Source: Malacoraja senta
Taxonomy: Eukaryota
Assembly: GCA_038087875.1 (NCBI GenBank)
Contig: CM075991.1
Coordinates: 10,046,001 to 10,110,000 of the forward strand
Direction: 5' to 3'
DNA: 64,000 bases
Shown: piece after piece, positions 1 through 64,000 of the stretch
How positions within the stretch are numbered: position 1 is the first letter of the stretch
How the letters are laid out: every line of letters starts with the position of its first letter
Notes under the pieces: generated by a model
Database searches by the model: none
The model's input: the letters and a program-made list of their open reading frames with translations, nothing else
What the model was told of the DNA's origin: nothing
Made by a program: the position numbers and the translations under genes

Positions 1-96
1 TAATGGCTAAAGGATACAAGATCCTAAGTAGTCTTGACAAGGTGGGGAGAATTTAGAACTAGGTGTATAGGAATGCAGATGCTGGTTTAAATTGAA

Positions 97-273
97 GATA
101 GACACAAAACGCTGGAGTAACTCAGCAGGACAGGCAGCATCTCTGGAGCGAAGGGATGGGTGGCGTTTCGGGTCTTGACATCTGAAGAAAGGTCTCGACC
201 CGAAACATCACCCATTCCTTCTCTCCAGAGATGCTGCCTGTCCCACTGAGTTACTCCAGCATTTTGTGTCTAT
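97..273. repeat. Inverted pair of Penelope-derived terminal repeats (foldback)
   Basis: The left arm is the reverse complement of the right arm; contains CTGAAGA...GAAAC. Confidence 0.8.
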
Positions 274-3200
274 TTAGAACTAGAACATTAAAGATGAGTG
301 ATTGTCCATTAAATGGCAGAAATATGGCAGTTTCCTTGTTTTGGCACAAATCCTTAGCACTTCCGCAAAATGGGGTGGAAGAATTTAAAATATATATATA
401 CATATTTAATACAGAGGTAGTTTCTTGATAAGCAAGGGGGTGAAAGGTCACGTGGGGCAGGCAGAAAGATAGAGATGAGGTTGCAGTAAGATGGGCCATG
501 ATCTTATAGAATACCAGAGCAAGCTTGAGGGACTGAGGGGAACATCTGGACCTAATTTGTATGCTCGTGTTGTATGGCTGCTGCTTTTAACCAGCAAAGC
601 AAATCTCACACCCAGAACCTTTCCATAATCAAAAGTGTACATTATTTCAGTCATCTTTCCACCTATTCCCGTTTGTTGTCTTAATTTTCTTCCCCCATCT
701 CTTGTAAAATCCCTAGGAACGATTTCAATGCACAAGAAAGTTGCCATGGCACACACACAAAGGCCGTTTGGATAGCATATGGGTATTGAAGAAAAGATAC
801 AGATAGAATAAGAGTCAGCTACTGATTTAATGCATCAATTAACAAAAAGAGGGTCAGACATAATAAATATCCTGCTTTGAGAGAGTTAATGAACTCGATT
901 AAGTAACCACATTTACCTCAACTGCAAATGAGGTGACATATGTCGCAGTCCCATTGCACTGTGCGAATGCAAGCATCTGTCACCTTTATTAATTACTAGT
1001 GTACCTTAGTACATGTGCTCCTTAAGAAGAGAATACTGCCCTACAACTGGGGAACACTGGATCTTCACCTCCCCCCCTTGCTGAGAGATTTAACCCATTC
1101 CTAATTATTTTTTCTCTCCACCCCAACCTCTCCCTTTTCTTCTTGCCTGGCACCTTCCATTCAAACACAAACGCCTTCCAGCTGAAATCACTGGACAGTG
1201 ATTGAGAGTAGGAATTTCTCATCCTTTGCCCAGAGGTGTTGGGGCCAATTGCAGTACCGCTGCTGCGGTCGCAACTAAATTCAGCACAAACCACCTTGCA
1301 CTCTCTGGCTGAGTGCTGCATTTAATCATTTAGATCACCAGAGAGGCTGTACAACAAACCGATAGTGTGTAGAAGTCAGTGGAAAGTTAACAAACCCACT
1401 ACACTACCCAAACTATAAGCATTATTTTTTCCTTTTACTTGTAGAACAAAGCAAATTTTACTATTTTCAGTTTAGTTTATTGCCATGTGTACATGTGAAA
1501 AGTGAAAAGCTTTTTTGCCGCTTGCTAACCAGTCAACAGAAAGACAATACATGATTACAATCGATCCATTTACAGTGTATGGATACATGATAAAGGAATA
1601 ACGTTTAGTGCACGTTAAAGCCAGCTAAGTCGGATCAAGGGTAGTCCGAGGGTCACCAAAGAGGTAATGCTCAATGATAGAAAACCTTGGATGACTAGTC
1701 TAATATGCAAACGATACCAAAGTCTAAAAAAAGGAAATGTTTAAAAAAAAAGTCACACCCAAGTGATACAAGATTATGCCACGTGTAGGAAGGAACTGCA
1801 GATGCTGGTTTAAACCGAAGATGGACACAAAATGCCGGAGTAACTCAGCGGGACAGGCAGCATCTCTGGAGAGAGGGAATGGGTGACGTTTCGGGTCGAG
1901 ACCTTCAGACTCGTCGAGGTAAAGGGAAACCTTTCCCTTCTCCCTTACTAATCTGAAGAAGGGCCTCGACCTGAAACGTCACCCAAGATTATGCTATTAT
2001 GCTTTGTTGGTCTTTAGATCAAGGGAGAGAATTGAAAATAGGAATGTGTTAGAATACAAGATAATTGTCGCAAAGAGGTGGAGACACAAGAAACCATAGA
2101 TCTTGGAATCTTGAGCAAAACACAAAGAGCTGGAGGAACTCAGTAGATCAGACAGCATTTGTGGAGGGAATGAACAGATGACATTTTGAATCAGGATCCT
2201 GTCAAAAAGGTATTTAGTGAGGAGGCAAAGGATTCAAGACTGGATTCATACAGAGTAATTCATACACTTCAGAGGAACACTGACCTTAAAAGCATCAACA
2301 AAATAAAATGTGCTGGCAATGTTGCAAAATAATCATCTTTAAAAAAAAAAAACCTTTTCTTCTAATCAACAGGAATCAGAATTGGAACAAAGCTTGACAA
2401 TAGCTTATTTACACCTGATGACCAATTTAAGGCACGCTATGCGAGTGATAATTGAGAGATTTAAGTGTTTGGCCCAGTGTTGAGTTAGCCAAACAAAACC
2501 AGCTTGGGAGAGAGATCGCACTTAAACCTGTTACATCACTTGTGACCAATGAAGAACACGATTGCAACACAACAGCGCATAAGATGGAAACGGCACACCC
2601 ATTCATAGTTTCTGCAAAAATAAGGTGTACACAGAATGCGTTTATAATTGCTTTCCAATTAATCCTCGGTTATTATCAAGCAACATCGTCACAAAGGGAG
2701 TTACAAGTCTCTTGTGAACGTCAGAGGGCACATCTCAGAGGCGAAAACACACCTGACAATTGCAGTCCTTAATTTTCTAATTCATCTGCACAGGTTGATA
2801 AAAAAGTATGGAAGAAGTTGTCAGTGCATCTCCTATGGAACATCAGAGATGTTGAAAATTGTGGGGCGTCAGCTTTCCAAGTTCGCAAAAGCAACATCTT
2901 GAAACAATTTTTTTTTTTTTAAACATATTTGCTGAACAGTTGCCCAATACAAATATTAATTAGTTTAAAACAAAAGAAGTGTGGTTGAATAATTATATGA
3001 AATCAGCCTTAGAAACGACCTCTACTATGGAATAAAAGTATATATTATCCACACGTTTGGGTAGTCTTAATCCTGGTGGGTATTGGGTCACAGAATAAAA
3101 CTGGTACTAAATTGTCAGATAGAAAAGCCATTAGATTGATAGTCCAAGAAACCGAAATATGTTTCAATTGTAACTGCGTATTCCCAAGGTCAAAAGAGTG

Positions 3201-3819
3201 CTTTATTTACTGATTCGTTAGTACACTATTTCTTTTGCTGTCTACCAACCAGAAACATTCACTACATTGTGATGTACAATTGTTTGGGAAGCTGACAATA
3301 ATATTCAGCTCTGAGTGTGGGGAGGGGTCCCTCAGTGAGTCATTATTTTCGAAGGTTTGCAAATACAGCTGTGGGCATGTTATTGAAACTGAGAATAGAG
3401 AGTCATAGAGCCATACCGAATGGAAACAGGTCCTTCGGCCTACCGAGTCCACACTGACAAGCAAGCATCTGTTTACGTTAAATCCATGCACCAATCCCAT
3501 TTTATGCTCCCCTGATTTCCAACAACTCCCTGAAACCGATACTCACCTGCACGTGAATTGAGAATTTACAGCCGTTGATTAATCTACCAACCCACTCATT
3601 TTTGAGATGCGGGGAGATCTCGAACACTGGAAAAAAGTGCAAACTTCACACATACGTATCCACAGGAGAAGTCTTCCCACAGACATTTCCCGTTGACAAT
3701 GTATACTTTTATTTTGTGGTTTAGGCTGTGCTTTAGGTCTAGTTTCACATTAACCACAATTCTTTTGTTTTAAATTAATTAATATTTGTATTGGGGCATT
3801 GAACCCCCAGTCATCAGTT

Positions 3820-4205
3820 CATAAATTCTAGGAACAGAATCAGGTCATTCGGCCCACAAAGTCTACTCCGCCATTTAATCATGGCTGATCGTTTTCCCTC
3901 TCAACCCCCTCCCCATAACCCCCGACACCCTTGCAAATCAAGAATCTGTCAACCTCTGCCTTAAATATATAAATTGATGGCCTCCACAGCCATCAATGGC
4001 ATTAAATTCCACAGATTCACGACCCTCTGACTAAAGAAATTCCTCCTCGTCTCCTTTCTATAAGTATGTCCTTTTATCCTGAGGCTGTGGCCTCTGGTCC
4101 TAGACCCTACCACCAGTGGTAACATCCTCTCCACATTCATTATATCCAGGCCTTTCACTATGCAGTAAGTTTCAACGAGGTACCCTCTCATCCTTTTAAA
4201 CTCCT
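3820..4205 (-). mobile_element. CR1-type LINE 3' fragment
   Basis: [12 protein letters not shown]...[11 protein letters not shown] translation. Confidence 0.85.
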
Positions 4206-6513
4206 TCTAAGCAATTGATTTGCAGTCATATAACTCCTTTCACATCTGCTTCCGGGTGTCCTCAAGTACTTCACAGCCAATTTTAAGTACATTAATTTAA
4301 AAATCACAGTAACCAATTGCTACTCAACAAGATCCCATTGTCTGATAACAACCATATAATTGATAACAGACCACTTTTCATCAAAAAAATATTATATGCT
4401 TTTTCTTCTGCTTCATCTATGAGGTGATGAAGAAAATTTGTATCGGTTCAATAACCCTGTTATCGAAGGCATTGAAAGTAAATCAAGTCCAGTTTAACCT
4501 CAATGCTTAAGTACCAATGTCAAAACGATGTCCCTGCAGTGACATTTAGTTCATATGACAATGGCTGCTTGCATCAATTCTAATAGAATCAAAGAAGTAG
4601 CTGGAATCTTGGATTGAACTGTCATTGTGACTGCATCTGGCATTTCTCACTTCAATGACAATGAACTGTACAATGATTTACCTTCTTGGTCAATGGTTTC
4701 AAAGGTGTTCACAGAGGAACCAAAGTTGGCAAGGCAAAATGGTCAACTAGTTGCTTCCTTTACACTTTACAACATAATAAATTAAATTTATAGACTAGAA
4801 TTCCTGTTTCCTTTAAAAAAAAACCCAACTAATTTGTGTGGAATTATCTATAGTCTTTCGGATGGATACCATGATTTAAACCACTCCCACTTAGGTAATT
4901 ATTACAGACACATGGTAAATCTTTCTGACACCAGTATTACCTTGGGACAATTCAGAAGATAGGAAATACTTTAAAAGGAATTTGTTAAAGCTTAACAGAT
5001 GCTCAGCGTCCACTCTTGTTTTGAAAGAGCACACTCTGGAACACACTGGTACAAGCTGTACATTCTGCAGCAGGTAGCCCATTGCATGCTTGGCTTAAAA
5101 ACTATAATAATCCTCAATTTAATAGGGCAACATAGAATAGGCACCAGGGTTGCGAATCTGTGGAATTCTCTGCCACCGAGGGCAGCGGAGGCCAATTCAC
5201 AGGATGGTTTCAAGAGAGACTTAGATATAGCTCTTAGGGCTAACGGGATCTAGGGATATGTGGAGAAAGGAGGAACGGGGTACTGATTTAGGATAATCAG
5301 CCATGATCATATTGAATGGCAGTGTTGGCTCGAAGGACCATATCTATTATCTATGTTTCTGGCCGTGGTACCTCTGAAATAAGGGGAGGATAGCCATCCA
5401 GGGTTGTAACACCTATTGTCATATTGATCTGTGCTGGAAAGTCCAACACATGATGACTGTGGAATGTGCCTTCGATATCCTTCAAGGATTGATGCTTGAT
5501 GACATTTAGTATCTTGGCAAAGAATGAATAAATTTTGATGGTAGAAAAGGGCAGTTCCAACAAACCTCAGCACAAACCCAATGAAAATTGTCAACAGGAA
5601 ATTCCAGCTTTTCAATCATAGCAACAAAAAAATGCCTACCTCTATGCCACAATTCTCTACTGAAATCTTTTAATCAATTCAAATTAAATTTTCCAATATT
5701 GGAATAGATTTAAATTTTGTCAGCATTTAAGTGCTACATAAAGTAAACAGGTACTTGTAGATTAGTTGATATCCGATTGCCTGCTGCCAAAATTCGACAA
5801 AGACCTGACGCTTTAAGCGTTTCAAAAAGTGCGCAAGCAATCAAGTATTAAGGTATAAGCCTTAATAAATTTCACAACCTAGCCTTAAAGACTCAACCAT
5901 TACTAAAGGCCACTATTAGAAGAGGAGATGTATGTCTTTGCCATCTTTTGACAATAGAACCTGATATGTTAACTCTCACACCAGGATTATTCATTTCAAA
6001 GACAACCACCTGTATTTGCTTTCCCAAGCCGTGACCAATGTCCATAGCAGATTTGGGTGGCAGTTTCCAGGATCCTGACCATAATAGAAAACACAGCACT
6101 CCTCAATTGTTCTTGCAAAGATTGTGCAGCTCCCTCCACAGCACCAGGCCCATTCTTTCGCCTCACCTTCCCATGCAAGCCCCGGCAGATCAACACTTAC
6201 CACCTCCTTTCTCGCCATCCATATACTCCTGATTGAAGATGTGAACCCCACTTGTACTACTTAGTTTACTAGACCGCATTCAGTACATAGATGGCTTTTG
6301 AGATGGTGCTGGAACAAAGTGGATCATTGCATGCTGACCCAAGAAGAGGATTCACTCTCAGTGCTAAAGGCATATTCTTCTCTGTGGTGGTAACTAAAAT
6401 ACAAACCGTGCAACCACTTTATAGAGTGCTTTCACTCACTGGTACGCTAAAATGACGAGCATCCAGAGACCCATAAAATGATTTATCCATCTCGCAATCT
6501 GACCTCTGTATGT

Positions 6514-6567
6514 GGGGTGGGAGATTGCAACCTTCACGTGGTCCGTCCTGCCTCGACGAATGCAATC
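6514..6567 (+). ncRNA. Minimal HDV/CPEB3-like self-cleaving ribozyme motif
   Basis: P1 GGGGTGG/CCGTCCT with G1-U wobble; P2 GATTGCA/TGCAATC; P3 ACC/GGT; L3 TTCACGT; J4/2 CGAA. Confidence 0.75.
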
Positions 6568-6637
6568 AACCCGGCGTGCACAATCAAATAGAACAAGTTT
6601 TCCTCCAACTTTAGGCTGTGCACGCCATACGCAAGAA
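6514..6637 (+). mobile_element. Short retroposon with HDV-like ribozyme head and GAA tail (copy 1, apparently full length)
   Basis: TSD gacctctgtatgt at 6501-6513 and 6638-6650; AAGAA tail; second copy at 50809-50937. Confidence 0.85.
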
Positions 6638-9600
6638 GACCTCTGTATGTGATCTCCAACAGATACTTTGAAGCACAAATGTACATTTGAGGAACGGCAC
6701 CTCATCTCCATTGTCCAGCCTCCACGTCACACCATGAACTTTTAACGGTACACAAAAATGCTGGAGAAACTCAGCGGGTGCAGCAGCATCTATGGAGCGA
6801 AGGAAATAGGCAACGTTTCGGGACGAAACCCTTCTTCAGAACTTTTAAATGTCCCACCACCATTCCTACAACTGTCTTCCCAAAGTATTTCTCCTTTAAA
6901 AGGTGCAGATAGTTTTATGGTAACTCATGACTGATCTCATGTAGAAGAGCATGTGACAAATCAACATCTGGTTGCATGCTGCAATTATGGCAAAGAACAG
7001 AGTATGAAGTTGAGATGCTCTCTGTTTTCTGCCCAATAGGTGTAAGTGAGTCATACATCTTTCATAACTGTATTGGTTTATAGGGACTATAGAAAAGGGA
7101 GCAGGCAGAAGCACTGCTGAGGAGTGAGCATTTGCTGACTCTTTCCAAAGAGCTCGTTTGATCTTTGGACCAGGGAAAACTGGGAATCTTATTGTCAAGC
7201 AAGTTTCCCAAGTGACTCACATTTGCATTAGCCAGAAGAATGTTCCAGTTTCAAGTGATGAGGTTGGGTGGAGAACCATATTAACCTGAAACAATCCTTT
7301 TATTATAGCATCTGGATATGGTGAGCATATTTCAAAAGTTTGCCAATACTTTTGTGTGGTCTCCTAATAGATCTTTTTGAGAGGGAGAATGAGCAGGAAA
7401 CCTACTGCCAATGATTTCCATTCTCGTGTCATAACGAGGTCACAAGAATGTGGTTCAATTTTCCAACTTGAAACTCAGCTGCACCATTTTGTAGCTCTAG
7501 TCCGTTAATTAAAGCACGAACTCGGGTATAAAAGTGAAAACAATATATGCAATACACTTACCTGAATCTACAGTTTTTATGAGTCTTGGAATCTATTTTG
7601 ATAAGCAATAAGGCTGGGAGTGACACCACCAATGAACTGTCAAGTAAAACTATCTACAAAATGATTAAACTAGAATGGCAGGCCACACCACATTGTGATT
7701 AATTTGTTTTAATATTACATTTGAAATAAGCTTGAAATTCACCTAGCCTGACCCAAATCTAATGGTGCCACCACATTACCAAATACTGCAAAATCCACCC
7801 CCAAAAAAGGTTGATGCTGGAAATCTGAAATAACAGAAAATAGTATTTCAAACAGCTTATGTGGAGAGATCAAAAGTTTCCAAACTTTACTACACCTATC
7901 GCACATTAAAGGCAAAACTTGGCTAATGGGGCCAACCATTCTCACTGCAAAGCTTGAACTGGATCAAGAACATTTTGGATGGTAGTGCACTTAATATCAG
8001 TGCACATGTCCAGGTGCAAACTCTAAACTCAAACAATATGGTCCCGGTGGTGAAACTTTTACTTGATCCCAAATCCATCATAGTATTAAGGAGATCCAAG
8101 TACACTCTGCTACCCTGCCTGACCTTGCCCTATACGGACAGAATTTCTCATGGACACAACGATGCAAAATCTCTCTAGAGAACCTCGGCTCATATTTCAA
8201 GCTGCCTCAGAAGTAACCTCAGTGCCATTGCACTTTTAACACAAAATAAACTATTGTACATACTGCCCTAACACACTGGGCATTTCTACCTCTGCATTGG
8301 TGTTCTGCCCTGTCATCCTGTAGAGGTTGTCTATTCAAAGGCTCTAAGCTGAAGTAGGGTAGGTACATTTGGACAGGTAAATAGATAGGTCAAGAATGAT
8401 ATTGGGCAAACACAGGCGGGTGGGACTAGTGTAGATGGGGGCATGTTGGTCAGCAACACTGTACAACTCTGAATTTCTCTGCACCTTAATGACATTGAGG
8501 TGAAATTCCATTTTTAATAAACCTAGTTTTTTTTAGGTTCACCGTCAGGTAGAATTCATGCTGCTTCTATGCGAGTTCGATGCTGTTTTTTCGAATCATT
8601 AATTGGTAAGTTAATGGAGTTAATTGGGGATTGGTAAGTTAATGGAGACTGATGGAAGGCTATTGACCTATAACATCAGTTGTTTATTCTCTCCACAATT
8701 GCCACCAGACCTGTTAAGTATCTTCAGCATTTTCTGTGTTGTTTTTTAAATGATAATTTTGTTGAATCCACTAAAAATAAATATATTGGCACAAAATTCG
8801 CCACAGCAAAATACTGCCTGTTTGCCTCAGTAACTACAATCTGTGCTTCCAAGTCTTTTACTAGAGGGACATTAAGCATGCTTCTGACCGTGGGCTTAAA
8901 AGGTGACAGCTGCATCTGTGTGGTAATAAAATAAGCAATCGAAAATTTCAATACAAGATTATAGTTACCCATGCTCGAGATGAGTAGTGGAGTCCTGGAT
9001 TTATCTTAAAGCTTTCTCCAGGAAAAAAGAAATAAAACTGACACTACTTTGACACCTAGGCAGAATCAGGATTAGAACGTCACACCCTGTACACATCTAC
9101 ATTTCACTGCCAAATATCCAACAAAGTTCTTTTGTTTTGGAGTTTGTAAAAAATAGCAAATATTTAATGAATGATCTGGTATAATGTTGCCATCTTGTGG
9201 CAGCAGTTAAAAGTACAAATGTGGTTTGGATCATGAAATAAAATTGCATTCTACATTAAAATGCAAACTTCTGGACCGAGTCTGAAGAAGGGTCCCAACT
9301 CGAAATGTTGTCTGTCCATTTTCCTCCACAGATACTGCCCAACTGCCGAATTCCTCCAGCAGTCTGTTTTTCACTTGAGATTCCAGCATCTGTAGTCTCG
9401 GTGTCTGTTAATTTTGGATGGTGCTTGCTGAGAGAAGAAAGTCAATCAAGTCATAAAATATTTTATATGCTTCTTTGACAACTATTTTTTTTTAAATCGC
9501 TTTTACATTATTCAGTTAAACAGGGATTATTTGAAGGAAAACATGATGCTCAAATTTTAGGGTGGTGAAATCTTTTGCCTCAAAATCTATTTATTTTAAC

Positions 9601-11206
9601 CATCTTCTTAATCCTGTCCTTCTACCACCAATCATGGAATGGAACCCTATGAAATACTCAAGTTCCAATGATCTGCAGTAGACTAGAGACTTCGTTCATT
9701 GGCATAACTGATGGAGCTGCCCAGAATAACTGGAGTTACAAATTTGGACTAACTCAAGAGCTGACCTAAAATCATCCAGGCACCATTGCACTATACAACA
9801 GGTTTGGCAAGTAGGCAAAAAACCTAAGCTGCACCATACATCGGCTAGATTTCTAACAGAAACCTTCAGCGTTATTTTAGTCATAGAATATCAAAATAGG
9901 CAAAGTCAACATTTATGCATATTTATTTGAATTACCCCAATAACTGATTTTTCTTTAAATGACAAGAGCAGGCAAAAGTGGTTCGCACAAAAACGAGCAA
10001 AAATTATATCACATTCTGCAACTGAAAATGCTTCACAAAACTGTTGTCTGTCAATATCTTTAGAATTCAATTATATAGTTATAGATCTGCCAGCATTGAA
10101 ACTTAGCACCTGTTACATATTTCACCAGCAAAGAATATGTAAAAAGCTCTTCTAAGTAACCAAAGTGGGTATTACTTCGTTTTCCTATTTTGAGTCATCT
10201 TCTTTTAATTGTTGTCAAGATTGTCACATAATTCTCTCATATTTTTCAATTCCTTAAAGAGAGCCAAAGAATTGTATTTGACTCAAAAATAAATTGGACA
10301 ATAACATTAGATGGTTCATTCAAAGTAACAGCTCCCCAATGGCCATGTGCCCAAAGTCAAAGGCTTTGTATAACACTCAGCTATATAGATCGTAACATAT
10401 CTGATTCAATTCCTATTATTTGTCATTAGTTGATCTTAAATGATCTGGAAATATAGCGATTAAAGATGTCAATTACAGCAAGGAGCAATAAGGGAAAAAA
10501 AGTCAACCAAAGTTGGTTGACTTTAAATTTGTCCAAAATTTAAAATTTCATTTCACGGTTGAATGAGGAACAAATTTGGATAGCATTTTCCTTCTCTAAT
10601 TAACCTGCTATCACACAAGTTGGTCACGCACATTAGGAATAGTTAGTAAGATAATGTTGGGTGCCCACCAGAGGTCACGAGTGAGTAGCTTCAGGGAAGA
10701 TGGAAAAATATACAACTGCCCCAACCAGCAATGAATGGACAAAAATAAAACCAAAACATGATTCTGACATGCCTGAAGAACGCAACTTCCATTTATTACA
10801 CTGTCACTGTGGCACTGCTCATGTGGAATTGAATTTTTTTCTTCCATATTATTTAATTTCTCAGCACAAACGTTGAAATTGTCACATTCCAGTTGGTTAT
10901 TGATTGTCACAAAGGATGTGGTCAAATGAAACTGCATTCAGATGTGGAAGTAGTTTAAGGTAATCTGCATCATTCAAAATTCACCCCCTTGAATTGAGTC
11001 AACAAATATTTTGCACACAAGGCCGTCGGTATTTTGTATTAACAGGCACACTGGCTTCAGACACGAGAGATTTATAACTACACTGCTGGGTGTTTATCAA
11101 GTGAAGGCGAGCACAATAAAAAACACATTTCACACATTTAAAATAATGGCCGAGTAAAATGACTATTTTTCCGTTTTAGGCATCTGTGTTGCTCTTGAAA
11201 ATAATT

Positions 11207-12606
11207 CTAGTCCAATACAATACTTTTCCGGAGAGGTTCTTCCAACTCAAAAGCCCTCTCTCTGTTACATGATAGTGACCTTCGACGGAGTTTTCTCATT
11301 CTTGCCTGGAATGCAATTTTGCCATCAATATCTTCTGGATTTGACATGTTGCACTCCGATTCAATTAACCCAAATGATCTTCTGCGCATTGTAGTACTCT
11401 TGTTTCTTTTCTCCAAATGTTGAGGGCTGGTTACCTCTATCCAACTTAGTCCTTCCCTATTCATGCAACCAGACAGCCTGGAACTACGTCTCACCTTCTT
11501 TTTAGATTTTGTATTTTGAAGAACACCATCTGAATGTTTAATGCAGGTTTCCGGTTGATTAACTGTCTCCAACATACTTGTGTTTATCTGTTCCAGAAAG
11601 CAATGATCACCAAAATTGAAAAGTAGAGATTCACAATTGTCTGTATCCACCTCATCATCGATTTGATAGGGAACAGTTGGTTCAGCAATCCCCTTCCATG
11701 AAAGTCTCTTCCTTCTTTTCTTTCTTCCCGAGAGGTTCTCGTCTTTCTCTTCATTTTCATCTCCTGCATTGACCACACAACATCCATTAAACTTCAGGAC
11801 CTGTTCTGATTGAGTCACATATGGCAAGTCTATTGCATGGAATAACTTGCTTTGTCTGTGGCTGGATCTGCTTCGAAAATCTTCCCGAGCTTCTGGTGGT
11901 GAAATAATATTATCGTCAAAAACAGTAATATCACCCGTCACCGATTCACTTATCGTTTCTTGAGACTTTTCAGATAAAGAGGCACCGATAGGAATCAATT
12001 TCTCCATTTCATTTGGCTCAGTTTCCTCTCGTCTTTCATTGACATCTTCAAGAACATTTGATTCAGATTCCAAAAGAGAACCTGCACCACCGTAATCATC
12101 AGTATTAATTCTTTCAAAATATTCTTCATGTCCAGTCTCCATTTCACACTGCCCTTCAGATGGACTTTGTGTATCTGTTATTCCTTGTTGACTGCTTTTT
12201 ATCAGAACAGGCAGTTTAGAAAAAGGTTTGCTTTTCATCTTTATTAAAGATTTTCCCCTTCTGACATCTTTGGCGACATTATCAGTCCATTTTACTTCAA
12301 ATGCCATGTCTTTCTTATTTTCACATAGAGAGGGTAACTGACTATTATCACATTTAAGATTGTAATCAAATTGGTTTAATCTCCTGGGCACAAGCCGATG
12401 ATCTCCAGTATTCCCTTTCTGAGCTTCACTTTCAACATCTGATTGAATTTTCTGTTCCTTCTCAAAGCAGTGCATCGCTCCCTTTTGTGGTCTTCTTCGT
12501 CCTTGTGGTTTTTGCCCAACCGACTTCCTAAGGGTGCAACCAGGAGTCCATCCATTAGCTAACGACTCAGACTTGGACATTGAATGCCTTCTTCCTCTAT
12601 CAATAC
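11207..12606 (-). CDS. CDCA2: CDCA2 last coding exon
   Basis: 457-aa ORF extends to acceptor CAG at 12609-12607 (phase 1, GIDRGRRHSM...). Basic RRRS motifs near the C-terminus. TAG stop at 11207. Confidence 0.88.
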
Positions 12607-15600
12607 CTGTTTGGTAGAAAACATAAGTTGGGAAATGTTTTCAGAATTGCAATATGGTGGCAGTAAAATATAAAGTTCAATAATTTAACACACTTCCAGG
12701 TTTTTGGTGTCAGACCAAATGAAGCAGAAAAGTAGGTAATGTAATGTAGTAAGGGAAAAAGATGAAATTTAGCCAGTTGAAGTGACTGGGGGACGAGTAC
12801 GATATGGAGATGAATGCAAAGCTATTTTTGTTAAACAAAAGCCAAATGTGCTTTATTGTCAAAGACTAGATGAATGCCAAAATGGATAAATTGATATTAT
12901 TGCAAAAAGTTCAATTAGAAATGACTATGACAACACAAAATTTATACTTTCATTTTCATTTAAAGTGAGCTGTGGAAAAATTCTTATATATTGATATTTT
13001 TTGATGTTGTGTCTCATATTAACCAAACAATGTAGAGTTATTAAAGCATGACCATTACCTGTATCTAGGCTATACCTTCCCTAACTAAATCAATAAACCT
13101 GATTTTAGCACCTCAACTGAGATCAGCTAGGTTGTTAGTTAGTTTGAGATCAGCATGAAGTTGTTAGTTTTTATATCTATACCAACAAACACCATCCTCC
13201 TGTACTTAGGGACATCCCATAACATTCAATTTGGCAAAGTGTTTTCTTGCAATATTAATAACAAGTATTTTGTGTAATCAGTCTCCAGAACAATTCAAAA
13301 CTGTTTGCTGAAAACAGAAAATTAACTTACAACACTGATTTGTTACTTCCAGAATAAATACTCAACCCCAAGTTGCCCAAAGTAGTAAACACAAAAGCCA
13401 TAGGAGCGCTTGCAATTAACAAATGCATTTTAGCTCATGCAATTGTAATTTAATAACATTCAATATCTCAAGCAGCCAAATTATGAAGGAATTTTCTGGC
13501 TTAGAACAGCATAATGACAATAATTACCCGATTTTTTCTCCAACCGTACAAAAGTGGGCAAATAACTTGAAGCAAAGACGTTCAACCCAGTGTATTCAAG
13601 ATTTAAAATGCATCCATTAAAAACCATTAGGATTACACAAATATGATGCAGTTTGGATACCGTTGTGGTGTTGCATGTATAAATCTCTCACCAAGTATAA
13701 AGGCCACATATAATTTAGCTCAAAAGTTTTCCCTTTCTTCCCATTAACTAACCTCAGTTTTTCCACAATTAAAAATGTCAATTAAGCATACTCAAAAAAT
13801 AAATCCAATTGAAAAAGAGGGTCACCACACCAAAGAGGATTTATAGGAATTATGTATGAGAATAATATTCCAACATCCAAAATGAAATTACTTGACCATA
13901 AAGTGGCTCCGACCATTATACCTTTGATCAATTCACTTGCTTTATAGATTAGGTTGTTTCCCTTCCTGAAACTGAAGGGAGAAACCTTCATAACATGTGT
14001 TCCTTTATAAATATAAAATGTTACTTACCCTCAAGATGAATCAGACTGGTTCTCTTTGGGGTTTCACATTCCAACATTACTTCACTATTGGAGAAATCTG
14101 TTGATTCAGACCAGATATCCAAAACCTCTGCAATTGGGCTCAGTAATGGCTTCTTTGAAGCATATTCACGTTTTCCATAAAGGCTCTTCTTGAACTTTTG
14201 TTTACACTTTCCTTTAGTTGCCTGCAAAACATATTTGCCATTATAATTTCTATTCTCCTTTACTTACTGTTAAATATGGGGACACGCAGTGATGCATAGC
14301 TGATCCATGTTGTACTAGGACCTAGGTCGTTATTAATGTCACTAGATTTATTTACAATACATTGACAATGATGCAAGACTTTAATGTTCAACGTTAGGCA
14401 TGGCTCTTTGCGAGTAGCAGTTCATGGTCCAAAGAATCAAGAATTTAAGGACCACTTGACAGCACATCCATATCTCTTTCAGGCTGACAATAAATAATAG
14501 CACTGAAGGATCATAGGATTATTAGAGAGATGTCCAGAGCATCAAATGTTTAACTCAGGTCCTTACCCGTGGCCCAGGTATAAGAGATTCTATAGCTCCA
14601 ATCAGAGAAGGTGGCAGCTCTTGTAGCACCCAGCCCAATATCCATCCCTGAATAGATAGAAGTTTCTTGCAGGATTTCACTATGAAAACTACCAACTACG
14701 ATTAATTTAAGAATACATGGCTACAGTTCAAATGAATTATATATTCTATTATGCACTTTTAGATATTCTGAGAATATACAATACACCATATGTTAGTGGT
14801 ATGTTATTTTGTTTCAACTTTAAGTGTTCACCTTTGTGCTTAGCTCAAATGCCTCTTACCATTCCGTCTCTTTAAACGTTGCCAGCTTTGCAAACCTCAG
14901 CGAATTCCATGCTCCTCCAGTTTTAGACTCCCCCCCTCCACTCTCCCGTTTTGCCCCCTCCAATGGTGGCCATGCCATTAACTGCCATGCTCTGGAAGGA
15001 CTTCCAGTAGTTGAAGCTATGCTCATCATCTGATGATAAGTTTCAGTTAATTAGCCTGGAATATTCATTCATACTAAAAAAGGCCAATTCAGTGGGTGAA
15101 ATATTATAGATTTTTAAGAAATATCCTTACAGAATTTACACCAAATACAGAGGACATTGGTTTATAGCACATTAATAAACAAAATCCCAGTTTTATTGCA
15201 TTCCTTCCCCGGAACCAAATCATTTACTAACAATGAAAACTTATTTAAAAGACAATGTAACTGATAAATTAAAAATATTCCAAATGCAAGTGCTTACTGA
15301 AGAAGAGTTCTTTGAAATATTCTTCACATTGCTCTTGATCCTACTAGACCTGCGAGGTTCTTCTTTCGTGGACTCATGGTCCCCTTTTCTAGTTTTCTTT
15401 GATTTTGTGGTTGTGTTCAAAATTACATCTGCATCAAGAGCTTCGTTGCATACATTTTTGTCTTCTATTTCATCTCTCTGTTCAGACAGATTCTCAATAT
15501 TGGGGCAAGGGTGTCCGTTAAAATTAGTTTGCACCCCACCATTGCTGGAGTAATCCGTTTTTTTTTTACCGAGGTATACATCATCTGTTTTTGACATTTC

Positions 15601-18600
15601 AGTTGAGGGCAGGTGGTTCATATCAGATTCAACTACTGATTCTGCTTCTATTTCAGTAGATTCCAACATATTAATTGCAAGAATATTTTTGTCAATGTCT
15701 GGTTGTATTTTTAACAGCTTCTTAGAATCTGGTTTCTTTTTGGTCAGATTTCTGCAAACTGAAGGAGTGCACTTCTTAGCATTTTTCCTCTTCCTCGGAT
15801 GCCCAGAGGAAATGATTGGAAATGGAAGAGTTTCAGTCAGTTCTTCAATTTTCACTTCCAAAACCTTACATGGATATTCATCAGTTTTATTATGACACTT
15901 CTGATTATCTGGTCCAAATTTACATTCTGACAATGGAGATTCAATTTCAAAGTTGATAGATATTGGGTAACATCTGTCTTCTTCAACATTATGTATTCCA
16001 GCAGCACTAATTTCCAGGTCATCTATTTCAAAAATTAAAGAAAAATTTTTAATCAACATATTTCTGTCCAATATATTCCCTTCAATGTTTTTGGCATGCA
16101 CCAAAGTCTCTTTGGAAGTTCTTGAAACAAAGTTCCATGGCAATTAAAAGCATTTCCAGTAGGATTCAAGCAAAATTGTTAACTTACGAACATAGCTAAG
16201 AAGTGCCAGAAGTTTCTAAGTCAGGACACATCATAGACCAGCCATACAATACTCCCTCATGAGACACTTTATAGCTGAGGTCACCATAATAAAGAACAAA
16301 CCCAAATTTCTCCTCCTGCTAATCAAGGACTCTGAAACTAAGTGTAACAACTCAATTACTGCACTGGCTGAGATCAACTTACTACAAACCTGCAAAAATC
16401 AGGTTCAATCATCCACACATCAAGTGGTCACTGGAGAAACTCATACTAATTATTTAAATGTTAAAACAATTACTGCTGAATCATACTGTAACAACATTTC
16501 AGTTCCCAACATAATAGAAATGTTTCTTAATGCTGAGTGCTGGAAACCAAAATTTCAATAAGCGAGTTCGGTATTCTGAAAAATGCAAGGAATTATGGGG
16601 TTTGTCAAAGGTCACTCGTTATAAAGAAAAAGCAAATGAAGCGCTGAACAAACTGTGTATAAATTTGTATCTTTATTCATAATATATGTGTAAAATATAA
16701 TTAATCTGAGGAACCTGGGTGCTAGGTAGCGGGAGAGTGGGGTGTAACAGCGAGAGACTTGGGGCAGATGAGAGGGGGAGACAGGGGGGTGGTAGATTGG
16801 ACCGGCAGAGAGACATTCTCGGCTCCTGTGCGCACACAGACCCACACCCCATCCGCAGCCAGGATCGAACCTGGGTCCCCGGCGCTGCAAGCACTGCCGA
16901 ACCATCACTCTACAATTTACCTGTCCTCACAATATTTAAAATTATCAGTGTTCAATTATTTGCAACATTATCTTAGAAATTATTTTTCCTAAAGACAGAG
17001 GCATGCATAACCCTAATTGGATATAACACAACTAATGAATTAGGAAACACTATTTGTAATACGTGGGCTGAATTGGTCATAACGTAATTTTGATAGACAA
17101 CTAGAAAACCACCCAAGATACCTTGGAAAATGACAAGCAGGGAAAAAAAGCCGTCTTGGGAAAAAAGTAGTCTAGGGAGCTTCCCTGTAATCTCCCCTCA
17201 GCAATCAGACACCATTAACTCTTAAGAACATAGGCTGCTAGTTTTACCACAGGTTGCCATTGGACATTGAACAGTACAGCCACAAGAACAGCTGTACTGT
17301 TCCATGTTTCATGATACATGTGTAAAATATAATTAATCTGAGGAACGGGGGTGCTAGGTAGCGGGAGAGTGGGGTGTAACCACTCGTGTCTGGTAAATCG
17401 TGTCTGACAAATCTTATAGAATTTTTTGAGGATGTAACTAGTAGAGTGGATAGGGGAGAACCAGTGGATGTGTTGTATCTGGACTTTCAGAAGGCTTTCG
17501 ACAAGGTACCACATAAGAGATTAGTATACAAACTTAAAGCACACGGTATTGGGGGTTCAGTATTGATGTGGATAGAGAAGTGGCTGGCAAACAGGAAGCA
17601 AAGAGTAGGAGTAAACGGGTCCTTTTCACAATGGCAGGCAGTGACTAGTGGAGTACCGCAAGGCTCAGTGCTGGGACCCCAGCTATTTACAATTTATATT
17701 AATGATCTGGATGAGGGAATTGAAGGCAACATCTCCAAGTTTGCGGATGACACTAAGCTGGGGGGCAATGTTATCTGTGAGGAGGATGCTAGGAGACTGC
17801 AAGGTGACTTGGATAGGCTGGGTGAGTGGGCAAATGTTTGGCAGATGCAGTATAATGTGGATAAATGTGAGGTTATCCACTTTGGTGGCAAAAACAGGAA
17901 AGCAGACTATTATCTAAATGGTGGCCGATTAGGAAATGGGGAGATGCAGCGAGACCTGGGTGTCATGGTACACCAGTCATTGAAAGTAGGCATGCAGGTG
18001 CAGCAGGCAGTGAAGAAAGCGAATGGTATGTTAGCTTTCATAGCAAAAGGATTTGAGTATAGGAGCAGGGAGGTTCTACTGCAGTTGTACAGGGTCTTGG
18101 TGAGACCACACCTGGAGTACTGCGTACAGTTTTGGTCTCCAAATCTGAGGAAGGACATTATAGCCATAGAGGGAGTGCAGAGAAGGTTCACCAGACTGAT
18201 TCCTGGGATGTCAGGACTTTCATATGAAGAAAGACTGGATAGACTTGGCTTATACTCGCTAGAATTTAGGAGATTGAGAGGGGATCTTATAGAAACGTAC
18301 AAAATTCTTATGGGGTTGGACAGGATAGATGCAGGAAGATTGTTCCCGATGTTGGGGAAGTCCAGGACAAGGGGTCACAGCTTAAGGATAAGGGGGAAAT
18401 CCTTTAAGACCGAGATGAGGAAAAACTTTTTCACACAGAGAGTGGTGAATCTCTGGAACTCTCTGCCACAGAGGGTAGTCGAGGCCAGTTCATTGGCTAT
18501 ATTTAAGAGGGAGTTAGATGTGGCCCTTGTGGCTAAAGGGATCAGGGGGTATGGAGAGAAGGCAGGTACGGGATACTGAGTTGGATGATCAGCCATGATC

Positions 18601-21600
18601 ATATTGAATGACGGTGCAGGCTCGAAGGGCCGAATGGCCTACTCCTGCACCTATTTTCTATGTAGCTATGTAACAGGCCCTTCAGCCCCCAATGTCTGTG
18701 CCAAACACTTTGCCTGCCCTCACAATATTTAACATTTTTAGCATTCAATTGTTTGCAACATCATGTTAGAAATCATTTTTCCTACAGAGAGATAATAACA
18801 CTAATTGGATATAACAAATTAAGAAACACTAATTGTATTACGTGGGCTGAATTGGTCATAATCTTAATAACGAACATGGAACAGTACAGCCACAAGAACA
18901 GGCCCTTCAGCCCCCAATGTCTGTGCCAAACATGATGCCAAGACTATCACTTATCTTCCTGCATATAACCCATACCCCTGTATATCCGTATACCTATCCA
19001 AGTCCTTTAAATGCCGCTAACATATCTGGTTTAACCACCACTCGCAGCAGACACTCATCATCCTCCGTGTCAACAACTTGCCTCTCACATGTCCTTTAAA
19101 CTTTGCCCCTCACAGAACTCCACTGGTCAGACCTCCAGACTGAATACCGTCCTTCCACCACAATCCTCTCTTCTAGGAGTAAGCCATTTCCGAATCTATA
19201 TGAACAAGTCACGATTAATCCCATTAAATCTTAATCTTCTGGATCAGCCTACCATGGGGGACTTGATCAAAAGCTTTACTAAAACCCATTTAAACATCCG
19301 CCACCCTACCATCATCGATCATCTTCACCTCCTCAAAAAAACATGATTAAGTCACTGAGACACGATCTAGCGTGTACAAAGCCATGCTGATTGTCCCTAA
19401 TTAACCCATTCTTTTTCAAATAGGAGTAAATTCTATACAGAAGAATCAAAATGTTTGGCACAGACATTGGGGGCTGAAGGGCCCGTTCTTGTGGCTGTAC
19501 TGTTCCATGTTTGTTATTTATTCCTTAGGTTGCTTAAGCATCTTTAGGAAATCTGTTCCTTTATCTCCCGCTTGCTGGTGTGGGTGCTATAATACAATCC
19601 CGGTAGAGTGCTTCGCTCCTTTATTTCTAAGCTCTACATAAACCGTCTCATTGGTCAACATTCGAGAATGTCCTATCTGAGTGCTACCGCGAGTCTCCCT
19701 GATTAGTAACGCAAATCCTATACCTCTTTTGCCTCCTTCTTGATCGCACCGAAAACATCAAAAGCCCACAAATTTGAGCTGCCCTGCTTGTCCCTCCCGC
19801 AACCACTTCTCCACATGGCCAGATCATGGAACTTGACATAGACATGCTTCCATTGTCACTTGTGCAATGATACTCTATATGGTGATATTGTATTCCATAC
19901 ATTTCTTGTACATTCCATACATTACATGCTTCCATTTTAATTTACTTAGCTATTAAAAACTTTTTCTTGAAAATCCTGCAGTGAATAACTGCTATTGCGC
20001 ATCTGAAAAACTGTAGCCCCTAAACCCCATTTCTCATTGACAACTGCTTTTAATAACGTGATTTTCTACAATGCTTGATTTAAGCAGATTTTACACACCT
20101 TCCAATATTGTTCGCAGTTTACTTGATGTACTGTCACTCTGGTCCTTCACAGGGCTGCTTCCATTGCAAGTGACATCATCGGAAGTGCTCTGTTGTGGAG
20201 AGATTACATTGACTTGTCTATTCACTGATTCAGTAAAAGTGCGAAAGTCTTTGGAACACACAAACGTACAATCATTTTGAAATAATTCAAAGCGGTAAGC
20301 CTGAATCCACTGCACTGATAAACAAGATATATTGTAAATAGAATACTAAACCAAGATCTTATATATTTTTTTACAATGCATCACCTGTTAAGTCGACAGG
20401 GACGACTGATGTTTCACTTATCTGTTACTTTATTCCTCCATTCCACGCAGATCTGAATGTGACCTTCTGCACTATTCCAATGAGCCCCAGTATAAGGAAG
20501 AACATGTCCTTGTCTACCCTCCGAATAATATCAAATTCAACACGTACAGGTAACTCACTTTTTCCTGTTGTATTAGAACTAGAGTAGTTCAGGTGTATAG
20601 GTATGCAGAAATATTATGTTTTTCGCTTTCAGACACTGCCTGATCTACTGATTATTTCTAGCATTCTCCTTTTGACTAGATCTCACCCATAGCTCTGACC
20701 TATATTTTGCAGCTTTTACATATCCCTGTTTGATTGTTCTCCCTTTAACTGCCCACATTAGTCAACCAGATAATTTCATAAAAAGTGAAATAATTTCCGT
20801 GATTCCAACCTCATCCCATCATATTATTTTTGTCCTACCTACCTCTCCCCACCCTCTGTAATGAAATTATCTTGACTCTGGTGGAGGTATTCAACTCGAA
20901 ATGTTAACGTTTTCTTTTACTGCAGCTGCTATCCGACCTGCTGATGGTTTCCTTCATTCCTACTTTTATTTCAGATATCCAGCATCCTCAGTTTGTTTAT
21001 AATTGACATCTTAAAGAATCAATCCAAACAAATTAAAAACAAAAAAATAATAGACTTTAATACTTATCCATTGACCAAAGACAAACACAGCTGGAAAAAA
21101 ACCTTACAAAGTGGGAAAGAGGATAATTAAAATTTTCCACAGAACACTGCCGTAATGCTATTTTATTTGCAGGCAGATGATGCGAGCCATTCATTTATGA
21201 TGGTGGTAAAATATTTCTATTATTTGTGATTCGGAATTTTTAGTTTGAATGTTCCAAAATGTTAGATATGATTTTGTCTGCAGTTTACCACATTATGCAA
21301 TTAATCAATTGGAACATGTGATGTTTGTTTCAAAAAGACATGCAAAGATTGACCCAGTTACACTGATATAGAGAGTTCTGTCATGTATGTGAATAATGAT
21401 AATGGTTATACATAAATAGCTTTGGGGACAGCTATAAAATGATCTTACTTCTCTGGAATGCAGGATGACTAACAAGAATAAGAATAACTTTATAAACAGG
21501 TGGAAAAGTTTTAAATGATTACATCACTTAAAAGCATCCATTAGAACTGTAAAATTAGATGGAGAAAAATGATCTATTTGAAAAATATGCTCTTGCCCAC

Positions 21601-24600
21601 TGCATTAATACCCGAGTTAGCAGCTCTGAAATGTTCAAATAAAAATGAAGCTATTACAATATTGCAAGAATAATATGAAATAACTAATATGGATTGAATA
21701 ACACCCACAATATGGTTAAGCAGCAACTAGACAGTCGTAGAATGATAAGCAGTAATACAAACAAAAAAAGTCAGATATGCAGGGAGATGTTAAAACGTTC
21801 TTGCATACTACAGTTCCAAATATTGTAATGTAAAAAAAAATCAGAAACAGCAAATGCGAGAAATTGAAAAACAAAAAATGCTGGAAACATTAAGCAGTTC
21901 TGATACACTGCTGCTAGGGAATTTTGTCCTTCAAGACGATGGTTGAAATTCAGGATGAATTCTTCATTACATTTTTTTTTTTGGCTATTCTTTTTTAGGT
22001 TTAGAAAATAATGGGCAGCATTTGTCAAAGTGTCTTATGTGCTCTCCCAGCAGACGCGAGATCTAATGATGTTCTCTTGCATTAAAGGGAAGGAGTATGT
22101 TGTAACCAAGACTACAAGCAACTGGTTTCCAGTTATATTTACAGACGGGTGATATGTAGGCCAAGATTAAAGAGACATGGGCTTGCCTTCACAAAGGCGA
22201 CTCATCATCATATGCACTTGATCCTAGAGGTTTCTTAGAAAGAAGCACTCAAGTGAAGATATTTCCTGTTTTTAAACACAGATACCAGTTATACGATTAT
22301 TAAAAAGGCAAAATGGATGCCAAATCACACAAAGGGGGATCCAAGAACAAGCCGTTTCTATTTTCTCAAGTGCTTAATGTTGGTCTAATCACCTCTGCAA
22401 TGGAATCTCAAAAACATAGGCCAAAAGCTTTTAGTCTACTCAGGTTTTGCTGATGTGAAAATGAACCCTCAGCATCTTTCAAACAAAGCATTTTGCTGCT
22501 TATGACAAGATCCATTTTGTGAGCAAAACTATTTCCATTGGAGAGTAAGAAAATCAAACAAACTCTAGTTGTCATAAGTGGGTAAACATGAGCAACAAGC
22601 AACTAGGAGGGAGAGATAGATCAACCATGATTGAATGGTGGAGTAGACTTGATGGGTCGAATGGCCTAATTCTACTCCTATCGCTTATGACCTTATAACA
22701 AGTCAGATTGACCAGTGGTTGGAAGTGCACATTTTCATGGCTGTGGTATATCATCAACACCAGCTCTTTCTCCACACCACCCTGCCTTCCTACCTAACAA
22801 GGAAAAGGAGCAGGGTACAGATGTGAGGAGCCAATAGTGTGCATTATTCTTATGCAACCTAGCAGCAGGTCAGAGCTCACTACACAAGAGCAATGTGTTT
22901 CATTCAATGCTGAGGAATATATGTAGGATTAATTTTAATAATATTGTTTTTTTTGCCCTTAACATATGCAATTACATGCTAAGATGTAATATATTAATTT
23001 AAATTCAAGCAGATCCATCAATAGCTTCAGGTAGAATTTTACTGTAACCGTTCACTTACAATGTTAAAGTTGAACATTAAAGTAGACATCTTAGCACCAT
23101 GGAGCTGCTGCAGGTCCTCGGGTTACAAAAAAAAAATTGATGATCTAGCCAACATTGTGATTCCAAATACCTTTCAGCTTCATTTTTTTAAATTCTGGGA
23201 TCCCACTTGTTTGATCAATCTGAACTCCCAATATGAATACGAATTACCGGAAAGAAAATAAAAAGCAGGCATGTTTACCGTTTTCTCTTCCAGACCAGTT
23301 TTGGTTTTTCCCCTTTGTTTTAGAGCAGAGGGAGGACTATCACTGAAAGTGATCTGCTGATGTACTGGCATTTCCCCTCTGCGTAGAGGTGTATTGGATG
23401 GTAACCTCTTGTCAAACAGCTCAGGCGTCAGCTCTCCGCCAAAAGTCACCTTTTTCTTTTGTGTCGGTTTCCTGCAACTTGTAGACAGAGTGCAGTCTTG
23501 TTCCTCTACAGGAGTAGAACCTAAAATACAAGAATTACAATAATATGTTCTTGCCTTAGCAAATCAACCAATTCCTAACCAAAGATTTTGTTTAGTAAAA
23601 GAAAGTCAGTGCCAGTGTCCAATGAAAGGCAACTGACAATATCACTGCAGGAACACAAAGATAGGTCAGAAGATTGCATGGCTGAAGGGATGGGCACTTA
23701 GGAGATTGGTTCAAAAGATTACGACCCATGCAATCCAGAGTAACTTAGCACACGGAACCCAAAACAGGCTTGGAAACGGAATGTTTTTTTAAAATGTGTT
23801 TGCAAATGGATGTCTATGATTAGTGGCATCCTACTAAGTAGCGAGGTCATTCTCTATCTTTATAAAACCTTGATCAGACCTTAGCTGGGATACTTCCTGT
23901 GTGCAGTTTTGGCCACAAGGCTTTAGGAAGGATGTGATAGCATCTTGGAACAACAATCTTGGAATACAAATACTTTCATTTGTATACTAACAACATCCAT
24001 TAACAAATAGGTGTACCCAAGCACCATATCAAGCATCCTCTACCAACCTGTTTGCCATATACCAGAGAGATGTGGCAGTTCTGGAGCAGAATTATTATTG
24101 TCATCCTGAAATGTGCCCATGAATGCTGCCATCTTACTTTTCATCATTGAAACTCTCTGAGATTCCTAATAAAAAAATCACACAATCATTCAATTAGTAT
24201 AATCTTCTTTTTTTTTAAAAAATGATTGGAGCATTGAGCAATAGTTATTATATACATATTATAATACAGATGAGTTTGTTGCTGTTCTTTTTCTACATTG
24301 TTTTCCAGACAACAATAACTGCATAAGGAAATGGAGTAATTGAATTACTAGTGATTACTCAAAAGTACCTGCATCTTCTGTTTGGCAATATAGCAAATAA
24401 GACTATTGGTCTCTGGGGATCCTCTGGCTCCAACAGAAGACACTCTCCGTGAGCATATTTTTCTCCCTTCAGAGAGTTTTCCTGCAACACAAGTTTGGGA
24501 AAATATCAAGTAGATCTTGGACAGCAAAATGAAGCAGCAGTCTTAACTTGATGTATTATTTCAGAGACAAAAGGCCCAAACACAAACTTTCAAATTTGTC

Positions 24601-27600
24601 CAGAAAAGACATTGAAGGAGTAAGTACCCTTCCAATCAGTGATAATCAGTAATATGGTCACAAGGAAAGAAGACACACCTAAATGAAACATGGCAGATGG
24701 TTAAGAAAAAGTTATTTTTAAATGTTTAATTATTCAGCAAATTATATAATTAGTGGTCCCTGTTGTGTTACCTTTGACAGGTGAAGATCAAATAATCAAG
24801 CAGAGTCATTAATATTCCCAGTTTATAAATGACTTTGAGTTTATAATCCTTAAATTTAATAATGGAAATCTGGGAGGACCATAAAGCCAACAGTCTAGTC
24901 TGGCTTACTTCTTTCTAAAGGACACTGCAGTGGAACGCTTCCTTTGTAAAAGAAAATCTACCTGCTGTCTTACTGGATGAGCAAGCGCAATATTTGCAGT
25001 TTATTTTCTCTTTATATAATTATTCGAGTGACGACTTCATAATCTACAAGTCAATAACAATATTATTGTGTGAAAATGGCAACCTGAGCTGATTGTCAGT
25101 ACTACAGTTCATTTTTACCAAATAATTCCTTTCAAGGAAACATCTTAGAAATGTTCTAAAGCACTCATAGGTTTATTGGATGGGTGATCAATTGGTGAAA
25201 CGAAATGCTCATGCCAGCATTAAAAACAGTTAAACAAATACCAATAATGAACTTCTCAACTAATTTTACACTATTATCGAATAATAATTGCAGGATTACA
25301 AGCCTTGTAATGTTGCAGTGTACAATGTTCAAAGTCCTACATGTAAAGAAAACTTTAAAAGATTTATTATCAATAATGATTGAATATCCAAGCCCAGGTA
25401 ACATTCAGAACAAGGAAACCTTGCAGTGCAAATGACCTTACTCTCATCCCCAAATAACACAATCCAAGGACAAGATCTGTATTGTTTTCTTACTGTATTT
25501 TACTACCTGCTGAATTCAGGTTAAACGTTTCTGGTGTCATTTTCCATTGGTTTGCAGCATTCATTGAAATATCCAGTGAAGGGGATGGTGTTTTTGTAGC
25601 ACAGGATTTGGATTGCTCCGTGTCCACATTCACTAAACAGTCATAATGTCTATATGCAGTATTTTCAGAATCACTCTCGCTGATAGTATCACAGTCACCA
25701 AGTATTGCTGGAAAGGAAGTCCAGGTCTCACCATCTCCACCAATTGCTTGAACTGTGGGTTCTACAGTAGAAAAAAGATAACTATTCTTTACCAACCACT
25801 ACAGATGGTGTGAACAAATTTAAAAAGACCGTTACCAGGTAAAAACAACTTCAATAAATTACAATGTTTACATAATAGAAGTTGTGGAATTGTGTTCAAA
25901 GTTCGGCCATAGCCTTTGTTAAACTGCAAATGAGCATAATGAAAATTGGCCACTATACCACTCGGATAGGGAGGAAGTGGGAAAAAGAGATAATGCTGCT
26001 ATACATTAGTGTAACTTCTACAAAACATACATGTTTGGTAAAGATAGGTTAGAATCAACAGAAGCTCTCTGTAACAAAATAACTTATTCAAATGCACTGC
26101 ATAGTATTTTAACTGTGGATACTTAGGGAAAGTTTTCGAGATGACTGATGCCTAAGTAAGAGCATCCTGATAAGATTCAGCAAGCTCCAGATGTTAGGAA
26201 AGATGTGTAGGTAATCGGGTTTCATCCAATTCGTTGATACCCATTTATTTTCAGAATTTTCACCACCACTATTTTACAGCCCTCCTCCCCCCACTGTCCC
26301 ACCAACCTACCGGGCTGTTTCTTTAATGAGGGCATTTCATCTTTCAGCTATGTTCTTGGTGTTCATCGTATTGTAAGAATACATGCAAAACTCTACCCTT
26401 ATTGAAAATGCAATAAGATCGATAGTTTACCTTCAGTTTCCCAAGTAGCAGATTTACAAGGAAAATCAAGTGGTGTTCTGTCTTCAGAAGGCAAGTCCAA
26501 TTCTGTAGGTGTAATAACTGGCACATCCACATTGTCTGTTTCACAGGTTTCTTCTTGATAGGCAGACAATTGTACTCCATGCTGAGAGTTCACTAGTTTG
26601 GTGAATTTCAACATTTTCCTTTCATTTAAAGTTTGCACAGGACTGTGCCTATTATTTGCAACTAATGGATGTTTAGGAGGGAGCTGCTCTGTTGTTTGAT
26701 CTAGGTTTTCAACTGATGATAATTTTATTTCACGTAAAGTACCAGCTCGTGATTTCCTTTTACCTGTTAATAAGGAAAGTTATTTCTTTACATTACTAAC
26801 AGCAATTGTAAGAAATTAATTGAATAGTTATTCCAACATCGCTGACCACTTGACTGCCAGTAATTTACTGCACTTTAAAACATGAAGGCTTTGCACAAAT
26901 GCATTTTTTTTGTTACAGTATTAATAATATTGAAGAGCTGGATTTACTTTGCATAAATAAAGAAGTGTTGCTAAAATAGTACATGCCTTTGGCTAGATAA
27001 CATTTGGACAACAATCTGCAGCCTTGGACTCTTAACCAGAAGAGGAAACACTGGTACCCTACAGCGCAGCTTAGCTTAGAGAAAACCACTAAGGAAACGT
27101 GCAGAGGCTGCCTGTGAGTGATAGTGCTGTCAGTGCACTTGTTCAGCATTGAGATGCAGGGCTGAAGACGAACCCCTGCCAACGCGGGCATTTACTGGAG
27201 AGCAGCAGATGCTTCAGATGATGATAAATCACCCAAATCCAACTGTCTCTTTCATCATGTCCTGTTGGGTATGGTAGAAGCAACGGTTGCTTCCTCTGTT
27301 TGGCTGCACATCTCTCCCCAGCCTGGAGATTTTCCAAGGTAACAAACATAATGGTGGTTGATGGCCATTGAGCTTGTCACCGAGATAGATTCCGTGGGCT
27401 GGGGAGAGACGGAGTGCCATACAAATAGAGGGAGAGGTGGCTGCGGGAGGCAAAAGCCAGCAGGGGCTGCAGGTCATGGTGTTGGAATATGGGACAGTAA
27501 TGAACTAAACACCACCTTTGATTACTTTCAAAAGGAGCTGATGAGAGAGATTGTAGAATTTAGACAGTCAATCAGAATGGAGCAGGTACCACTGCCAAAG

Positions 27601-30600
27601 CCCATCAAATACCAGCCCTCTCATTGCTTCTATGACTCGTTCCACACCATGCTGTAGGAGTGGTGACCTCATAAATCATCTCATTGAGGCAGGAGCACCA
27701 GCAGAGGGCCAAGCCTTCGAACAGTTGCCGGCAGTGTTGTGCACCATCAGGGAGTTAGGCGTACGTACTAGGCTCCCAACACATCATTGCAGTCAGTGGC
27801 TGATTTCAACGATCACTTAGTGCTGATTCCACTGACTCTCTAGTTCCCAAGAATGAGTGGGGACAGTCTAAGGAGTTGGGACCAATGAGAAATGTATTTA
27901 CGCAGAGACTGTAAATCTTTGCAATTCTATTCCTAAGGGGGCACCGGATGCTCAATTGTTGTATATATTCAATTAAAGGGGAAAGCATATTTCTCTACAT
28001 TGATGTAAGAGGATATGGGAACATTGTGGACTTCAGATACATAAGCTACGATATTGAATTCAGTTCAAACTGCTGCCTGGCCTACTCTTACTTGGATTCT
28101 TATGAGCTTACCAGGTACATTCCTCCTTGCTCTTCTTTCCTTAGGGTGAGGCACTTGCAATTTAAAATCCTGCAAATGTAAAAATAATACATTAAAATGT
28201 ACATCCAAACAAATACCACTATATGCATTTAACAACTACCTCATGTTCTCACTTGTTTGCAACTGTAAAAGGTACAAGGGCGCAGGAAACAACTCAATGT
28301 GAAGAAACTGAATGCTCCAGTCATTATTACAATGCAGGAGGCCATTCATCCCATTCTAACAGAAACAAGGCAATTAATAAATGTTAGTATTTGTTCTCAT
28401 ATACATGAATAAATATGTCAATGTCTGAAATATCAAACATTATACACAAACAGCCCTTGGATAGGATTTGTACAATTATCTGCCCATACCTGTAATAATT
28501 TGGGCACAACTATTGCAAAGAAACTGTTACCCGTCTTCACGCATCATTCCGATTAATATAATAATAAACTTCATTTCGGACTCAAGGTCCAGACAAGGGG
28601 CAACATTACATAAAAATGCATTGCATATTAAAAAGTATCATAAAGTATATAAAATCTTAGTATATCACTTATAAAAGCATCATAAATTATATATTAAAAA
28701 AAAACACAATACATGAATTAAAATCCAGAATAAATGAATGATCAATGTCCTACAACGATTGAATACCTTCAATATGATAGTCATTCTTGGAGAGCTCTAA
28801 TGCCAGTTCCCGAAAACCATATTTTATGACTATCAACAGGTTGGAAAATAGTAGGCAAGCCCAAGCTTGTTCTGGTTTAATCCATCAAATTCCCTATCTT
28901 TGTACCAATGAACAATGTGATTAAGAATAAAGAAATAGGCAGCGAAAAAGGCCAATTTATTTTCCCCTCACTAGCCCGGATACCCTGAAAATCATTATGA
29001 CCAGATCGAGAACATTAGGCTCAGCATATACCAGGGATGATGAACCATGGAAAATCCCAAATCCTATGGTGTGCATTGCTCAGTTCCATCATAGTAATGA
29101 AGCTACTCACAGGCTCAATCTTTTAATAAAGACTTAACCTTCAAAATCACATTTTTAAAAAAAAGACATACCTGTTCTGGTACATATTTGGCGGATCCTA
29201 AAGTCAAGTTTTCAAAATCCTGGTCCTCAAACCTGCACAACCAATTACACAAAATTAAGTACTTTTTAAATTAAAAATCAAAGTAACCTAAATTCTAAAA
29301 TAAAACTTCAAATCTTTCTGCTGCATCTGTCACTTTATCAGGTAGACCAAACATATTGGACCCCCTTAATCCTCAGCTATCCTTGCAATTTCCCAGATAA
29401 TTAGCAGCATCATTGAAAACAAAATGGCAATGGCTTTGTATGAAGAAATAACAGAATAATAAACTGCTTAATCTACAGTTCTTTTTTTTTTGTATGATCA
29501 AGATAAAACAAAAATGTTTTTGGCTATTTGTTCAACTTCAAAGCATACCTGACATCATTTGATATCCACAAACAATATATAAAGTTTTTGTGCAAGCCGT
29601 TAGGTTTCTACACCCAAAAAGTCAAGCACATTGCCTACTTTATGGCAGCAACCAACTTCAGTTATTTGATGAGGCCAAGAACAAACTCAAGAGTTGCTCA
29701 ATTTGGATCAGAATTGCCTTCTCAAATCAGTAATGACTTCATTTATACAAGTCTCTACCCGTTATTTGCATCACTAAACACGAGAACCTATGTTAATTAT
29801 GAAAAGATACATGGTGTAGTTATTACCTGTCAGATTCACTTAAAGCTGTAATAAATGTTTTCATCAGGTTAACATCACATACATTTCCATTCAAAGGTGT
29901 AGCATTATTTAGATTTTTTGAATTCACCTGGAGAAAGGTAAATATGTAATTTATTAAAAGGTAAATCTGATATCACTTTCATCACCATTTAAAAAAGTAT
30001 TCATTTCTCGCATATTGTTATTTAGCCAGAATACCCAATATCTCAAAGTTAATAGAAACCAACGCAATTGCATCAATTTTTCTTCTAATCACTGTTCAAA
30101 ATTATTGCTAAAATAATCTCATAATATTGCATTACAATCGAGTATCCTTTTTTAGATTAGTCCATTGTTACAGAATGTATGCAAATTAACAACAAAATGG
30201 TTTTCTTATCAACACATCAAAATCAAACACCATCTTTAAAACATAGAATACATTTCGTTCTAGCCTTCATCCACCCATTTAAGGTTTGGTGACTACAAGT
30301 GAGTAAAATACAAAGACAAACATTTATAAAAGTTTGAAATATTATGATTTTTAATTACTATCCTACTTCAACTGTTCTTTTGAAGTAGACCAAGTCAGAT
30401 ATAGTGAGTTAGCATTGAAATAGCATTGAGTTAGCGAGCAATAGGCTTTCAATGATGAGAAATTTGAAAGACTTTTTGAAAATTTGAAACCCATGTTATA
30501 ACACATGGGTTGAAGCATTCACTGCTCCCTATAATCCACGTACAGTTCATTTTGCATAAATACACTGTACATAGCTACCACCTTCCTTATACGTTATTGT

Positions 30601-30959
30601 CAATGTGAACAATACCCATATCTAACCTTCCATCTTGCAATATCTGGAAAACAAATGCAACTAGAAATATTTTAAATCTGTTTTAGACAATAAATAATAC
30701 CTAACAATCATTTTTCACATTGATTATATTTTACTGCTTTATCATTCATGTAAACAGAATCAATCTATCTAAAAATCAGCACCAGGATCATACAAGTATT
30801 CTTCCATTCAATACCGTCTCTTGCTCTACAAATTTACGTTAGTATAAGCATTTAGTCACAGTGGCAGCAATACTTACTTCATTGTTCTCGTACATTTCTA
30901 ATTGGTAATGTTCTCCTGCCAAATCAATGTCCTTGGTGATCTCATCAAATTTTGACCCC
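11207..30959 (-). CDS. CDCA2: CDCA2 / Repo-Man (PP1 regulatory subunit, Ki-67 paralog); spliced model join(30878-30959,29827-29927,29172-29232,28112-28169,26431-26763,25507-25761,24369-24481,24063-24165,23279-23520,23171-23219,20099-20314,15298-16022,14029-14221,11207-12606)
   Basis: Phase-consistent GT-AG exons give one open frame of ~1310 aa. Motifs recognised: KKKVTFGGELTPELFDKRLPSNTPLRRG (PP1-binding), VGARGSPETNSLI, MTPETF, KKSLYGKREYASKKPLLSPIAE. There is no Ki-67 repeat exon. Confidence 0.92.
14029..14221 (-). CDS. CDCA2: CDCA2 exon with LSPIxE (PP2A-B56 docking) motif
   Basis: ATKGKCKQKFKKSLYGKREYASKKPLLSPIAE; cag| acceptor and G|gtaagt donor; phases 0/1. Confidence 0.92.
15298..16022 (-). 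CDS. CDCA2: CDCA2 internal exon (low complexity)
   Basis: Lies within the 300-aa ORF; tag| acceptor and TCA|gtaagc donor; phases 1/0 match neighbours. Confidence 0.85.
17386..18670 (+). mobile_element. CR1/HER1-type LINE, 5'-truncated, intact RT C-terminal ORF (397 aa) plus 3' tail
   Basis: YLDFQKAFDKVPH, GVPQGSVLGP, KFADDTK, RPHLEYCVQFW; tail ctattttctatgt. Confidence 0.95.
20099..20314 (-). CDS. CDCA2: CDCA2 internal exon (alternative donor possible at 20123)
   Basis: Open frame QWIQAYRFELF...; cag| acceptor; phase-1 donors AAG|gtgtgt or CAA|gtaaac. Confidence 0.7.
23171..23219 (-). CDS. CDCA2: CDCA2 putative 49-nt exon (IDQTSGIPEFKKMKLK)
   Basis: ttcag| acceptor and AAG|gtattt donor; reconciles phase 0 to phase 1, but requires a 59-nt upstream intron. 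Confidence 0.5.
23279..23520 (-). CDS. CDCA2: CDCA2 PP1-binding (RVxF-type KVTF) exon
   Basis: KKKVTFGGELTPELFDKRLPSNTPLRRGEMP is the Ki-67/Repo-Man PP1-binding domain; ttttag| acceptor and ACG|gtaaac donor. Confidence 0.95.
24063..24165 (-). CDS. CDCA2: CDCA2 exon (ESQRVSMMKSKMAAFMGTFQ...)
   Basis: Canonical splice sites, phases 0/1; resembles the recalled CDCA2 'LRERISAFQSAF' segment. Confidence 0.8.
24369..24481 (-). CDS. CDCA2: CDCA2 exon (RRVSSVGARGSPETNSLICYIAKQ)
   Basis: Conserved CDCA2 N-terminal GARGSPETN motif; phases 1/0. Confidence 0.9.
25507..25761 (-). CDS. CDCA2: CDCA2 exon (...QWKMTPETFNLNSAG)
   Basis: Resembles the recalled CDCA2 'QLGITPESFVRNSAG' segment; phases 1/1. Confidence 0.85.
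26431..26763 (-). CDS. CDCA2: CDCA2 exon
   Basis: 333-nt open exon; cag| acceptor and AAG|gtaaac donor; phases 1/1. Confidence 0.78.
28112..28169 (-). CDS. CDCA2: CDCA2 exon (DFKLQVPHPKERRARRNVP)
   Basis: ttgcag| acceptor and CTG|gtaagc donor; phases 0/1. Confidence 0.72.
29172..29232 (-). CDS. CDCA2: CDCA2 exon (R|FEDQDFENLTLGSAKYVPEQ), end of FHA-like region
   Basis: gtgcag| acceptor and CAG|gtatgt donor; phases 2/0. Confidence 0.72.
29827..29927 (-). CDS. CDCA2: CDCA2 exon, degenerate FHA-like (VNSKNLNNATPLNGNV...)
   Basis: ctccag| acceptor and CAG|gtaata donor; phases 0/2. Confidence 0.7.
30878..30959 (-). CDS. CDCA2: CDCA2 exon, degenerate FHA-like (GSKFDEITKDIDLAGEHYQLEMYENNE)
   Basis: ttttaag| acceptor and GAA|gtaagt donor; phases 2/0. 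Confidence 0.68.
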
Positions 30960-32208
30960 CTTAAAAAAAAAGGCAGGTGGGAAATGATATTCACAATAGT
31001 AGGTAATACATCAGATATGCCAAACTTTATCTAGAATCAATATCTTCTACTGGCTTACATTGTTAACTGCAATGTTCAGTGCTGAAACTATCTGCACATG
31101 GGAGGAGGAAAATAAGTCAAACTGACAAAAAGTCAAAAGTGGTTGGTAGACAATGATTATCTGCTGGTTCCGACATCATTCGAACTCAATAAAAAACCTC
31201 AATGGTTATCCCCATTATACACAGTAGGTCCCATTAACATTCTGCGCTTCCAAATTTAGTCTCCACATGGCAACATTCTTCTGATATTTCAAATCAGGAT
31301 GATATTGGAACACAAATGAATATTAAAAATTTCTATTCAAAGGCAAAAGCTGCTGATGCTGGAAAAATAAAGGAAGAAAGTGCTTTCAAACACTGAGTTT
31401 AAAGCTTTGCAAATTTTATGGTCAATATTTCTTCATCAGTTAGCAGCGAAACAAAATTGGCCATAAAACTATAGAAGCAGTCATTTTGTGCAAAATAAAT
31501 AGGAGAAACTTGTGCCTAACATGCAAATAGTTGCTGAACTCAAAATTAATTAATCATTAATGATGCACTGTGTGATACATATAAGATTTACCTAAATCAT
31601 TTAAACTGAGAACTTATTTTGGGTGCCGATGAGTAGTACAACGTGGAAAAATTAAATCACTCTTTGAGTACAAATTGCTGTAATTAACAAAAATCATATG
31701 CGAGGTTTAAAAGTTTTGATTACAAATTATGTAACCAGCATAACTTATTTTTATTTATCCCTCAATAAAATTTTCACACGTGCACACATGTCAAATGTTG
31801 ACCTGAAGATTAACATAACTTAATCCTTCCAGTCAAGAAGACGTTGGGAGGTATATTTCAGGATTTAGGTGCAATGATGAATGAGGAACACCAATACATT
31901 TCCAAGCCAGGATGATGTGTGCCTTGGATGCAACCAAGAGATGGTTGTGATTCCTCCTCCATGCTGCCCTTATCCGACAAAGAATTCTGACCTGAAACGT
32001 TGCCTGTCCATTTTCATACGGTGTGAAAACGATCAAAGCAGACGATGATCATGGAGGAAAAGACACAAAATGCTGGAGAGTAACTCAGCATCTCTGGAGA
32101 GAAGGAATGGATGACATTTTGGGTCACGACCCTTCCTCGGGGAGGGGGAGACTAGGGGCATGTTAGGGTTAGGTGTAAACGACAGATAAAAGCAGATGAT
32201 GATAGACA

Positions 32209-32890
32209 AGGCCCTAACTCGGGTCTCCTCGGTATCTCGCAGCTCCGCTCTTGCTCCCCTTCCTCCCCAGTCGCAAAGGAGATAGAGTCCCCCTAGTCCT
32301 CACCTTTCACCCCATCGGCTGTCGCATACAGCACATTTTCACCGCCTCCAACGGGGCCCCACCACGAGCCACATCTTCCCAGCTCGACCCCTTTCCAGAG
32401 ACCGTTTCCTCAGCAATTCCCTGGTTAATTCATCCCTTCCCACCCAAACCACCCCCTACACAGGTACTTTCCCCTGCAACCACAGGTGCGACAACTGTCC
32501 CTCCTCCCTCGACACTGTCCAAGGACCCTGACAGTCCTTTCAGGTGAGGCCGAGGTTCACTTTCACTTCCTCCAACCTTATCTACTGTATCCACTGCTCC
32601 AGGTGAGGACTACTATATATCGGCGAGACCAAGCGCAGGTTCGGCGATCATTTCGCTGAACAACCCCGCTCAGTCCACCTAGGCCTACCCAATCTCCCGG
32701 TTGCCAAACACTTTAACTCCCCCTCTCATTCCCACTCTGACCTTTCTATCCTGCGCCTCCTCCATTGGCAGAGTGAGGCCCAACGCAAATTGGAGGAACA
32801 GCACCTCATATTTCACTTTGGCAGCTTACAAAGACCCGAGTTAGTTACAACCCAGCAGTATGAATATTGATTTCTCTAACTTCAAGTAAC
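32209..32890 (+). mobile_element. Penelope-like element remnant with GIY-YIG endonuclease
   Basis: DRVPLVLTFHP; NLIYCIHCS...LYIGETKRR; RKLEEQHLIF. Confidence 0.85.
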
Positions 32891-34325
32891 CCTTGCTTTC
32901 CCTCTCTCTGCCCTTCCCCCACCCTAGTTCTCCAACTAGTTTCACTGTCCTCCTGATTAATTTAACTGATTGTATGCCTCCTTGTCACAGTCCTCCTTGT
33001 CTCAGCTAACAATGTTTCCTTCTCTCATTGAATGGGTGGTGTTCAGGTCGAGACCCTTCTTCATACTGCTGAGCAATAATCTGTAGAGATGCTGCCTGAC
33101 CCGCTGACATACTCCAGTATTTTATGTCTATCTTCGGTGAAACCAGTGTCTGCAAGGACGGTTCCACACAATGTCTTTGATCTTCATCTCTTATGGTGTC
33201 TCGTTTTCACATCTTACCCTTCCCCAGTGTCTCCCTCTCCCCTGACTCTCAATCTGAAGAAGGGTTTTGACCCAAAACATCACTTATTCCTTCTCTCCAG
33301 AGATGCTGCCTGTCCCACTGAGTTACTCCAGCATTTTGTGTCTGTCAGTGGATAGGTGATCTTTCGGGTCTGGTCTGAAGAAGGGTCCGGACCCAAAAGG
33401 TCACTTATCCACGTTCTCCAGAGATGTTGCCTGACTCGCTGAGTAACTCGAGCACTTTGTGTCCCTTTGAACCGAGTGTTATCCAAGCCTCAGCCCGGGG
33501 CTCCGGGCAGCCATTTGGCGTTGTGTGTAGGAAGGAACTGCAGATGCTGGTTTAAACTGAGGATAGACACAAAAAGCTGGAGTAACTCAGCGAGTCAGGC
33601 AGCATGTGTGGATAAAAATAGGTGAAGTTTTGGGCCGGAACCCTTCTTTAGATTGAGAGTCAGGGGAGAGGGAAACTAGAGATATAGATGGGTGAGGTGT
33701 GAAAAGGACAGATCAAAGCAAGGACAGTCTGAAGAAGGGTTTCGGCCCGAAACGTTGCCCATTTCCTTCGCTCCATAGATGCTGCTGCACCCGCTGAGTT
33801 TCTCCAGCACTTTTGTGTACCGTTGATGTAGGCAATGTAGAATGGTTCATTGTTGGCTGAGGGGAAGTTGACAACGAGGCATACAGGAAGTAAAATTAAT
33901 CAGGATGGCAGTGAAACTAGTCGGAAAACTAGGGTGGAAAGGGACAAAGAAGTTAGAGAAATCAATATTCATACCGAAGATAGACACAAAATGCTGGAGT
34001 TACTCAGCGGGACAGGCAGCATCTCTGTGGAGAAGGAATGGGTGATGTTTCGGGTCGAGACCCTTCTTCAGACCGTTGGGTTGTAAGCTGCAGAGATGCT
34101 GCCTGACCCGCTGCTGTTGTGTCCCTTTGAACCAAGTGTTATCCGAGCCTCAGCCCGGGGCTCTGGGCCGCCATTTGCCGTTGTGTGTGTGTGGGAAAAG
34201 ATCTGCAGATGTTGGTTTAACTTTAAACCGAGGATATCGACAACAAAAAGCCGGAGTAACTCAGCCGGTCAGGCAGCATCTGTGGAGAGAAGGAATGGGT
34301 GACGTTTCGGGGGGAGAAACGCCTT

Positions 34326-34525
34326 NNNNNNNNNNNNNNNNNNNNNNNNNNNNNNNNNNNNNNNNNNNNNNNNNNNNNNNNNNNNNNNNNNNNNNNNNNN
34401 NNNNNNNNNNNNNNNNNNNNNNNNNNNNNNNNNNNNNNNNNNNNNNNNNNNNNNNNNNNNNNNNNNNNNNNNNNNNNNNNNNNNNNNNNNNNNNNNNNNN
34501 NNNNNNNNNNNNNNNNNNNNNNNNN
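34326..34525. other. Assembly gap (200 N)
   Basis: Run of N. Confidence 1.
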
Positions 34526-34703
34526 CTCAGTCACCCAGGCCTGGTGGGCTGGCAGCTCAGTCACCCAGGGCTGGTGGGCTGGCAGCTCAGTCACCCAGGG
34601 CTGGTGGGCTGGCAGCTCAGTCACTCAGGGCTGGTGGGCTGGCAGCTCAGTTACTCAGGACTGGTGGGCTGGCAGATCAGTCACTCAGGGCTGGTGGGCT
34701 GGC
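34526..34703. repeat. 30-bp minisatellite (ctcagtcacccagggctggtgggctggcag) x~6
   Basis: Direct tandem copies abutting the gap. Confidence 0.95.
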
Positions 34704-34738
34704 ATTTCACTCACGGCTATTCCTTGAAATTCCATTTG

Positions 34739-35003
34739 AAGCAGAGTGCAGGCCACCACATTCAATTTCATAGCATTTCAAGCAGAGTGCAGGCCACCAC
34801 ATTCAATTTCATAGCATTTCAAGCAGAGTGCAGGCCACCACATTCAATTTCATTGCATTTCAAGCAGAGTGCAGGCCACCACATTCAATTTCATAGCATC
34901 TCAAGCAGAGTGCAGGCCACCACTTTCAATTTCATAGCATTTCAAACAGAGTGCAGGCCACCACATTCAATGTCATAGCATTCCAAGCAGAGTGCAGGCC
35001 ACC
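34739..35003. repeat. 41-bp minisatellite (aagcagagtgcaggccaccacattcaatttcatagcatttc) x~6.5
   Basis: Direct tandem copies. Confidence 0.95.
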
Positions 35004-36294
35004 AAATTGCCAAACAACTAATTGCATTGTCATTAAGGGCTAACAAATCATTTATTGCAAGTACATTGCATACACACAGTTCAGTTGATTCACAGCTTAG
35101 TTGTGTACTCTCCCTCGCGATTTTCCAGAGTGACTGACTCACGTCCAGGCATCTGGGGTTTTATAGTCCTGCCCCCCCCCCAGAAGGGGCGTTACCTTCA
35201 TCGTGATGATTGACAGGCGAGAGGACCAATCAGCTGATCTCAAGATTTTTTAAACACTCATAACTTTTTTATTTTTCATTGATCCGAAAAATCCTCGGAG
35301 CTGCCTCAGTGGAGGAGGACTGTGAGTAAGATGGCCAAATATCATAGCGATATATGGTAATGTTTTTTCTAAAATCAATATACAGCGCAGACAGGAAGTG
35401 GTCAAGATGAGACTTTTAGTTATATAGATATATATATATATAGTGTGTATATATATATGTGTGTATACATACATGTATGTGCGTATGTATGTTATGCATA
35501 ATTATGGGGAGGTAAGATACAATGACAATTTTGCATGCATGACGGACATAAATTCAGGGAAAATATAATCTATATATAAATTACACATATCTTCTGCAAG
35601 ACAGTGGGGGGAAAAAGGCAGCAAAACAAAACCAAGTCGGAAAGTGCAAAATATCTAATTAGATGATAGCTCCATGGTAGTGTGAGAGGTCCATAATGTT
35701 TGAGGACAAGATTTGGGTTGTGCTGGTTAAGAACCTGATGATTGTATTAAAGCATCTGTCCCTGAACCTGGCAGTGTGGGTCTTCAGGCTTCTCTACGTT
35801 CTGCCTGACAGAAGGAGTGAGAAGAGGGCAAGGCACTGTGCATTACACCAGAATCTAAGACCATAAGAAGATACATGTATTTTTCCTCTGTAACTCTGTG
35901 GGCTTCCTTGGACTGTTACGGTTTCCTCCCACATCCCAATGATATGTGGTTTGTTAGGTTAACTGGCCACTGTAAATGTCACTGGGTGTGCGGGTGAGTG
36001 GTAGAATCTTGAGGGAGTGGATGCGAATGTGTGGAGAATAAAATAAGATTTTGTAAAATTAACTGTAAAATTAATGTCAGCGGGCTCTTAAAGTTGGCAC
36101 TGATTTGGTGGGCCAAAATAAATTTGTTGTTCCTATGCTGCATAACTGAGTGATCTGTGTAACTTTGACTCAAATAGAAAATTCATGATGTAAGTAAGAC
36201 AAATAATAAAATCCACAGCTTTTACTGTAGATGAACATATTTAGAACATGCATTATCATTGGAAAGATGTTGATATATTACACTGATCATCTGG

Positions 36295-36340
36295 ATGAGA
36301 AGAGCCCTCATGTTTGCCATGTTTGGAAGTGCGATTGCTG
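36295..36340 (+). CDS. SEC24C-like: SEC24-like putative first coding exon ([15 protein letters not shown])
   Basis: ATG after an in-frame stop; CTG|gtatgc phase-1 donor matches the next exon; no homology support. Confidence 0.35.
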
Positions 36341-39300
36341 GTATGCTTAGTATTCTATCATAGTTGACACAAACCCCATTTTGGAGACTGGTTGTCTTGC
36401 AAAGTTATACCATAATAAAATTAACTTGGTTTCAATTTTACAGTTGGGGTGGGGGGAGCTCCACGCAATCTTTGAAACTATTTTTGTATTTTATTTTGCA
36501 GAGAATAATCCACCAACTTTTCCAAACAAATGCAACGGATCAATTCACACAACTTCGAAATGTGATGTCAATTCTAATTGCCTAGATTACAATGGTGCCC
36601 CTACTGCCCCTTACTCCTCCAGTGGTCCACCAAATCCTGTCCACTTATTGAACAGCACCATGCCCACTTCGTATTCCAGACCATCTACATTCCCCAGTCA
36701 AGGGCAGCATCTGAACTCTGGTTTTCAGCCAATACTCCAGAGCGACCACCTACCACAGCCAGACAGTAAGTGTTTGATCATCTTAAATTCAGGGTGATTC
36801 AAAAGTTCCGTCTTTGTTCAACTTTATTCAAAAGTTCCGTCTTTGTGGAGCTCACAGAACAAGATCAAAAGTTGGAGGCCATTTTAAATTAGATCATTAG
36901 TGTGGGTGTTTATGGGCAAGGTAGGGGCGGCACGGTGGCGCAGCGGTAGAGTTGTTGCCTTACAGCGCTTGCAGCGCCGGAGACCTGGGTTCGATGCCAA
37001 CTGTGGGTGCTGTCTGAACGGAGTTTGTATGTTCTCCCCGTGACCCTGTGGTTTTTCTCCGAGGTCTTCAGTTTAAATGGAATTAATTTTGAACAGCTTC
37101 CTGATTTGAGCAGCGTTTTCTTTTGAGACGTTTGAGTGGTTCTAAATGCTTCCTGGTTTTGTTCCCTGGTACATTGTGTGGGGCATATGGTAATTACGTT
37201 ATAGAGTTTACTGACCTGCCGTAAGCATGCTTATATCCAGGGCGATGTGCTCTTACGCTGAGTTTGGGTCCTCGGTTATTGTGATGTTTTATGGAATGTT
37301 ACAAATCTAAAATGATATATTACTTTAAGGCATTTCATCTCAATGAGGTTCATTGAGAAACTATGAATGTCAAATGCATTGGTTTATTGGGGCAGCAGCA
37401 GCACAACAGGCAAAGCTGCCTCTTCATGCCTCCAGAGACCTGGGTTTGATACTGACCTCAGGCGCTATCTGTCTTGAGTTTACATCTTGTGCCTCTGACC
37501 GCATGGGCTTCCTTCAGTTGCTTTGGTTTCCTCTCACAATCCAAAGATTCATGGGTCGGTAGACTTATGGGCCACTATAATTGCCCTCTAATTTGTAGGT
37601 GAGTTATGGCGTTGGGGGCAGTTAATGAGAATAAAATGGGATTAGTGTAAATGAGTGGTCGATGGTCATTGCAGATTCAGTTTCCATGCAGTCATTAAAC
37701 TTCATTAAAGGCAGACGTCTGGTCAGACGTCCAATTTGACATTCTGAATCTAAATAATTCTTTTCTCAGGATGGAAATATCAAATACCAGAAGGCGTAGT
37801 TTTAAGGTGAGAGGAGCAGATTTTGAAGGAGATGTGTGGGAAAGTTTTTTTTAACACAGATTGAGTCAGCAGCCATGGATGGTGGTGGAGGCAGATATGA
37901 TTATCACATTGAAGAGACCATTGGATAGGCACATGGGGGAATGGAGAGATATGGATTATGTGGCAGGCAGATAAGAGTTGATCTTGGCATCAAGTTCAGC
38001 ACAAGCATTGACGGGTCGATGGGCCTGTTCCTGTGCATACTGTCCTGTTATATGTTCTAAAGTGGAAGTTTTCAACCACCAAGTGGGATAATGCTGTTTG
38101 TAGATTCAAATGTACTGTTTTCTTTACATTTCCCTTCCTCAGGTTCTCAAACACCAAGTCACAAACTATACGGTCCTTTCATCACTGGAGCAGGAGAGGG
38201 TACTGTTCATTCAGACCCTGCAGCTGAACCTGTAAGTAGATCTAATGTGAGCCTGTGGACTTGGACCATTGGGTCTCCTCAACGTGGCAGCTCACCCTAG
38301 CCACATGACCCTGATGCTAGCAGTCACATTAAAAGTAACTCTAAAGCTGGTTGGGGTGAGCATGGAATAGTTGGGAGGCCTTGATGAGAAAATTAACCAA
38401 ATAGTAAAAAAGAATGTGTAGGCGGGAACTGCAGATGCTGGTTTACACTGAAGATAGACACAAAATGCTGGAGTAACTCAGTGGGACAGGCAGCATCTCT
38501 GGATAGAAGGGAATGGGTGAGGTTTCAGGTTGAGATCCTTCTTCAGACTGAGTCAGGGGAGAGGGAGACACAGAGATATGGAAGGGTAAGGAGTGAAGAT
38601 GAGAGATCAAAGGGGACAAATCTCCAGGAAAATGTAGAATAGATCATTGTTCGCTTGGGGAAGGTGACAATGGAATAAAGGGAATTAAGATGCAAGGCAT
38701 GAAGATCTCATTGAATGGCAGAACACCCTCAAACGCAGGAGCGATCTTACATTTCAATGTTCCTATAATCTGTAACAATTGTATTCCTCATGGAATTTTT
38801 TTTTTTAATTAAAAAAAATATATATATTTATTTTTTATTAGAAGCAATGTACATACATCTTAATCATGATATGCAACATAATGCGTTTCGTGTACAATTT
38901 TTAAAAACTTTAACCAGTAATAGAAAAAGAGAAAAGAGAAAGAAGAGAAGAATGAGGATAGTAGTGGAGTGTAGTCCGCAGTAGTTGGCGTTAAATGAAT
39001 GATGATGGTTAGGTAAACTGCGTGCTTGAAAGTGTGAAAAAAACAAAACAAAAAAAACACAAAGGCCCCAAAGAGAAGAGGGCCTTAAGAAAAGAAAGGA
39101 AATAAGTAAGAATCCAAAGAAGGTAGAGCGAAACAAAAAAGAAAGGGAATGTGCCTAATTCATAATGATTCACACCCATCACCTAGTTCTAAAACATGCA
39201 AAATAAGTTGTATCATAGGGGTTGAATACTAAATCGATCATATCATAACTATTTTCAGAAATTGTGGCAGAAGTTCAAAAAGTGTGATGTTTTAACTTGC

Positions 39301-42300
39301 TTTAGCTCTCACGGTCATAAAGTCACAGAGGCATTCTGCACTGATTATAATCGGATGTTGTGTCCTTGGTTTCAAAGAGCTGTCAATCGGGATCACTCGA
39401 GGAATCAGGAAATGGGATGAATCTGGATCTAATTCCCAATCCGGTAAGTAGTTCTTCCTCAGTTAGTAGAATGCAAACATTGTCGCTGTTACAAACACCT
39501 CTATGTCAAAATTATGCAGAGCCATTTCTACCTTCAACAGTTCTCCTTATTACAGCCTCGGGTAGAAGTGTTTTGCAATTATCTTTGAGAGCTCATTTTA
39601 TGTCTTATGAAGGGGTAGGGTTGGGGGTGGGGGGGGAGGGGTGGGGGGGGGGGTGCTGAAGTGAGCATCGGATAAAGATAAAGGTGCAGCCTGTAGATTC
39701 TGTCACCTGAAGATGAGGTCACTCACCTGAAAATCTGTGAGATAATTTAAAGTGTTTCCATAGCATTAGTGTTCCAGGAAATAATGTTCATGGAACTGAC
39801 ATATACCACTACCTCCAAAGCATTTAGAATAAAGGGGAGGCCATTTAGGTCTGAGGTGAGAAAAAAAAAGAGTTGTGAATGTGAGGAATTCCCTGCCACA
39901 GAGGGCAATGGAGGCCAAATCACTGGATGGATTTAAGAGAGAGATAGAGCTCCTTGGGCTGGTGAAATCAAGGGATATGGGGAGAAGGCAGGCACGGGTT
40001 ATTGATTGGGGGACGATCAGCCATGATCACAATGAGTGGCGGTGCTGCTCGAAGGGCCGAATGGCCTCCGCCTGCACCTATTTTCTATGTTTCTATGTAT
40101 CTGTAAGACTTCCTCTCCCATTATAAATACAGGACAACTTTCCTCTTTCCGTTCCCTCCATAGATGCTACCCAACCAGCTGAGTTCCTCCAGCACTTTGG
40201 GGTTTTCTTTGCTCAACATTCCAGCATTTGCAGTTTCTTGTGTCACGATTTCCCTATCATTTTCCCATAGGGCAAATCAATGTATATTTTCCCTATAGAG
40301 AAAAAAGATAGAATTCCTGAAGGCAAAGGATTAATCTGGGACAATTAGAATCCAACCACTGGAAAGATTCAACGATGGGCTTTTCCATTCCATGTTTTGT
40401 TCCCTGTATATAATGTATCATCTTACCAAATAGATGGAAGGCCTGGTTCTATTGCACAAGAATGTAATGGAGCAGCACCTCATATTTCACTTGGGTAGCT
40501 TACACCCCAGCGGTATGAACATTGACTTCTCCAACTTTAAATAGCCCTTGCTTTCCCTCTCCATCCCCTCCCCCTTCCCATTTCTCCCACCAGTCTTCCT
40601 GTCTCCGACTACATTCTATCTCCGTCCCACCCACTCCCCTGACATCGGTCTGAAGAAGGGTCTCGACCCGAAACGTCACCCATGCCTTCTCTCCAGAGAT
40701 GCTGCCGGTCCCGCTGAGTTACTCCAGCATTTTGTGTCTACCTTCGATTTAAACCAGCATCTGCAGTTCTTTCCTACACAATGTAATGTCCTTGTTGCTT
40801 TATAGGTTCAGGTGGCAGAGAATGATAAGGAGTTATGGGAGTCCCAGGTATTCTGCACTGACACAAGAGGACAATTGCCTCCATTGAGCACAACAAACTT
40901 CAGAGTGGAAGACCAAGGTAAATAGTACACCAACTAGTTGACCTCCACTGAAGAATGTTCAGTGATGACTAAGAATGAATGAATACGTTTATTGGCCAAG
41001 TATTCACATACAAGGAATTTGCCTTGGTGCTCCACCCACAAGTGACCTCGAGGCTCCGGAGGCAGAGCCAGGACTTACCGGCGCGGGGCTGGCCAACTTC
41101 GGGGCTGCGGTGGCGTTCCGGCGGTGGCGACCGAGGACACTGGTGGCGACCTGAATCCGGAGGCTCGGCCGCAGCTGGCCCAGTGGACGACATCTTCGGG
41201 AGCGCGAGGCTGGCCAACTTCGGGGCTGAGGTGGCGTTCCGGCGGTGGCGACCGAGGACACTGGTGGCGACCTCAGCCCGGAGGCTCGGCCGCGGGCCCA
41301 GTGGACGACATCGTCGGGAGCGCGCAGGTCACAGGTTGGTGACCTGTTTTTCTGGGGCTCCCGCAACTACAGCTGCGTCCGCTGGACTGGAGGGCGGCAG
41401 CTTCGACCACCCCGGGCCGCGGAGTTTGAGCCGGCCCGTCGCGGAGCACGGATTCGGCCGCGGGACTGGCTTACCGTCGCCCGGCGGGGCCACAGCATCA
41501 GAAGCCTGGATCGCCTCAGCGCAGAGGGAGAACAAAGCGGGAAGAGACAGAGACTTTAAGACTTTTGCCTCCATCACAGTGAGGAGGTGCCTGGTGAACT
41601 CACTGTGGTGGATGTTAATTTGTGTTTATTGTGTGTTTTGTCATTTATTATTATATGTATGACTGCAGGCAACGAAATTTCGTTCAGACCGAAAGGTCTG
41701 AATGACAAATAAAGGAATCTCTAATGACATACAGTGACAGTTAGGAATGACACATAAAACATTAAACAGTAATAATAAATCGATTAAACATGTGAATTAA
41801 ATAAAATACCAGAGCAAAAGGAGGCTACAGATTTTTGGTTATTGAGTAGAGCTACTACTCGTGGAAAAAAGCTGTGGCAGCTTTGTCTGGCTGTGGGAGC
41901 TTTGACAGTCCGGAGTCGCCTTCCAGAGGGAAGTGATTCAAAGAGTTTGTGGCCAGGGTGAAAGAGGTCAGAGATGATCTCGCTTCCTGGCCTTTGCAGT
42001 GTACAGTTCGTCAATGGAGGGAAGGTTGCAGCCAATAACCTTCTCAGCTGATCAGACGATTCGCTGCAGCCTCCGGATGTCGTGCTTGGTCACTTAACCA
42101 AGTAAATGAAAGGAAAGCCACACATATTTTAAAGGGGAGTGCAAGAAAGGCAGGCATAAATCTGTGAAGTGGGAAGAACAGTTACACAAAGCAATTGATA
42201 AAGTAAAAGAGATGCTAGATATCGCAAATATGCTGTAGAAATTTAATGTAGTTTCAATTTAAGTATGAGAAACTGCTGGAGTAACCCAGAATGTCAGGCA

Positions 42301-45300
42301 GCATCTCTGGAGAACATGGATAGGTGGCATTTTGGGTCGCGACCTTCTTCAGTCTAAACTCAAAATGTCACCTATCCATGTTCTCCAGCGATGCTGCCTG
42401 ACCTACTGTGTCACTCCAGCACTTTGTGTCTTCTTTTGTAAATCAGCATCTTTAGGGCCTGTTTCCGCGCTGTATCTCTAAACTAAACTAAACTAAACTA
42501 AGCTAAACTAAACATGACGCCCAAGCTGCATTGTACTATGCAGTAACTTCCCAGTCTCCCTGGGGCTAAGGTACCACTGAACCTCTATGCCCATATGCTG
42601 TGGAGGTTATAGTTTTGTAAACCGTGTTTTCTCCATTTTCTAGGTTTTGCAAGCCCCAGGTTTATCCGCTGTACAACTTACACGTTCCCCTGCAGTCCGG
42701 AGATGGCCAAACTCTCCCATCTTCCTCTTGCTGCTGTAGTCAAACCTCTTGCTACTCTACCAGAAGGAGAGGTGAGGACTCTTGTCTTTCCACACACTAG
42801 AACAGGCTCTGCGATATTAATTCTCATGGCTTTCAGCATCACCATTGGCATGCTAATGGGGCTGTCCCACTGTACGAGCTAATTCAAGAGTTCTCCCGAG
42901 TTTCCCCTGATTCGAACTCGGAGAATTACGGTAATAGCCGCTCGTGTGTACTCGGGGCTCTCGTGGCCATTTTTTACATGTTGAAAAATCTTCACGAGTC
43001 TTCACGATCTTACCGCGTTTCCCGAGTACCTGCCGTCAGCGTTACGAGCCGCTAAGAGACGTCCCGAGCTCCGACGTACTCGCTACGTACATTCTACGTG
43101 TTTACCACGAGTTTGGGTTTTTTTTAAACTCGGGAGAGCTCTTGAATTAGCTCGTACAGTGGAACAGGCCCTTTGGTGTTGAAGGGCGGACAGGCTATTC
43201 TGACTGGTTTGTCGGATGTGTTTTTGGGAGGAACTATGGTTTGGTCACTGAGCAATCTGAACAAGCAGTCTCAATGAAGGTTCTGAAGAAAGTTGATTTG
43301 GGGATATGGTTAATTCTGGAGCCTCTGAAACTCAGTGGAACCAACTTAAGCAAAGGCTCGAAAATAAAACACAACAGAACATGAACAGGCCTTTCAGCTC
43401 ACAGTGTCTGTGCCGAACATGATGCCAAGATCAACTTTTATCTGCCCATACATAATCTATATCCCTCCATATCCATGTGCCCATCCAAAAGTCCCAAATG
43501 CCTCTATCCTATATGCTTCCACCACCACCCTTGGCTGTTTGTAAAGAAAACTTTTCCTTTAATCTTTGTTCCTCTCACAAAGCTATACCCTTTAGTATTT
43601 GATATTTCCATCCAGGTAAAAAGATTCTGTCTATCTGTGCCTCTCATAATTTTGAATACTTATATCTGGTCTCCTCTCAACCTGTAGCATTCCAGAGAAA
43701 AACAATCCAAGTTTGTCCAACCTCTCCTTACAAAAAAACATAGAAAATAAGTGCAGGAGTAGGCCATTCGGCCCTTCAAGCCATTCAATATGATCATGGC
43801 TGATCATCCAAAATCACTACCCCGTTCCGGCTTTTTCCCCATATCCCTTGATTCCTTAGCCCTAAGAGCTAAATATAATATAACTCTCTCTTAAAACATC
43901 CAGTGAATTGGCCTCCACTGCCTTCTGTGGCAGGGAACTCCACAGATTCACAACTCTCTGGGTGAAGACATTTTTCCTCATCTCAATCCTAAATGGCCGA
44001 CCCGTTATTCTTAAATTGTGTCCCCTGGTTCTGGACTCCCCCAACATCGGGTAAATTTTTCCTGCATCTACCCTGTTCAATCTTCTAAGAACTTGATATG
44101 TTTCTATAAGATCCCCTCTTATCCTTCCAAATTCCAGCGAATACAAACCCAGTCGACCCATCCTTTCATCATATGTCAGTCCAGCCATCCCGGGAATTAA
44201 CTTGGTGAACCTACGCTGCACTTCCTCAATAACAATAATGTCCTTCCTCAAATTAGGAGACCAAAATTGCACACGTCACTCCAGGTGCAGTCTCACCAGG
44301 GCCCAGTACAACTGCAGTAGAACCTCCTTGCTCCTAAACTCAAATCCTCTGGCAATGAAGGCCAACATGCCGTTAGCTTTCTTCTCTGCCTGTTCTATCT
44401 GCATGCTCTCTAATCTATGCAGCATTCAAGTGAATACACTGTGGATGGCTTGGTTGTAATCATGCATTGGTTTTTCCGCTGAATGCATAGCACACAACAA
44501 AAGAGCTTTTCACTGTACCTCAGTACATGGGAAAATAAACAAAACTATATTCAAATCATATTGATGTGGGATATGCAAGCTATGTGCGACTGTTTGAAGA
44601 GATGATTTGCTTTCTGTACTGATCGGATGGTTGCACTTTGACTGATATTGGGTTTTGACTAAAATAAAATCTTGAAAGAAATTGACTAAATAGGCATGGT
44701 GAAATTTGCAAACATGTCCACTGAGAAAATGTGTACTCGGCTGGAAACACTAAAATAAAGAGTTTATTGTTTATTTTAGGCTCCTGTGCATTTGGTGGAC
44801 TGTGGTGAAAGTGACCCTATACAGTGTGAGAAATGTGCAGCCTATATGTGCTCTATGATGCAGTTTCTAGACAATGGGCACACGTTTCAGTGTCCATTCT
44901 GTGACCGTATCTCACCAGGTAAGTGAGTACAGACACTATACGTCTTCATTAAAATGTGGACGATATTATTGAGGTAGCAAAGTTAATATTTTTCTAGGAA
45001 TTGTGAATTAGCAACTGCAGCTGACTTTTGAGATAACATTACAAAATGTCTTTTAAGCTTCACTAAATACCAATGTTAAGGGGCTGTCCCACTTGGTCGA
45101 CCTAATTGGTGAGTTTAGAAGAGTTTGAAAAAATGACGTACTGAAGACCTCCTTCAACTATGTTGAAGACCAGCTTCGACTAGCTACGACTATCTATGAC
45201 TAACTTCGGGAAAATTGGACACCGAATAGTGGAGAGTGAAGACGACCTCCTTCGACCTCCCTCCGACTATGATGAAGACTATCTACGACCTACCTTCGAC

Positions 45301-48300
45301 TACCCTCAATTACCTACGACTAACATGCCGACCTACTACGATTAAACCTACGAGTAAAAAAAAGTTTCGATTTTTTCCATGGCGATCTTTTTTTACTCGC
45401 GGGCATTTTTTAACATATTGAAAAAAACACCACGACCTAGCTAAGGCCTCGAGTACACGGAGACCACTCTCGAGCATGAAGGAGAGTTACGAAGACCTCC
45501 TACGATCTCGTGTTGACCATGCTGCGAGTATGAGTCGAGGGCAAACTCGCCAGAACTCGCGGATTAGGTCGCTTAAGTGGGACAGGCCCGTTACCATGTA
45601 AATTCATGTCAATGCCAATTTGGTGCTCTGCTAAAAAGATGTTTTTTCCCCTTTTAAAACTGACATCAAAAGGAAATAAAGGTGGCTTGGATTGGATTCT
45701 AAATAGCTGCTTCATGTTGCTGTCTGTGTTTCCGTAACCAGTGCCGGATTACTACTTTCACCCCATTGACTACACCGGGAAACGGGCCGATCGTCTTCAC
45801 AGGCCAGAGCTGTCCCTGGGCTCCTATGAGTTTCTGCTACCGGAACAGAAAAGCAAGGTAAGCCACGGCTCAGGACAGCAGCAGGGTGGGGTCCATGGCG
45901 ATCCACTCCATTCCTGCTCAGTTCACGGGGCTGCTGCTATGGTCAGTCCTGAATGAATGAATGAATGAATGAATAAGTTTATTGGCCAAGTATTCACATA
46001 CAGGGAATTTGCCTTGGTGCTCCGCCCACAAGTGACAACATGGCATACATTGATAGTTAGGAATTGTAGATTGGTTATTGCATGTGAACCAATCATAGTA
46101 GAGTAGCATCACTAACCCCACCTTACTGTATGCTTTATATTAACACCTACTTCCTACACTAGGCAGTCTTGGAAGCGGTGATGATGAACTAGCAACTAAC
46201 AACCTGCTGTACTGCTATATTATGTGTATTAATTAAAGATGACTTTAAACTCCAGACTGTGTAATATGCTTATTTACAGGAATGACACATAAAACATTAA
46301 TAATAAAATGTTTAATAATAATAAATGCCTGGCCCATTTGCTTACTGCAAGCTTTCTCATCTAAAACAAGACGGTGTAGGTTTAGGATGAAGATTTAGAA
46401 GTTTAGACAGGATCTGAGCAAGAACTTTTGCACCCTGAGGGTGATTGTAGTCTGTAGCGCACTGCCTGGGGGAGTGGTGGAGATAGAGACCCTCACAAGA
46501 TTTACAAAGTATGAAGAAAGGCATTTGAATTACCAAGGCTTATCAGACTATGGACGTAGTGTTGGTATAGGCCAGATTAGAATAGGCCAGTGTGGATGTG
46601 ATTTGCTTACAGCATGAATGGACCTGTTTCTGTGCTCTATAACTCAATAACAAATATTTCAGCATCTGCAAAGTTTTTCCCTTTAGATTAGTGAAGCCAT
46701 ATCACGTACAGGAAAGCTCCAAAAAATAAATGTCATCAAATGACTGTCAAAAGGAATAACTCGGCAACAAATTAATACTTGCGACTGTAATGGGGGGCAA
46801 CTAACTAGTTGAGTATATCTGGTTGTGTTTGACTGGGAATCATGGTGAAAAAAGTGGCGGTTTCTCCTCTTTGCTCTTCCCACCCAGAGTGGCCGAGTTC
46901 CAGGTTCCGTGGGATTTATTTTCATGATTGATGTATCGTACAACGCGGTGAGGAGTGGCCTGCTTCACTTAGTCTGTGGCGAGTTGAAGAAAGTGGTCCA
47001 CAATCTACCACGGTAAGGAGATGTCAGTAGTGAAACTTGTCCTCGTGTGGTGATTGAACACAGCCAGTGGTAAGGACTGCCAGGTCTTTCTGATAAATGT
47101 GCTGCTCAACACAAAGAATGTGTCTGAAGAAGGGTCTCGACCTGAAACGTCACCTATTCCTTTTCTCCAGAGATGCTGTCTGACCCGCTGAGTTGCTCCA
47201 GCTTTTTGTGTCAATCTTTGGTTTAAACCAGATTCTGCAGTTCCTTCCTACACAAAGAATGTGTCATTAGTATCTCAACCTCAGTGGCACGGTGGCGCAG
47301 TGGTAGAGATGCTGCCTTATACCGCCAGAGACCCGGGTTCAAAATTGACAGCAGATGCTGTCTTTACGGAGTTTGTACATTCTCCCTGTGACCTGCGTAG
47401 GTTTTCCCGTGGACTCTGGTTTCCTCCCACACTCCCATGCTGTCCTTTAATTGAATCTGTACGGGCCAGTTTCCAAACCTGGTTGTTCCTCTATGAGTTC
47501 CCTGTCTCGGCTAAGTTGTGGCAAACAGCCCCTCGGTGAGGGGAGTGTCAGCCTTTGTTGAGAAGCGGAGTGCCTTTCACCGTGCCATTGTTCAACTCGA
47601 GAACCACAGGTAGCAAACCGACTTGGCCTGGGCCACTGGAGACTGGAAACCGCTGTCAGACTCTCATTATAGAGGTGGAACATTGACAAGTGGAGTTTAA
47701 AGATGAGTTCCAGACGTGTTATGTTTAACAGCTTATTAGGATGAGCTTTTGGGGATTTGATGTGGACGTCTTCAGGTGTGGCACAAGCTGTCCCTGCTGT
47801 ACCTTTTGTCGAGTTGACAGGACTTCCCTTTGCTTTAACTCTGGGGCATAATCAGATGGCAATAAAAAAGTGCTGGTGGAACTCAACGGGTCAGGCAGCA
47901 TCTCGTTTAGTTTAGAGATATAGCGTGGAAACAGGCCAGTCGACCCACCGGGTCCACGCTAACCAACAATCTCCCGTACACTAGTTCTATCCCACACAAG
48001 GGACAATTTACAGAAGCCAATTAACCTACAAACCTGCACGTCTTTGGAATATGGATGGAAACCGGAGCATTGGGAGAAACCTACACGGTCACGGGGAGAA
48101 CATACAAAATCCGTACAGGGAGCACCCGTGGTCAGGATCGAACCAGGGTCTCTGGCGCTGTGAGGCAGCAACTCTACCGCTGCGCTTGCACGCTGACCTC
48201 ACGTCATCTATCCATTCCTTCAACAGTTGCGACCTGATCTGGTGAATTCCTCCAGCATTTTGTTTGTTGCTCAAGGTTGCAGCCTCTGCAGTCTCTTGTC

Positions 48301-51300
48301 ATTATGTAATCTGTTGCTTGTTTTATTGCTCAACAGGGAGCCCGGGACTGAGGAGTCGGCTGTGAGAGTGGGATTCCTAACATACAATAATGTCCTGCAT
48401 TTCTACAACGTGAAAAGCTCTCTGGTTCAGCCACAGATGATAGTGATGGCCGACTTGTCCGATATGACAACTCCGATGTTTGATGGGTTCCTGGTCAACG
48501 TGAAGGATTCGGCCGCACTTATCAACAAGTAAGAGTGAAGACATGGGAACTGGCACACTGCAGCCGAGAAATAGCTGAGCATAGCAAAAGAACTGGGGGG
48601 GCACGGTGGCGCAGCAGTAGAGTTGCCGCCTCACAGCGCCGGAGACCCGGGTTCGATCCTGACCACGGGTTCTGTCTGTATGGAGTCTGTACGTTTTCCC
48701 CGTGACCTGTGCGGGTTTTCTCCAGGATCTCCGGTTTCCGCCCACACTCCAAAGACGCACAGGTTTGTTGGTTAATTGGCATGGTATAATTTTAAATTGT
48801 CCCTAGTGCGTGCAGAGTAGCGTTAGTGTGTGGGGATCGCAGGTTGGCGTGGACCCGGTGGGCCGAAGGACCTGTTTCCGCGCTGTATCTCTAAACTAAA
48901 GATTGTCAAAACAGTGGTGCACCACCAATTCCTTGGTCTCCCTGTAAAGAGAAAGTATCTTCTTCACCTTTAAACTGATGGTTGCACCGAATGGAAGGGG
49001 TTTGACCTTCTGCGTGTTCAACAGTGTTCTCTCTGCCCTTCTGTTCCAGTTTGCTGGATAGGATCCCATTGCTGTTTGCAGATACTCCTGAAGCGGATGT
49101 TCTGTTTGGCCCAGCAATCCAGGCTGGTCTGGAAGCTCTAAAGGTAACAAGATGGCAGCTTTGAATTTGAACTTTGAACTTTAGGCAAGTCAGCATGGCA
49201 GTAGGACAGCACAGTGGCGCAGCGGTAGAGTTGCTGCTTTACAACGCCAGAGGCCTGGGTTCGATCCTGACCACAATTGCTGTCTGTACGGAGATTGTAC
49301 GCTCTCCCTTGACCTGCGCGGTTTCCTCCCACATTCCAAAGAAGTACAGGTTTGTAGGTTAATTGGCTTGGTATCATTGGAAATTGTCCTCAGTGCGTGT
49401 AGAGGGATATCCGGGGGTTACTGGTCGGCGCTGACATGGTGGGCCGAAGGGCCTGTTTCCGCGCTGTATCTCGAAACTAAACTAAGTAGGTTTCGCCCAT
49501 TTATTTCATGATAGCCCGAACATTGCAAAAATCAGTTTGCACTACAATCAGACATTGCATGAGAGTCATTGATACTTGGGTCCCATTAATTGATAGTTGA
49601 GGTCTCCCAATGTACTGGCCAACTCGCCTTGGTTTCCGCACGTCTCCACCCACCGAAACCAATATTTCTTGTATTGGATCCTGTACTGGAAACTGATCAA
49701 TGTGAGTCTATGTGTGGCCATTACTTGAGACTTGACAGTTTGACAAGCTCTAGATAAAAGTCTGCAGTAATGGTCTTTAACGAGGCAACTCCTTGCACAC
49801 CAACATCAAAAACAGTGGATGCATTAGCTCTCCACGGGAATCACAGTATGAAAATTATCTCCCAGTAAATTGTAATGGTTTTCTTCAGAGGGACAATAGC
49901 CCCACTTTGACTCACCGTGAGTTGGTCTCAGTCTGTCTGCCTGAGACAAAGGGCAGAGATGAAAAAGCACAAGGGTCTGAGACAAAAGAATTGAAGAGTT
50001 GCAAATTGTGAAGCTGGAGGAAGGAATGTAGGTGGAAGCGGAGGGGAGAAATAGGTTCTGAGTCCAGGTGAGGTACAGGGAGAGGGGGGTATGTAATATG
50101 GGGGGAGGGAGAGGGAAAGGTTATGTAGTTACCAAAAATTGAGAACTCAATGTTCATACTGTTGGGTTGCAAGCTATCCTAGCGGAATATGAGGGAGATC
50201 AGATGGTTGATAACTAGGGGGGGATAGGTTGAGACAGGGCAATATAAGCTGTATTTAACCACTGCAAATGAGAGGGTGAAAACTTTTTTCAGTCACATTT
50301 GCAGTGGGAGGGGGCATAAGAAGAATAAAAGCCCATGGGGAGTTGCATGAGTTAAAGGCAATGAGTTGCACAGTGAGTGCCAACACTAAACGCTGGCACC
50401 ATCTGGTTTTGGAAGAACGCACTAATCATTGTTCCCGTCTTTCTTTTGAACTCCATCAGGCTGCTGAATGCTTTGGCAAACTCTTCATATTCCACAGCTC
50501 CCTGCCCACCGTGGCCGTACAGGGAACCCCGAGGAACCGCAACACTGGCAAGGAGCAGGTATGGAATGGAAAATGGCGCCGAAACATGGCGCCGCCCGCA
50601 TATGTTAATGCGCAAAAAGAATTTTACTTCGCATTTGCATATTTCGTTTTATTTTAGAGATACTGTGCGGAAACTGGCCCTTCGGCCCACCGAGTCCGCG
50701 CTGACCAGCGGATCGCACGGTAACACTATCCTACACGCTAGTGACAATTTACAATTTTACCAAAGCCAATTAACCTACAAACCAAATGTCTTTGGAGTGT
50801 GGGAGGAAGATTGCAACATTCACGTGGTCTGCCCTGTTTCGACTAATGCAATCAACTCGACGTGCACAAACGGAAGATCAAATAGAACAAGTTGTCCAAC
50901 AACTTTAGGCTGTGCACGCCACACGGAAGAAGAAGAAGTCTTTGGAGTGTGGGAGGAAACCAGAGATCCACAGAAACTGGCCCCTACAGCCCAATTTGCC
51001 CCGTCTATGCGAGTCGCACCTGCCTGCATTTGGCCCATTTCTCTCTAAACTTTTTCCATCCACCAACCTGGAAAAATCTTTTAAACGTTGTTACTGGACC
51101 TGCCTCGACTACGTCATCTGGCAGATCGTTCCATATCCGCACCACCCTCTGTGTGTGTGTGTGTGAAAGGTGCCATTCGGGTTCCTATTAAATCTTTCCC
51201 CACCTGTGCCCTCTGGTTCTTGATTCCCCCTGCTCTGGGTGAACGACTCTGTACATTCACCCCATCTATTCCCCTCGTGATTTAAAACGCTCCCCTCATG

Positions 51301-54300
51301 ATTTGATACACCTTGTTTTGGTTTGAAATTATTACATGCATTTCTGTATTTTGCAAAGGAAAACATTGGGTAACAAGAAAACTGTCGCCTACTAACCTTC
51401 CATAAGCAATTTCTAAACCATTCAGCAAATGGTGTGTGTTGAATTTATTTCCCAGCATGCCCTTCATCCCCTTGACCTACAAGCAGCCATGTTACTTTGT
51501 TACAGAAGGCCAGAGGCTGCACTAAAGTTATGGGGGGTCATGTGGGCGGCACAGTGGCGCAGCGGTAGAGTTGCTACCCTACAGCGCCAGAGACCCGGGT
51601 TCGATCCTGAACGTTTGTAGTTTGTACGTTCTCCCCCTGACCTGCGTGGGTTTTCTCCGGGTGCTCCGGTTCCCTCCCACACTCCAAAGACGTACAGGTT
51701 TGTAGGCTAGTTGGCATGGTATAAATGTAAAATTGTCCCTGGTGTGTGTAGGATAATGTTATTGTGCGGGGATCGCTGGTCAGCACGGACTAGGAGGGTC
51801 GAAGGGCCTGTTGCCATGCTGTATCTCTAAACTAATTCACACTGCAGTTTCCTCGAGCTGGCTTGGCTGAGACAGGGGCTTGGGAGTGTGTTGTTGCTTG
51901 CATGAAGTGTTTGTAAGAATCAGTGCAGAGATTGAGCCTGCCTGCCGTGTCAGTCCTTGTTCCAGCCGCAGAGCAGCTACTACCAGACGCTGGCCAAGCA
52001 GTGCGTGCAGCAAGGCTGCTGTGTGGACCTCTTCCTCTTCTCCGACCAGCACGTGGACATGTCCTCCCTGCTTCTGGTGACCTTCAAGACCGGAGGAAAC
52101 CTCTACAACTACAGCAACTTCAAGGTTACACCTTTCTTAATCAGACAGCCTCCGCTCGATCTAAGGTCTATTCGATCTAAGTCGATCTAAACTTACAAAA
52201 TTCTTAAGGGGTTGGACAGGCTAGATGCAGGAAGATTGTTCCCGATGTTGGGGAAGTCCAGAACAAGGGGTCATAGTTTAAGGATAAGGGGGAAGTCTTT
52301 TAGGACCGAGATGAGAAAAAAAAATTCACACAGAGAGTGGTGAATCTGTGGAATTCTCTGCCACAGAAGGAAGTTGAGGCCAGTTCATTGGCTATATTTA
52401 AGAGGGAGTTAGATGTGGCCCTTGTGGCTAAAGGGATCAGGGGGTATGGAGAGATGACAGGTACAGGATACCGAGTTGAATGATCAGCCATGATCATATT
52501 GAATGGCGGTGCAGGTCGAAGTGCCGAATAGCCTACTCCTGCACCTATTTTCTATGTTTCTATGTTTCTATCCTGGGTCTGTCTTGGCTCTGTAGCTAGA
52601 ACTCGTTTGATGTGCTTGGCAGGCTCAGGGAGATGCGGAGACGTTCCAGGGAGACATTCAGAGGAACGTGGAGAAGGCGCTGGGGTTCAAGGCTGCCATG
52701 AATGTTCACACAAGGAAAGGTACCTTTCTTGATCTTCTGAGTATTTGTTGTGTCGATGTAACGCTTTCCAGGTGAACTTCCACAATATCTTATCTGATTC
52801 CTTGCATAAAACCCAAAGCTATAGAACCCATTTTCTTCTTCGCTTTTCCTCCTTTGACCAGTTATCAGACACATCCAGGAACTACCATAACCTGAGTCAC
52901 TCTGTACTTGTCAACACAGCGGTCGAGTTGTTGCCTCACAACGCCAGAGACCCGGGTTTGATCCCGACTACGGGTGCTGTCTGTACAGAGTTTGTACGTT
53001 CTCCCTGGGTTTTCTCCGAGATCTTCGGTTTCCTCCCACACTCCAAAGACGTACAGGTTTGTAGGTAAATTGGCTTGATAAATGTAAAAATTGTCCCTAG
53101 TGGGTGTAGGATGGTGTTAATGTGCGGGGATCGCTGGTCGACGCGGGCCCGGTGGGCCGAAGGGCCTGTTTCCCTGCTCTATCTCTGAACTAAACTAAAC
53201 AAGAGGCAGAGGTGAGTTGAATCTTGACACATGGGACTGCAGATGCGGAGTTATAAAAAATGATACAATATAAAGATACTGCCTGACCTGCTGAGTTCCT
53301 CCTTGCAACTTGTACAGTGAATTGAATGTTGTTTTGTTCTGGGCCTAGGTATCAGAGCGACGAGATATTATGGCTCCTTTCACATGAACTCGAGTGAGAT
53401 GGAACTGGCTGCTATTGACAGCGACAAGACTCTGGTGGTGGAGTTCAAACATTATGGGAAACTGCATGAGGAGGATGGTGTGCCCATACAGGTAAATCCT
53501 CTCAACATGGACACAAAATGCTGGAGTCACTCAGTGGGACACAGCAAAATAGGTGCAGGAGTAGGCCATTCGGCCCTTCGAGCCAGCACCATCATGGCTG
53601 ATCATCTAAAATCAGTACCCCGTTCCTGCTTTTTCCCCCATATTCCTTTGATTCCTTTAGCCCTAAGAGCTAAATCTAACTCTCTCTTGAAAACATCAAG
53701 TGAATTGGCCTCCACTGTCTTCTGTGGCAGAGAATTCCACAGATTCACAACTCTGTGGGTGGAAAAGTGTTTCCTCATCTCCTAAATGGCCTACCCCTTA
53801 TTTTTAAACTGTGACCCCTGGCTCTGGACTCCCCCATCATTGGGAACATTTTTCCTGCATCTTGCCTGTCCAATCCTTTAAGAATTTTATATGTTTCTAT
53901 AAGTTTCCCTCTCATCCTTCTAAATTCCAGTGAATACAAGCCCAGACGATCGATTCTTTCATCATATGTCGGTCCCGCCATCCTGGGAATTAACCTGGTG
54001 AACCTATGCTGCACTCCCTCAATAGTAATAATGTCCTTCCTCAAATTTGGAGCCCAAAATTGGACACAATACACCAGGTGCGGTCTCACCTGGGCCCTGT
54101 ACAACAAAACCTGGGTGTACTTGCTCCTAAACTCAAATCCTCTTGCAATAAAGGCAAACATGCCACCAGCTTTCTTCACTGCTTGCTTTACCTGCATGGT
54201 TACTTTCAGTGACTGATGTACAAGCACACCCAGGTCCCGTTGTACCTCCCCTTTTCCTTATCTGACACCATTCAGATAATGATCTGCCTTCCTGTTCTTG

Positions 54301-57300
54301 CCACCAAAGTGGATAACCTCACATGTATCCACATTAGACTGCATCTGCCATGCATCTGCCCACTCACCTAACCTATCCAAGTCACCCTGCAGCCTCATAG
54401 CATCCTCATTGCAGCTCACACTGCCACCCAGCTTTGTGTTATCTGCAAACATGGAGATTTCACATTTAATACCCTCGTCTAAATCGTCAATAGGCAGGCA
54501 GCATCTCTGGATAGAAGGAATGGGTGACGTTTCGGGTCGAGACCCTTCTCAGTCTGAAGAAGGGTCTCGACCCGAAATGTCACCCATTCCTTCTCTCCAG
54601 AGATGCTTCCTGTCCTGCTGAGTTACTCCAGCTTTTTGAGCCCATCTTTGGTTGAAACCAGCATCTGCAGTTCCTTCGTACACTGTGCTGTTCTAGGTTC
54701 ACACCCAGAGCTGACTATCCTTGTTGCTTGCTCCTAGTTTGTGCTCCTCTACACAACAGTCCATGGTCAGCGCAGACTCAGAATCCATAACGTTGCTCTC
54801 AACTGCTCCAGCCAGCTGACTGACACCTTCAGGACATCGCAGGCTGAAACCCTGTTGAACTACTTTGCCAAGTCAGGCGAGTACAACAGCAGACTGGTCA
54901 CACACAGCTGCGGACCAAGCTAGTTCTATATCCAGGATGTGATCACTCTGGAGAGGGTGCAGAGGGTTAACATATGATGAGCGTTAGATGGCTCTGGGCC
55001 TGTACTCGCTGGAGTTTAGAAGGATGAGGGGGACCTCGGTGCACGTGACAATAAACTGAACTGAACTGAGGGCTAACTGAAGGATCCATCTCTCGAGCTT
55101 GTTGCCATTCAATAATATCAGGGCTTATCCCATCAACCCTCCATGCTCCTGAATAGACCCACCAGCTTTCCGTCTCGGCACTGGATATCTACAATAGACA
55201 ATAGGTGCAGGATTAGGCCATTCGGCCCTTCGAGCCAGCACCGCCATTCAATGTGATTATGGCTGATCATCCACAATCAGTACCCCGTTCCTGCCTTCCC
55301 CCCATATCCCCTGACTTCACAATTTTTTAAGAGCCCTATCTAACTCTCTCTTGAAAGCATCCAGAGAATTGGCCTCCACTGCCCTCTGAGGCAGAGAATT
55401 CCACAAACTTTCTCTGGGTGAAAAAGATTTTCGTCATCTCCGTTCTAAATGGCCTACCCCTCATTCTTAAACTGTGGCCCCTGGTTCTGGACTCCCCCAA
55501 CATCTAGCGTGTCCAATCCTTTAATAATCTTATATGTTTCAATAAGATCCCTTCCCATCCTTCTAAATTCCAGTGTATACAAGCCCAGTCGCTCCATTCT
55601 ATCAACATATGACAGTCCTGCCATCCTGGGAATTAACCTGGTGAACCTACACTGCACTCCCTCAATAGCAAGAATGTCCTTAGTCCTCTATTACTTTACA
55701 ATGATGTAGTTGAAGGAGTGCTTGGTTGTACAAGGCCAGAGGGAATACTTCTCTACGTGGCTGGCATTTTTACCAGTGACTGTGATACTGACTCAGTGTG
55801 TGTCTCTGTCTTGGCCAGCTTACCACAGGGTGCTTAGTCTTTCCAGCAAGACAGTGCGGGACGAGCTGGTGAACCAGGTGACCCGGATGTTGGCCTGCTA
55901 CCGAAAGCACTGTGCCCAAGCTTCAGCCCACGCGGGCCAGGTGAGACGTGGGTGGGCGACCATTTGATGCCCCCCTTGGCATGAGGTAGTGCGGATCATC
56001 TGGGTTTCTCTCCACTGCCATGGGTGGCGATGGAAGGGCCAGTGATTGGGATCCAAGATCATTGCAGTTGAAGTAATTGGTTCATCACATCACAGGTCAT
56101 TAATCATAAGGTCATGAATGATAGGAGAAGTCTACTCCATCAAGTCTACTCCGCCATTCAATCATGGCTGATCTGTCCCTCCCTCTAACCCCATTCTCCT
56201 GCCTTCTCCCCATTACCCCCGATTCACGTACTAATCAAGAATCTATCTATCTCTGCCTTAAAAATATCCATTGACTTGGCCTCCACAGCCTTCTGTGGCA
56301 CAGAATTCCACAGATTCACCACCACCACCACCACCACCCCAGAATCCCCTGTCTGCATTCTGTGGAGCTAATAGAGCTGCTGCCAGATAACTCCAACATC
56401 GCAGGTTCAATCCTGACCACCGGAGCTGTCTGTGTGGAGTTTAGTTTAGTTTAGAGATACAGAGCGGAAACAGGCCCTTCGTCCCACCGAGTCCACACCG
56501 ACCAACGATCCCCGCACATTAACACCACCCTGCACACACTAGGGGCAATTTACATTTTTTACCTGGCCAATTAACCTACATACCTGTAGGTCTTTGGAGT
56601 GCGGGAGGAAATCGAAGATCTCGGAGAAAAGCCACGCAGGTCACGGGGAGAACGTACAAATTCCGCGCAGACAAGCGCCCGTGGTCAGGATCGAACCAGG
56701 GACTCGGGAGCTATAAGGCAGCAACTCTAGCGCTGCCCCACCGTGCCGTCGAAGTAATTGGTTCTTCACATCACAGGTCATTAATCCTCTGTCTGCATTG
56801 TGTGCGCTCAGCGCTGCAGATAATGGAGGTGAACCAAGATCGCAGGTTCAATCCTGACCACCGGTGCTGTCTGTGTGGAGTTGGAAAGTCCAGTCAGGGT
56901 AATTGGCGCCACCTTGTGTTGGAACCAATTCTAACGCTCTGCTCCCCAACAGATGGTGATGCCCCAGTTCTGAAAGTCATGCCTCTGTACCTGAATTGCC
57001 TGCGGAAGAGTAAAGTTCTACTGGAAGGGCCAGATGCCCCCATTGATGAGAGAGCCTACCTCAGGCATGTGGTCATGTCCATGGATATTGCAGACACCAA
57101 TGTCTTCTTCTACCCTCGCCTCTTGCCAATAGTAAGTATCGCCATACACCTTGCCTGCCTTGAACAGAGAGGCTGAAGATAGACGCCACATGCAGGAGTA
57201 ACTCAGCAGGTCAGCCAGCATCTCTGGAGTAAAAGGATGGATGGGTGATCTTTCTGGGTCGGGACCTTCTCCAGACGCGAAACGTCACCCATGCTTTTTG

Positions 57301-60212
57301 CCCAGATTTGCTGCTGAGTTAGTCCTGTACTTTGTGTCTATCTTTGGTATAAACCAGTTCTTTGTTTCTCCATCTTGTACAGCGGCTGGTCAGTGTCACT
57401 TGGTCATTTAACAGTGAATGCACCTATTTTCTATGTTTCTCTCTGTCCACCTCTCTCTGCAGCACGATCTGAATGGGAGCCAGGTGTCGCTGCCTCGTAC
57501 TGCCCGATGCTCACGCAGGTGGCTGTCGGCCAAGGGGTCCTACCTGCTGGAGGATGGACTCAGCTTGCTGCTGTGGATTGGGATGTACACCCCCACTGAG
57601 TGGATCCAGAATGTCTTTGGCGTGCCCTCCTTCAGCGCGGTCGACTGCGGAGTGGTCAGTACCATCTCTTTAGACTTTAGATGCACAGCGCTGGTTCATA
57701 CCAACCAGCGATCCCCGCACACTAACACTATAAAGTAAAGTATCCTTTATTGTCATTCAGACTTTTCAGTCTGAACGAACTTTCATGCCTTGCAATCATA
57801 ACATAGAATAAAATAACAAAACGCACACTTAACACAAATTTAACATCCACCACAGTGAGTCTACCAGGCACCTCCTCACTGTGATGGAAGGCAAAAGTCT
57901 CAAAGTCCTTGTCTCTTCCCTCCTTGTTCTCCCTCTGCGTTGAGGCGATCCAGGCTTCCGATGTTGTGACCCCCGCCAGGTGATGGTAAGTAAGTCCTAC
58001 ACACCAAGGACAATTTACAATTTTACCAAAGCCAATTAAACTACAAACCTGTACGTCTTCAGAGTGTGTGAGGAAAAAACACATGCACGTCACGGGGAGA
58101 ACGTACAAACTCCGCGCAGACATCACCAGTAGTTATAATGGACGCCAGGTCTCTGCCGCTGTGAGGCAGCAACTCTACCGCTGCGCCACCGTGCCGCCCT
58201 GTTCACAAGTGGCTCAACGGACAGGACCTTCCCCCGTTCCTCACCCTCCAAAGACATACAGGTCCGTAGGCTAATTGGCTTGGTAAAAGTGTAACTTGTT
58301 CCTAGTGTGTGGGGTAGTGTTAATGTGCGGGGAGCGCTGGTCGGCAGGCAATTAAGAACTAAAACTTAATTTGGTGTTGGTGCAGTCAATGGTCTTTTGG
58401 GGTGGCAGGGTTGGTTGGGGGATGGAAGGCAGAGCATCGTCAAGGACACATTAGCTTCAGCCGTTCCCCTCGCTGTGTTTCAGGGCTCTCTCCCTGTGCT
58501 GGACAACGCACTCTCCCGGCAAATCCGAAGCGTTATCGCCAGGGTGCGTAAGGAGAGGCCGAGATTCCTCAAGGCAAGTTTTTCGTCAGTCTGACCCGAC
58601 CTGACCCGAAACGTCGCCTATCCTCTATCTCCACAGATGCTGCCTGGCCCGCTGAGTTACTCCAGCACTTTGTGCCTAACTTTGTTACCTGCTCTTGGAT
58701 AGAGGACCATGAGATAGATGTTTAAGAAAGAACTGCAGATGCTGGAAAAATCGAAGGTAGACAAAATTGCTGGAGAAACTCAGCGGGTGAGGCAGCATCT
58801 ATGGAGCGAAGGAATATTGGTAGACTGGAGATGTGGGGGTTGGGGTGGGGGGAGGGGGGAATAGGAGATGTGTTTGGGGGGGGAGGGACAGGTCAGAGGA
58901 GGGAGCAACGGGCACATCAATAGAATCTGCCCATTTCACACATCGCTGTTTGTAGTAATTTGCTTTGTGTAAATTAGTTTCTCCCACCTAATAACTAACT
59001 TCAAAATTACCTTCATCTGTGCACTGCGGGCGGTTCGATTGTATTCCTGTAGAAACCAAGAACTGCAGATGCTGGTTTATACCAAAGATAGATACAAAGT
59101 GCTGGAGTAAAGGGGCTGTCCCACTGTACGAGCAGCTAATCTCCCGAGTTTCCCCTGATTCGAACTCGGAGAATTACGGTAATGGCCGCTCGTAGGTACT
59201 CGGGGTTCTCGTGGACATTTTTCAACATGTTGAAAAATCTTCACGAGCTTACCGCGTTTCCCAAGTACCTGCCGTTAGCGTTACGAGCCGCTAAGAGACG
59301 TCCCCGAGCTCCGACGTACCTGCTACGTACATTCTACGTGCTTACCACGAGTTTGATTTTTTAAAAACTTGGGAGAGCTCTTTAATTACCTCGTACAGTG
59401 GGACAGGTCCTTAACTGAGCGGGTCGGCATGCTGTCTGACCTGCTGAGTTACTCCAGCGACTTGTATCTATTGATTGTATTAATGGATAGTCTTTGACTG
59501 CCTAGTGAGAATAATAAACCAAACTTGGCTATAGTTTGGAAAGGTGAGAGATAATGGAACATTGGAAGGGCAGTTCAGTTTAGTTTATTGTCACGTGTAC
59601 CGAGGTACAGTGAAAAGCATTTGTTGCGTGCTAACCAGTCAGCAGAAAGACAACACATGATTACAATCGAGCCATTGACAGTGTACAGATACATTAAAAA
59701 GGGAATAGCGTTAAGTGCAAGGTAAAGCCAGTAAAGTCCGATCAAGGATAGTCCGAGGGTCACCAATGAGGTAGATAGTAGTTCAGGACTGCTCTCTGGT
59801 TGTGGTAGGATGATTCAGTTGCCTATAACAGCTGGGAAGAAACTGCCCCTGAATCTGGAGGTGTGCGTTTTCACACTTCTGTACCCCTTGCCCGATGGGA
59901 GAGGGGAGAAGAGGGGGTGGCCAAGGTACGACTTGTCCTTGAGGCAGCGTGTGGCAGAGACGATATCAGTCAGGGAGTGGACGAATACACACTTTGAAAC
60001 CTTGCTCCTCAGGCATTAACAGGAGAAGCAGAATCGCCCGGACTAACGCACACTCTCGCTTGCCCTTCCAGTTGCTCATCGTGAAACAGACGGATGATGC
60101 GGAGAGACACTTCCAGCAGTACCTGGTCGAAGACAAGAATCCCAGTGGGGGAGCCTCGTATGCAGACTTCCTCTCTCATATCCACGTCTCCATCCAGCGA
60201 TCCATCCAATAG
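36295..60212 (+). CDS. SEC24C-like: SEC24C/D-family COPII cargo-adaptor subunit (divergent paralog), 21 predicted coding exons, ~914 aa if the frameshift at ~56968 is corrected
   Basis: Zn-finger CEKC...CPFC; trunk domain [11 protein letters not shown] and RVGFLTYN; beta-sandwich GQRRLRIHN; helical domain ACYRKHCA; gelsolin-like YLLEDG; C-terminal LVEDK...ASYADFL. Splice phases are consistent except at one junction. Confidence 0.9.
36502..36765 (+). CDS. SEC24C-like: SEC24-like Pro/Ser/Gln-rich N-terminal exon
   Basis: ttttgcag| acceptor and ACA|gtaagt donor; P/S/Q-rich like Sec24 N-termini. Confidence 0.7.
36924..37070 (+). mobile_element. tRNA-derived SINE 5' half
   Basis: A/B boxes present; truncated. 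Confidence 0.8.
38143..38231 (+). CDS. SEC24C-like: SEC24-like N-terminal exon
   Basis: Polypyrimidine tract plus cag| acceptor, CCT|gtaagt donor; phases 1/0. Confidence 0.7.
39378..39443 (+). CDS. SEC24C-like: SEC24-like exon (...MNLDLIPNP)
   Basis: Matches the recalled 'LDPDAIPSP' of SEC24C; CCG|gtaagt donor; the aag acceptor is less certain. Confidence 0.7.
40806..40917 (+). CDS. SEC24C-like: SEC24-like exon (VQVAEND...[18 protein letters not shown])
   Basis: Family motif; canonical splice sites. Confidence 0.92.
41046..41722 (+). mobile_element. CpG-rich non-autonomous retroelement with internal ~121-bp tandem duplication
   Basis: Interrupts the Rex1 3' end (compare the uninterrupted copy at ~45950-46060); its 3' part recurs inverted at ~57735-57990. 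Confidence 0.7.
41723..42090 (-). mobile_element. Rex1/Babar-type LINE 3' fragment; its 3' end continues at ~40970-41045
   Basis: [17 protein letters not shown]...[10 protein letters not shown]; (attc)n tail on the element strand. Confidence 0.75.
42644..42771 (+). CDS. SEC24C-like: SEC24-like exon ([11 protein letters not shown]...[10 protein letters not shown])
   Basis: Family motif; canonical splice sites. Confidence 0.93.
42857..43172. mobile_element. Harbinger/PIF-type MITE (family A)
   Basis: ~45-bp imperfect TIR gggctgtcccactgtacgagctaattcaagag; second copy at 59111-59411. Confidence 0.8.
43735..44400 (-). mobile_element. CR1-type LINE 3' fragment
   Basis: [10 protein letters not shown]...[10 protein letters not shown]. 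Confidence 0.9.
44780..44918 (+). CDS. SEC24C-like: SEC24-like zinc-finger exon
   Basis: CEKCAAYMC...FQCPFC. Confidence 0.93.
45079..45590. mobile_element. Harbinger/PIF-type MITE (family B) with TTA TSD
   Basis: TIR gggctgtcccactt.../...aagtgggacaggccc; TTA on both sides. Confidence 0.85.
45742..45857 (+). CDS. SEC24C-like: SEC24-like exon ([11 protein letters not shown])
   Basis: Family motif; canonical splice sites. Confidence 0.93.
46888..47012 (+). CDS. SEC24C-like: SEC24-like trunk exon ([15 protein letters not shown])
   Basis: Family motif; phases 0/2. Confidence 0.93.
47905..48190 (-). mobile_element. tRNA-derived SINE (HE1-like)
   Basis: Reverse complement of the family pattern. 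Confidence 0.85.
48337..48528 (+). CDS. SEC24C-like: SEC24-like trunk exon ([25 protein letters not shown])
   Basis: Family motif; phases 2/2. Confidence 0.93.
48598..48900 (+). mobile_element. tRNA-derived SINE (HE1-like), full length
   Basis: Box A ggtggcgcagcagt, box B ggttcgatcc, (aaact)n tail. Confidence 0.88.
49050..49143 (+). CDS. SEC24C-like: SEC24-like exon ([11 protein letters not shown]...IQAGLEALK)
   Basis: Family motif; phases 2/0. Confidence 0.92.
49205..49485 (+). mobile_element. tRNA-derived SINE (HE1-like)
   Basis: Same A/B boxes and tail. Confidence 0.85.
50460..50558 (+). CDS. SEC24C-like: SEC24-like exon ([16 protein letters not shown])
   Basis: Family motif; canonical splice sites. 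Confidence 0.92.
50809..50937 (+). mobile_element. Same ribozyme-headed retroposon (copy 2, 5'-truncated), inserted in a SINE
   Basis: 21-nt TSD gtctttggagtgtgggaggaa at 50788-50808 and 50938-50958; (GAA)4 tail. Confidence 0.85.
51544..51835 (+). mobile_element. tRNA-derived SINE (HE1-like)
   Basis: Same A/B boxes and tail. Confidence 0.85.
51954..52124 (+). CDS. SEC24C-like: SEC24-like exon (LFQPQ...GCCVDLFLF...TGG)
   Basis: Family motif; phases 0/0. Confidence 0.92.
52190..52570 (+). mobile_element. CR1-type LINE 3' fragment, near-identical to 18295-18662
   Basis: Direct sequence match; (ttctatgt)n tail. Confidence 0.9.
52623..52719 (+). CDS. SEC24C-like: SEC24-like exon (...[14 protein letters not shown])
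   Basis: Aligns to the recalled 'VGFDAVMRVRTSTG'; phases 0/1. Confidence 0.88.
52914..53180 (+). mobile_element. tRNA-derived SINE (HE1-like)
   Basis: Same family body and tail. Confidence 0.85.
53349..53491 (+). CDS. SEC24C-like: SEC24-like beta-sandwich exon ([17 protein letters not shown])
   Basis: Family motif; phases 1/0. Confidence 0.92.
53545..54490 (-). mobile_element. CR1-type LINE fragment, frameshifted
   Basis: FADNTKLGG and [13 protein letters not shown] translations. Confidence 0.9.
54738..54876 (+). CDS. SEC24C-like: SEC24-like exon ([16 protein letters not shown]), GC donor
   Basis: Family motif; donor CAG|gcgagt. Confidence 0.9.
55190..55680 (-). mobile_element. CR1-type LINE 3' fragment
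   Basis: [14 protein letters not shown]...; (ctattgt)n-type tail on the element strand. Confidence 0.85.
55819..55940 (+). CDS. SEC24C-like: SEC24-like helical-domain exon (LACYRKHCA...AGQ)
   Basis: Family motif; CAG|gtgaga donor. Confidence 0.92.
56441..56748 (-). mobile_element. tRNA-derived SINE (HE1-like)
   Basis: Reverse complement of the family pattern. Confidence 0.85.
56953..57131 (+). CDS. SEC24C-like: SEC24-like exon ([19 protein letters not shown]...FFYPRLLPI) with apparent 1-nt deletion near 56968
   Basis: Family motif; the exon is 179 nt between two phase-0 junctions. Confidence 0.85.
57463..57654 (+). CDS. SEC24C-like: SEC24-like gelsolin-like exon ([14 protein letters not shown])
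   Basis: Family motif; phases 0/0. Confidence 0.92.
58484..58573 (+). CDS. SEC24C-like: SEC24-like exon (LPVLDNALS...RFLK), GC donor
   Basis: Family motif; donor AAG|gcaagt. Confidence 0.9.
59111..59411. mobile_element. Harbinger/PIF-type MITE (family A) with TAA TSD
   Basis: Inserted at ggagTAA|ctgagc of a Penelope-derived repeat; TAA duplicated. Confidence 0.85.
59575..59940 (-). mobile_element. Rex1/Babar-type LINE 3' fragment (related fragment at ~1465-1670)
   Basis: [24 protein letters not shown] translation; (aaact)n tail. Confidence 0.75.
60072..60212 (+). CDS. SEC24C-like: SEC24-like last exon (LLIVKQ...LVEDK...ASYADFL...)
   Basis: Family C-terminal motif; TAG stop. Confidence 0.92.
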   Translation: MLIVKQTDDAERHFQQYLVEDKNPSGGASYADFLSHIHVSIQRSIQ

Positions 60213-60306
60213 TCTAGCCCCCCCCCACCCCCCCACCGCAGCCCCGCATCCTCTCTTGCCCCCTTTAAAAAAAAAATCAAAAATAATTTATTCAATTGTT
60301 ATAAAA

Positions 60307-60312
60307 AATAAA
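60307..60312 (+). terminator. Candidate polyadenylation signal of the SEC24-like gene
   Basis: AATAAA ~95 nt after the stop, followed by GT-rich sequence. Confidence 0.55.
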
Positions 60313-60316
60313 CTAT

Positions 60317-60545
60317 GTGTACGTGGCTGTACATGGTGTGTACGTGGTGTGTACGTGGTGTGTACATGGTGTGTACGTGGTGTGTACGTGGTGTGTACGT
60401 GGCTGTACGTGGTGTGTACGTGGTGTGTACGTGGTGTGTACGTGGTGTGTACATGGTGTGTACGTGGTGTGTACGTGGTGTGTACGTGGTGTGTACGTGG
60501 TGTGTACGTGGTGTGTACGTGGTGTGTACGTGGTGTGTACATGCG
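60317..60545. repeat. 11-bp tandem repeat (gtggtgtgtac)n
   Basis: ~20 tandem copies. Confidence 0.95.
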
Positions 60546-60704
60546 TACGTGTGCATGCATATAAATGCCAGCACTTTCACGTGTGTATGTACTGTGTGTA
60601 TGTTTACATGGCTTTACATGCATGTGTCCACATCTGTGTACATGCGCGTGTGTATTTGTGCACGTACGTGCGAGTATCTTCACGTGAGCACAGGAGAGCA
60701 CCAG

Positions 60705-60945
60705 TAATTAGGGAATTAGACACCAGTGAATGGGCAATTAGGGTAGGGCACTAGTAAATGGCCATTTAGTGTAGGGCACTAGTAAATGGGCATTTAGGGT
60801 AGGGCACTAGTAAATAGGCATTAGGGTAGGGCACTAGTAAATGGCCATTTAGCTAGGGCACTAGTAAATGGGCATTTAGTGTAGGGCACTAGTAAATGGG
60901 CATTTAGGGTAGGGCACTAGTAAACTAGGCATTAGAGTAGGGCTG
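60705..60945. repeat. ~28-bp tandem repeat (tagggcactagtaaatgggcatttaggg)n
   Basis: ~8 degenerate copies. Confidence 0.9.
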
Positions 60946-61229
60946 GGAGAAAGTGAGTGGGTTTCCTCCGGGTGCTCCGGTTTCCACACAATAGTGCTTT
61001 TATTGTCAAATGTGCAAAGTGAAAATGTGTGAAAAGAAGTGAGCGTTTGTAGGATAATTGGCCTCTATAAATTGCCCCTAATGTGTCGGGAGTGGATGAG
61101 AAAGTGGACTAACATGGAACTAGTGTGAGCGGGTGATGGCTGGTTGGCGTGGACTTGGTGGTACAAAGGGCCTGCTTCCAAGCTGTAGTTCTAAACTCTA
61201 AGAAGGCAGATCCAGGCTGTCTGGTTCCA

Positions 61230-61670
61230 TAAGTTGGGAGTAGAATTAGGCCATTCGGCCCATCAAGTCTACCGTTCAATCATGGCTGATCCATCTTTCC
61301 CTCTCAACCCCATTCTCCTGCCTTCTCCCCATAACCCCAGACACCCGTACTAATCAAAAATCTATCTATCTCTGCCTTTGAAATATCCACTGTCTTGGCC
61401 TCCACAGCCGTCAGTGGCAATGAATTCCACAGATTCACCACCCTCTGACATCCTGTGGAATTCTCTGCCTCGGAGGGTGGTGGGGGCTGTTTCTCTGGAT
61501 GCTTTCAAGAGAGAGCTAGATAGGGCTCTTAAAAATAGCAGAGTCAGGGGATATGGGGAGAAGGCAGGAACGGGGTACTGATTGGGGATGATCAGCCATG
61601 ATCACATTGAATGGCGGTGCTGGCTCGAAGGGCCAAATGGCCTGCTCCTGCACCTATTGTCTATTGTCTA
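61230..61670. mobile_element. Two CR1 3' fragments in inverted orientation
   Basis: Minus-strand fragment to ~61449, then plus-strand LWNSLP...[10 protein letters not shown] plus tail. Confidence 0.8.
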
Positions 61671-62879
61671 TCCGACGTACCTTTATTTCCTGTTTTCCCG
61701 CTACTTCCAGCGTTCTTTGCTTTAGATTCCCTCTGCGTCTGCGTCGTTTCCTCGCCGGCTAAATCCATCAGGTCCAAGGAAGAGCGTTGCCCTGGGCTCT
61801 CCCTCCCTCTCTGGAGCAGAAGGCTTGCGGGCCGATTCTGGCCTGGTTCCTGGCAGCGCTTTTGTGGAGAGTGCGGTGGAGAATATTCATTCCATTAAAA
61901 GACAGGAAATTTTGACCGCACCCCTTCAATAAAAGCATAATGTATGGTCATACAGCATGGAAATAGGCCATTCGGCCCAACTTGCCCGGACCAAAAAAAA
62001 TGGGTGAAATACTAACTTTGAATCTGCAAAACTTTTATAAATTGCTGTTCAGAAATCCTGATGGTTTGTCATTTGGCTCAAGTTGTACCCATAGAGCCCA
62101 AAGAGCATGGAAACAGACCATTCGGCCCAACTCGTCCATGCCGACCCATTTGCCCGCATTTGGCCAATAATCTCACTAAACGTTTTTTATCCATGTACCA
62201 GTCCAAATGTCTTTTAAATGTTGTTTTAGTTCCTGCCTCAACTACCTCCTCTGGCACCTCGTTCCACATGCCCACCACATTCTGTGTGAAAAATGTTGCC
62301 CATCAGGCATTAAATCTTTCTCCTGTCACCTTAAACCTATGTCCTCTGGGTTAAAGACTCAAATCACCAATTTGTGGTCGACACTCCCACCCAATGGCGA
62401 ACTGCTGTCATTGCAGCCGGCCCCAATTTGCCACTCGATCCAATTCCCTGCATCCACCGTCTTCTAGTCTCTGTACATCTTCATTCCCCCCAGAAAGCAA
62501 GATCTTTCAGCCTTTCGTGCAACAAAAAGACAATTTACTCCCCAGCGTTCCGGGCAGAACCTGTTCTTACTTTAAACAATTCCAGGGAATCTAAACCTGG
62601 AGGGCACAGGTTTAAGGTGCAAGATTTAAGAGGTTAAAGAGAAAGATGTAATAGGACAAGTTCAACACTCAGAGGGTGTTTGGAACGAAATGCCAGGTTG
62701 CCAGCAATTGCAGTAGTGCACCACTGGGTGGGAGTGTCGACCACAAATTGAGTCATCCTTTAATTACAGCAGCGCACCACTGGGTGGGAGTTAGTTCAAT
62801 TGGGACTTTATTGTCCCAAGATACAGTGAAATACTTTCTTTAGGAGGTCGAATGCAAGGGCAAAACAAGGCATTGAAGA

Positions 62880-63480
62880 GTCAGCAAGCCATGATGCAGC
62901 TTCATAAAACTTTGGATAGGTCGAATTTGTGTGCAGATCAGGTCACCCCCATTGCAGGAAGGATTCCGAGGCTTGGGTGATGGCTGCAGCTGATGTTGCC
63001 TGGTTTAGAGGATATTATAAGGAGAGTTTTGGACTTGAAACTTGAATTGTTTTCTTTGGAACGGTTGAGGAGAGACCTGATCAAAGTATATTACATCATA
63101 AGAGGTGCAGTTAGAGTGGACAGTTATAATGTGTTTCCCAGAGTGGAAATGGCAAAGACGAGGGTTGAGATTTAAGGTCAAGGTCAAAGTCAAGTCCATT
63201 TTATTTGTCACACGCAGCTGAAGGTGTGTGCAGGAGATGCAGGGCGAGTTTTTTACACAGAGGCTGCTGGATGCCTGGAATGCGCTGCTGGGGGTGGTGG
63301 TGGTGGAGGCAGATACGACAGTGGTGTTTAAGAGGATTTACGACAGGCACATGGATATGCAGGGAACGGAGGGATATGGATGATATGCAGGCAGGAGAGA
63401 TTGGTTTAAATTACTATCGTGTTCAGCACAGAAATTATGGGCCGAAGGGCCTGTTCCGGTACTGTACTGTTCCATGTTCA
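62880..63480 (+). mobile_element. Decayed CR1-type LINE 3' region
   Basis: LELFSLERLRRDLIKVY...; degenerate 3' tail. Confidence 0.75.
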
Positions 63481-64000
63481 GTGATGATCCACTCCAGTTA
63501 TCCAGTAGCTCATGTCTAACAATGACCCGCGTATGTCAGCCAGAGCTCCCACTATCTCTTCCCAAGATTCCCACAGTGTCCTTGGATATATCTGATCAGG
63601 CCTGGGAAATTTGGTGACATTCGTACGCCTTAGGACTGTCCTCAAGACATCTTCAATGACTGTTCCAAGATTCCCAGTCTTCATTGTCTTTCTTCACAGA
63701 GGAGAAAGGACAAGTGGTCATCTCCTTCGACTCCACACAGAGTTGACCACTTTGCTTTCTTCGGGGCTAACACGCGGTCACGGAGAGAACGTGCAAACTC
63801 CGTACAGACAGCACCCGTAGTCGGGATCGAACCCGGGACTCCAGCGCTGTAACCTGCTGGAGTGGATGCTCATTGCCATCAAAACAGGATCACTTCTCTT
63901 CCGACGACATGCAATGCCATTGCCACAAGACCGACGGGGCCGCGTCCTGCAGGGGAAGCCACCGAGCCCCAAGGACCAGAGAACCGGAGAGGAGGGGGAC

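Follow-up and report, generated by a model that had tools for sequence, protein, structure and literature searches.

The first coding exons of the CDCA2/Repo-Man gene of the skate Malacoraja senta most probably encode a remnant of a Ki-67-type FHA domain, which is spliced in frame into the gene, was likely inherited from a Ki-67-like ancestor, lost its binding pocket early, and is decaying in rays. This remnant likely does not read phosphothreonine and, in rays, likely does not fold. The window analyzed was a stretch of 64,000 nucleotides (contig CM075991.1, positions 10,046,001 to 10,110,000), and unless a contig is named, coordinates are positions in that window.

The gene in the window is CDCA2/Repo-Man, as identified by its RVTF-type PP1 motif, its GSPETN and LYGxRxYAS motifs, the absence of Ki-67 repeats, and its EBF and KCTD9-type neighbors. 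The PP1-binding exon (23279..23520, minus strand), found both by Pfam and in assembled contigs, contains KVTF (RVxF) and the KiR-SLiM, and its PP1_bind match has an E value of 8e-18 (64.8 bits vs a cut-off of 27). The motif reads VTF, in the CDCA2 style, whereas the Ki-67 matches read VSF, and the same region of the Heptranchias orthologue scored 41 bits against human CDCA2 (5IOH) and 30 against Ki-67 (5J28). A search for long proteins with the PP1 region returned nothing. The GSPETN and LYG motifs, which we take to be CDCA2-specific, were present in the chimaera protein alone among 64 new representatives, and no Ki-67 had them, in agreement with that assumption; the CDCA2 motifs are 60-88% conserved against most partner species. 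KI67R repeats gave no match in the CDCA2 proteins scanned with Pfam. EBF exons lie at C15:9.77-9.92 Mb, convergent with CDCA2, with the end of the EBF gene ~130 kb off, and a KHA-domain (KCTD9-type) exon, scoring under its family cut-off, lies 2.4 Mb off on the same contig; these neighbors are presumably EBF2 (rather than EBF3) and KCTD9, as in the KCTD9/GnRH1 region where CDCA2 adjoins EBF2. The biology of the skate gene is probably that of an ordinary Repo-Man, a protein that targets PP1 to anaphase chromatin.

The first-pass annotation had described four small exons that splice in frame upstream of the region homologous to CDCA2, with intron phases 2,0,2,0,1, and this was borne out: on the minus strand, these exons and the 333-nt exon after them are each flanked by an AG acceptor and a GT donor, and the peptides quoted for the four are those that they encode. 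Coding exon 2 (30959-30878, 82 nt, phase 2 to 0) encodes the part of the FHA remnant that begins at the GR position, includes the H-x-x-L-E strand, and ends with NE, a segment of 27 residues that has equal length in Ki-67 and in shark and chimaera CDCA2. Coding exon 3 (29927-29827, 101 nt, phase 0 to 2) carries the second half, 34 residues in the skate vs 39 in Ki-67, chimaera, and Heptranchias. Coding exon 4 (29232-29172, 61 nt, phase 2 to 0) holds the R/FE end of the remnant (the slash marks the junction) and then a linker, and coding exon 5 (28169-28112, 58 nt, phase 0 to 1) encodes a basic linker downstream of it. The chain continues on the minus strand with a poorly conserved linker exon (26763-26431, 333 nt), an exon of 246 nt (25507..25752), the exon with the conserved GSPETN motif (24369..24481), one of 118 nt that contains the start Met of the 909-aa database model P0001 (24048..24165), the PP1-binding exon, one of 91 nt (20099..20189), one of 725 nt encoding the disordered middle (15298..16022), one with the conserved LYGKREYASKKPLLSPI motif (14029..14221), and the last coding exon with the stop, whose acceptor is possibly a few bases off (11207..12606). 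These thirteen exons form one open frame of 1253 codons, of which 1153 are identical to the 1261-aa protein of a closely related skate (P0008).

Joining of the FHA exons to the rest of CDCA2 was seen in transcript-like contigs from related species in all four runs inspected (X1, X5, X10, and X15; three organisms), with one contig per run and CT..AC intron ends on the plus strand. The runs carry no RNA record ("RNA?" is a tool guess), and the contigs were taken as transcripts from their spliced joints. In run X10 the joint at 29171-28168 is imprecise, and the 246-nt exon is spliced at an acceptor lying 9 nt upstream; the contigs of X1 (5298 nt) and X5 (5244 nt) extend into the PP1-binding exon. 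Exons 2 and 3 together span 183 nt and run from phase 2 to phase 2, so skipping them would leave the reading frame intact; that all four contigs nevertheless retain them speaks against decay. The GR exon, which the first-pass annotation had not found, does exist: the loose end of the contigs and P0008 reveal a shortened first coding exon of 10 codons, which ends in ARR in skates vs FGR in sharks and chimaera. Searches of the window, of the 200 kb upstream of it, and of the G000 genome at <=2 mismatches did not recover this exon. A 200-N assembly gap (34326..34525), which adjoins 30- and 41-bp tandem repeats, is a possible site for it.

Homology of these exons to the Ki-67 FHA domain was shown by sequence comparison, with shark and chimaera orthologues bridging the two in a graded series. 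An HMM trained solely on 50 Ki-67 FHA domains gave the spliced skate exons 14.8 bits, a score reached by none of 500 shuffles (maximum 8.4), and gave chimaera CDCA2 100 bits and seven shark CDCA2s 31-63, so that the whole series runs 100, 31-63, 13-15, and -0.6 bits. The profile comparison that the first-pass annotation had proposed was likewise positive: a batoid-only profile matched the Ki-67-only profile with 90% probability (E 1.7e-6; score 36.7, best of 100 column shuffles 18.7) vs 10% for bacterial FHA. In a further search, Ki-67 was best (E 1.7e-7) and a kinesin FHA next (E 1.2). Heptranchias residues 20-102 matched PDB 2AFF at E 2.8e-9. Chimaera CDCA2 scored 34.7 bits against Pfam FHA (PF00498; cut-off 20.7), a cut-off that was also passed in two of six shark species and by none of seven batoid proteins, two of which are without the region. 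As a side observation, in an ESM Atlas search the skate N-terminus scored 0.77 against CDCA2 clusters, which is no more than a lead, and the chimaera N-terminus 0.91 against FHA clusters.

Identity with the MKI67 introns is supported indirectly for three of the five junctions, which match breakpoints of Ki-67 protein isoforms, namely R/FE, TLQ/, and the next phase-1 junction; the isoform break 15 residues past TLQ/ corresponds to the end of skate exon 5. The MKI67 introns at GR/ and NE/ are presumably at the same position and phase as in skate CDCA2. Of the landmarks aligned in the first-pass annotation (H-x-x-[IL]-E, N-x-T, and R/[FY]E), N-x-T is partly coincidental, because the orthologue alignment places a two-residue deletion there and a sister skate has A for T.

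That the likeness arose by chance, or that a degenerate MKI67 was mistaken for CDCA2, is exceedingly improbable and already largely refuted. The skate segment alone had no FHA match in Pfam or PDB sequences, NCBI labels the Heptranchias orthologue "Ki-67-like", and MKI67 was not found in G000 by a lossy search in which the EBF genes together returned just 6 exon matches and which does not imply absence. Against these points stand the shuffle controls, the orthologue bridge, the CDCA2-only motifs, and the neighbors, as well as a separate Ki-67 gene, recognized by KI67R repeats or Ki-67 names, in chimaera (Callorhinchus), horn shark (Heterodontus), and stingray (Hemitrygon). The sole G000 candidate match for MKI67 was a tandem repeat, and none of 12 translated FHA loci resembled Ki-67.

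The phosphothreonine-binding Ser (SxxH), described earlier as replaced, is gone from all 11 FHA-bearing CDCA2s aligned or printed (Ala in 10, Asp in 1) and kept in all 50 Ki-67s. Of the signature GRSHNN, given as that of FHA phosphothreonine binding in the available part of a preprint (bioRxiv 10.64898/2026.06.18.733134), the skate has replaced Gly, Ser, and the first Asn and kept Arg, His, and the second Asn. The distribution suggests that the last common ancestor of all cartilaginous fishes already lacked the pocket Ser, and the skate remnant likely no longer reads phosphothreonine.

We also considered whether CDCA2 acquired its FHA exons from MKI67 by copying or conversion in the cartilaginous-fish stem, rather than retaining them from the duplication. 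A 14-residue run across the H-C-K-L-E strand of chimaera CDCA2 is identical in cartilaginous-fish Ki-67, whereas bony-vertebrate Ki-67s differ at 2-4 of its positions, and a tree constrained to group CDCA2 with cartilaginous-fish Ki-67 was not rejected (p-AU 0.26). That grouping is nevertheless absent from the free tree of FHA segments, which places the CDCA2 members in one group (support 99/97) and does not resolve the date of the duplication, and the two linker exons past the domain also have Ki-67-like phases. In line with copying, no bony-vertebrate CDCA2 appeared among 65 profile hits, a search that ray-level eroded remnants would escape; bony vertebrates have presumably lost the FHA exons of CDCA2 altogether. 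Invertebrate members of the family combine FHA with the PP1 motif, as far as the excerpt of the same preprint describes them, which makes loss in bony vertebrates the one extra step that retention requires; CDCA2 and MKI67 also lie in different paralogous regions according to the accessible portion of PMC6135963. We consider copying very improbable and favor inheritance from the duplication.

The first-pass annotation had proposed a decaying or repurposed domain left from the MKI67/CDCA2 duplication, and decay is supported by the graded series and by a relaxed rate in rays. Rays have lost ~20 N-terminal residues of the domain and the skate 5 internal ones as well, about a quarter of the domain (~25 residues in the skate), and Narcine models are without the FHA exons. 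Summed along the tree branches from chimaera to stingray, CDCA2 has 1.57 changes per site and Ki-67 has 0.23, a ~7-fold faster change in CDCA2, and Ki-67 FHA cores are 81-87% identical among the same kinds of species. Between skate and stingray, the remnant is 56% identical, compared with 49-56% for three disordered regions and 71-82% for three motif regions; because the remnant has changed as fast as disordered regions, "decaying" suits the skate better than "repurposed". Two further points speak against decay: Arg, His, and the second Asn of the signature survive, and relative to run X1 the FHA exons differ at 3 of 187 bases and six other exons at 44 of 1054 (Fisher p 0.10), a non-significant hint of constraint. 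AlphaFold, which had been proposed as a check, was run on a 34-row alignment without a positive control and gave the skate N-terminus one hairpin at residues 28-42 (pLDDT 56-64 by block) instead of the 11-stranded beta-sandwich of an FHA domain (overall pLDDT 46.5); Foldseek found no match for this low-confidence model. A Heptranchias run on a shallow 9-row alignment likewise gave no fold (pLDDT 38) and was uninformative.

A repurposed domain would have lost the pocket and been kept for phosphate-independent binding, for example of a partner strand on its edge strand, certainly in the chimaera and perhaps as the skate hairpin. We consider this unlikely. The chimaera domain is full length, gap-free, and identical to its own Ki-67 FHA at 50 of 99 positions including the 14-residue run; compared with chimaera, the segment is 37-60% conserved vs 20-37% for disordered regions; the same Ala replaces Ser in 10 of 11 proteins; and the hairpin is the sole structure predicted in the skate. 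By analogy, such docking may resemble that of NIFK, a strand of which pairs with Ki-67 beta-4 in the excerpted text of bioRxiv 10.64898/2026.06.18.733134. Opposed to this are the lack of excess conservation among rays, the deletions and the Narcine models, the replacement in the skate of the conserved Cys of the H-C-K-L-E strand, and the free variation of that strand among sharks. Possible, if doubtful, is a broader version in which the cartilaginous-fish domain is phosphate-blind yet has stayed folded and selected since before the chimaera/shark split, docking partners by strand addition, with chimaera, sharks, rays, and Narcine as a series from disabled through repurposed to deleted.

Under the favored account of decay, the CDCA2 copy would have lost its pocket after the duplication and before the chimaera/elasmobranch split, and Ki-67 would have kept NIFK-type binding. 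Constraint then dropped stepwise, from the whole domain of the chimaera through eroded sharks and the skate deletions to Narcine. The comparisons show that the pocket Ser and first Asn are replaced throughout cartilaginous-fish CDCA2 and that exons homologous to the Ki-67 FHA are spliced into the gene. In the skate, the segment may now form a leader at the N-terminus, largely without structure, on a subunit that targets PP1 and presumably works via RVxF/KiR-SLiM and other short motifs. This would fix the order of events, with pocket loss first and fold loss later, lineage by lineage. Judging from its sequence, the chimaera domain, which lacks the pocket and is half identical to the Ki-67 FHA, could serve as its natural counterpart and as a reagent to separate phosphate-dependent from strand-pairing NIFK binding.

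Human Ki-67 and Repo-Man have only ~40 residues in common in the available text of Kumar 2016 (PMC5005033), and the relationship of the two proteins has been based on this one PP1-binding stretch. The FHA remnant is another region common to both genes, with exon phases that match, and indicates that the duplication took in the entire front of the ancestral gene. With vertebrate CDCA2/Repo-Man (PDB 5IOH, 5INB), the skate gene has in common the RVTF-type PP1 motif and KiR-SLiM, GSPETN/LYG, and a convergent EBF, whereas the cartilaginous-fish protein adds ~60-100 N-terminal residues of Ki-67-type FHA. Compared with the Ki-67/MKI67 FHA (PDB 1R21, 2AFF), the skate is collinear, with the same 27-residue GR-to-NE segment and matching phases at the three junctions checked, but is ~20 N-terminal and 5 internal residues short, changes ~7-fold faster, and has no confident fold. 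The Callorhinchus milii orthologue (LOC103190865; UniProt A0A4W3HTZ3) has the CDCA2 motifs and AGEH in place of SKEH and, unlike the skate, a full-length domain above the Pfam cut-off; its automatic name, "FHA domain-containing protein", is already known and does not connect it with how Repo-Man evolved. Non-vertebrate Ki-67 homologues and fungal bridgin, as portrayed in the available parts of bioRxiv 10.64898/2026.06.18.733134 and PMC7794384, combine an FHA, a PP1 motif, and a disordered tail and are single-copy members, unlike the post-duplication Repo-Man of sharks, which retains the same FHA-plus-PP1 architecture.

The skate Repo-Man (CDCA2) gene carries a real, spliced remnant of a Ki-67-type FHA domain, encoded by coding exons 2-4 (30959..29172), and this remnant is one rung in a decay series across cartilaginous fishes. 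The CDCA2 open reading frame comprises 1253 codons across 13 minus-strand exons, from 30959 to 11207; 1153 of the 1253 residues are identical to P0008, a 1261-aa protein assembled from a close relative's public reads, and the last exon shares 94% identity with a Leucoraja erinacea protein named CDCA2. Exons 2-5 and the next exon (82, 101, 61, 58, and 333 nt) have AG/GT ends and phases 2,0,2,0,1. The in-frame splicing of four exons to CDCA2 with these phases, as proposed by the first-pass annotation, was borne out by the open frame and by read contigs: one contig in each of four runs (three coded organisms), which represent relatives rather than the window individual and are not recorded as RNA, joined these five exons at the predicted sites. 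One joint was imprecise in the X10 contig, and in X1 and X5 the contig extended to the PP1-binding exon. Different runs used different members of a pair of CDCA2 exon acceptors located 9 nt apart (25752 and 25761). One CDCA2 intron holds an antisense LINE-type element with a reverse-transcriptase frame of 399 codons at 17380-18579 on the plus strand (Pfam RVT_1, E 4e-23). In the database, little skate CDCA2 is represented by a 909-aa model, P0001 (XP_055518259.1), that begins at an internal Met (window 24048-24165); the first 352 residues seen in read assemblies, with both the FHA remnant and the GSPETN motif, are missing from it.

The contigs continue 157-242 bases beyond 30961 into an upstream exon of ten codons that ends in ARR. 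Hence, the earlier statement that there was no GR exon holds for the window, where none was found, but not for the contigs. Searches of the window, of 200 kb upstream of it, and, with up to two mismatches allowed, of the assembly did not recover the ten-codon exon; it may lie in the 200-N gap at 34326-34525. Tandem repeats of 30 and 41 bp follow this gap up to 35008, and the first FHA exon lies 3.4 kb downstream of the gap in the direction of the gene.

The skate segment by itself had no FHA match in Pfam or PDB sequences; its orthologues, however, bridge it to the Ki-67 FHA domain. Residues 20-102 of Heptranchias CDCA2 matched human Ki-67 FHA with E 2.8e-9, and a nine-row profile matched Ki-67 with E 1.7e-7, the next FHA being at E 1.2. 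Against 1.84 billion representatives, this profile gave 65 matches: two cartilaginous-fish CDCA2, two bacterial-type FHA, and otherwise Ki-67-like proteins. One Ki-67 model, P0034 from Coregonus, contains a second FHA domain at about residue 1020; annotation has probably merged two tandem genes. The Pfam FHA cut-off was passed by the chimaera (34.7 bits), two of six shark species, and none of seven batoid proteins, two of which are without the region. An HMM trained on 50 Ki-67 sequences and no CDCA2 scored the chimaera at 100 bits, Heptranchias at 62.8, six other sharks at 30.8-42.0, the spliced window exons at 14.8, three batoid proteins at 12.8-13.9, and Narcine at -0.6; every scored CDCA2 except Narcine exceeded all 500 of 500 shuffles. 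Two Narcine bancroftii CDCA2 models (P0003 and P0018) either pass from a short first exon directly to the exon matching 28112-28169 or start at that exon, with the FHA exons either lost or unannotated. A profile of five batoid rows, compared with that of the Ki-67 set, gave a probability of 90% (E 1.7e-6), and the best of 100 column shuffles reached half the score. The anticipated FHA profile similarity was thus recovered, and homology of the skate segment with a Ki-67-type FHA is near certain. The GR-to-NE segment has 27 residues in 13 of 13 proteins compared; the segment after NE, with the partial Hemitrygon row left out, has 39 in Ki-67, chimaera, and Heptranchias, 38 in Heterodontus, 36 in Mobula, and 34 in skate.

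MKI67 junctions were read from protein isoform breakpoints, not MKI67 DNA. Skate junctions 3-5 agreed with these breaks, as had been predicted: at R/FE (P0100), directly after TLQ in five of six isoform groups, and 15 residues past TLQ, between codons, which fits phase 1 (P0108). Junctions 1 and 2 presumably occupy the human MKI67 positions. In a tree of 25 rows and 104 columns, CDCA2 segments formed one group (support 99/97) whose attachment was not resolved, and grouping with cartilaginous-fish Ki-67 was not rejected (p-AU 0.26). The tree is therefore compatible with later copying of the FHA segment from MKI67 into CDCA2, which we nevertheless regard as very improbable.

Decay of the probably inherited domain is graded. 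In the chimaera, the CDCA2 domain is gap-free and identical to the animal's own Ki-67 at 50 of 99 positions; rays have lost about 20 residues ahead of the GR position, and FG is replaced. Between skate and stingray, 56% of remnant residues are identical, compared with 55, 56, and 49% in three regions of low conservation and 71-82% in three motif regions. Remnant identity is 66-67% among sharks (vs 52-64% in low-conservation regions) and 37-60% against chimaera (vs 20-37%). Along the chimaera-to-stingray path, CDCA2 shows 1.57 changes per site, against 0.23 for Ki-67. AlphaFold, with 34 rows (24 Ki-67-like) and no positive control, gave the skate segment a pLDDT of 46.5 and one hairpin. Two observations count against decay: the FHA exon pair forms a 183-nt block of phase 2-2 that could be skipped in frame, yet is kept in all four contigs, and between the window and run X1 only 3 of 187 FHA-exon bases are changed, compared with 44 of 1054 elsewhere, although this difference is not significant (p 0.10).

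The gene is CDCA2 rather than MKI67. The PP1 exon matches Pfam PP1_bind, and the Heptranchias orthologue scored 41 bits against a human CDCA2 fragment vs 30 against a Ki-67 fragment. GSPETN and LYG motifs occurred together only in the chimaera protein among 64 new profile-search proteins, and neither occurs in the Ki-67s of that set. Hemitrygon, Heterodontus, and Callorhinchus each have a separate long Ki-67 alongside CDCA2. MKI67, present in rays and sharks, was not found by lossy searches of the whole 1.94-Gb skate assembly, most likely owing to a gap in assembly or search rather than loss. The NCBI name of the Heptranchias orthologue P0005 (XP_067857719.1), "proliferation marker protein Ki-67-like", is a misleading label probably owed to its FHA; the UniProt automatic name of chimaera CDCA2 is "FHA domain-containing protein". 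A convergent EBF gene, which we take to be EBF2, ends about 130 kb past the CDCA2 3' end. Upstream on the minus strand lie a long low-complexity exon (L031:754-2616) and, about 215 kb from the first FHA exon, a MYST zinc-finger exon (L033:1836-2306), both presumably of KAT6A. A KHA-domain exon 2.4 Mb from CDCA2 is assumed to belong to KCTD9, a gene that adjoins CDCA2 in human. One study places KCTD9 at the GnRH1 locus, and MKI67 and EBF3 at the GnRH3 locus (PMC6135963).

In earlier studies, residues 388-420 were taken as evidence that Ki-67 is the ancestor of Repo-Man, in a main text where the word FHA does not appear (Booth 2014, PMC4032110); the two proteins were described as having only about 40 residues in common (Kumar 2016, PMC5005033); and Repo-Man was suggested to originate probably from Ki-67 duplication (PMC8354752). 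Literature searches, whose coverage leaves out most subscription journals, turned up no publication describing an FHA domain in Repo-Man. The portion seen of a 2026 preprint mentions CDCA2 once, as a separate branch, and gives the FHA phosphothreonine signature as GRSHNN (bioRxiv 10.64898/2026.06.18.733134). Of the landmarks aligned by the first-pass annotation, H-x-x-L-E, NG, and R/FE hold; N-x-T is weak because of a two-residue deletion and an A in a sister skate. Replacement of the phosphothreonine-binding Ser was confirmed: among 11 species whose CDCA2 has the segment, it is Ala in ten and Asp in one, and the first Asn is replaced by Ala, Ser, or Glu, and by Thr in the window. Phosphothreonine binding has likely been lost in the skate remnant. 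Since AGEH is common to chimaera and skate CDCA2, the pocket was likely lost already in their common ancestor; of 50 Ki-67 sequences, all have SKEH and 48 have the first Asn.
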